A DNA stretch of 40,555 nt, taken from contig JALAGF010006287.1 of assembly GCA_030167865.1 (NCBI GenBank), positions 124,001 through 164,555 of the forward strand, in the 5' to 3' direction. Each line of letters opens with the position of its first letter. Positions within the stretch are counted from its first letter, which is position 1. The translations under genes were made by a program, and so were the position numbers. The notes below the pieces were generated by a model. It was given only the letters and a program-made list of their open reading frames with translations, ran no database searches and was not told where the DNA came from. Shown here piece by piece: positions 1 through 40,555 of this stretch. The stretch comes from Craspedostauros australis (lineage: Eukaryota).

Positions 1-24
1 GTCGTCGTCGTCGTCGTCGTCGTC
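1..24. repeat. (GTC)8 microsatellite encoding poly-Asp in the pol linker; truncated by the window start
   Basis: gtcgtcgtcgtcgtcgtcgtcgtc read directly; GAC codons in the pol frame. Confidence 0.95.
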
Positions 25-1803
25 CGATTCTGGTTCGGAGTCGGCTTCGTCGTCTGTGACCTGCGGTGTGATTTGGGGCACCCTCGGAGGTGTGCGCGCC
101 GGCGTCGTGGAGGTGACGCGTTTGTTGTTGGTGCGGCTGCTTGCGGTGGTGAGCACCCTCGGAGGTGGCTCGGTGTGCACCCTCGGAAGTGGCGCTGCGG
201 GTGTCTCGGGGAGCGCCTGCTGGAAGATGTCGCTGAGCTGCTGGAGTGCTCCGAGCTGCTCGTCGCCGATCGACTGGAGTGGTGCGCACGGCTTGGTGAG
301 TGCTGTGGCGAGGTCACCTGCTGCTTTGATGGCCATCTCTGCGTTGGTCGGCGTGGGCATGGCGCACTTGCTTGGCATCAGTTCGATGGTGTCGGTGATT
401 CGGACCTTCCTTGTCTTGTTGCAGTACACCTTGTAGCACCGGTAGTGTTCGAGTGCTGGTGCTACGTACCATCCGGCGGATCCGTGTGGTGCCCATGTGG
501 CTCGTTTGCTGGGCTTGTCATGGATGACTGCCTTTGTCCCTGGTGGTGCCATTGGCGTTGCATTGAAGTCGAAGTTGCCGTGGAGGGCATGATGTGCCGA
601 GATGTGCGGGTTGACTCGCGACGGTCGCATCAGGTTGAGTGTGATGTCGCATTGGGGGAGGAGTTGACACCACAGATGGAGTGGAAATGCCTCGTCGGCC
701 GTGGCTAGTCCTGCGATGAAGTGGTCTTTCCAAGTGGAGATGGCTCTCTCTGCTGCGTTGCGTCGGTGAATGCCTGGCGGCACAAGCTGGTATTGGATAC
801 CTTTGGATTCGATGAGGTGCTTGAGTTCTTTCGGCGCCTCGTTGTCGAGTCGGTGAAATCGCGGTGTCATTCCGCTTCGAAGGAGAACCGTCAAAAGTTC
901 GTCACACGCTCGCGTGAGCTCCGTTGCGTGCCGACTGCGCATCGGTCGCGAAAGAATTGCGTTGGAGTCGTGATCGTACAACACCATGATGTACTGGTAT
1001 CCGCGGCTTGACGTCACAGGGAAGCGCCCAGTTTGATCGGTGAAGATTTTACCCGTTGGCCGATAAACGTCCATGAAGATTTCGCGTTGTTCCGTGGGAT
1101 TCTTGGTGGATTGGGTGACGTGGTTACAGTGCTTGCGCGTGGACTGCGTGTTTTGGTACTGTTGTCGGAGGTGCCCAGCGGCGGTAGCGGTGGAAGGTGG
1201 AAGGAATTTTCGCACCAATTGTTCGGTCAGTCCGGGCCACGACGAAAAGAATCCTTTCTTGATGGCTGCTGTGAACGTGGATACCGCGGGGCTGAAGCAG
1301 CACTGGTGGTAATATTTGGCCAGTTCCATCTTGGTTGACGTGTGATGGACGTGATTGGCCATTTTTGGCGATGTGGGCTTCGGCGGTTGGATGTCGATGC
1401 GATACATGCCGTCAACTTGATGCCGACAACCGGTGTGAATCGTGTTTCCGTTTTTTCGAATTCTCACGGATTCTTGGTCGAAGTCAACCGTCATGCCGTG
1501 GTCACACAGTTGCCCCACAGACACAAGCGCCGCGCTGGAAAGTTGTGGAAAAACTCGTGCGGTGCACGCGTGCTGCGGTACATTGGCAATGCTGACCGTG
1601 GCTCGGTGGGAAGATTGGATGTTGGATCCGTCGGGCAACGACACCGACAACGGGTTATCGTCGGGTGTTTGGCCAGTGCAAGGATCTTCAGGTCGCAGGA
1701 AATGACTAGTGCAACCAGAGTCAACTATGGCGAGGGCAGGAGCACAGGATGGTGAAGTAGTAACAGAGAGTGCTACTTGCTTACTGTGGCCCTGCCGTGC
1801 TTG
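1..1803 (-). CDS. pol: Retrotransposon pol, partial (aspartic protease + DDE integrase + linker), 601 codons open to the window edge, in frame with gag
   Basis: No stop codon from 1803 to 1 in the gag frame. Protease Asp at 1722-1720 (DSG); integrase D at 1038-1036, D at 846-844, E at 750-748. Downstream motifs FPLHLWCQLLPQ, GNFDFNATPMAPPG, WAPHG..GWYVAPALEHYRCY. Absent from the ORF track, presumably because it has no stop inside the window. Confidence 0.95.
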
Positions 1804-1806
1804 TCA
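1735..1806 (-). promoter_or_regulatory. Putative gag-pol stop-codon readthrough signal: UGA-CAA followed by a 3' stem-loop
   Basis: Minus strand reads TGA CAAGCAC GGCAGGGCCACAG...CTGTGCTCCTGCC. Arms 1796-1784 and 1747-1735 pair at 12 of 13 positions including one G.U; inner stem AGTAGCA/TGTTACT closes a CTCTC loop. Confidence 0.7.
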
Positions 1807-2967
1807 TGCGTTTGCCGGGGCGCCTTCGGTGGATCCTCCCATCGTGTTGCTGCGAGTGGCCTCCTTCTTGTGCCCTGGCGCTGGGTTCATGCACGTCGCG
1901 CTGGTGTGCGTGATGCCCACCTTGTACCCGTGTGTCCAGCAGTAGGAGTCGTGCTTGTGCTTGCGTCCTCCCTTCTTGCCTCCAGTGCCGCTGCTCGTGG
2001 CCGCATTGGCTTGCAGCTGGGACACCATTGCCGTGATCTCAGACAATTGCTTGACGAGGTTGGCGTTGCTCTCGGTGAGTTGTGCCACGGTGCTGCGATC
2101 CGCGGCTGTGGCGGATGCGAGGTTGGCGAGCGCGTCTGCGGTTTCCGTGGCGGTGATCGCCGCATTGGCTCCTTGGAAGTTGGCGCCCGCAGCCGTGGCT
2201 TGTGATTCGCGGAGGTCTTGGTGGGCTTCAGCGAAGTCCTTCTTGAAGCGAGTCCATGTCTTGTCGGCGGCACTGAGAGCGCGGAAAGAACGGCATGCTT
2301 CGGGGAACGCTTGTGTTCGGAACACCAGGTTGTACGCCGTGGTGACGAGCTGGTGATCTGCGTACGGCGCTTTGGCAGCAGCCGCAAGATCGCGCGCAGA
2401 CTCGATTTGGGCGACGAGCACTTCGAACGGCGCCGTCGGATCGTATGGTGTCTTCATGGCCTTGTCGTTTTCGTCAAGGTCTTGCGGTGTGATCTTGCCG
2501 TACGTGGAGTACAGGTGGGTCAGCAGCTCGAGTGTCGTGACGTTGGCGTAGCCGACGATGTTGTGGCGGAGAGTTCGCACGTACTGGTCTTCAATGGCGC
2601 CAAGAAGCTGTTGCTTGAGGGCATTGTCGACCGCGCGGTACTCTCTCCAAAGGCGCTCCTGTTCCTTGTGGATGCTGGTGGCGGCGCTGATCTGGGCTGC
2701 AGTGGCTGCGTTCGGGATGTTCGGGTGTGGTCCTGGGTTGACCGGCACGACGAATGCTGTCGCCGAATGTTCTTGGTACACCTCTCGGGAGACGGTGAGG
2801 ACCAGGCATCCGAGCTGACCGTTTCCGAGGGGGCAGTGCACCGAGGCCGCATTGGCGTTGAGGACTACATTGAGTTCTGCGATGGACTCGTATGTGGGTA
2901 CCCCGACGATGGGTTCGACGATTGCCTGCGGAAAGGTGGCGAGGATCTTCTCGTGGCTGTTGGCCAT
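1804..2967 (-). CDS. gag: Retrotransposon Gag protein (387 aa)
   Basis: ORF starts 68 nt after the LTR. Motifs LNANAASV..LG.G.LG.L.L, P.NPG..P, LKQQLL.AIE, W..FK..F and a C-terminal YCWTHG...H.S..C.....GH knuckle typical of diatom copia Gag; pol follows directly. Confidence 0.93.
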   Translation of the reverse strand: MANSHEKILATFPQAIVEPIVGVPTYESIAELNVVLNANAASVHCPLGNGQLGCLVLTVSREVYQEHSATAFVVPVNPGPHPNIPNAATAAQISAATSIHKEQERLWREYRAVDNALKQQLLGAIEDQYVRTLRHNIVGYANVTTLELLTHLYSTYGKITPQDLDENDKAMKTPYDPTAPFEVLVAQIESARDLAAAAKAPYADHQLVTTAYNLVFRTQAFPEACRSFRALSAADKTWTRFKKDFAEAHQDLRESQATAAGANFQGANAAITATETADALANLASATAADRSTVAQLTESNANLVKQLSEITAMVSQLQANAATSSGTGGKKGGRKHKHDSYCWTHGYKVGITHTSATCMNPAPGHKKEATRSNTMGGSTEGAPANA

Positions 2968-3021
2968 GGTGATGATTTTTGGTGATGCTGGTCTTGGTGA
3001 CCGAGATTTTCAAACGTTGGC

Positions 3022-3035
3022 TATTAGCGAACAAC
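3022..3035 (-). promoter_or_regulatory. Primer-binding-site position, non-tRNA type (GTTGTTCGCTAATA), complementary to LTR segment 3067-3080
   Basis: Abuts the LTR 3' end (...TTGACA|GTTGTTCG). Lacks the TGG start of a tRNA 3'-end PBS. Plus-strand 3022-3035 tattagcgaacaac is the exact reverse complement of 3067-3080 gttgttcgctaata. Confidence 0.7.
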
Positions 3036-3233
3036 TGTCAATAAGACGAGTAGTGTGTGAATCAATGTTGTTCGCTAATATTATGAGATATTACATTGTT
3101 GAGCTGAGGAGTTGCGGTCTTGGCTCCTGCTAGTGTCTTGATCTGCTCTGGGAGGAAAGTGGGCGCGAGGTGCGCACTTTGCGTACGGTGGTCAGTCGGG
3201 TCACGTGCGGGACTGGAATCAATATCATCGACA
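3036..3233 (-). repeat. 5' LTR (198 bp) of the copia element
   Basis: Minus strand begins TGTCGATGA and ends TTATTGACA: TG...CA ends with an imperfect terminal inverted repeat (7 of 9 match), located just upstream of gag. The second LTR is outside the window, so the boundaries are inferred. Confidence 0.8.
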
Positions 3234-3283
3234 TCATATCCGCAGACAGATAGAAGAAGGCCGCACAAGTACTCAATGCCATC

Positions 3284-4003
3284 ATGGAACATGTTGAGCA
3301 AGAAAGAAGCATCCTCATCATCGGCGCGAGCGGGCGCTTGGGAAGAGCCGTGATCCTGGCAATTTCACATTGCCCCAACAAGCCGCAAATACATGCATTC
3401 TGCCGCGACGTAGGACTTTTCCAATCCGAAGCAGACGTTTCATCGGCATGCACCAGCGTGCTGGGCGGTGACGGGAGGTCATCAACAGACCTGGACAATG
3501 CGCTCCGAGAGTCCGGTGCTAATCTGGTGATCGTCGCCATTGGCAACGGCAAGGACCGATCGAACGCCAACATACGCCATGCCAACGCTGAAGCATTGTC
3601 ACAGGTGCTCATCGCGAACGAGGAGTTTGGCCATGTGCGCGTGTGCGTGATCTCATGTGCCGGTGCCGGGTCAAGCAGCAGCATCCGCATGGGGATGGGA
3701 GTTGGATCAGTTCTGCGCAGGCGGCACCGAGACCTGCTGGAGGATCACACCAGGCAGGAGCGAACCTTCCTGCTGCACATCAAGCACAGGGTAGGCTTCA
3801 TACGCCCCACGATATTCCTCAAAGACCGAACGCCGACTCATCAGCTCCAGACGTTCGACGACGACGGTCACCCGCAGAGCCTGACGACTTTCCGGTCTGA
3901 CCTGGCCGACTGGATCGCAGAGGCGGTCTGCAGCTCAGACGATCCCTTCCTCTTCCAAGGCCGCTCCATCAACATCACGTGCGTCCGTCGAATACGGCTG
4001 TGA
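3284..4003 (+). CDS. NAD(P)-binding Rossmann-fold protein (atypical SDR; flavin reductase/BLVRB-like), 239 aa
   Basis: N-terminal ILIIGASGRLG nucleotide-binding motif, HAFCRD, VISCAGAGSS, DH..QE, IRPT, and C-terminal RSDLADWI pattern. Confidence 0.85.
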   Translation: MEHVEQERSILIIGASGRLGRAVILAISHCPNKPQIHAFCRDVGLFQSEADVSSACTSVLGGDGRSSTDLDNALRESGANLVIVAIGNGKDRSNANIRHANAEALSQVLIANEEFGHVRVCVISCAGAGSSSSIRMGMGVGSVLRRRHRDLLEDHTRQERTFLLHIKHRVGFIRPTIFLKDRTPTHQLQTFDDDGHPQSLTTFRSDLADWIAEAVCSSDDPFLFQGRSINITCVRRIRL

Positions 4004-4366
4004 TCGTGCGCGGACATACATGCATGCAGGCACTACAATCCCGAAGCTCCCAACGGGCCCAAGTCGGATTTGCATCCATGGGTACCCTACTTCGAGCCAT
4101 GCATCCCACACATACCCCTAATCCATCCGTCCATCCGTCAATCTCTCCATTCATTTTCAACCGAGGGGCCCGCATCAGTTCAATCAACGTCTCCCGTAGA
4201 GGTAGATGCACGACGATAATACAACACAAGACACGCCACGACCGCAAGTGATGCAATGGAAGCATTGGTCTCCGCACAAGAATGCAACTCGAACTCAAGA
4301 TTGCGCGAGATCCGTCGCACTAGTTGTCCACTCTCTCTAGAGTATTGTCCTCTGCTCTCTGCTGCT

Positions 4367-4927
4367 CTACGAATGTGCTCCATTTTGTCGCTGCTGTCGA
4401 TTGATCCGTCTCTGTGCACGGTATTCCTCCCAGACACATTGCTCGAAGACCTCCGAACGCCCAGTATCAATCTCTCCAGGTTCCAACGGCACTACCCTTG
4501 TCCTTTGTGGTTGATCGCGGCCGGCACTGTTATTTCCATGCGCTGCTGAGTCTGGCTCATGCAGAGACGAAGATGGAGCATCGTACACCACGTCAAAGCA
4601 TGCGGATGACACACACTGATGAATACAATTCATCGCTTCTTCTGCGATCTGCCCAGAGCACGTCATCCGTTCGCACTCCTGCTGCAGCCTGCGGATGTGC
4701 TCCTCTTTGCCTTTGGGAGGCTTGTTGTGGCCCTTCCCGTACAGATTCCTACGCCGTTGCTCTTTTCGTTGCCCTTGCTGTTTCTTTTGCTGTTGTTGCT
4801 GTTGGTTCTGCTCCGCCACCACGAACTTGGGCAGCAGGAGGAGGATGACCAGCACGAAGAGGTTTTTTACGAAGACAAGCAGATACTTGTTAGTTGAAGG
4901 TGGGCCGTTTCGATTCCCTTTGATCAT
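4367..4927 (-). CDS. Secreted Cys-rich protein, DUF4787-like (186 aa)
   Basis: Hydrophobic signal-like stretch LLVFVKNLFVLVILLLLPKFVVA; Cys pattern C...C......NCIHQCVSSACF...Y, then PLEPGEID..R...F..C, recalled as characteristic of DUF4787. Confidence 0.75.
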   Translation of the reverse strand: MIKGNRNGPPSTNKYLLVFVKNLFVLVILLLLPKFVVAEQNQQQQQQKKQQGQRKEQRRRNLYGKGHNKPPKGKEEHIRRLQQECERMTCSGQIAEEAMNCIHQCVSSACFDVVYDAPSSSLHEPDSAAHGNNSAGRDQPQRTRVVPLEPGEIDTGRSEVFEQCVWEEYRAQRRINRQQRQNGAHS

Positions 4928-5993
4928 GGTGCCAGTCGGGGGATTTACGACACCGTGGGTATCTGACTTGATGGGATCTTGGAGATGATGAGTTGGTGTA
5001 TTTGGATGGCTAAACGACCGAATGACTGCGGCGTTGTTGATGGGCGATGACGCTTGTCGTTTGGATGGTGCGGGCGAGGAGACCTACGAGCTGCACTTGT
5101 GCCAGCGGTGTCGTTTGTAGCAACTTGTGCCTCGTGCCTTGTGCCCAGGCCATGGTCGTCGCTGTCGCTGTTGTTGCTGTTGCTGTTGTTGCTCTTCCCT
5201 TTGCTTCGTTTCGCGTTCCTGCCAGTTCTTGTGTGTGACGACTCTTGGGAGAGAAAGATGACTTGTACCATGCGTCGACCAATGAGATCAGTTCATTTGA
5301 GTGATTTTGAGAACCCAGGACTAATTTCCCAATACAACGTCTGTCCATTGCCCCTATTCATAAGTTTCCACAACCTGGCCAAGACCACAAGTCTGCACTT
5401 TCCAGAACGCTCCATACATATGTACATATGCACATACATATTGTGTAATACAACTTGTCTGGCTGTGCTTCAAGACTGCGACTGCAGGAATCAAGCGACA
5501 GCATAGCTTGTGGATACACTTGAGAGGTTAGGAGTTGATAGGAGTGATATCTCTCTTAATGACAATCATTGTCAACATGACATTGACGGAGACGACGACA
5601 CTGGTGTGGAAATACCAATACATCTGTACGAGCTACAGTAGTATCTTCAGCAGAGTCTATGCAGTGCCTTGCATCAATGGGATGGACAACATATTCCGCC
5701 AGACAACATGTCAGAGTGCGGGTACACTTGAAAGCTGAAGTGGATCGGAATGCTCGACCAATACGCGTAGTTGTTCAGCTCAAAGGATCAAACGCAGCCA
5801 GCGATCGCAGCCTGGTGAATGATGAATGTGCCAAATGGGCACTACTCTCTGGAGTACGAGTATGCTATATTTTATTGTACACAGATGAAAATTGGGATGG
5901 GCAGATGGGGGCAAAAGCACTGGCTGCATTGGGATTGGCATACCCACGATGGTGTGGCGTAGAACGTGGTTCACTCAGAAAGAAGATCCCAAT

Positions 5994-7711
5994 TCATACC
6001 CGACGTTGTCTTTTGGAGGCACGGGTTTTACACAGCTCCTCATCTGAAGTTGGGTGCGTCAGAATGCCGACTGCTCGCATCGGATCAGCGTGCGGGATGC
6101 TCGCCACAGACCCTTCCACACCGATCGCGCTTGCATGCGAAGATTCGCGAGGTTGCGACGAAGTTGATGCTTCAGCCATCGAAATGGAGACCATCGGGAT
6201 CATGGCATTACATCGTCGCTTCTTTGGTGTTGGAGCAGTGAAAGCTTTCACAGCTTCCTTCAGCGTCTTGTCAGACTTGAGCTGATGAAGCACAGACATG
6301 TTGGCCTGCTCGAAGAGCTCGCTCAGGGCTTCGTCTGAGGCTGGGGTGTTGAGAACACGGAGGAAGCAATTGAGGGGTGTTTGCAGAGAGCCAGAAAGAA
6401 GGAAATGCAATGCATGGAGCGGATGAGTATCAGCAGGCTGGTTGGCAGGTTGGTTGATTGATTGAACGAATCGAATCGCACTTGAGGTATCATACTCGTA
6501 TTGGCGCTATCGTACTGAAGCAAAGCCAATGGAAATGAAATGATCATGAAACTCCACAGCCATTCCCAAACATCAGCTTGCCAAATTAGACAGAGATCAT
6601 CATCAAGTATCAGAACTCACCACCTTGCTCAAGACCCTTGTGCACCTCCTCCATGCTACTCGCAACGGCGGCATTCTTCATCATCAGCACATCGATGCTG
6701 TTGTCAAGCTGCTCCGATTCGATTTGGCGTCTCAGTTTCTTCGACTTGGTGCTCGAGCTGTACTTATCACCAAGCAGATCACGAATGCTGCAGGAATGCA
6801 AGGTCAAGCGATGTTTTAGATGTTGGGCGGAACGCACGGTAGCCGAATAAGAGCAACGCGTACCATGTGCACATAGTGGCGCAGCAATGACGTGATTCAA
6901 TGTCACGGAGTCGCGATTGCCGCCCAATCAATTGCAGCGTTGAAGAAAAAGCACAAAATGAAGGTGAAGTTGGGTCAGTTTCAAGTGCATACTGAGACAT
7001 GCTGACCATCTGACAATGCGGGCATGCATGCATGCATGACAATCGCAATCGAGGTTGCATTCACTGTCACCGCGAATATTCGTATTGTCGACGGAACATC
7101 GCTCCAATGGAGACCGACCGAATCATCTGCTCGTCTCCTGGCACCGGTCGAGCATCCCTCAAGATAGATCCTCAACCTCTGCGAATATTCGAACGCTGAA
7201 CGCGACAGTCGCAGACGCCGTCGTTCAATATTGCAACACCGAACCAGTGGGCGACGCAACTTGGCATCGCTTCACCTCCGACGTACCATTGTCCGATCTT
7301 CTCTCGTGCCATGGTGTCATTCACGACAAGCCAACCTGCTCCGTTCTCCAACTTGCGAATGAAACCACCGTTCGGGCTGTTGAAACGGATTTCCTCGATG
7401 ATATTGGTGACGATGCGAGACTTGTCGGCTTTGGATTTGGCGTTCTTGTACTCCGGCACGCAATCTGAGACCAGCTTTCTGAAGTAGACGTTGCCAGGAT
7501 GGTTCTTGACGTTCTTGCCTCTTCCGCAGATGACATCCCGCTCCGTTGGAACGAGGTCATTTGGCAGGATGTCGCTACATTTCGGTCTGGCCATAGCGCC
7601 AAGGGTGAGGTTCGGGAAGCGTGGCGACTGGGCAAGGCTGCTGGCCACGATTCTATCGGCGACGTGCTGGCTTCTGTTGCCATCCGCTTCTTGGTCGATG
7701 CTATTGTTCAT
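5994..7711 (-). CDS. DUF6824-like domain protein, 3 exons (7711-7287, 6787-6621, 6340-5994), about 312 aa; alternative upstream ATG at 7765
   Basis: Motifs DVICGRGK..NHPGN..FR, GGFIRK....W......AREKIGQ|CIRD....YSSSTKSK. GT-AG junctions give an open 939-nt frame. Exon structure is mirrored by the paralogue at 20811. Confidence 0.85.
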
Positions 7712-10255
7712 CTTGTAGGAGCTAGTGGGCAGTGTCAAGACTGGAAGGAAGGATGTCGCAATCATGGCGCGTGGCAGTTATAGAATGCGATGGTATGGAT
7801 GCAGTTGGTGGCGATGACGGTGGCGAGGGCGAGGGCGTCGGCGAGAGTGCTGTAATTGATGCAAGAAGGGATAGTAGAAGTGAAGACGGAAGCGATGGAT
7901 CTTTGCGTCGTTGGAGGTTTCTGGTTGTTGAATTTTGTGAGCTCAATATTGATAGTGGCGGATGTAGTGGTGTGGTTGCCACTGATGACGACGGCGGCGG
8001 TTGTGGCGGCTGTGGCGGCTGTGGCGACGATGATAATGATGATGACGAGGGCAGTGATGATGTGTAGGTCGCATGTCGTTGATGCTCCTCCTCCTCCTGG
8101 TGATGAAGTTACTTTCCGTGCCGTCTCTCTAGTTCAACTCCCCCGAACAGATCGAAAGCAATACCAGCCTTCAAGGGTTTAAACCCTCTTGGAGTAACCA
8201 ATCTCTGAGCGGTATCCTGTTTCTGTCCCTCTCTGGATGTTGCAACCAGAAGCTTGGAGATGGAGACGAAACCAAATTAGCTGGTGAAAATTGTTGGACA
8301 TCTCGCGTTCAAGTTTCAATCCATGCTGTCGCTACATTGCTGTGTATGTTCGTCGCCGCTATTGGTGGTACGAGCACGAGGATGCGTACGACCACGCGTG
8401 CACACGCGAGCAGCTCGAAGATGGCGTTCTCCTCTCCGCTGGTTCCCGAGCGATTTTCGCCAATGTGTCTGTGACCCAGAGGGGAGTAATTTGGCACAAT
8501 GTCAGTCCATCGCTCGTCCTTCGTCGCCCTGTGGAGCACTGCGCAATTCGTGTAGGGAAGAAAAGTACGTGGCCAACCACACCCTGTCTCTTCGTTTCCG
8601 CACGGAGGTGGCGTACTCTCCTTACTAATACATACGTCGTACCATACTCCGTTGCACAACTCTGCTCTGTTCTGTTGGCCCGTGCTCTGGTGCTATTGTC
8701 CATGACGAGAACGTGTGTGTAGCCTGCTCTGGCTGATGATAGGTCGTAATTGTACGTGCTTCACCAGCGAAACGTTTTCAGTTCGTCAACGAAGTTGGGC
8801 CCCAGTGGTTCCGAGAGAACAACTGTGAATCGACTCGATGGACTCAAATGATCTTCATCGTGATGTATGGCGAAAAAACTCGACACCCGGGACACAGCCG
8901 AGGTAGCAATGCACACGCAATCACAGTTGTCGTTCCTGAGAAGGACGACCTCCTGTTTCAGGCTGGTCACAATCATCTTTGGAAAGCTGGTGGAATTGTA
9001 TAGTACCTTCAGTGCCAGTGCTCTCTTGGAGAGGAGCGTGTTCGCACCAAAGCTGGTGTAGTACTAATACTCTGTTGGAGTACATCGGCATCAACACCGG
9101 TGACGCCGAGGATCGTAGTTTATTGCTGCGAATATGTCTATTTGTTCTCCATTCTCATGCCCACGCCGTGCGTTATGAGCGCGGATCAAAAGCTGACGTC
9201 AACAACATCGACATCGGAGATGGCCGCAGTTCTTGTGCCACGGGGTGTGTGAGTCTGGACCAGCGCTGTATCGGAGTTCGTCGCTGGGCAGTCACACATC
9301 CACACCAGCTTTCTACCTGCGAGTAGCTCGTAGCTGCGCGCAGGGATACGGAGACAAGTAATCTCTTGCCAACAGCCTACGAGTAGCCGCGATGGCGAGG
9401 CGATGGCGACTGCAACTATTGAAGCCGCCAAAGTCATGAACTGCCAGAGCGCTCATGCCACGAGTGCTCGCATGCACAGCCAATACGCTGAATCCCTCCA
9501 CCATTCTCGGCTCTGCACGATCTTGACTCAATTGTGTGTTTGCTTGTTTGTGCGCCTGTGTCGAATTCTCCTTTCGTGTTGACGCTTGGCGAAGCGTATC
9601 CCTTTCAGATGACCTCCCTCACAGCGACAAGTTGAGACTTCTCCCCCCATCTCCAAGCTTGGTGCACCTGGCGATTCCCTCCACTTTGGCTCGTAGTTTC
9701 CTCCACTCTATTATATAATAGGTCGTACTGCTGGCATATTGGTACAGGTGTCATGACTCTGCACATCTTTGCGACTTGCTCCGCCACCACGATTATGGTG
9801 CCCAGATGCAGTTGCACAGCCGCAATGGTTTCATGGCTTGACGTTTCCTTGGCTTTTTGCGTTGCATAGTAGTCGTATGTATCGCTCGAGTAGGCTGGTA
9901 GAACTAGCCTATACAGTCTGTCCTCGACCCGTCCCAAACCCATCACCAGTAGCCGCCAATCGAAAATTCTGCGAATCCCATTCTCGCGTTGTTGTTGTTT
10001 TCGATCTTCCATCTTTCTCTCCTGTTTGATTGTTCCGTCCCAACCAACAGACATCACCACCACGGAAGAAAGTGCGGAATAGCAGGGTGACATGATACAT
10101 AGAGAAGAGCGCAGAGCTGACACATCACATGAGCACTGTGCTCGCATGGTACGATAATCGCAGGATTGCAAAAGAGGGCACCCGTCTGCTAGCCAGCCAA
10201 CCAGCAAGTCCATCAATCAAGTATTCAATCAAGCAAGTCTGCACAGGTCCCGACA

Positions 10256-12526
10256 ATGTCTCTGCTGCTGGAAACGACGCTGGGCGATCTTGTGATCGAC
10301 TTGGATGTCGAGGGGTCGCCGGAGCTGTGCCGAAACATCCTGAAGCTGGCCAAGGCACGGTATTACACGTCCACGCTGCTGTACAGCATCGTGGATCCCA
10401 CGAGATTCTGCCAGCTCGGCGATCCGTGCGGTGACGGAACGGGCGGTGCTTGCATCCACGGATTGCTGGACACGTACCTGTCCGATGATGGCGGTGCCAA
10501 GGACGTCAAGCGCAGCAAGAGCCGCTTCATGAAGAGCGATCTGGGTCGGCCGTTGACGGAGCTGGAATGCCAGCAGCGTGGACGCGTCGTGGCCACCGAA
10601 ATGAATGGCATTCCAAACACGATCGGCTCCCAGTTCTTGATCACGCTGGGGGAAGGACCCGGCATGGCTTTGGATGGGTATGCCAGCAGGCAGGGCGGTA
10701 ATGCGGACGACGATGACGCCATGGGCAGCACCAACGATGCAGTGTTCCGGTCGCTGGGCGTCGTTGCCGAAGATGATGATAATGTCTTGGAGCAGATTGC
10801 GAAGCTGTACTGCGATGGAAGCGGCAGACCCTACGCTGATGTCCGCATCATCCGTGCCCTCGTCGTCCACGATCCATTCGATGATCCACCCGGCATGGAT
10901 AAGCTCCTGATCGCCCGTCAGGTTGCCGTGGAGAAGGTTCCGCCGACGACTGATGGCGTCGACAGCGATAATGACGATGACGAGGATTTCATTTCTCGTG
11001 TCACGGCGTCCCCCATCTACGACCGCCCGGAGGAGGAGTGCGTGGAGGAACGCATCGCTGCTGATCAGCTGGATGCATTGGACGATGATGACGACGATGA
11101 GGCTGATGTACAGAAACAGCGGCAGATTCAGGAGGAGGATGCGGAACGCGAGGACAAGAGCCGCGCGGTCGTTTTGGAGATGCTTGGCGACCTGCCGTCC
11201 GCAGAAATCGAAGCACCCGACAACGTGCTCTTCATTTGCAAGCTCAACGCGATCACTGAGGATGAAGATTTGGAGCTCATCTTTTCACGATTCGACAACG
11301 ACGTCAAGGTGGAGATCATACGCGATCCAGAATCCGGCGCTTCGCTCCAGTACGCGTTTGCCGAATTCAACTCGCCCAAGCAGGCCGAGCAGGCGTACTT
11401 CAAGATGAACAACGCCCTCATCGACGACCGTCGCATCAAGGTGGATTTCAGCCAGAGCGTTGCCAAGGTATGGAACCGGTACAACCAAAAGCAGGCAATG
11501 CCCAAGAAGCTTCCCGATGCGGACAACCGATCCAAGCTCCTGCATCCCAAAGGCGACTTGAAGCCGCAGGGTCGCCGTCCGAGCCGCTTCGGGCCACCTG
11601 CGGATGATCACCATCAGAATCATCGCAACGATTATCGTCACAAGAATCACCAGCAGCACAAGAACCAAAATCAGTACCAACGCCAACACCAGCAAGGCCG
11701 AAATGGCAACTCTCACGATCGTTCAAGGTTCAATTCCAACGGGGGCCGTGGTGGGCAAGGCCACGATCGACAAGGTGGAGGCGACAACAGGCGCAGCTAT
11801 GATGATCGCAGACGCAATCACCATGACCACAATGACAATCGCGACAGGCGCAGCAACAACAACGATCGTCAGCACCAGCACGATGACGACCGATCTTCAC
11901 GTCATCACCATGACAATAATCACGGCCGCAACCGCAACGACAGCCGCGATCGCAATAACGAGCGTGCGGATCCACACAACGATCACTCCAGACGTGATGG
12001 CGACCGCAACGACCGTCGCACCAGCAGATGGGATCGGAAAGAACCTCGCGATCGCCGTCCGACCGATGCCGTACGCGAGAGGCAATCGAGATCGCCGCCT
12101 CCCGCTGCCAACTCCCGCAGGGGCGGTGAAGACAGAACCCGCTTCCGCGACAGTCATCGGTCGTCGAACGACGATCGCAGGCGACATCGTGAAGATAAGT
12201 CGTCTTCGCCGGTGCGGCACAGGTCGGCTCGCCATGATTCTGGCGCGGAGCATGCGTCCGACGATGAGCGGCGTCACCGTGGCAAGGAGCACCGTCGATC
12301 GCGGCATGATTCCGACGACGATGGCGGTGGTGGACATTCCGATGATGACAGACGGCGGCATCACAAACGCCGCAGGTCGAGGCATGATTCCGACAATGAG
12401 GACGGCAGCGATGGCGAGAGCGACGGTAGAAGAGAACGAAAACACCGACGCAAGCACAAGCACAAGAAGCATCACAAGTCATGTTCCCGCAAACGGCACA
12501 AGGAGAGCCGCAGATCTGATGACTGA
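10256..12526 (+). CDS. PPIL4: Cyclophilin-RRM protein (PPIL4/CYP59/Rct1 orthologue) with a long R/D/H/S-rich tail, 756 aa
   Basis: N-terminal MSLLLETTLGDLVIDL...QLGDP.GDGTGG...GSQFLITL cyclophilin-like domain; RRM NVLFICKLN...SLQYAFAEF...AYFKMNNALIDDRRIKVDFSQSV; charged low-complexity C-terminus. Confidence 0.95.
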   Translation: MSLLLETTLGDLVIDLDVEGSPELCRNILKLAKARYYTSTLLYSIVDPTRFCQLGDPCGDGTGGACIHGLLDTYLSDDGGAKDVKRSKSRFMKSDLGRPLTELECQQRGRVVATEMNGIPNTIGSQFLITLGEGPGMALDGYASRQGGNADDDDAMGSTNDAVFRSLGVVAEDDDNVLEQIAKLYCDGSGRPYADVRIIRALVVHDPFDDPPGMDKLLIARQVAVEKVPPTTDGVDSDNDDDEDFISRVTASPIYDRPEEECVEERIAADQLDALDDDDDDEADVQKQRQIQEEDAEREDKSRAVVLEMLGDLPSAEIEAPDNVLFICKLNAITEDEDLELIFSRFDNDVKVEIIRDPESGASLQYAFAEFNSPKQAEQAYFKMNNALIDDRRIKVDFSQSVAKVWNRYNQKQAMPKKLPDADNRSKLLHPKGDLKPQGRRPSRFGPPADDHHQNHRNDYRHKNHQQHKNQNQYQRQHQQGRNGNSHDRSRFNSNGGRGGQGHDRQGGGDNRRSYDDRRRNHHDHNDNRDRRSNNNDRQHQHDDDRSSRHHHDNNHGRNRNDSRDRNNERADPHNDHSRRDGDRNDRRTSRWDRKEPRDRRPTDAVRERQSRSPPPAANSRRGGEDRTRFRDSHRSSNDDRRRHREDKSSSPVRHRSARHDSGAEHASDDERRHRGKEHRRSRHDSDDDGGGGHSDDDRRRHHKRRRSRHDSDNEDGSDGESDGRRERKHRRKHKHKKHHKSCSRKRHKESRRSDD

Positions 12527-12585
12527 TGTGCCTGCTTATGGGGGTTAAAGGTACTACACAACTTTACCAGTATGCGCTACACTCT

Positions 12586-12605
12586 AGAGAGAGAGAGAGA
12601 GAGAG
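12586..12605. repeat. (AG)10 microsatellite just downstream of the PPIL4 stop
   Basis: Read directly from the sequence. Confidence 0.9.
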
Positions 12606-12971
12606 CACTACTCACTCCACTCGACTCTACGCTTGCTGCGAATCAAACATTGATGGAAAGCAGCGAAATAAATTCAATCCATAGCACACTCGTACGATCC
12701 ATGACGAATAGAGAGGCAGCTAGAGTGGAACTCAACAAGAGTGTGTATTTGCTGTTTCTATTGTTTTGTAAGTATTGATAGTGGAGCAGCTTTTTCGTGC
12801 CTGTTTGCTTGTCTGCTCGTACGTGTACGTACAAGCACATTTGCACCATCGACAGTTGTTCGTGAGCTTTCGGGCATTGACCGAATGCACGCATGGATTT
12901 ACTTCAACCTGTGTGACACGGCCACTTTCAAGCCATCAAGCAAGCGATCGAACAACCGACCGAGTTCCCGC

Positions 12972-14417
12972 TCATACTATCGTTCGTGGGGATGCTGCTG
13001 GGCTGGAGCGCGGACGCCTAGTGCCGTCAGACGAAGCGTAACCTGATGGCGCAAACGACGGTGATGCTGATGGATATGATGCATGTAGATGTTTGTTGGG
13101 GCTCGAGTAGACGCCATGCGTTTCCATTCGGTTCCCGTAGCAATGGTCCTGGCCAAGCTCTTGCTCCCTGCACGGATACGAATGATCGGAGGCAACGAGG
13201 AGCTCCCATAATCGTTGCCCAGTCGCCATGACTAGTTGTTGCCGTTTCTCCTGCTGCTGCTGCTGCTGTTGTTGTTGGTGGTGATCTGCTGATGACGCAT
13301 TCGCAGCTCCGGCTGCATCCCAACCTAACGCATGCTGCAGCATCTGTTGGAAGTAGGCACGCTTCGTGCGGAGCTTGCTCATGGGCGAATGGGATGCGCT
13401 ACGTCCGTGCTTGCTGGGATGATGCCAACGTAGACGGCGGCCTTGATTGATGTTCGTTAGCTGTAAATGATCAAATGCGTTGACCATCGCACAGTACGCG
13501 AGGATAGATGCGCCGATACCGGCAACGTCGTAGTTCGGCAGAGCGAGCTCCAACTGCGTCTCTGCGACGGTGAGGATTGTTGTGCGGTCGTGGTCGCTGA
13601 ACATGAGGGTCGATCCATGTCTGCTGACAGAGGATGGAGATTGTAACGGCGACGACAACAACGGCGACGACGATGATACTGTCACCGTCACCATGCAGTC
13701 CAGACATGGAAGGAGCCATCTCCAGTACGCGTGCGGCGATATGGGGTGCAACTTCCATTGCAATGCAAACAGTATCTTGCACTCCATCTCCTCAACCTGT
13801 CTGAAGGTGAACTTTCCCTTGCTTACCGCTGCAACCTGCTTGCTCGAAAGCCCGACAGGTTCATGGAGCTTGGCTGCTATGTAAAGGCACGCCATAACTG
13901 CAAGCTGAAAGGTGTGCCGGTCGAGTCCGAACTGTAACGGGTCGGCGCTGAGCGTACGATCCAGGTAGGACATCGCTATCCACACACTCTCCAAGCCAAA
14001 CTCGCATGCCTGAGCGATGCCCATGCACCAATGGCACATCTTCGTCCGGCACACCGCATCCGTGACCTTGTGGCCGGCATCACGCTTGGCGTTGTCGATG
14101 ACAGTGAGGTAGTCGGTTGGTGGCTGGTACAGCTTCTCCTCCTGCATCTGCAGAACAAGAAGCGATTCCACGATCGTTGACGGTAGCAATGAGACCGTTG
14201 ATGTGGTAAAAATGTCGGCTGGGTCGTCACGATGCTGATCAAGATGCAGATGGAGCGGAGCGTTGCTGTCCACGGACAGCGGAGGCGAGTCTCTGTTCTG
14301 CGAATCAGGCGAGGTCGGAACCGACGATGTCGATACTGATGCCGACGACGATAGGCATGATGATGATGTGGCCAATGCCAATGTTTGGTGGGGTATCACC
14401 ACTCGAAGCTCTGGCAT
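12972..14417 (-). CDS. Cyclin, resembling diatom-specific cyclins (dsCYC), 481 aa
   Basis: Cyclin box: RTKMCHWC...AMSYLDR...FQLAVMACLYIAAKLHEP...MECKILFALQWKLHP. Ser-rich N-terminus and poly-Q near the C-terminus. Confidence 0.9.
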   Translation of the reverse strand: MPELRVVIPHQTLALATSSSCLSSSASVSTSSVPTSPDSQNRDSPPLSVDSNAPLHLHLDQHRDDPADIFTTSTVSLLPSTIVESLLVLQMQEEKLYQPPTDYLTVIDNAKRDAGHKVTDAVCRTKMCHWCMGIAQACEFGLESVWIAMSYLDRTLSADPLQFGLDRHTFQLAVMACLYIAAKLHEPVGLSSKQVAAVSKGKFTFRQVEEMECKILFALQWKLHPISPHAYWRWLLPCLDCMVTVTVSSSSPLLSSPLQSPSSVSRHGSTLMFSDHDRTTILTVAETQLELALPNYDVAGIGASILAYCAMVNAFDHLQLTNINQGRRLRWHHPSKHGRSASHSPMSKLRTKRAYFQQMLQHALGWDAAGAANASSADHHQQQQQQQQQEKRQQLVMATGQRLWELLVASDHSYPCREQELGQDHCYGNRMETHGVYSSPNKHLHASYPSASPSFAPSGYASSDGTRRPRSSPAASPRTIV

Positions 14418-16031
14418 GGTGGATGGTTCGTGTTGGATGTTCCGCTTGCTGTGCTGTTGTTATCCTTATTGTTGGCCAGATTGTTTGCGAGGGTGCTCTG
14501 TCTGGTCTCTTTCACAAATTAACAGAGGACGATCAAGTGCGAGTCGAGGATGAGCAGAGTGGAGCCGCTGAACTTGGAGTGGGCACAGGGAATGGCACAA
14601 TGACAAAGATGAACAAGTTGCTGCTGCTGGTGTCGTTGTTGGATGCTTCATCCGGAGATCCCTCCTCGACTCTATTTGTACGGGGTCTATGATGTGCAAG
14701 ATCGCAAAATGTGAGTATTGGTGGAGTAGCTTGCCTGGGGACGTCGCAGATGTTGCTTGCCGATGGAGAACACCCAAGGAGAACAGACGCAATGATCAAG
14801 GGCGAAGACGTTTGCGGTATGTAGGCGTTGTTGCCGATCCGATCCGATCGGATGTAATCTAATCAACTGTTTGTTTTGTTGCGTTGATGGGTCGTCGTTG
14901 CTCCTCCGAATGTTCCTTGGCGTCTTTGTTGGCACAACATCGGACTCGGTGCTCTTTGTTTGTGATCCTCAATCCGGTTGCTTCACAAGCGTGCATCTGC
15001 CGTGATGGGGCTGTGCGTGGATTGCTCACTCACTCACTCACTCACTCTGCTCTCCTTTGGTTGGCATTTGTATGTGGGTACCACGCAAGGAGGATTCGGA
15101 GACTGGCACAGAGACGAAGCAAATCGAATCGTGACCAACCATCAATCATGGACCACGTGCCATGGACCATGGGCTCTTGTTGCTCTCTTGGCTTCTCTGT
15201 GTCTCGCTCTCTATTCTCCCCACCACAGAGAGACTTTGTTGATCGCATCGACAAGGATTGCGGCCCGCCTGACGATAAAACACGATGGCGCCCAAACAGA
15301 CCCAACGACAGCCAAGCCACGAGACTAACAACACCACGCAACGCCGAAATGTCCCCAACAGGGTCTTTTTGGTTGTGTGTGAGCACGAGCACAGCAGAAC
15401 AGCGTGGCAGAAGGCAACGAAGTCACATGGAGCTCTTTTGTCGCCTTCTTTGTTCCTTGTTTTTGGTGGGAGGTCGCAAAAAGATGTGAAGAGTGGGAGC
15501 CAACCACATCTGCCGGTAGTGCGATTTTATTGGTGTTGCACATGCACCCGCATATACGTCTTTATACATTGATTAATACAATTCAAAATTGTTATCGCGC
15601 GTTCATGCAATGCCAATTTTCGGCCGACGGTTGGGTCTTGCCTCTTGAATGTTCGGGACTGAAGTAGTTCGGGTCTGGAACAAAGCCAGGATTCCAAGAA
15701 CGAAATAACGTCTAAATAACGCAATCGTGAATACACCATCCACGATCCGAACTGCGCAGAAGGAGGGACAGAGAGAATCGTGGAACAAAAGCAAGAACAA
15801 CCCCCACAGCAGGCACTGTGGCAGAAACCACCAACACACGATGTCAACGCTCGCCGCCACGATGGTGGTGCCCAAAATGTGCTGTGCCGTACGAGCCACC
15901 ATTCCATACCTACGACCTTCGAGAAGCAGCAGGTCCCCAACGAGCACTCGCACTCGCACTCGCACTCCAGTAGACAGGTGATGCATGGTACTGTACGGGC
16001 ACGAACATTGTGGATCCCATTGCTCTAGTTC

Positions 16032-18173
16032 ATGCGAAGGCGCAACCAACCCATCATTGACAAGAGGAAGGATTCCCCCCGGCACACGTTCGAAGGCTAC
16101 AATTACGATTGCGAGTATAACTCGCGTGCCGGTGCAGGGAGCAATAGCAGCATGACAAAAAGAAGGATGGAGAAGGATGGTGTCATGATTGATGCTGGTG
16201 GTGACTACAACAACGATAACGATAACGACGACAACAACGACGACAAAAGAGGCATGCATGGCCTTTGGTCGCAAAACAAACATGAGGCCAACGATAGTAG
16301 CCAGAACGATGATGTCTGGCAGCATCAAGTCCAGCGCCATCAGCGTCAGCAGCAACAGAAACGCAAGCGATGTTGGATGGTTTGGGCGGGGCTGTTGGTC
16401 GCAATGTTCTTTGTCGCAGCCGTGTGCCGGAATCCAGAATTATTCACAAAGGCTTCAGAATCGTACGAAGGCGACGAGGGTGGTGGTGAAGGAGTTTGGA
16501 AACACGGCGCGGGTCTGGATGGCGCCGTGAGCGTCAAAGAGAATGACGCTGAAGATCAGGAATCAAAACCACCGCACTCCAAACCAACGTCGTCACCGCC
16601 ACCGCCACTACTGCCGCTGGCCGAAGCAGCGCAAGGTTCCGAACCACGGTTCCGAATGAAATCCGGCAATCACGCTCTGGATGAATTCTACCGATTGGCA
16701 TTGGACGAGGTCGGGCAGAATATTGCAGATGATGGCACCTTCATCGCAGGGGCCGGTTGGACTCAGCTTTGGACGCGTGATACTTCCTATGCCATCGAAT
16801 TGTCCGCTGGGTTGATCCATCCTGAAGTCTCGCAGGCTTCTCTCATCAAGTGCACTGAGCACGTGATGCTCCCAAATCCGACCGACGACGAGAATGCATT
16901 TCCAGATGGGCAAGCAAGATCTCGATGGATCGACGACGGTGAAAACAAGACCGTGTGGTACCAAGACGTTTGCGGGCACTTCGAAGGATGGCCGTTCCTG
17001 ACAGATGCCATTGTCGGTGCCCGGGGTGCTTGGTCGTTGTACCTCAGCACTGGCAATACCACCTTCCTGTCATGGGCGTACCAGGTGACAGTCAACAGTC
17101 TGCAACGAGCGGAAGACGCCAAAGTCCTGACCTGGATGCAGAGCGGCGATTCTCATGCTGAAACCGGCAAGAACCAGCAGCGCGTGGGACAGCCCGCCGG
17201 CCAATCGTCCAGCACACCAGCACTGGAGCTCCGCCATCTAGCCAAGGGGTGCTCGTCCTTCATGGAATCGAATTCTGGATACCCTCGCAAGTATCACAGT
17301 AATGGCACGTTAGTGGGAGAGACCAAGGCGTTGAGCACGAACATGCTGTACTACAACGGCTACTACCTCGCCGGCAAGATGGGGCAGCTGCTGCAAATAC
17401 CCGAAGCAACCAACGCAATGCACTTCGAGAAGGCGAAGCTGCTGCGCGACGCAATCCGATCCAAACTCTGGCTGAAGCAACGAGGGTACTATTCGTACCT
17501 GGAGGATGAGAATGATGAAACGTTGACGCAGATGGAGGGGTTGGGCGAGGCGTTGGTGCTGCTGTCGCCTGAATTCGAGACCTCATCACACAGGATTCGA
17601 GCCATTCTTGATCGAACGTACCGCACGGAACGTGGCCTCCCCTGCCTCTGGCCTCGATTCGATAATTGGAATCACAAGTCAAATGATATTGCGCAGTGGT
17701 ATCACAATGGTCGCATCTGGCCGTTCGTACAGGGGTACTGGGCGATTGCCGCGGCTCGTCATCGCAACGAAGGAGTCTTTGCAGAGGAAGTCCTGTCTCT
17801 GCTGCACCTCGCGCAGGGCAATTCGACATTTGCAGAGTTCTACGAACTCGATGGCACCTTCCCCGCCCGCCGGCGGCGCCAGTTGTGGAGCTCGAGTGGG
17901 TTTCTTGGAATGGTCTATCATGGCATCTTCGGTATGACCTTGCAGCCAGAAGGAATCGAATTCGCCCCCATGAAGCCCACGGAATTGGCGTTGGGCGAAA
18001 CGATCACTCTCCTGAACTTTGCCTATCGCTCGTGCACGTTCGACATCGAGGTCCACGGTGAAGGAACGAACGTCGCGTCCTTCTCCATCAATGGTGAGCC
18101 TCAGGAACGCCCATTCTTTCCATCTGACAGCGATTCGGGGCATCATTCGCTGCGGATCATTCTCTCACCATGA
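16032..18173 (+). CDS. Six-hairpin (alpha/alpha)6 glycoside hydrolase-like protein with an N-terminal transmembrane anchor, 713 aa
   Basis: AGAGW..LWTRD.SY, ALSTN.LYY, YHNGRIWPFVQGYWA, EFY, QLWS..GFL.....IFG motifs typical of debranching/MGH1-like glycosidases. TM segment WMVWAGLLVAMFFVAAV after a basic KRKR patch. Confidence 0.85.
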   Translation: MRRRNQPIIDKRKDSPRHTFEGYNYDCEYNSRAGAGSNSSMTKRRMEKDGVMIDAGGDYNNDNDNDDNNDDKRGMHGLWSQNKHEANDSSQNDDVWQHQVQRHQRQQQQKRKRCWMVWAGLLVAMFFVAAVCRNPELFTKASESYEGDEGGGEGVWKHGAGLDGAVSVKENDAEDQESKPPHSKPTSSPPPPLLPLAEAAQGSEPRFRMKSGNHALDEFYRLALDEVGQNIADDGTFIAGAGWTQLWTRDTSYAIELSAGLIHPEVSQASLIKCTEHVMLPNPTDDENAFPDGQARSRWIDDGENKTVWYQDVCGHFEGWPFLTDAIVGARGAWSLYLSTGNTTFLSWAYQVTVNSLQRAEDAKVLTWMQSGDSHAETGKNQQRVGQPAGQSSSTPALELRHLAKGCSSFMESNSGYPRKYHSNGTLVGETKALSTNMLYYNGYYLAGKMGQLLQIPEATNAMHFEKAKLLRDAIRSKLWLKQRGYYSYLEDENDETLTQMEGLGEALVLLSPEFETSSHRIRAILDRTYRTERGLPCLWPRFDNWNHKSNDIAQWYHNGRIWPFVQGYWAIAAARHRNEGVFAEEVLSLLHLAQGNSTFAEFYELDGTFPARRRRQLWSSSGFLGMVYHGIFGMTLQPEGIEFAPMKPTELALGETITLLNFAYRSCTFDIEVHGEGTNVASFSINGEPQERPFFPSDSDSGHHSLRIILSP

Positions 18174-19000
18174 TGGGAGCGAGCATCTCCGTGAGGATGG
18201 GAATGTGGGCTTTAATTCGTGTCTGCGCAGAGTGAATTAGCTCAGTACGAGTATGTCATGTATGTAGATCACCTTTCTCTCAACACGATGCATGCCGACC
18301 TTGAACTTTGACACCAACGCAGTCTGGTTTCCGACGGTATGTTGGCTCCACCTACGAAACCAATTTCATCCCACAGGCCCCTGCGCTGGCCGCCTGAGGG
18401 AAGACATCACGAGTTAGCATGTAGTATATGAATCATCGACTGGTCGGTGGGTTGGTGTAATGCCGACGTTTGCGATGTGGAGATGGTGATAGGTACTCTT
18501 AGCCACAGACGATGTCACACTTGGCTCGTGCTTAGATTACCAGAGTACTCGTATCAACCACTGAAGCTGTGTTTCATTCCTCTGATCTGTTACGCTGCCG
18601 TTGCTTTATGGCAGCCCTTTGCCACCAATGTTATGATCTCTTCCTGTTCTTCCGACTCTTGAAACCAATCACACATCACAGCGATCACCAGTTTTGCGAG
18701 TCTCACAGTTGCCAAATTGTGGCGGCAAAAGTGCCAAGAAATGATCAAAATGTGAACCAACTGCTCATTCGTACCGATTCGTCCATACCGGTGTGCGGAA
18801 ACGTGAGCGCGAAGTAATGTGCCTCCTGGCGACCAATTTTACGCGTCTTGACTGACCACGTTGTTCTTTCGTGGTCGCGGAGGGGCGTTCTCCGCGTTCT
18901 CTCTCTTGTGTGGGAGGGGCCATGGAGCAAGTCGTCTCAATGCTGGCCAGAGGCAGGCTATCAACTCTACGAATTACACCATCAGCGTTGCTGACAGCGT

Positions 19001-19039
19001 CGGTGTTGATTACGGTGTTGATTACGGTGTTGATCACGG
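19001..19039. repeat. 12-bp tandem repeat CGGTGTTGAT(T/C)A, about 3.2 copies
   Basis: cggtgttgatta cggtgttgatta cggtgttgatca cgg. Confidence 0.9.
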
Positions 19040-20810
19040 CGGCCAGCACCACAAGAAATTGTAAGAGCAAGAAGACTCGTGACGAGACCGGGTATGTCGT
19101 ACCCACTTGCCATCAGGCATCAAGCCTTTGGACAGTCCGCTCCGATTGCTCTTGCTGCTTCTTCTTGATAGCATCGACGCAACCAGCAGCATTCATTTGG
19201 TACCATTTCGAACATGAGGGAATGGATCCTCACATCTTCGATCCATCCATCGGCGGCCGCAACGCTCGTGGACAATGTGATCCGACAATGTGAGAGGAAC
19301 CAAAGGCAACAGATGAAAGAAGCGCAAGATCGGACGTCATCTACGAAGGTACGGAGAGTCTTCAGTTTCCATTGAACGACCCAGAGGGTCAGTCAGAATT
19401 CAAGAATGAAATGAGCAGCGGTCCGCATCGTGCATGGAAGGAGCTGAGGGAGCATGTCCCCACTGCACATACGGCCTCCGCTTCTGTCCTGCCATGATAA
19501 CAGATGCACATCATATTCTATTCTCCAATGTAAATACTGCTTCACCACTTGCAAGCGTATGTGCAGTACCTTCCATTCGAATCGTTTGATAGTTGTCAAA
19601 GATCGCAACCTTCCACTTGCACAATGAACTGGGCGAGGCATGGCAAGAGGGCAACAACAGGCAGGTTGCGGCGCCTATATCTCTTCCAAGGTACAGTATC
19701 GTCCATGCATTGCTAGAATTGCAATGCAGAGCAGGCTGCTTGTACCTCCTCCACAATGTCTCAAGAAGAGGCAGGCTTGTGACACTTGCCGACCTTGCCG
19801 TCATCAAACCTCAGTCAGGCTACGGCCGCCGTATCGATCATGTGATCGTGTAAAGCGCTCTTCTTCCTCGCCATTGAATCGATTCTACTGTGCTCCACTG
19901 TTCGTAGGTTCTGGCTTCGCAACATGGTTTCGATCGTTTGATGTTCCAGATGAAGTCGTACACATTGAGGCATCCAACGTTGTACATGAGCGTTAGCCAA
20001 CCATTGCTGGACTATTCAATCCTTGATTTGCAAGCACCTGTGCTAGTATTGCTGGCACGATGCTGTTCTCCAGTGGTCGAGTCGGCGCTGAGTGTCAGGT
20101 CTTCCTTTCACCCGCACAACGAAAGGGTGCGCAACAACGACAACAACAACGACTGAGTTTTTGTTCTTGGTGTGAATGGTTCCATGCCTTGACAATGCGA
20201 TTTATCTAGAACCCCAATGACAAAAGTGCTTATGGACACGATCTGCGAATGGATGTTTGTTAAGTTCGACTTGTTTCTCGCAACAGTGTGGGAGACAGCG
20301 CGATGGCAACCACCCACGAACGCGTTCTTCTCAACACGGGCCAGTAGCGTACTCCGACTGTAGCACGAACACGAGCGCTGTTGCTACACGAGAATTACGA
20401 TTAGCAGTTGCTTCGCAAGAGACGAACATGTGATTCCTTGCTGGTGCGAAGAAATGAACGAAGACAGATAGCTCGCACTTCCTTGTAACATCCCCTTCTA
20501 TTCCGAGAAAATGGGGCGCCCTTGTTTCGGATTCTCGTGGTCTCGGAAAGGACCAGTCCCATCGATGGTCATTTGCATGACAAATGTGTGAATCGCACCA
20601 ACACAACTGTGCTACACCCAACCACCAACCTTGACATGAATTGGACCGGTACACATTCGAACTGCTCACAGCATGCGCCGGTGTGACCAGCAAAAAGTCA
20701 TAAATTCTATCCAAGCCATTCCTGAAACCAACAAGAAAGCAAATCGACAATCAACAAAGCAACCAACGCACAAATTCACACACACACACAACGGACACGA
20801 CGCGATTACC

Positions 20811-22094
20811 ATGATGGATCACACTATGAAGAAGGACAAATCCTCCAACGCTGTGCCCAATTCAAGAAAGGGGGTTCAGCCACTGCCAAAGGACTTCGTC
20901 CCAACAGAGCTCGACGTCATCTGCGGTCGAGGCAAGCACATCAAGAATCACGCAGGCAACGTGCGATTCAGACAAGTTGTCGCTGCCTCTGTCGACGAGT
21001 ACAAGAAGGCGCACACGAAGCAGGAAAAGTCTGCTGCTGTCACAATGATCGTGAACAGAGTCCGCCGATGCAATCAAGACGGCGGCTTCGTGCGCAAGGT
21101 CAGCGATGGCTCTTGGGTGATTGTGGAAGAAATCGTCGCGCGAGAGAAGGTCGGACAATGGTACGAGCTATGTGAGCCGGGACTCCTCGTTCGCAATTGA
21201 TGAAGCTACCTGAGCGTGCGCCAACACCTCGGAACATCCGGCGATCTTTGTATGATATGTATTCCTGCGGAATCTGACAAAGCGTGCTTGCGCATGCACA
21301 TACTTCGTATCAGCATAGCATATCTGACTTTTCTTATCTTTTGCAACCCGCTCTCCCGACTTTGGATCATGGCATTGCTAAATGTGCATGACGAAATCTG
21401 CAGCATCCGAGACTTCATGTCTGACATGTACAGTTCCAGCACCAAGTCAAAGCGGATCCGACGCAAGCTCGAAACCATGCAGATGGATGACAACATCGAC
21501 GAACTGATGATGTCAAACAGTGTCGTGGCACATCACATGGCGAGTATCCAGCAGGAAATCAAGAGAGGTGGTAAGTTTCAAATGAGATCACCGAATGCTG
21601 TTCATTCTTCTCGTATCGCATGATCAGTTACCGCGAACACGAGAATGTGCCATCCTATTATTCCACCCTCTCATCCTTCCTTTGCCTGTCTCTCGCTCTC
21701 TTTCGTAATCAATTGCTGTCCCATCACAGCCTCGGACGAGCACATTGGTCAGCTTCTGGAAACTGCCAACGCTTCGGTTTTGGAACAGATCAAAGGGAAT
21801 CAGACATTGCAGCAGGTCGCATTGGCAGCTGCGGGGCATGAATCGACAACGGATGCAGGGCAGGATGCCAACACTTCGCACCCACCGACTGTTCCAAACT
21901 GGTTGTTTGCGAATGGAGAGCTTCCAGCCATCACGATACCAGAAAAGCCACTGGCGATGATGAGCATCTCCGAATCGAAGCCAGAAGCTGCGAAATTGTC
22001 TTCTGTTCTAGACACATCGAATGCCGATGGCGCCGAAAAGAAGCGCAGCCGCAAGGCCCAGCCGCAAAAGCCCTCGAAGAGATGCCGAAGATGA
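20811..22094 (+). CDS. DUF6824-like domain protein, 3 exons (20811-21160, 21404-21570, 21730-22094), about 293 aa
   Basis: DVICGRGKHIKNHAGNVRFR...GGFVRK...W...AREKVGQ|CIRD..SDMYSSSTKSK. GT-AG introns give an open 882-nt frame with the same junctions as the 5994-7711 paralogue. Confidence 0.87.
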
Positions 22095-22610
22095 TCTTGT
22101 CTGCAACTGTGCTCATCGGACAGGGTGCTTGTGCGCCGTCGCAACACTTCTTCGCACAATGATTCCACGCGCGTCAATAGAGCTGTACCAACACAACAGA
22201 ATATTTGGTATAACAAGATATAAGATCCTGCACAATGTACTGTATAAGAATGCAACAATGGAAAGCAATGACCACAGCTGCAGGGGCGGTTGTAAACGAT
22301 CTGCTCTGCTCGTAGAGTGTTTTTGAATTGTGGACCATTGCCGTACAGAGAGAGCGTTGCAGCATCTCGCGGAAGAAGACCAAGACCATGCACGCACAAC
22401 GAAGCGCCCCGCTCGAATTCGGTCACTTCGGCTTTGTTGGAAAGTTCAGCAGCAGAAGCAAGGGGAAAGGAGCTTTGAAGCGATGCAAATGTGTGTATCC
22501 ACCTGCGTTAATCTGTCTGTGTATCTGCGTGGCGTTTACATAAATGATTACAAGCAGACGATGCTCTAGAGAGTGTTCATACGTTTGGGTTCGTCCGCAA
22601 TGCAATATCT

Positions 22611-24948
22611 TCACGCTCTTGCGCTGCGTTCATCGACAGCGGCCATGGCATCCAACACGACTCGCACTTCTCCCAACATTCTCAGCACTTCATCTTGCAG
22701 CTCCTCGACGCCCATGTCCTCGTGGATCGACAGCTTCAGGTAAGGCGTGCCGTCCAAGATTTCCTCCAGATCCTCGAGCGCGCCATCAACCACTCCCAAG
22801 TCGTACTTCGAGACGACATCAATCCACGGCCGACGCGGAAACCGTGCTCGCACCTGGTTCATCGATAAGCGAAGGAGAGGATTTCCCGCAATCAGTTGCG
22901 GCGTGATAGATCGCGAAAAATGAAGAGCGAGGGCTTGTTGACAATGTGAGAGGGAGGTAAATGGTTTGGGGACTGTGATTCAATGTGTTTCATTCACATT
23001 TCATCCTAAACCACTTCCGTTGACTCGTCCCATGAATTTTGCGACCAACAGATCGTCAACCAGTGAGATCACCCGCGCAACATCCAGCAAGGTCAATAGT
23101 ATTCACATACAATCGTTCTTGCCCTGTTGCTACATCATACAAGCATTGTGAACGAATAAAAATCCGCGGCTCCGTCACTGAAGTCTTCTTCTCCACCTCC
23201 TTAAAAACACAACGAATCCATCACGGCACGATATTGTTTACTCACCTCCTTCCGTAGCTGCAGTTGATCCTCCACGGATGAGCACTTGTCCCCTGCCTGA
23301 CCTGAAAGGTCCATGACGTACATGACAGCCGTCGGTAGATGCTTCATGGCGGCCAACGTGAGCTCTTCCATCTCGTTGCGCTCGTAATCAGGGCGCACCA
23401 GCAGACCCGGGCTGTCCATGACCTGGCATAGCTGCGAGAAGGCGTACTTGCCGGTCAACACTTCCGCGTCTCGCTGCCTGCGGTTCTTGCGCTGCAGCGC
23501 GCGGTTTTTCTTTTCATCCTCGCTCGATTTGGGCACGATCGCCTTGGCGATGGTCGAATCATCACTCCAGAACACCTCGACATGGCCCAGCGTCATACCT
23601 CGCGTTGTGAATGGGTAATTGTTAACCTCCGGCGTCGCCGAGGATATGCATCGCACGATGGAGGACTTGCCAACGTTCGGCGCGCCCACCAAGACGACGG
23701 CGGGCGTGTCGAGCTGAACCGCCGGTGCACTCCTCAGCTTGCGCTGCAGGTCCACCAACCCGGCCACTGGCTCGAACACAAATTGCTTGTAGAGTGCCAT
23801 CATCTGCTCCGTCCCTTCCTTGACCACGTCATCGGCCTCTCTCGCGGTTTCGGCATACTTTGCCTTGGCGACCCAATCCTTGCCCGCATCCAGGAGCATC
23901 TTTCGCGCCTCGTGGATCTCGTCGAGAACCAGCTCCAAAGTGAGACCGTCCTTCTTTTGTCGTGCACGGGCCGTCAAATCAGCGACGACGCGTTCGAACG
24001 GATGCAGCCGTCTCCATTCGGCCTTGTATCCTTTGACGGTGTCTCGCAGGGGCAGACACAAAGCCTGCGAGAGGGCATTCAATCGTTCGGCTCCGTGTTT
24101 GCGCGCACGATTCTTTGCATTCTTGATGGCCCTGCAGTTGGAAATGGAGTGATGTGAGAAAGCGTGGGAATGTGAGCGTGGGTGTAGTTGGGAATGGATT
24201 TGTGGGTGCATGTGAAAGCGCAGATGCGAGCGCAAAGGCGACTGTAATTATGAATAGAATCATTAGCAAGTTACGAATGCGAGAGTTCCGGTGGAGTCAT
24301 GGATGGAATGCTCATCCATGCAATAGATGAGAACAAGCACGTGAGCATGATACTCGCGACATGCAAAAGAAAGGAAAAGAGAGGCCACCTCACACACGCG
24401 CACACAAAGACGTACGCATCCCCCTGGACACGCAAGGATGCCTTTCGCGCCCTGTCCATAAGCTCCGTGGGTGGCTTGACGACGGGTAACCGACGCAATC
24501 CGCCGGTGTTTTGGTATCTGGTTTTGGGTGTGGGCGGTGGTTTGGAGGCTACCGCATTCGGCGTTTGGTCTGTTGATTTGGAGAACAACCTGGTCGCTGT
24601 GGTGGAGTATGCGGCGCAATGCGATGCTGATACACGAACAGAATCCATTGCCGATAACATGCCAGTCTCGCATGTCGCCGAGAATCCAAAACAAGTGTGT
24701 GGGTTGCGCACGCTGATTCCCAGCTGCCGCCGTCGCCCACTTGCATTTGACGTCACAGTCCATGCTGGTGCAGAGGTTAGTGTCGGCGCGCCGTGCCTGA
24801 CGATCGATGGTCTGAAGGCAGCCACAGACCGAACCTGGGAAAGGAATGTGGCCATGCAACAGGAAGCGATCATGATTGCCGTGATCCTTGGTGTTGCGAA
24901 GCTCGACGTCGTTCTTGTCCCCTTGCTGTCGTCACAAGGCGATTTCAT
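22611..24948 (-). CDS. NOG1-family (OBG superfamily) GTPase, probably plastid-targeted, 3 exons (24948-24416, 24131-23246, 22853-22611), about 553 aa
   Basis: G1 GAPNVGKSS, G2 NYPFTT, G3 DSPG, RNEME..TLAA..HLP, G4 VSKYD, and the LHPFE helical domain. GT-AG junctions give an open 1662-nt frame. N-terminal signal-like stretch ending VAA|FRPS. Confidence 0.9.
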
Positions 24949-25635
24949 TGCGAGGAATGGCAGTTCGATGACACGAGCGCAGTGAATGAGATGGAGTATT
25001 GCTCCAGAGGACTGTTGGTCAGCACCGGAATCCAACGCTGAGAGGGTTGTGATGTATGTGCGTTGTGATCCACAACAAGGAGAGGAAACGCGGCGGATCA
25101 TGATGTGCCGCCACTGCGACGAAACACACCAAGAAAAGTTGCGCGAGTTTGTGTTGTTGGCGGGAAATGAGTCGTGTGATCATTCGTGACACACTTGATG
25201 TCGAACTTGTCGCTCGAATTAGTCAGCAATCATCAAACAGTGGACGATTCAACGGATCAAGGGACGATTGTTCCTCCATCATCGACGCCGCAAAATGGCG
25301 CACAAAGCACGAATCATACAACAGCGTCGAAATTTGCACAGAAACATGTGCACAATGATCTTCGGCACGACCTCATCGCGCAAGGCGTGTCGCGTGGGCG
25401 AGGATCGCGGAAGAGTGCTGTGTGTGGTTGTGGCGGCAGTACGAGCGCTTTGTGACGGATCAACAGTCTCCACCATACAACCAGGTCCTCTGTCGAATTC
25501 TTTCAGCGGACGTTGAGCAAAGCAAAGCAAAGCATTGTTGCAGAGTGTCCAACGATTTACAAAGGGCACAGATTCAGCATCATCATACCCAGTGGAGCGT
25601 GCGAGCTGCAAGTAGAAGTGAGGACGGACCCGCAC

Positions 25636-25681
25636 CCCCAACAGAAACACCAACAGAGGCACCAACAGAGACACCAACATG
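25636..25681 (+). repeat. 12-bp tandem repeat CACCAACAGA(G/A)(A/G), about 3.8 copies, ending on the VPS8 ATG
   Basis: ccccaacagaaa caccaacagagg caccaacagaga caccaacATG. Confidence 0.85.
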
Positions 25682-28600
25682 GATATCCAAGCAATTCTGG
25701 ATGAGACGGATTCGTCCCAATCGTCTGTGGGGATGAATCCATCCTCTCAGTCATACGCGTACGCCAGCGGCGGCGGCAGGCACGAGATGGGGCTTGGGCT
25801 TGATCTGAGCGGCGTGTCGAACGCGGATGCTGCGGATCCCATTGCATCAGGAGCAGCAGTCGGAGGGAGGCAGGACTATGGCCGCGGCAGCGATGGGCAT
25901 GTCAAGATGCAATACTCAAACGCGCTGGAGGCTGCCATGCGACGGACCACCAGCAACATGGTGCCACCGCAAAATCCCAACCAGCACGCTGCGCCTCTGC
26001 ATGTGTCCACCGCAGGCCACAACCGATCGCGCCCCGCCCCTGTGGATACGTACACGCGGCAGATTTCGGCGCTGACCACAAGCTCTTTCGGACCCACCGC
26101 TTGCGTGGACTTGGAGCAGATCCTGCAGGAGGACGATGACGACGACGACGACGATGATGATGACTTGGACAACGACGAATGGAGGCGATCGAGGATGGTC
26201 AGCGATCTTCCAACGGCGTCGTCCTACAACCCGTACACTGCGAATACCGCGGCCAAACCAGCTGCAGCTGCCTATGAGAACGCCCCGCCGACCACCATCA
26301 CGCAGACTCGCCACAATGCCGAAGATTGGGACGTGCTGCAGGCCATCCTCGGTGAAGATGACGACGATGATGAGGATGGTGATGCCCATGCCCACGCCCA
26401 CAAGAGCGCGAATGGCGGCAATCACCGCATGACCCACGATGACGATGACAGCGACGATGACATAAGGGCGGTGTTGAACCGTGCCAAGTGGAGTGCTTCA
26501 TTTGCCGACGACAATGACGCTGACGATGACGACGATGATCCTGTTCACGTGTATTCGTTGTCTGAGTGGAAGAAGAATGCCAATTTGTCAGCCAACGGTG
26601 AGCCATCCCATTATTCGTCCCACATACTGGACGCCATCCTCAATTCCGAAGACGATGACGACGATGGCGACCTGGGCTTTGGAACCGGAACGGACCTGAA
26701 GAGCGGAATGCAATTCAACGCAGGCCAAGCAGGAGACCAGTCATGGAAGCAGCCCATTCAGGGTCACCATGGAACCCTCGCTTCACCCAACGGACTCGTT
26801 CGCTCCGTTTCCAACCACAGCTTCACGACGGACATCGACAACTCGACATTGGCAACGACAGAACAGCACGGGCTGTTGCCAGTGGATCATCCTCATGCGA
26901 TCAACTCCGCTCACGTCAATACCGAAATGGACATTTCCGCCATCAGCGTGGGAGGCGCGAGCAGTTCTGCGTTCGGCCTTCCCACCACCAATATCGGTGG
27001 AATGCAGCTTGACAGCACCATCGACGCGGCTGCTGCGCTTCGGTCGGCTGCCAGCCCCATCAAGGCGATGGGAGGGCGGCATGCCGGTTTGTCCACACTT
27101 TCACCAATGGCATCGCCGTCGCCATCAATGCGAGGGACAAACGCCCAGGCTGAAGCAGAGCTGTCGGAAAGCGAGCTTCGCGAAGCCTCCAAACGGTCGT
27201 TGGAGATTGCACGGCTCTACGAGCAAAAGCTAATGAAGAGCGGCCACCGTGATATCGTCTCACCTTTGATGGTGAAGCGTCGACTGAAACCCCGAGTGGA
27301 GCTGCCAACAAAGCAACGTCTTTCGGAGCGCCGGATTGACCCAGTCAAGTCAAATGCACCATCCGGCGGTGCATCAGCGTCAAAAGGCAATGCAAGCGGC
27401 GTGAATCGTGCAGCCGCTCGTCTGCTGACAGTTTCGACCACGACGGCGACGCCAGGATCAGGACAGTCATCGTCAACCATCCCAGCGTCGTCGCTCAACA
27501 TGCCCAAGTTCAACTTCTCGGGTGTCCTGGACGAAAACATGATGCCGGGGATCCACAAGGAGCTGATCAAGAATCAGGCGGCATACGGAAGTCTGCATTC
27601 CACCAACCTGCCGACGGCACTCGCCGTGAACTCAAGATTCATCGCGATCGGTACTCAGAACGGGGTGATTCTCGTGTTCGATCTATTCGAGGTGCTGCGG
27701 CACTCTCTGGGCGCCACCCGCAGCGGCATTTCGAACAACGACTCGTCCAACGCATTCTCAATCCGCAAGGCAGGCAGCGTGACCTCCATAGACCTCAACT
27801 CTTCCAATGCGGACGTCCTCGTAGCGGGCTACACCAGCGGCTGGATCGTGCTGTGGGACATCATCAAGGGAACAGTGATCCGCACCTGCGCAGACGTCCA
27901 CGCATCTCCATTGTCAACAGTGCGCTTCTCTGCCACCGATTTCAGGATCGTCTCGGTCGACGCCGCAGGCCTTGTCAACAAGGTCACCTTCACGAAGAAC
28001 ATGCTGTGGAATTCGTACAGCTACGACACCGAATGCCTGCTGGATGGAACCGCGGGACAAATCTTGGCGATGGACGTGCTCACACCGCTCAACGTCCTCA
28101 TGCAAAATCAGGCCTCGTCCTCGAAGACCCTGCAGGACTTGGCCAAGACCAGATCCTATGAACCACTCAAGCATCTCGTTCTCATTGCTCTCTCCAGCGA
28201 GCGATCTTCCTTCGCGGTTGCTGTCGAACCAACAGTCAACGTCCTGCATCGTTGGTCCAAGCCTCCGCAAGAACGCGTCGATCCGTTGGAGCCCAGCAAT
28301 CATTCAGGCGTCGAGGACGGCTCGTCGGTGTCAGCGGGCAAAGGCAAAGGCACATCGCCGACTGATAATGATGCTGGTACTGACGCTGGCCGCAACAGAT
28401 CGACGTACCTGCCATGTCTGTCGTGGGGCTGGGCCCTTGTGCAGGGTGGCGGAAACACGCTGACACCGATCCTCGCCAGATCATGGGGATGCTGCATCCA
28501 GTTGCTACGGGCAAGCTACCCCATGCTGGAGGATGACGAACTGGCGGGTGCCGATGGACCGGCGATGCCCGACGTCGAGCAATGGCCCGCGTTCGGTCTT

Positions 28601-31600
28601 CAGGATGAATTCGAGGTCTCTTCGCCCGTCGTCGCGATGAAGTGGCTGAACGACCGATCGCTGATCTACCTCACTATCAACAATGAATTCACCGTCGTGG
28701 ATACCGTCATGATGACCTTGCTGGAGAGGCTCGACTTTTCCGGCCTCCAGCTCACATACGCAGAATTCCGTCTGAGCAAGTCCATCGGCCGGAAGGACAG
28801 CGGGCTCAGCTCGAAGTCGCAATCCATCGGCGGTGACACGAGACCGCTCTGCGCCACCTTCCAGAACTCCATCCAATCCTGGGACGACAGGTTGCTTGTG
28901 CTGTGCCAGTCTGATGTCAAGACCGTCTCCATCGTGGGTGCCAAGCGACGCATCTCGGCACTGGAACAAGACGGCGAATGGTTGGAGGCGCTTGCTCTGG
29001 CCCTGAACCATTACGAGAACACGATCAAGAGTCAGGAGAACCGAAGGCGCAACCCCACCGGACGCAACAGCCTCTCACAGCATCCCGAATTCTCCAAAGG
29101 TGCTCTCAAAAGCGAGGACGAGGAGTGGATTGCCAAGCTGCTCATTCGATATCTGAACATCGCCATGGAGAATGCACCGGACGCGCAGCCCATTGTGGCG
29201 GGAGAACACTTCTTGGACTTGGCCACGAGCCACTTCCAGATGCTGGCCGGCGTGTGCATGGAGTACTGCGTCGTGACCAGACGTCTGGACTTGCTGTTTG
29301 GCCCCATCTTCCATCGTTTTCACTCTGTCGGTTATCTCAATGTCTTCCTCGACGTCCTGGAACCGTACATCCTCAACGACAAGCTGGACTACATCGCGCC
29401 GGAGGCGATGGCCCATTTTATCGAGCATTGCCGAGCGACGAACGGTATTGCCACCGTGGAGCGCTGCTTGCTCCACATGAACGTCACCATCATGGACTTT
29501 GACTCCATCCTTGGACTGCTGCGTGCCAACGAGATGTACTCGGCGCTATTCTACGTCTTCAACCAGGGGCTCAATGATTACACGACCCCGTTGGAAATCC
29601 TGATGGAAAAGATCTTCGATGCTGCGGACACATCGAACTTACACAGGAGCAGCCGACGGTTGGACGGTGTTCCCAACAACGAGCTGCAGCACGTCGGATA
29701 CAAGGCAATTGCGTACCTCCAGAGCTGCTTCCAGGGCCGCACCTTCCCGCAGGACGCCGACATCACGCCGAAGGAGCGGATCCAAACACTGCGACCTGAG
29801 CTTCTTCGTTTGCTCCTGCAGGAGCAGTTCACCCCATCGCCCAACATCAAGGCTCACCAACCGGTCATCGGTTCGCGGGCTTTGCGGTATCCCTATACCC
29901 AGATCCTCATCATGGTGGACCCAATCGCCATGTTCCAAACCATGGCCATGGCGTTGGATGCTCCCGACTCAGAATTCCGAGCAGAATCGAATTTCGAATC
30001 CATCGGAGGCTGGGAGATCGAGGTGGACGGATCAACCGAAATTGCCGGCGATGGCGACGGCGACGGCGGCGGATCCAGTGCCAATAAGATTCCTGATCGG
30101 CAACAGGTCGTGAGCATGTTCCTATCGATCATTTTGCCGGAAAATGCTGACGATGAATCGAAGTTGCCGACACAATCGATCACTGCGCTTCCCAAGCCGT
30201 CGATCTTCCAGGCCCGATCAACAGTCAATGCGTTCCTGGATTTCCTGGCTGAGTACTTGATGAAGGGCGTTGTGCGAGTCAACAAGGTGGTCGCCTTCAT
30301 GATCTTGGAGAGGATGGCCAAACGGTACGAAGCCTGTACAGATGCCTCCGGTCGGCAGCATGCGCAGGGACGAATTATCTCGCTCATCACGGCGCTGCCT
30401 CGCAACTCCTACGAAACCGACGAGGTGTTGGGCCTGGTCGAAAAGTCAGGCATCCACCGGGCGGCGCTGATATTGCACCAAGAGGGCGCGTCCAGCTGGC
30501 ACGATGGCATGCATCCTGAACGACAGGCCCGTCACTTCCAGGCCGCCATCGATAGCTACCTGGAAGACGAAGACGAATCGTTCCGCTTGGAAGTGTTTGC
30601 GTATGCCAAGAAGGAGTGCCCCGGATCGACCGATGTGGAGAGCAACTTCGATGCTGCCTTCGAACCCAAGACTCTCCGAGACGCGTTGGCATTTAAACTG
30701 CGAGACTTGGTGCGACTGAGTCCGTTGATGACGGCCGAGCTTGTGTCCGAGCTGTTCGTCGAAGACCTTGAGAAGGTGATTGGTTTGCTGGACAATACGG
30801 ACAGTGGCAAGGTCCAGTTCATGTTTTTGCAGACCATCATCTCGGGCGAACTCAACCAGAAGGATTCGGTCGCCGGGTCAGTCCTGACAGCGCAGCTCAC
30901 CACAGGACACCATCACAGGTACCTGGAATTGATGGCGGATCTGTATCCCGACTCCGTCTACGACTACCTCTCAACTCACGACAACTACCGGCCGGAGCAG
31001 TGCCTCGAGCTGTGCCAACGGCGCAACATAGCAGACGCTTCCGCCTACCTGCTGGAGAGGATGGGCAACGTGACGAGCGCTCTGCAACTGATCTTGCAAA
31101 CCTTGGAAAGCCGCATGATGAATCTCAAGCGCACCGTGAGGGGTTTGGGGACGGACTTCTTCCGTCAGCATTCTGCAACACTCTCCGCGTCGCGCTGGCG
31201 CAAATCCAAGGCGTCGTCGATGGAACTGTACGGCAAGCAAGAGAAGGACGTGGAAGGCGTGAAGAAGATCCTGATCGTGGCGCTCGATCTGTGCGAGCGA
31301 AATTCCGGCAGCTTCAACTCGCAAACCGAGCACGGATCGCAGCTTTGGTTCAACGTGCTGGATCGTCTCATCAATGCAAAGAGCTTCTTGCGGTTGACGA
31401 AGGAGCAACCAAGCCACGCCGGTGTTATCAGCGGCGTCCTCGGCGACCTGCTCCGATTGACGATGCAGAGGATGGTCTCCAGCGTCCCGCTTCCTGATCT
31501 GGTCCGCAAGGTGACGTCCGATCATTCCGGCAGCGACATCGGAGAGCTGCGCCAGCTGGTCAGCAGCCTCTTGAGCACGTACGGGTTGGAACTGAACGTG

Positions 31601-32149
31601 TTCCAAGGCGCGGTGTCTGCCTTCAAGCAGGACGTCCGCAGCATGGAGAGGAAGAATCAGAAACTGAAGGTCAGCGGTTCTGGGGTGAGGAGCATCCTGA
31701 GCGTGGAACTCGACAATGTCGCCGCTGTGCAGAACCAGGCAATTCTGGAATCCACAGCCAGCCGTGGTGATATTCTGCAGCTCACGGAGGGTGGCAAGGC
31801 CACGATTGCGGGCTCGTCGTCGTCATTATCATCATCGCAATCACCTGCCGCTGCTGTGACCGGCACCAGTGATCAGCAAAGCCGTGGCGGCTTGGCTACA
31901 GCGCTATCTCGCTTACGCACGCGTCGTCAACGACGACAGGTACAGCAGGGGCCGCAAACCGAGACTGTGGAATCTAACACCGCGCCGTTGGGAAAGAACA
32001 AAAAGGCTGCATTGAACATGATGAGCGTGATGGAGCAGAAGGACATGCGAGAAGAACGATCGTCGGACGACGCGTACTTCGAAGAACGTTGCGTCGGAGT
32101 GATGGGGGAAGCCCAGCACCGTGGTCGCTTGATGAGCTTCATTTACTAG
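25679..32149 (+). CDS. VPS8: Vacuolar protein sorting 8 (CORVET subunit), single exon, 2156 aa
   Basis: WD40-like propeller (LPTALAVNSRFIAIGTQNG.ILVFD, GSVTSID, VAGY.SG.I.LWD), central WLEALALA, FLDVLEPYIL, VERCLLHM segment, and clathrin-repeat-like NYRPEQCLELCQ..NIADASAYLLERMG and LWFNVLD. Confidence 0.93.
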   Translation: MDIQAILDETDSSQSSVGMNPSSQSYAYASGGGRHEMGLGLDLSGVSNADAADPIASGAAVGGRQDYGRGSDGHVKMQYSNALEAAMRRTTSNMVPPQNPNQHAAPLHVSTAGHNRSRPAPVDTYTRQISALTTSSFGPTACVDLEQILQEDDDDDDDDDDDLDNDEWRRSRMVSDLPTASSYNPYTANTAAKPAAAAYENAPPTTITQTRHNAEDWDVLQAILGEDDDDDEDGDAHAHAHKSANGGNHRMTHDDDDSDDDIRAVLNRAKWSASFADDNDADDDDDDPVHVYSLSEWKKNANLSANGEPSHYSSHILDAILNSEDDDDDGDLGFGTGTDLKSGMQFNAGQAGDQSWKQPIQGHHGTLASPNGLVRSVSNHSFTTDIDNSTLATTEQHGLLPVDHPHAINSAHVNTEMDISAISVGGASSSAFGLPTTNIGGMQLDSTIDAAAALRSAASPIKAMGGRHAGLSTLSPMASPSPSMRGTNAQAEAELSESELREASKRSLEIARLYEQKLMKSGHRDIVSPLMVKRRLKPRVELPTKQRLSERRIDPVKSNAPSGGASASKGNASGVNRAAARLLTVSTTTATPGSGQSSSTIPASSLNMPKFNFSGVLDENMMPGIHKELIKNQAAYGSLHSTNLPTALAVNSRFIAIGTQNGVILVFDLFEVLRHSLGATRSGISNNDSSNAFSIRKAGSVTSIDLNSSNADVLVAGYTSGWIVLWDIIKGTVIRTCADVHASPLSTVRFSATDFRIVSVDAAGLVNKVTFTKNMLWNSYSYDTECLLDGTAGQILAMDVLTPLNVLMQNQASSSKTLQDLAKTRSYEPLKHLVLIALSSERSSFAVAVEPTVNVLHRWSKPPQERVDPLEPSNHSGVEDGSSVSAGKGKGTSPTDNDAGTDAGRNRSTYLPCLSWGWALVQGGGNTLTPILARSWGCCIQLLRASYPMLEDDELAGADGPAMPDVEQWPAFGLQDEFEVSSPVVAMKWLNDRSLIYLTINNEFTVVDTVMMTLLERLDFSGLQLTYAEFRLSKSIGRKDSGLSSKSQSIGGDTRPLCATFQNSIQSWDDRLLVLCQSDVKTVSIVGAKRRISALEQDGEWLEALALALNHYENTIKSQENRRRNPTGRNSLSQHPEFSKGALKSEDEEWIAKLLIRYLNIAMENAPDAQPIVAGEHFLDLATSHFQMLAGVCMEYCVVTRRLDLLFGPIFHRFHSVGYLNVFLDVLEPYILNDKLDYIAPEAMAHFIEHCRATNGIATVERCLLHMNVTIMDFDSILGLLRANEMYSALFYVFNQGLNDYTTPLEILMEKIFDAADTSNLHRSSRRLDGVPNNELQHVGYKAIAYLQSCFQGRTFPQDADITPKERIQTLRPELLRLLLQEQFTPSPNIKAHQPVIGSRALRYPYTQILIMVDPIAMFQTMAMALDAPDSEFRAESNFESIGGWEIEVDGSTEIAGDGDGDGGGSSANKIPDRQQVVSMFLSIILPENADDESKLPTQSITALPKPSIFQARSTVNAFLDFLAEYLMKGVVRVNKVVAFMILERMAKRYEACTDASGRQHAQGRIISLITALPRNSYETDEVLGLVEKSGIHRAALILHQEGASSWHDGMHPERQARHFQAAIDSYLEDEDESFRLEVFAYAKKECPGSTDVESNFDAAFEPKTLRDALAFKLRDLVRLSPLMTAELVSELFVEDLEKVIGLLDNTDSGKVQFMFLQTIISGELNQKDSVAGSVLTAQLTTGHHHRYLELMADLYPDSVYDYLSTHDNYRPEQCLELCQRRNIADASAYLLERMGNVTSALQLILQTLESRMMNLKRTVRGLGTDFFRQHSATLSASRWRKSKASSMELYGKQEKDVEGVKKILIVALDLCERNSGSFNSQTEHGSQLWFNVLDRLINAKSFLRLTKEQPSHAGVISGVLGDLLRLTMQRMVSSVPLPDLVRKVTSDHSGSDIGELRQLVSSLLSTYGLELNVFQGAVSAFKQDVRSMERKNQKLKVSGSGVRSILSVELDNVAAVQNQAILESTASRGDILQLTEGGKATIAGSSSSLSSSQSPAAAVTGTSDQQSRGGLATALSRLRTRRQRRQVQQGPQTETVESNTAPLGKNKKAALNMMSVMEQKDMREERSSDDAYFEERCVGVMGEAQHRGRLMSFIY

Positions 32150-32551
32150 TGGTCAATTTTGCTGCTGTGATTTCTGATTGGGTAATACAAGTATACCGAT
32201 TATGCGAGCTGAGACTGTCAATGATCCAATCCTCGCGAAAATAAATACAGTGTCTGCATGTTGAGAGTTTCGCTGCTTGGATGACATTTCGAGTTGATCA
32301 TGCCCAAATAGGGGAGAATGATGATTCCATTATGGTATAGTAGATTGTATTGTGTACTCCATGCCAGTGCGTGTCTTGGTGCGTTACTGCCGCGTGCGAC
32401 CTGTGGGAACGTTGTGAAAAGTGGGTGATGTCCTCATTCGTTGGAAAAGCGAGCGACGGCCTGTGCATGAGTGCATTTGTATCCTCATACGACCTAAGAT
32501 GCACACTTTGCACGCTTGGCAAAGGCTACCTGTGCGCAGAAGAAGCGAAGC

Positions 32552-35500
32552 TCAGCTACGAGAACCGAGTAACAACTTCAATGCGGCAGATGTATCTCCT
32601 GCTCTGAGCATGCAATACATGAGCGCTTGCTGTCCTTCCGAAAAGATTGGACGATTGGGTCCAGCGCTTGCGGAAGCCTCTTCTGTTTCTGTTTGTGCGT
32701 TTGCGGACGTTGCCCATTCTTTGGCGGCTTTCGTGTCACCCATGTGAGCCGAAATGACACTGGCCGTCGATCGTAGCATTTGTTGTGCCTTTCCCAGTCG
32801 AATTCTGGAAATTCCATCTCCAACTCCTGCGTCTGCTTGCTTCTGCTGCTGCTGTTGCTTTTGATCTTGTGGGTCCATGTTTGTCCCAGCCAAAGCCGAT
32901 GCCAAGCGGTCGATAGCAGCCTCATCCATTGTGGAACCATCACCCGCCAGGTACTGCATAGCCTTGCCGGGATCACCCAGCATGCAGCAAGCCTCCGCCG
33001 CGTACATTCGTGCTGTGGACACTTGACGTTGGTCTACACCACTCGTGTCCATATTCGTCTCCGTAGTTGTATGGGTGGTGCTATCTAGCACTGCCATCGA
33101 CATCACATGTTCGGCATGTTGTAGAGCCTCGTGGTACTGCTGCAGCTCGAGGTGCACATACGACAGCGACAAATGAGCTGCGATCTTTCCAGCAATATCG
33201 ACATGCTTCGAACGGTATTTCTTCTCATCAACATTTTCCGCATCTGCTAGAGTGGTATTCGAATTTGGCTGTTCACCACGACGAGAGTGCAGTTGCAACG
33301 CCTTCTCCAAAGCAAGCCGCGCACGTGGCAATGGTCGAGATCTGACCCGCTCAATATCACCCGCGGTGCCCAAACGAAGAGAAGCACCGTTCGAGTTGTC
33401 TTCGTCGCCACCATGATTGCTGTCGCCATCGTGATTGCTTCCCATTTTGTTGGCCATGGTGGATTTCAACAGAATGCCGGATCCGGTTCCAACCACGCTC
33501 GCGAATGCAGCTGTGCCGTCCTGCTGCTGCCGTTCTTTCTGCCGATTGCCATGATGGATGCCGATACAAAACTCGCCCAAGCGAAGCCAGCATCGCGGTT
33601 GCTGCGCAAACGTGCTTTGAGAGTACCGCAGGCAGATGGACATGCATTCGTACGCAGATTCAAAGCGTTGGCAACGTGCAGCACAGAGCGCCGAATTGTA
33701 CAGAATGAGCAGGGTTGGATCGGGACGCGCGGTGCCATCGGGTGCGAACGTGGCAAGGCTGCTGCTGCCTGCTTGCGGGTCGTTGGTGCCAGCGCCAGAA
33801 CCATTCTCGATGTGACCGGTCTTCTCGTGGTTGCCATCCCCGCTTTGAGTGGCATGTGCGTCTGTTCCATCTGATACCGTCGATGACATTGACGACCAAG
33901 CCGCCGCATCACGCAATGCCTTGGACAAAGTGTGCAGGGCGAGGAATCGCTTGCCGTGGGTTTGATACACCAACGCCAAGTTGTTGGCATGCAGTGCATC
34001 ATAGTACGAAGAGGATGGAACATCGGCTGCGATTGTGGCTTCGTTGCCATTGACGTCAACAATGCTGGTGTTGCCATGCTCCACCGGCAACGATGCCTGA
34101 GCCTCGGCACATAGAATGAGGGATTTTTTGACATTGCCCTTGAGCTGCTCGACGTTTGCCTTGAGATTGAGCGCCGTTTGCTGCTGTGCCTGTAGGACAC
34201 GCGACAAGTCTGTTGCGTTCGTGCCGTTCCGAGCAGAGCCCGCTGCTGGTCCAGGAATCATGGTGATGGAAGTTTCGGCGTTGACAGTCGTTGCGTTTGG
34301 AACATCCTCCATCGACAAAACGGAGGAGTTCCCACCCAGAGAGAGCGCATCCGGAGCTGATGACGATGTGGCGGACGATGGTCGAAGCTTCTGCTGAAAG
34401 ATCTCCATGGCCTGCTTGAGTTCCTTCCTCGCTTGCCGCACGTTGGATTCCTGGATGCGCGATGGCTTCTGCCGATCTGCAAACTCGACGCGGCTCCTGT
34501 ACAGGCTGACTTGGAATTTGAGCTGGTGCGAGGCTTCATTGGCCGTCGCTAGCTTCCCCAGCCAATCTAGAACAGCCGATGCCGTCAACGTGTTTTCCGA
34601 AGGTCCTCCGTTCTTCGTCGTTGATGATCTGGCGTGAACACCTAGTGGATTTCCAAGAGAGACATGCAACAGATTCTCCAAGTACAGGAAGCCCAACCGT
34701 GATCCCACCGCCACGAGCGCGTTGGGGAAGTCGCCATCAGCCTGCTGCTGTCCACCTTTCTGCTGCTGCGATTGCTGCTGCCGTTGGTTCTTTTGGTCTG
34801 CGTGCGATTGCATGATGGATGTGAGCTGGTCATGGCACAATTGCAAGGATTCCTTGACATGCCCCTCCGTGTGCATCATGAGAGCACGGTTGTAGCTCAG
34901 GATGAACGAATTGCGACGTCGCTTGCGTCCCATGGGACGTGGTTGATAGTCAGCCGGAGGATCGTGGGATGCGGCTTGGCGACCGTCGTTGCTTTTGGCG
35001 TTTCCTTTGCCCTTCCTCTTGCCCTTTGCATGGCCTCCGCCTGTGCCACCAGATGTGTCCATGCCGCTGCTGCCATCATTGATGTCAGAATCAGTGTCAA
35101 CAGCAGCATCCACTCCCACGATGCTCACATTTTCCGAATCCACCCTCGGAGAGTGCTGCGTCTCCCAGCTTCGGAGCCTCCGCTGCAGGTTGGCCACTCT
35201 AGGTCTCTGCTTGCCGCTCCCGGTTGATGACTGCGACGCAATCAAGTGCGTGAGGATGGCTCTGTTGTAGTCAGCGGCAGCATTCGGAGATGCTGAATCC
35301 GGAGTCGATTGGCCATCCACATTTTTGGCTGCCTTGTTGGCTGCCTTGTCTCCGTGCGTGCCGTTTCTGACGCTTCCGCTCTTCTTGCCACTCGCAAACT
35401 TATTGGACGCCTTGCCATTGCTGCTCTTGCTGCCATCGGATCCTCCTTCTCCATTCCCCCGCGTCCCAGCATGCTCGAGCTGCCCCGCATTGAGGCGACT

Positions 35501-35617
35501 TAGCGCAACCTGAGGATCTCCAAGGGAGTAGAACAAGTCGGACACAGTCATCGGACGGTCGTCGCTCTCATCCTGCTCAAGGCCCGAGCTCCCGCTCCTC
35601 CCCCGTTGGCCTTTCAT
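32552..35617 (-). CDS. CNOT10: CCR4-NOT complex subunit 10 (TPR protein), about 1021 aa from the first ATG
   Basis: LNLKANVEQLKGNVKKSL, NNLALVY, ILYNSAL, PRCWLRLGEFCI, LSLSYVHLEL, RMYAAEA.C.LG and ALMYC.LR.GD...AL match the CNOT10 pattern. The ORF-track start at 35647 is a TTG. Confidence 0.85.
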   Translation of the reverse strand: MKGQRGRSGSSGLEQDESDDRPMTVSDLFYSLGDPQVALSRLNAGQLEHAGTRGNGEGGSDGSKSSNGKASNKFASGKKSGSVRNGTHGDKAANKAAKNVDGQSTPDSASPNAAADYNRAILTHLIASQSSTGSGKQRPRVANLQRRLRSWETQHSPRVDSENVSIVGVDAAVDTDSDINDGSSGMDTSGGTGGGHAKGKRKGKGNAKSNDGRQAASHDPPADYQPRPMGRKRRRNSFILSYNRALMMHTEGHVKESLQLCHDQLTSIMQSHADQKNQRQQQSQQQKGGQQQADGDFPNALVAVGSRLGFLYLENLLHVSLGNPLGVHARSSTTKNGGPSENTLTASAVLDWLGKLATANEASHQLKFQVSLYRSRVEFADRQKPSRIQESNVRQARKELKQAMEIFQQKLRPSSATSSSAPDALSLGGNSSVLSMEDVPNATTVNAETSITMIPGPAAGSARNGTNATDLSRVLQAQQQTALNLKANVEQLKGNVKKSLILCAEAQASLPVEHGNTSIVDVNGNEATIAADVPSSSYYDALHANNLALVYQTHGKRFLALHTLSKALRDAAAWSSMSSTVSDGTDAHATQSGDGNHEKTGHIENGSGAGTNDPQAGSSSLATFAPDGTARPDPTLLILYNSALCAARCQRFESAYECMSICLRYSQSTFAQQPRCWLRLGEFCIGIHHGNRQKERQQQDGTAAFASVVGTGSGILLKSTMANKMGSNHDGDSNHGGDEDNSNGASLRLGTAGDIERVRSRPLPRARLALEKALQLHSRRGEQPNSNTTLADAENVDEKKYRSKHVDIAGKIAAHLSLSYVHLELQQYHEALQHAEHVMSMAVLDSTTHTTTETNMDTSGVDQRQVSTARMYAAEACCMLGDPGKAMQYLAGDGSTMDEAAIDRLASALAGTNMDPQDQKQQQQQKQADAGVGDGISRIRLGKAQQMLRSTASVISAHMGDTKAAKEWATSANAQTETEEASASAGPNRPIFSEGQQALMYCMLRAGDTSAALKLLLGSRS

Positions 35618-36547
35618 GGTGCTGCCGCTGTCCTCCAGTGCGCCCAATCGACCGAGTTACGGTGTCTAGAAGTCTGCGCTTTGTAGCCTCGTCCGCACCC
35701 GCTCGCCATGGTCGGTTCCTCCTCCACACGCACAAACACGCGTGTTGGCAAACAGCCCCAACACGACCCCCACAAAACACCCACAAAACACCCGCAACGC
35801 ACAGAGTCCCAAAATCGGAAAAGATCGACAACCACGTTCCACACAAAACGAAGCAAAACAAAACGGATCCCATCGCCAGGACAGCCAGGGAGGACAAATT
35901 TGAAATAGTCGTGGTTTAGTCGGTCACAAAACATCTCAACTGTCCGACAAGCGCACATGGAGCACCACACCTTGGTCGTTTCAATCCCGTAAGGCCATTT
36001 GCGAAATCGCGACTCGTTTCTTGACATGACGTCAGCATGTTCAACGCTATTCAGGGGTCAAATGAGTCATACAGTGCTCGCTCTGAATCAAGAAGTCTGT
36101 CCGTGTATACGGTGAAGATTCCGAAATTTGTCCGTTGGGCGAAGACGAGGACGGTACGAACACACCGACAATGACCATCACCGTCGCCGCCACCACCGCT
36201 GCGGAAGAGACTGCCGTTCACGTGCTTTCCCCATCCAGGTTGTCTGCTGTTGCGTTCTTTGTTGGGGGCATCCACTCTGTGTGTCGGCATTGAAGTGACC
36301 ATCACAACTGCAAGGCGGAAGAATCGCCATTACAAATACAACGAGCTACAGTCACGTTGGTTCGTCTCAGAATTGGATTCAGCTGAATAGCATCGTCGCA
36401 CTCGAACGGTCATCATTGTACAGGGGCCATTTCTCCACGTGAAGGAAACAACAGAGCACCTTCGATCACACATACGTGTACGACTACGGGTACGAGCACT
36501 TCACGAGCACAGCAGGTACTGCACACAAACAGGCACAATCAGGCACA

Positions 36548-38662
36548 ATGCCGCGACGATCATGGGTCGGGTCGCTCGACATGTACCGCAAGGTGCCTGT
36601 CGATCTTATGGAAGGCACGCAGCGTGGTTCCATTCTCAGTTACGTCGCATTGGGAAGCATGATCTTTCTCTTCGCCATGGAAACCAGATCTTTCCTTACC
36701 ACCAAGTGAGTATCGCACAACGCGAGAGAGCATAATAGTGTGCATACTATGAGGCTCTCCATTGCATGGTGGGCAGAGTACCATAGAGCACATCATAGCA
36801 ACGGCGAGACTGACTCTCGTTGTTGCATTCAATCGAAACCTTGTGAGCGCAGTGTTGAATCACGGAGTTCGGCGTCGCCTCCTTCTCACACAATTGTCTC
36901 CACGACTCTCTATTCATTTGTATTATATTATACTGAACTCGATGGTGTTATCTCCGATGATGGGCAGGATCGTCACCGATCTGCAGATGGACCGTAGCGA
37001 GGATCCTCGCATTCGTTTGAATTTCAACATCACCATGATGGACCTCAAGTGTGACTTCGCAGTGGTGGACGTGGTCAGCGTTCTAGGAACGGATCAAAAT
37101 GTGTCGGCACATGTAACGAAATGGCAGATCGATGCAGGCGGTGTGCGTCAACGATACCAGGGACGCAACCGCAACCAGAAGGACATTGTGCTCTACGACT
37201 CCGCCATCACGGAAACGCTGGAGGAGATGCATGCCGATGGTGAAGATGCGATCAGTTTGGACGAGACCACGTTGGAGTACGCCAAACACAATCACGATTA
37301 CGTCTTCGTGGACTTTTACGCCCCGTGGTGCAGCCATTGCCGCGATTTGGCACCGACTTGGGAAGCATTGGCGGAAGTCATGGACGAAGCCGCGGAGCAC
37401 AACAAGGAGCATCTGGGCCAGACCTACACGGAGCTGGATTACGAGAAGGCCGAGAAGGTGGCATTTCCTGTCCTCGTCGGAAAGGTAGATTGCGTGAGCC
37501 ATGCCAACCTGTGCAACAACGTCGAGTTCATCCGTGCGTACCCCACCCTGCGTCTGTTTGTGGACGGAAAGCGTTGGGGCGGAGGCGACTACATGGGCCA
37601 TCGCACGGTGGCGGACATGGCAGACTGGCTGCAGCACGTGGAGACGGAGCATCACGAGCTGCTGGGACGCAGCGAAGGATTCAAGCATCTTCATCATCTC
37701 CATGAAGGTAAGCATCTACTCTATCTTTCACCCAATCGCCAATGTTTCTTGAGGGATGGGGGGAAAAGAGAGTACTGGTATGCATGCGCGTGTATGCGAA
37801 GTTGATGAAGAGATGGAACCCACGCACCAGAATCCACCGCATCTCTCCGATCTTTACAACAGTTGCATGGTCATCCTCACCGAAACTCATTGCGTACTCG
37901 ACTCCACTTGATTCTCAATGATTCCTTCACTCTGCACTGCTGTGTTCTGGTCCCAACCATCGATCGTATGCCGCAGTCACGAAGGAGCTCGTCTCGAAGG
38001 GAGAAGGATCTGAGGGAGAGAAACAGTGGAGCGACAAGATCCTCCGTCAGAAGAAGAGGCTGCGGAATCAGTGGGTTGACGAGGATCATCCCGGTTGCCA
38101 GATCTCTGGACATCTGCTGCTGGATCGTGCGCCTGGAAACTTCCACATCCAGGCACGCTCCAAGAGCCACGACCTGGCAGCACACATGACCAACGTCTCG
38201 CACGTCGTTCATTCTCTGTACATCGGCGATCCAATCGGTCAAAAACGCATCCAGGATGGCCAGGCCAATGTGCCCGACTCAGTGGCAAGCAAGATCACGC
38301 CCATGAACGGGATGGTGTACCCAACCTACGACCTGCACGAGGCGTACCATCACTACCTGAAGGTCGTGTCCACCAACGTGGACGGTTTGGCCATTGGAAA
38401 GCGCAAGCTGAAGGTGTATCAGATCATGGAGAACTCGCAGCTTGCGTACTACCGCAACGACATCATCCCAGAGGCCAAGTTCATCTTCGACCTCTCCCCA
38501 ATAGCTGTCTCGTACCGCAAGGAAAGCGGCCACTGGTATGACTACATGACCAGCATCATGGCCATCGTGGGAGGCATCTTCACCGTCGTCGGTATGGTGG
38601 AGGCCAGCATCCACACGGTGCTTACCACAACGCGCAGCCGTCGCTCTTCACCTTACCGATAA
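36548..38662 (+). CDS. ERGIC/Erv46-family cargo receptor with an internal thioredoxin domain (PDI-C type), 3 exons (36548-36705, 36968-37707, 37977-38662), about 527 aa
   Basis: DMYRKVP.DL.EGT..G..LS + TM; LNFNIT..DLKCDF..VDV; FYAPWCSHC thioredoxin site; GCQISG.L...RAPGNFH, NVSHVVH, HHYLKVV, FDLSP and a C-terminal TM AIVGGIFTV. Spliced frame is 1584 nt. Confidence 0.92.
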
Positions 38663-39223
38663 ATCCGTATCTAGAGTACTTCGCTGTATTACGACCTATT
38701 GTTCTCAACAGAGATGCCTTCTGGGGATAGTGAACAACCTGCCTCTCTGTGGGCGTCTTCCACCAAGAACTTTGTGACGATTGAACCGGACAAGGAGAAG
38801 CCGATTCAGCGAACGCACAGATCATTCTGCCTCTGCAACTAGGGACATGGGATCTCGCGTTCTCATGATCTTCGGACGGCCCGCTGTGCGCTGTCTTGGG
38901 TTGTACTGCCTCTCCAGAGAGTCTTGGGGGGCAGTCCAAAATGCAATAATTTTCTCTATTTCATAGCGTTTCAGTCGTAAATCGCTTGTTCATGTCAAGT
39001 TTCTACCCTCGACGAAATAGCATGGAATTTTCGTTCTTTCTTGGATAATTCGTGCTGTTTCCCCAAAATTCACCCGAGTTGCTTTCGCTCTTCGTGATTG
39101 CTCCTTTTCCCCACGTTACACTGTGTCGGTGTTTGCTACGCGTATTTTCATCTCCGATCCACACAAAACAAGGCTGTTGTCTTGGGCCAGCACAGAGCAC
39201 ACAAAACTCACAACCCCAACACT

Positions 39224-39310
39224 CTCCACAGAGATCATTGCTCCACAGAGATCGTTGCTCCACAGAGCATTTTGTTCCTGTTGCAATCACAATCACAATC
39301 ACAACCACAA
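39224..39310. repeat. 17-bp tandem repeat CTCCACAGAGATC(A/G)TTG (about 2.6 copies, 39224-39268) followed by (CAATCA)n (39284-39310)
   Basis: Read directly from the sequence. Confidence 0.85.
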
Positions 39311-39365
39311 TATCAGCACAAAATCGAACAGTGCTAAGTACGTTACTCCCGTAGCCCCCACTATG

Positions 39366-39371
39366 TATAAA
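39366..39371 (+). promoter_or_regulatory. TATA element 35-30 nt upstream of the tRNA-like unit
   Basis: TATAAA at the position expected for TATA-assisted Pol III genes. Confidence 0.5.
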
Positions 39372-39400
39372 TTTCACTTGTGTTCGGTTCAGCAATCGCA

Positions 39401-39471
39401 TCGCCTGTAGCTCAATGGTAGAGCACCAGTAATTCTAACTGAGGTTCCAGGTTCGAATCCCGGCATGGTAC
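39401..39471 (+). pseudogene. Degenerate tRNA-like sequence (tRNA pseudogene, SINE head or tRNA-like ncRNA); isotype not assignable
   Basis: A box TAGCTCAATGG with a perfect D stem GCTC/GAGC; B box GGTTCGAATCC; T stem 4/5; anticodon stem CAGT/ACTG with a non-canonical loop AATTCTA; acceptor stem TCGCCTG/CATGGTA pairs only 4/7. Confidence 0.8.
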
Positions 39472-39476
39472 TTTGC

Positions 39477-39480
39477 TTTT
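39477..39480 (+). terminator. Putative Pol III oligo-T terminator
   Basis: ctttgctttt immediately after the tRNA-like unit; only a T4 run. Confidence 0.4.
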
Positions 39481-40555
39481 GCTCACCCCTTGTGATTTTA
39501 CGATAGTGCTCTAATACACAACAGGTACACCAACATCACCACTGCAACAGTGTTTTGTCCATGGATTATTCCTGTGTGCGATGCAACTGGAATTCATGTT
39601 CCAACAGTTCTTCCTGCACCAGCAATGATGTCCGGTGAATTAGTTGCCTGGTTGCCACTGTGCCACAGCAACAATGGAATGCTTGGCTGTAGTTCGTCAC
39701 ATGCCTCAATTTGTGTTCGATACACATTGTGTTCACCCATCATGCAGATCGGACACGTGGACTTCCTGTGGGTGGCTGCATTCCCTCCACACACATTACC
39801 GTCCATTTGTTTGCACTCCTTGTCCTGGTTTCCAGATGACGAGGACCGCCATGGCAGGATCGCAACCAAGGTGATTCTGTCCACACCTTCTTCTTTTCTC
39901 TGGATTTCAGTGCCCTTCTTTTGTTGTTGTCAGGTGGGTTGGTACAGCCATTCGTTCCTTTGTTGACATGTCCATGACTATCTTTGTTGTTGGGAATGAG
40001 GTTCATGTGCATGCTCGTATTGTCGGTCCTGTTGAGATCATCAACATACAGTGGGGCATTTTAGTGTCGACCTTCTAGGCAACGCAAAACACTCCCAAGC
40101 TAGTGGGGATGCCATGCTCCTTTTTGTACATCCGCATTATCTACATGCCACCCTCAAACTAAGTGCATTGCAGTGAACAGCTAAACATGCATTGTGTTGT
40201 GGAACCATAACAGTGTTGTGTTGGCCATTCGTGCTACATGGTTGTTGTAGTCTTTTCTCTGGAGGTGCCTGTGTTGTTTTCCGTTTTCCTTCTCACAGCA
40301 TGGGTGCTTGCACATGCATGCACGCTCTTCCGCAATTTCCTGACAGCCACAACAAACTCCATTGCGGGTAGCACCAACGCAAATGACAAACAACAACGCA
40401 GCTACTTGTGCAACACCAGATGAACGATACGAGATTGAGATAGGGACTATGTGAAAAAATTCTATTCTGCACCAGACGGCTTACTCCCGTCCAGAGCTGC
40501 TGTCATCGCTGCTTGTGCCATCACTCATTGTGCTGCTGCTGCTGATGCCCTCACT

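Follow-up and report, generated by a model that had tools for sequence, protein, structure and literature searches.

The locus examined here raises the question of how Pol proteins are made from an element in which a single UGA separates gag from pol within one reading frame. In the window, by which we mean the whole 40,555-nt stretch of DNA that was analyzed, the element lies on the minus strand (Table 1), where gag ends in AAC GCA TGA and the same frame goes on with CAA GCA CGG and is free of stops for 601 codons, up to window position 1. An initial annotation made from the letters alone had described this gag end, the UGA and the 601-codon continuation, and also a protease DSG 28 codons past the stop with no ATG in between; all of this held on re-examination, the first in-frame ATG of pol being codon 104. 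We consider it likely that Gag is produced by termination and a minor Gag-Pol protein by readthrough of the UGA, most likely at a frequency raised by an RNA hairpin that is predicted to follow the stop.

Table 1 Features of the gag–stop–pol junction, in window coordinates.
Feature	Position	Strand	Basis
gag ORF, 387 codons	1807..2967	minus	ORF list and translation
In-frame UGA at the gag/pol junction	1804..1806	minus	sequence; gag ends of relatives; TGA in L001, L003 and L004
7-nt spacer CAAGCAC; first codon CAA, UGA-C context	1797..1803	minus	sequence
Basal stem, 5' arm, GGCAGGGCCACAG, holding CAGGG (counterpart of GAGGG in relatives)	1784..1796	minus	predicted fold
Inner hairpin in the loop, AAGUAG/CUACUU in the minimum-energy fold	1755..1778	minus	pair probability 0.58-0.65
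Basal stem, 3' arm, CUGUGCUCCUGCC	1735..1747	minus	predicted fold
Protease active-site D-S-G, codons 28-30 past the stop	1714..1722	minus	translation, pol alignment
pol, 601 codons, truncated at the edge of the window	1..1803	minus	ORF list and translation

The encoded proteins identify the element as an apparently intact Copia-type LTR retrotransposon (protease–integrase–RT order) of a eukaryotic host. The C-terminal part of gag carries a zinc-knuckle-like motif (YCWTHGY...H....C) and a GH..ATR..MGGS motif, and the protein fits a profile of 67 gag relatives over positions 1–394 of 396. A Pfam search with gag gave no match; among the Atlas clusters nearest to it are 'Gag protein family protein' and a cluster with a record in Bacillariophyta (phylum known for 6 members). 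Relatives of the element are recorded in diatoms. In pol, a protease, whose D28 and G30 are invariant in the pol alignment, is followed by an integrase (core roughly 379–1056) and an acidic tail. The sole Pfam match of the window polyprotein was SH3_retrovirus, below threshold, and a PDB sequence search with pol found no match; an AlphaFold2 model of pol (mean pLDDT 69.8) resembles retroviral integrases, with the PFV intasome 3oym_A matched at E 5.8e-9. The order protease, integrase, reverse transcriptase is thus seen in two parts, with DSG and then the integrase fold in the window, and the reverse transcriptase, which would lie beyond the window, in long relatives, where RVT_2 occurs downstream of the integrase region (above the Pfam curated cut-off in P0226 and L004). 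No pair of direct repeats that could be LTRs was found in the window, beyond whose edge the 3' end of the element lies, and neither DNA repeats nor a six-frame profile search revealed a second copy of the element there.

Comparable junctions were sought in genome contigs, where a gag-based scan found no relative and a pol-based scan returned six loci. Three of these (L001, L003 and L004) are very distant DNA relatives located on eukaryotic contigs mis-binned in bacterial MAGs. Two others, L002 and L005, were without a junction and were rejected for this comparison, as was L006, a different element type that carries the integrase core C-terminally in an ORF of 1350 aa. The mutual identity of the elements is 32–40% in gag and 40–47% in pol. 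TGA stands at the gag end in all three relatives, and pol continues in frame in two of them: L003 reads AAA TGA GAG GGA GGG and stays open for 488 codons to the end of the locus, and L004 reads AAA TGA TTC AGA GGG and stays open for 1359 codons, with RVT_2 present. L001 reads AAC TGA CAA GGA GGG; its pol is shifted by one base relative to the gag frame, and its gag is divided between two frames, an observation that speaks against a leaky UGA. The UGA-C and stop-CAR context, on which the initial annotation had drawn, is present in the window and L001 and missing in L003 (UGA-G, GAG) and L004 (UGA-U, UUC); the CAA context is not family-wide.

Folding of the post-stop RNA recovered the 7-nt spacer and basal stem that had initially been proposed, with GGCAGGG.CACAG (1796–1784) predicted to pair with CUGUG.UCCUGCC (1747–1735) in 12 pairs, 11 of them Watson-Crick and one G.U, that flank a C/C mismatch. 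The pairs of this stem have probabilities of 0.68 to 1.0, which remain high when the folded context is varied from 82 to 301 nt. The longest exact runs in the stem are of 6 and 5 nt. Within the loop, two inner hairpins compete; the AGUAGCA/UGUUACU stem first described is one of them, and the minimum-energy fold prefers AAGUAG/CUACUU. The folding methods used do not predict pseudoknots, and Rfam gave no match at E <= 1 in window positions 1–3400, L003 or L004. Taken alone, the window hairpin is only modestly unusual: its z-score is −2.16 (7 of 200 shuffled sequences reach the same stability), its stability is matched by 44–56 of the 964 windows of 75 nt taken by sliding along the element, and the post-stop window ranks 81 of 963 at 80 nt. 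In a test designed after the stem had been seen, an equally good partner for a 13-nt arm was available at 7 of 913 codon positions when the arm was placed 6–9 nt past the codon, and at 13 of 913 with spacers of 2–9 nt.

The relatives add to this picture, since an extended hairpin with a G-rich 5' arm is predicted after the stop in all four elements, starting 3–8 nt past it. Shuffling gave z-scores of −2.69 for L001 (1 of 200 shuffles as stable), −4.50 for L004 and −5.85 for L003 (0 of 200 in both). The post-stop window of L004 ranks 694 of 1709 at 80 nt, which is low because its stem spans ~98 nt, and 120 of 1702 at 100 nt. The distance of about 8 nt between stop and structure, cited in the initial annotation for MuLV and alphaviruses, fits the window, with its 7-nt spacer, and not L001, L003 and L004, in which the stem begins at +3 to +5. 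The motif GAGGG lies at +5 to +9 in these three relatives and its counterpart CAGGG at +10 to +14 in the window, and the resulting difference in codon phase points to conservation at the RNA level. The helix shared by the four sequences contains a single compensatory exchange (C-G versus G-C, first position) and a single change between G.U and G-C, so that covariation is at this depth anecdotal; the A of the GAGGG motif faces C in L001. When three junctions were aligned with MAFFT, RNAalifold misplaced the L004 arm and was uninformative.

From the sequences and predicted folds we infer a mechanism in which normal termination at the UGA (1806–1804) would yield Gag, and a near-cognate tRNA, most likely that for Trp and otherwise that for Arg or Cys, would occasionally decode the UGA and give a minor Gag-Pol fusion. 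Tryptophan, arginine and cysteine tRNAs are known readers of UGA (as cited in PMC2194720). If the UGA is leaky, the Gag:Pol ratio would therefore be set by the stop. The hairpin 7 nt past the stop would most likely raise the frequency of readthrough, by meeting the ribosome at its mRNA entrance at the moment when the A site holds the stop. The junction has the features expected of readthrough in a retroelement of the MuLV or Tca2 kind, in that gag and pol share one frame interrupted by a single stop, the stop is conserved among diverged relatives and pol has no ATG before the protease motif; the predicted stem of the window also falls within the expected distance of ~6–8 nt from the stop, with those of the relatives nearer. 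Because distant relatives share this layout, the UGA is most likely leaky by design, and a mutation is not the favored origin. The reading put forward in the initial annotation, structure-stimulated UGA readthrough, is thereby supported by the conserved stop, by TGA in 3/3 relatives and by hairpins in 4/4 elements.

The stop might be conserved and bypassed without the hairpin being the stimulator, if distant cis sequences or trans factors were responsible (compare Tca2, or RT-eRF1 in MuLV), which we regard as rather unlikely; equally doubtful is that the hairpin serves instead in packaging or dimerisation, in ribosome pausing during Gag assembly or in RNA processing. The modest z-score of the window hairpin would fit such a role, as would the position of the stem only 3–5 nt past the stop in three of the four elements. 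At that distance, a ribosome with the stop in its A site would already have melted the base of the stem. The Tca2 junction, moreover, is reported to be insufficient for bypass in yeast (PMC2194720). Against these points, four lineages with only 54–63% identity over the 100 nt past the stop all have the hairpin with its G-rich arm, the L003 hairpin ranks 2nd of 876 in stability among the 80-nt windows of its element, and alphavirus hairpins 6–8 nt past a UGA are described as raising readthrough 3- to 14-fold (PMC3159437). We retain stimulation by the hairpin as the preferred reading.

It is much less probable that Pol is made without passing the stop, whether through splicing that excludes the UGA, through a subgenomic RNA or transcription from an internal promoter, or through internal or non-AUG initiation. 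Precedents exist in Drosophila copia, which is reported to balance Gag and Pol by splicing (PMC2194720), in Arabidopsis Copia elements, for which splicing has also been reported (PMC5580714), and in the weak promoter described at the Tca2 junction (PMC2194720), and 12 in-frame GT...AG combinations span the stop in our element. There is, however, no GT within the 88 nt 5' of the stop, which makes a small intron excising it unlikely, and the nearest upstream GT, 88 nt before the stop, lies inside the conserved zinc knuckle. An intron across the stop would therefore also take out the conserved GH..ATR..MGGS block, which readthrough-type relatives keep colinear with the protease; gag and pol as a whole stay colinear in the proteins that read through. 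Initiation within pol fares no better, with the first in-frame ATG 76 codons beyond DSG. Predicted pol starts of relatives are scattered, ~70 of 94 beginning 1–68 residues before D[ST]G (with three outliers at 134, 162 and 407) and ~24 of 94 after it, and judged from these predictions a conserved pol initiator is absent.

The position of the gag end in protein relatives bears on whether a dead copy, descended from an ancestor with a continuous gag-pol ORF, has acquired the stop as a private nonsense mutation. Many Copia elements have such a single continuous ORF. A gag search retrieved 247 relatives of 212–678 aa, the best 120 of which are 39–56% identical to the window gag. The motif GH..AT....GGS occurs in 107 of these best 120, and in 105 of the 107 carriers gag ends 3–11 residues past it (8 in the window); the commonest last residue is E, in 41 of the best 120. 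When 275 fetched proteins were compared locally with phmmer, 161 ended in gag, 147 of them within −5 to +3 of the position equivalent to the stop, and 19 spanned the gag-pol junction, as did one in part. A stricter regular expression found the knuckle and the motif together in 153 proteins, 139 of which end fewer than 15 residues past the motif. These counts come from protein sequences, among them ~250 gag-only relatives, and describe gag ends at the protein level, not the frame of pol; on this footing, the position of the stop is far from random and coincides with the ends of the relatives' gag ORFs. The protein searches gave no relative above ~56% identity, and a query with the junction matched 6613 representative clusters at E <= 0.001.

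We consider a private mutation highly improbable. A continuous ORF is indeed found in a minority of relatives (the 19 spanners and one partial among 275, and in addition P0277), and the window holds no second family copy for comparison. The stop, however, is exactly where 147 of the 161 gag-ending relatives stop, TGA is at the same place in three relatives at 32–47% identity, the remainder of the 989 codons is intact, and gag fits the family profile from end to end. Whether sister families keep the stop had been named at the outset as a check, and both the gag ends (147/161) and the TGA of the DNA relatives (3/3) answer it in the affirmative; at the family level, the private nonsense mutation against which the initial annotation had guarded fails.

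Proteins that read through offer a view of the residue at the junction. W occurs at +3 to +14 in 9 of 14 extenders selected by the regular expression, against an expectation of 12.5% (binomial 8e-6). Where a close gag-only relative allowed the junction residue to be placed, it was L, R, L, W, W, W and R, and once A; in spanners lacking such a relative, ungapped extrapolation of the stop position proved unreliable and was used only where the tail aligned within 0–2 residues. Trp, Leu and Arg, the junction residues of most read-through relatives, are each one base away from UGA. P0277 (1618 aa), the sole long fusion found, reads MGGSTTNKN-W-VHP at the junction. The junction W could be a gene caller's translation of TGA as Trp and not a genuine TGG, with an in-frame TGA either way.

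That UGA is a sense codon here, read as Trp by the host code or as selenocysteine, is barely conceivable. W is the commonest junction residue in readthrough-type relatives, but the element writes each of its 8 Trp codons as TGG, and its lone TGA is exactly at the gag/pol boundary (989 codons: TGG 8, TGA 1, TAA 0, TAG 0). Complete-looking eukaryotic frames in the window, which encode cyclophilin-RRM, cyclin and thioredoxin/ERGIC domains, terminate with TGA, as do 13 of the 17 stop-to-stop frames with 250 codons or more, so that TGA seems to function as a stop in the host. Cys, the usual replacement of selenocysteine, was seen at the junction just once (P0129, by eye).

More tentatively, and with less confidence than we place in readthrough at this locus, the combination of UGA-N3-RGAGGG with a long hairpin and a C-rich closing arm might be an ancient RNA-level recoding signal of a very large Copia-like lineage found in diatoms and other marine protists and unrecognized by Pfam. 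Its G-rich arm would lie mostly 3–5 nt past the stop, unlike classical signals with an 8-nt spacer, and the purine-rich tract might, for example, be read inside the mRNA channel and the upper stem act at its entrance. If this were true, the occasional Trp in place of the stop would identify lineages that have gone over to a single ORF.

Leaky gag/pol stops are textbook knowledge for some retroviruses, and to our knowledge only a few Copia-type elements have one. The bypass mechanism of Tca2, the best-studied Copia case, is still unresolved. The family described here offers a stop conserved over hundreds of sampled relatives and a hairpin that recurs at 32–47% protein identity, and diatoms, the apparent host group, include transformable species. 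Annotators of this lineage should treat gag and pol as a single readthrough product and should not take the element for a pseudogene. The junction motif also offers a way to locate elements of this kind in marine metagenomes, in which Pfam fails to detect gag, the protease and the integrase.

A literature search found nothing on readthrough in diatom LTR retrotransposons. The CoDi elements of Phaeodactylum and Thalassiosira are diatom Copia elements with the order PR-IN-RT-RH (Maumus et al. 2009, PMC2806351), and the window element probably belongs to the same broad group; in its available part, their description gives no recoding mechanism, stop identity or RNA structure (PMC2806351). The fission-yeast elements Tj1, Tosmo1-3 and Tcry1 (Ty3/gypsy) are reported to have a conserved in-frame TGA in the context GAA TGA CT, and the stop of Tj1 to be essential for transposition (PMC10085805). 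The upstream codon preferred in these elements, GAA, encodes the residue that is also the commonest last residue of gag in the window family. The Tj1 group is otherwise Gypsy-type, with an 8-nt linear context and, in the portion of the account available, no structure described (PMC10085805), whereas in the window family the context varies and structure recurs.

Compared with TMV-type signals (stop-CAR-YYA), the window and L001 share the CAA codon, but the second codon of the window is GCA and not YYA, and the CAR context is missing from L003 and L004. The TMV motif works with UAG and does not need a structure. Signals of the alphavirus, furovirus and tobravirus type resemble the window more closely, with UGA-C (found in L001 as well), a 7–8-nt spacer, a basal stem of ~12 bp and a folded 'loop', and with a 3' arm placed where the protein is poorly constrained (PMC3159437). 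Their next codon is described as CGG or CUA in alphaviruses and furoviruses (PMC3159437), and it is CAA, GAG or UUC here; they also occur in RNA viruses, whereas the window element is a retrotransposon whose relatives have stems nearer the stop.

Among retroelements, MuLV shares with the window element an in-frame gag/pol stop, a purine-rich 3' sequence and a structure, and in Moloney MuLV the structure is reported to be needed for ~5% readthrough (PMC2194720, PMC3159437). It is a retrovirus with RT before IN, whereas integrase precedes RT in the window element, and its signal consists of UAG, an 8-nt spacer and a compact pseudoknot in place of the UGA and the hairpin of 62–94 nt, from +3 to +8, of the window family. 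Tca2 (pCal), a Ty1/copia element of Candida albicans and the nearest precedent among Copia elements, is reported to have a UGA, a purine-rich spacer and a potential pseudoknot, and to make Pol from full-length RNA, and its 300-nt junction gave only background readthrough (0.3%) in an S. cerevisiae reporter (PMC2194720). The host of Tca2 belongs to a different eukaryotic kingdom from that of the window element, and its proposed structure is a bulged-stem pseudoknot after an 8-nt spacer (PMC2194720), whereas pseudoknot-free folding predicts an extended hairpin here. By its description, Tca2 is nonetheless like the window element in being Copia-type, with gag, UGA and pol in one frame and a purine-rich stretch and a potential structure directly after the stop (PMC2194720).

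A single UGA separates gag from pol in the Copia-type retrotransposon on the minus strand of the window, and comparison with relatives makes it likely that Gag-Pol is produced by readthrough of this codon. The layout described in the initial annotation was reproduced: gag, TGA and a stop-free pol lie in one frame, and the protease motif precedes the first in-frame ATG past the stop, at codon 104. The 989 codons of the readthrough product hold no TAA, no TAG and no other TGA. The finding is real, and its reading as UGA readthrough is supported by independent comparative evidence, the earlier inference being backed by a conserved gag end, by TGA in DNA relatives and by a recurrent hairpin. DNA repeat and six-frame profile searches found a single copy of the element in the window, and the repeat search found no LTR pair there. 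A 14-nt perfect inverted repeat (TATTAGCGAACAAC / GTTGTTCGCTAATA, 3022-3035 and 3067-3080, arms 31 nt apart) lies 55-113 nt 5' of the gag ATG, presumably in the element's 5' leader or LTR. The neighbouring host ORF (3284-4003), encoding an NAD(P)H-binding protein (PF13460), is arranged head-to-head with the element, and the 316 nt between the two starts (2968-3283) leave little space for a 5' LTR and leader.

Features of the gag/pol junction in the window element and in three related DNA loci
Sequence	Feature	Position	Strand	Description
Window	gag	2967-1807	minus	387 codons, ATG 2967 to GCA 1807
Window	gag/pol stop TGA	1806-1804	minus	
Window	spacer		minus	CAAGCAC, 7 nt, between stop and basal stem
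Window	basal stem (predicted)	1796-1784 with 1747-1735	minus	GGCAGGG.CACAG pairs with CUGUG.UCCUGCC
Window	pol	1803-1	minus	601 codons (CAA GCA CGG CAG GGC...), frame as gag, to window position 1
Window	protease motif D-S-G	1722-1714	minus	codons 28-30 past stop
Window	hairpin (predicted)			z -2.16; 7 of 200 shuffles equally stable
L001	junction			AAC TGA CAA GGA GGG GAA
L001	hairpin (predicted)			z -2.69; 1 of 200 shuffles equally stable
L003	gag	850-2088		full-length, profile positions 5-394
L003	junction			AAA TGA GAG GGA GGG GCG; frame open 488 codons, to locus end
L003	hairpin (predicted)			z -5.85; 0 of 200 shuffles equally stable
L004	gag	247-1371		
L004	junction			AAA TGA TTC AGA GGG ACG; frame open 1359 codons
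L004	hairpin (predicted)			z -4.50; 0 of 200 shuffles equally stable

Related proteins that end in gag mostly do so where the window gag ends. A gag search over lengths of 212-678 aa gave 247 matches, the best 120 of which (39-56% identity, mostly 380-430 aa, most of the query covered) come from contigs of up to 13.8 kb. A C-terminal GH..AT....GGS motif occurs in 107 of these 120; the distance from motif to C-terminus is 3-11 residues in 105 of them and 8 in the window gag. Residues 200-600 of the readthrough product were also searched exhaustively with phmmer against 1.84 billion representatives, which yielded 6613 matches at E <= 0.001; the top 150 were fetched, and all 275 fetched proteins were then re-scored by local phmmer. 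Gag is the end of 161, with 147 terminating between -5 and +3 residues from the position that corresponds to the stop; 94 begin in pol and 19 span the junction, together with one partial spanner. These proportions are not frequencies, because the searches were restricted by length and spanners score higher.

In the spanning proteins gag and pol are colinear. Junction residues were read only in spanners whose stop-equivalent position is set by a close gag-only relative, the tail aligning within 0-2 residues. At the site of the others' stop they correspond to codons one base from UGA (L in P0002 and P0004, R in P0003 and P0138, W in P0005, P0130 and P0131), with the exception of P0006, whose A does not fit this pattern. 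Only one long fusion was recovered, a 1618-aa protein with the sequence MGGSTTNKN-W-VHP. Directly past the junction Q, H and R are frequent, and a Gly is present almost without exception two or three codons further. A regular expression demanding both zinc knuckle and C-terminal motif, which drops proteins with neither or only one, kept 153 proteins; 139 end less than 15 residues past the motif and 14 extend further. Trp occurs at +3 to +14 past the motif in 9 of these 14 extenders, against an expected 12.5% (Trp frequency 1.1%; binomial 8e-6). Trp, Arg and Cys tRNAs are natural readers of UGA (cited in PMC2194720). A junction W is either a genuine TGG or a gene caller's Trp for TGA, and in either case the junction is in frame.

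Related DNA loci carry the stop as well. A pol-based scan of bacterial and archaeal genomes matched six eukaryotic contigs binned into MAGs, three of which (loci L001, JAYSWT010000059.1; L003, JAMASZ010000360.1; L004, JBBRSB010000074.1) carry the junction. The bins of these three and of L002 (JALZUF010000179.1) and L005 (JANMZB010000957.1) are labelled bacterial (Alphaproteobacteria, Gloeobacterales, Sphingobacteriaceae); the contigs are most likely mis-binned eukaryotic DNA. The sixth locus, L006, has a 1350-aa ORF (2374-6423) with an integrase-core match at residues 1222-1347, and this terminal integrase marks a retroelement of another kind than the window's family. The window element, L001, L003 and L004 share 32-40% identity in gag and 40-47% in pol. 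In L001 gag is divided over two frames near nt 570-603 and pol is one base off the gag frame, the shift falling between stop and protease in a region with a 12-C run (1609-1621); this locus is either damaged or mis-assembled and was used as evidence for stop and structure only. AAC/AAT/GGT repeats (1270-1517) give its gag a long C-terminal tail rich in Asn and Gly.

An extended hairpin is predicted 3' of the stop in all four elements. The basal stem described in the initial annotation held, its pair probabilities lying at 0.68-1.0 in folds of both 82 and 301 nt; the inner stem given there is one of two competing inner hairpins. Raw sliding-window stability was mixed: the 80-nt post-stop segment ranks 2/876 in L003 and 81/963 in the window, and in L004 the rank is 694/1709 at 80 nt and 120/1702 at 100 nt, the low 80-nt rank reflecting a stem that spans ~98 nt. 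In an arm-partner test devised only after the stem was known, positions equally good numbered 13/913 in the window, 3/826 in L003 and 66/1659 in L004. The 5' arm contains GAGGG at +5 to +9 in L001, L003 and L004, within UGA-NNN-RGAGGG, and its window counterpart CAGGG lies at +10 to +14, in another codon phase, so that the likeness is at the RNA level and goes beyond a conserved Gly codon. At its first position the motif has a C-G pair in the window, replaced by G-C in L003 and L004, a compensatory change; the partner of its final G is U in the window and C in the other elements, and in L001 the motif A stands opposite C. In only four sequences, these changes are suggestive of a conserved RNA structure and no proof of one. 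Over the 100 nt past the stop the four elements are 54-63% identical by global alignment, and RNAalifold on a MAFFT alignment put one arm in the wrong place. No Rfam family matched. It is somewhat more probable than not that the hairpin stimulates readthrough.

A small intron is unlikely to remove the stop: the 88 nt 5' of it contain no GT, and all 12 in-frame GT...AG combinations would delete the conserved gag C-terminal block that readthrough-type relatives retain. A splice-donor-like CA|GTAAG (1780-1785, 19-24 nt past the stop) overlaps the AG of ...CACAG at the 3' end of the 5' arm and the adjoining loop; it cannot remove the stop, and its use, for instance for a gag-only RNA, is conceivable. 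To be initiated separately, pol would need a start codon ahead of the protease motif, and there is none. Among the 94 predicted pol ORFs of relatives no conserved initiator was found; starts are scattered over M, V or L codons, ~70 lying 1-68 residues ahead of D[ST]G (three outliers further upstream) and ~24 after it. The evidence does not agree with a host code in which UGA stands for Trp. Elsewhere the window carries common eukaryotic genes (Vps8, cyclin, NOG1, cyclophilin-RRM, thioredoxin/ERGIC), and TGA terminates stop-to-stop frames containing several of these domains, which suggests that TGA serves as a stop in the host; within the element TGG outnumbers TGA 8:1, the sole TGA standing at the gag/pol boundary. 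A private nonsense mutation, the alternative named in the initial annotation, is in practice excluded by the gag ends of relatives' proteins and the TGA of DNA relatives. Taken as one statement, a leaky UGA giving Gag-Pol with a hairpin that most likely raises readthrough is a probable account of the junction. Imperfect GTT/GCT-rich trinucleotide-type repeats (direct-repeat family D1; 4754-5208, 13230-13291, 32834-32883) sit in window ORFs, where they encode Gln/Asn-rich low-complexity stretches.

Pfam returned just one sub-threshold SH3_retrovirus match for the readthrough product, and a PDB sequence search gave zero matches. Modelled with AlphaFold2 (mean pLDDT 69.8), the pol part resembles retroviral integrases in predicted fold (PFV intasome 3oym_A, E 5.8e-9; rmsd 3.4-3.6 A to integrase core-domain chains). 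RVT_2 follows the integrase region in long relatives (P0226, a fetched protein, 40.2 bits; L004 pol, 37.7 bits; cut-off 31.6), which gives the Ty1/copia-like order protease, integrase, RT. Pfam misses the gag, protease and integrase of this lineage, with no rve match and the relatives' RVT_2 near threshold, and the integrase could be detected only via predicted fold. ESM Atlas clusters resembling gag include a 'Gag protein family protein', and one gag-like cluster is recorded in Bacillariophyta (phylum known for 6 members). The zinc-knuckle-like motif of gag is non-canonical rather than CCHC (Y-C-W-T-H-G-Y-x7-H-x4-C, window 1890-1942, residues 342-359); C343, H354 and C359 are invariant among 67 relatives, with H or C at position 346. 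At the window edge (1-60, ...DDEADSEPESDDDDDDDD) an acidic run comes after the integrase, and L001 has a comparable stretch at the matching place (~3200-3260, LSDDDDDDNDDDEH).

A full-text literature search of limited coverage found no description of a readthrough signal in a diatom LTR retrotransposon. In-frame gag/pol stops are established in MuLV and Tca2, and SIRE1 has such a stop between pol and env, according to passages of PMC2194720; the fission-yeast elements Tj1, Tosmo and Tcry1 have an in-frame stop within a conserved GAA TGA CT, according to passages of PMC10085805. In alphaviruses an extended hairpin 7-8 nt past the UGA boosts readthrough 3- to 14-fold, and comparable hairpins are predicted for several plant virus genera (passages of PMC3159437). 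Tca2 shares superfamily and layout with the window element and is also a caution: in S. cerevisiae, readthrough at its 300-nt junction was 0.3%, not above the level of a normal stop codon (passages of PMC2194720). The window junction is a well-conserved further example of this established class of recoding signals, and what is new is the module of UGA and G-rich hairpin across the family.

Follow-up and report, generated by a model that had tools for sequence, protein, structure and literature searches.

A copia-order retrotransposon of a diatom with a predicted self-primer inside its own LTR

Directly behind the LTR of a copia-order retrotransposon of the diatom Craspedostauros australis we found a short sequence which is the perfect complement of a segment within the LTR itself. 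The element lies on the minus strand of the analyzed stretch of DNA, which comprises 40,555 nucleotides and is here referred to as the window; all positions are those of the window. The two complementary sequences form a hairpin that is placed exactly at the LTR boundary. Throughout a broad clade it is maintained by compensatory changes, and a primer site of the TGG type was not found next to the LTR. The explanation that we favour, with a probability of roughly 0.7, is Tf1-like self-priming in cis, where the element would use the cleaved 5' end of its RNA as the primer. For the relatives as a group, the sequences suggest that DNA copying is probably primed from the element's own RNA and not from a host tRNA.

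Structurally, the feature represents the 5' part of an LTR retrotransposon which seems to be intact and has the arrangement gag-TGA-pol (Table 1). The start of the window cuts pol, and the reverse transcriptase, the RNase H and the 3' LTR fall beyond it. Within the window the integrase follows directly after a protease with a DSG motif, which is not in agreement with the gypsy order PR-RT-RH-IN. Of the copia order PR-IN-RT-RH, protease and integrase are present in the window, and in relatives of up to 58% identity the domain RVT_2 (PF07727) is located 3' of the integrase. Based on the PR-IN arrangement and on the order of domains in the three relatives scanned with Pfam (Pol_BBD, rve, SH3_retrovirus, RVT_2) the element was assigned to the copia order, as already proposed from the window sequence alone. 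A Pfam search of the gag-like ORF matched no family, and a repeat search within the window revealed no second LTR copy. Judged by its sequence, the junction of gag and pol looks like a case of programmed stop-codon readthrough, which we favour over frameshifting or splicing.

Table 1. Positions of the element's features and of the neighbouring gene in the window
Feature	Position	Strand	Remarks
5' LTR	3036..3149	-	stretch matched by an independent copy in run X1
initiator-like motif CTCATAA	3081..3087	-	T at 3083 is the predicted transcription start
arm 1, TATTAGCGAACAAC	3067..3080	-	predicted self-primer, within the LTR
31-nt loop, the last LTR bases, ending in TTATTGACA	3036..3066	-	predicted to be copied into a very short minus-strand strong-stop DNA
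arm 2, GTTGTTCGCTAATA	3022..3035	-	predicted primer binding site; its first base is LTR+1
untranslated leader, primer site to gag ATG	2968..3021	-	
gag-like ORF, 387 aa	1807..2967	-	ATG at 2967; Cys/His knuckle near the C-terminus; tblastn match to gag of relatives
single in-frame TGA between gag and pol	1804..1806	-	
N-terminal part of pol	1..1803	-	protease (IVDSGCTSHF), then integrase; frame open to the first base of the window
NAD(P)-binding host gene (PF13460-like)	3284..4003	+	divergent from the element and not part of it

The earlier note had described a primer site complementary over 14 nt to the element's own LTR, and a repeat search confirmed this inverted repeat: both arms are 14 nt long, 100% complementary and 31 nt apart. 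Read along the minus strand, the motif CTCATAA is followed by arm 1, by the loop and by arm 2. It also held true that a tRNA-type primer site starting with TGG is missing, as the triplet does not occur from 3035 down to the gag ATG at 2967. To estimate the contribution of chance, 720 dinucleotide-preserving shuffles of upstream regions (20 for each of 36 regions) were searched for a perfect arm with a loop of 15-80 nt. The longest arm among them was 11 nt, reached twice, compared to the 14 nt observed for the element. Folding of the RNA between 3083 and 2968 gave the stem of arm 1 and arm 2 at -23.9 kcal/mol (z = -4.29), and none of 200 shuffles folded as well. A scan of 2800-3400 against Rfam gave 0 matches at E <= 1, and a scan for promoters and terminators of the bacterial type found nothing relevant.

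The position of the LTR end was determined by comparison with run X1 (Logan contigs), of which the contigs were aligned to positions 1-8000. A search for sequencing runs yielded X1 as its single run (share 0.06) and no RNA run. X1 contains DNA or RNA of the same species, since one of its contigs, 814 nt in length, is identical to 4348-5146. Another X1 contig matched 3036-3149 with a single difference. Two more matched only 3036-3065 or 3035-3065 and continued into two sequences differing from each other. As the X1 contigs depart from the window at 3035/3036, the LTR ends at 3036 and arm 2 starts with the next base. This 3' boundary is firm, and the pairing stops precisely there. Over 1-2937 no X1 contig was found, nor did any of them span the junction of LTR and primer site.

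The 5' end of the LTR can be placed either at 3149, resulting in an LTR of 114 bp, or further upstream, for example at 3233 with an LTR of 198 bp. The shorter form is suggested by the X1 contig, which is unlike the window above 3149. At 3233 an alternative TG start is present (TGTCGATGATA), where 8 of 11 positions match the reverse complement of the LTR end. The mismatch between X1 and the window would be explained either by a 114-bp LTR that starts without TG or by copies with different U3 regions. In any case the LTR is shorter than about 250 bp, because the divergent host gene starts at 3284; in the relatives L072 and L036 it measures about 106-144 bp. We rejected the run of the pol ORF into the LTR as a marker of the 5' boundary, since a frame that stays open for only some 29 codons carries no significance. 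The X1 copies of the LTR have at least 141 nt upstream of 3149 in common, which are unlike the window.

A search among longer proteins yielded 657 relatives at E <= 0.001. The best 120 of these 657 were 966-1791 aa in length with a top identity of 58%, and many of them carried PF07727. Scanning metagenome contigs with a PR-IN alignment led to 78 loci, while among viral contigs 37 pattern matches were obtained, of which 0 were confirmed. For the analysis of the hairpin the window was combined with those 35 loci for which the N-terminus of gag was located and the sequence upstream of it extended over 100 nt or more (n = 36). These 35 relatives are 33-58% identical in PR-IN.

A perfect arm of at least 9 nt with a loop of 15-80 nt was present in 34 of the 36 regions upstream of gag, and it reached at least 11 nt in 23 of them. 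The corresponding counts in the 720 shuffles were 43 and 2. In these 34 elements the perfect pairing covers 9-14 nt between an LTR segment and the bases just 3' of the LTR, with loops of 23-55 nt. Some loci deviated. L048 has 11 pairs including one G-U pair; in L040 the automated search picked another 9-nt hairpin, although the standard one of 9 nt is there as well. A real exception was L032, which carries an arm-1-like sequence without a complement and a best arm of 5 nt. Outside the set of 36, L065 showed only about 6 pairs by eye.

Self-comparison of the 78 loci identified true LTR pairs with flanks in three of them. In L034 the LTRs are 214 and 213 bp long, 94% identical and bordered by the target-site duplication AGTAT, in L036 they measure 144 and 137 bp, and those of L058 are identical with 216 bp. 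In all three, where the ends are fixed by the LTR pairs, arm 2 begins at LTR+1 and the complementary LTR segment is located 35-45 nt upstream, after a CATAA-like motif. Furthermore, the 3' LTRs of L016, L007 and L071 hold arm 1 and then run into unrelated flanks, which shows that arm 2 lies outside the LTR. As a control for the strand, hairpins anchored to the motif were counted in 372,823 bases: 49 were on the pol strand, spread over 42 of the 78 loci, and 6 on the opposite strand. Most of the loci without such a hairpin lack the 5' region and others show a 3' LTR only. In none of 33 elements was TGG found at an offset of 0-2 after the LTR.

Upstream of arm 1, in the AT-rich tract which the earlier note had pointed out, the conserved motif TCAT(A/T)A is located. 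In the alignment of upstream regions CAT was invariant, the consensus in most elements was (C)TCAT(A/T)A, and CAT[AT][AC] adjoined arm 1 in 32 of the 36 regions. A part of the work of Kadono et al. proposes TCAH(+1)W as an initiator-like sequence of diatoms (PMC4686930). The consensus fits this proposal, which is suggestive of a transcription start at the T of the motif given in Table 1. Arm 1 starts 2-7 nt past the base following (T)CA, and by the consensus proposed in this one paper the RNA is predicted to begin 2-7 nt before arm 1.

Among the families 25 distinct arm-1 sequences were distinguished. The covariation alignment consisted of 25 sequences after leaving out 8 loci with a duplicate arm 1 as well as L040, L032 and L048. 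In the MAFFT alignment the 5' arm of the window was shifted by one column and the 3' arm of L067 was wrongly aligned, which in both cases works to the disadvantage of the structure. For these 25 non-redundant sequences RNAalifold predicted exactly the stem of arm 1 and arm 2 with 11 pairs. That the two arms might co-vary in related families had been raised before, and the signal was strong, with compensatory double changes at 11 of the 11 pairs. In total 92.1% of the cells were paired compared to 60.6 +/- 2.1% in shuffles, and the covariation score was 0.703 compared to 0.165; in both cases 0 of 500 shuffles reached the observed value. These shuffles leave the relatedness of the sequences in, which is taken care of by a second control: when the partner was slid by 1-3 columns, the pairing fell to 25-44%. 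Complementarity of at least 9 nt, anchored at the primer site, to the LTR of another element was limited to 6 of 600 ordered pairs, all of them from close families.

With these data a chance inverted repeat or a misplaced LTR boundary becomes extremely improbable. Such a reading could draw on the fact that only one LTR of the element is in the window and that it has two candidate 5' boundaries. It is effectively refuted, since the shuffles never exceeded 11 nt against the 14 nt observed, the boundary at 3036 is backed by independent X1 junctions, the same design recurs in 34 of 36 elements and the arms covary.

Alternatively, the hairpin could be an RNA structure conserved for a different function, for instance in packaging, dimerisation or translation control, or in order to mask the primer site. 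The primer could then be an unseen host RNA, for example an internal or 5' fragment of a tRNA. Stems around primer sites occur in retroviruses, namely the U5-leader and U5-IR stems. In addition, TAGCTC is common to many arms and forms their end, a sequence which we take to resemble the start of the D-arm of tRNAs; in those families it is thus formally possible that the arm is related to a tRNA by origin or that a 5' tRNA fragment is involved. The fungal copia element GalEa, in which a hairpin of unknown role replaces the primer site (PMC5445492), would be a further parallel. However, the 3' arm sits exactly at LTR+1, the position of a primer site, and apart from it no candidate primer site was detected. 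A conserved host tRNA is moreover hard to reconcile with 25 different primer sites in one clade, each of them matching its own LTR perfectly and not those of others. We therefore consider another role of the hairpin combined with a host primer to be unlikely. ARAGORN, applied to the window and the 78 loci, called one doubtful tRNA-Arg of 94 nt, and the anchored match to primer sites was at most 6 nt, a comparison that carries no weight for the question of tRNA priming. This call (anticodon tcg, 16562-16655, minus strand) is G-rich and repetitive and looks like a false one.

In the Tf1-like self-priming which we prefer, transcription would start at the TCAT(A/T)A motif within the LTR, so that 3 unpaired bases would precede arm 1 in the RNA. 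Arm 1 would fold back across the loop onto the primer site abutting the LTR end. As in Tf1, a cut in the duplex, presumably made by the RNase H of the element, would release the 3' end of arm 1. The 3'-OH of the cut arm could then prime the minus strand, the first templated base being the last base of the LTR. Since the 3' end of arm 1 faces this base, the minus-strand strong-stop DNA would be a copy of the loop and comprise only about 31 nt (23-55 nt in the relatives). Since the attached primer would be copied during plus-strand synthesis, arm 1 would serve as the new template of the primer site, and we propose that this is why both arms stay perfectly complementary and drift together. The first strand transfer would need the loop sequence at the 3' end of the RNA, so that a poly(A) site is expected at or beyond the LTR end.

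The same complementarity would allow priming by arm 1 of the 3' LTR or by that of a second packaged RNA. Being part of the LTR, arm 1 would lie near both ends of the full-length RNA, provided that the poly(A) site is downstream of arm 1, and the three 3' LTRs described above do hold it. Pairing in cis and in trans is indistinguishable in the covariation data. A primer from the 3' end would, however, require removal of the poly(A) tail to expose a 3'-OH at the end of the arm, and contigs ending in poly(A), which would mark RNA 3' ends, were found at 0 of the 78 loci. The initiator-like motif directly 5' of arm 1 is what a primer from the 5' end predicts, and the 5' end is also used by Tf1, the only tested precedent as far as the part of the literature on which we draw goes. 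Taken together, we judge this alternative to be possible but improbable. Of the two primer sources considered in the earlier note, a cleaved 5' end and the 3' end of the transcript, the motif thus favours the former.

The comparison with Tf1 revealed similarities as well as differences. According to a part of the published account, the Tf1 RNA's initial 11 bases anneal to the primer site and the RNase H cut falls between bases 11 and 12 (PMC7175516). Like Tf1/Tf2 of Schizosaccharomyces pombe and the Tf1/sushi and Tcn1 groups, all of them Ty3/gypsy elements, the element analyzed here has no tRNA-type primer site. As in Tf1, the bases 3' of the LTR are complementary to a short 5'-proximal LTR sequence (11 nt in Tf1 by the same partial account, 9-14 nt here), and the geometry of the hairpin sets the 3' end of the arm beside the last base of the LTR. 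In contrast to Tf1 the element is copia-order (PR-IN-RT) and not gypsy-order, and the loop of only 23-55 nt is counted as a further difference. Another point of departure from Tf1 in layout concerns the arm, which here follows 2-7 nt after the predicted start, whereas that of Tf1 comprises bases 1-11 in the account cited; this offset argues against a Tf1-like mechanism. Moreover, priming has been tested for Tf1 and is predicted here from sequence. We place the element outside the Tf1/sushi clade (Metaviridae), which it would resemble in mechanism only.

Within the copia order, self-priming has been predicted for the plant Ty1/copia lineage TAR (Houba, Osr-1), as stated in a part of PMC6317226. 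Both groups are members of one superfamily, and for both of them the evidence consists of sequence prediction. They differ in lineage and in their hosts, which are land plants for TAR, unlike the diatom and the aquatic metagenomes of our study; the likeness refers to the predicted priming. A second comparison can be made with GalEa, which was grouped together with CoDi-like elements as copia 'Branch 1' by Llorens et al. (PMC2774666). GalEa is likewise a copia element without a tRNA primer site and has a conserved hairpin (Conserved Hairpin Site) at the primer-site position (PMC5445492). Its hairpin, however, begins only downstream of the LTR and forms a palindrome together with the last LTR base, whereas one arm is inside the LTR here; the authors found no complement of the GalEa hairpin in the LTR (PMC5445492). 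Elements primed by half-tRNAs (Drosophila copia, Ty5, Osser, Bianca) are also copia-order and have primer sites that do not start with TGG. Following the relevant portion of PMC6317226, these sites are conserved within a lineage because they pair with an internal segment of a tRNA that is itself conserved, while the primer site described here is specific to the family and tracks its own LTR.

A search of the literature available to us gave no paper in which diatom or CoDi elements are connected with self-priming. Neither 'tRNA' nor 'priming' occurs in the main text of Maumus et al. 2009 (PMC2806351), and its single 'PBS' is a buffer; primer sites are not mentioned in Llorens et al. 2009 (PMC2774666). 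The suggestion that self-priming may be unreported for diatom copia elements is therefore in agreement with our search, but the principle is not new to the copia order, given the prediction for TAR in the cited part of PMC6317226. What is new is the lineage and the host group. From the sequences we would describe the finding as a new lineage with a priming strategy that is already known, here in an unusually compact form. Its value is comparative and not conceptual, as the principle was known before.

In a broader sense, we lean slightly towards a widespread copia-order clade of diatoms and other aquatic protists that replicates without tRNA primers. In its members the promoter start, the self-primer, R/U5 and the primer site would be arranged within about 60-90 nt of the LTR end, the strong-stop DNA of 23-55 nt would possibly be the shortest of any LTR element, and the primer site would be rewritten in every cycle. 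If true, the rewriting from the primer would account for the fast drift of arms that stay perfectly matched. Together with TAR of plants and the gypsy elements Tf1 and Tcn1, self-priming would then be recurrent or even ancestral in LTR elements, as suggested in PMC3601003. The choice of the primer binds an LTR element to its host. Primer sites for tRNAs are targets of the host's defence by tRNA fragments and limit where elements can replicate. A large and diverse copia clade of the diatom type would escape this tie if self-primed, which bears on the spread of these elements and on their known stress-induced activity (PMC2806351).

For practical purposes the order of initiator-like motif, arm, loop of 23-55 nt, LTR end and complement may be used as a rule for annotation, since tools based on tRNAs miss the primer sites of these elements. 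Mutants of arm and counter-arm in a transformable alga would represent a clean test system.

Besides the primer site, some further observations were made. The element is orientated head-to-head with the NAD(P)-binding host gene, for which the nearest Atlas cluster scored 0.98 with Bacillariophyta as the commonest taxon. Depending on its 5' boundary, the edge of the LTR is about 50-135 bp away from the ATG at 3284, and the insertion is thus located in the promoter or 5' region of this gene. At the edge of the window (1-60, minus strand) an acidic stretch, DDEADSEPESDDDDDDDD, closes the region behind the integrase. Exactly one in-frame stop between gag and pol, mostly TGA or TAG, was present in 36 of the 39 relatives evaluated, and 3' of the gag stop there are usually 6 nt followed by GGG. 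The flank of the 3' LTR of L007 contains an inverted repeat of 38 pairs with an 18-nt loop, which is unrelated to the hairpin of the primer site. Finally, the polypurine tract and the start of the LTR are conserved as GAGGGTG followed by TGTT in L009, L012, L017, L020, L032, L061, L072 and others. The consensus C-terminus of pol (..RGCV..) is apparently encoded across this junction, so that the pol ORF of the relatives seems to enter the 3' LTR.
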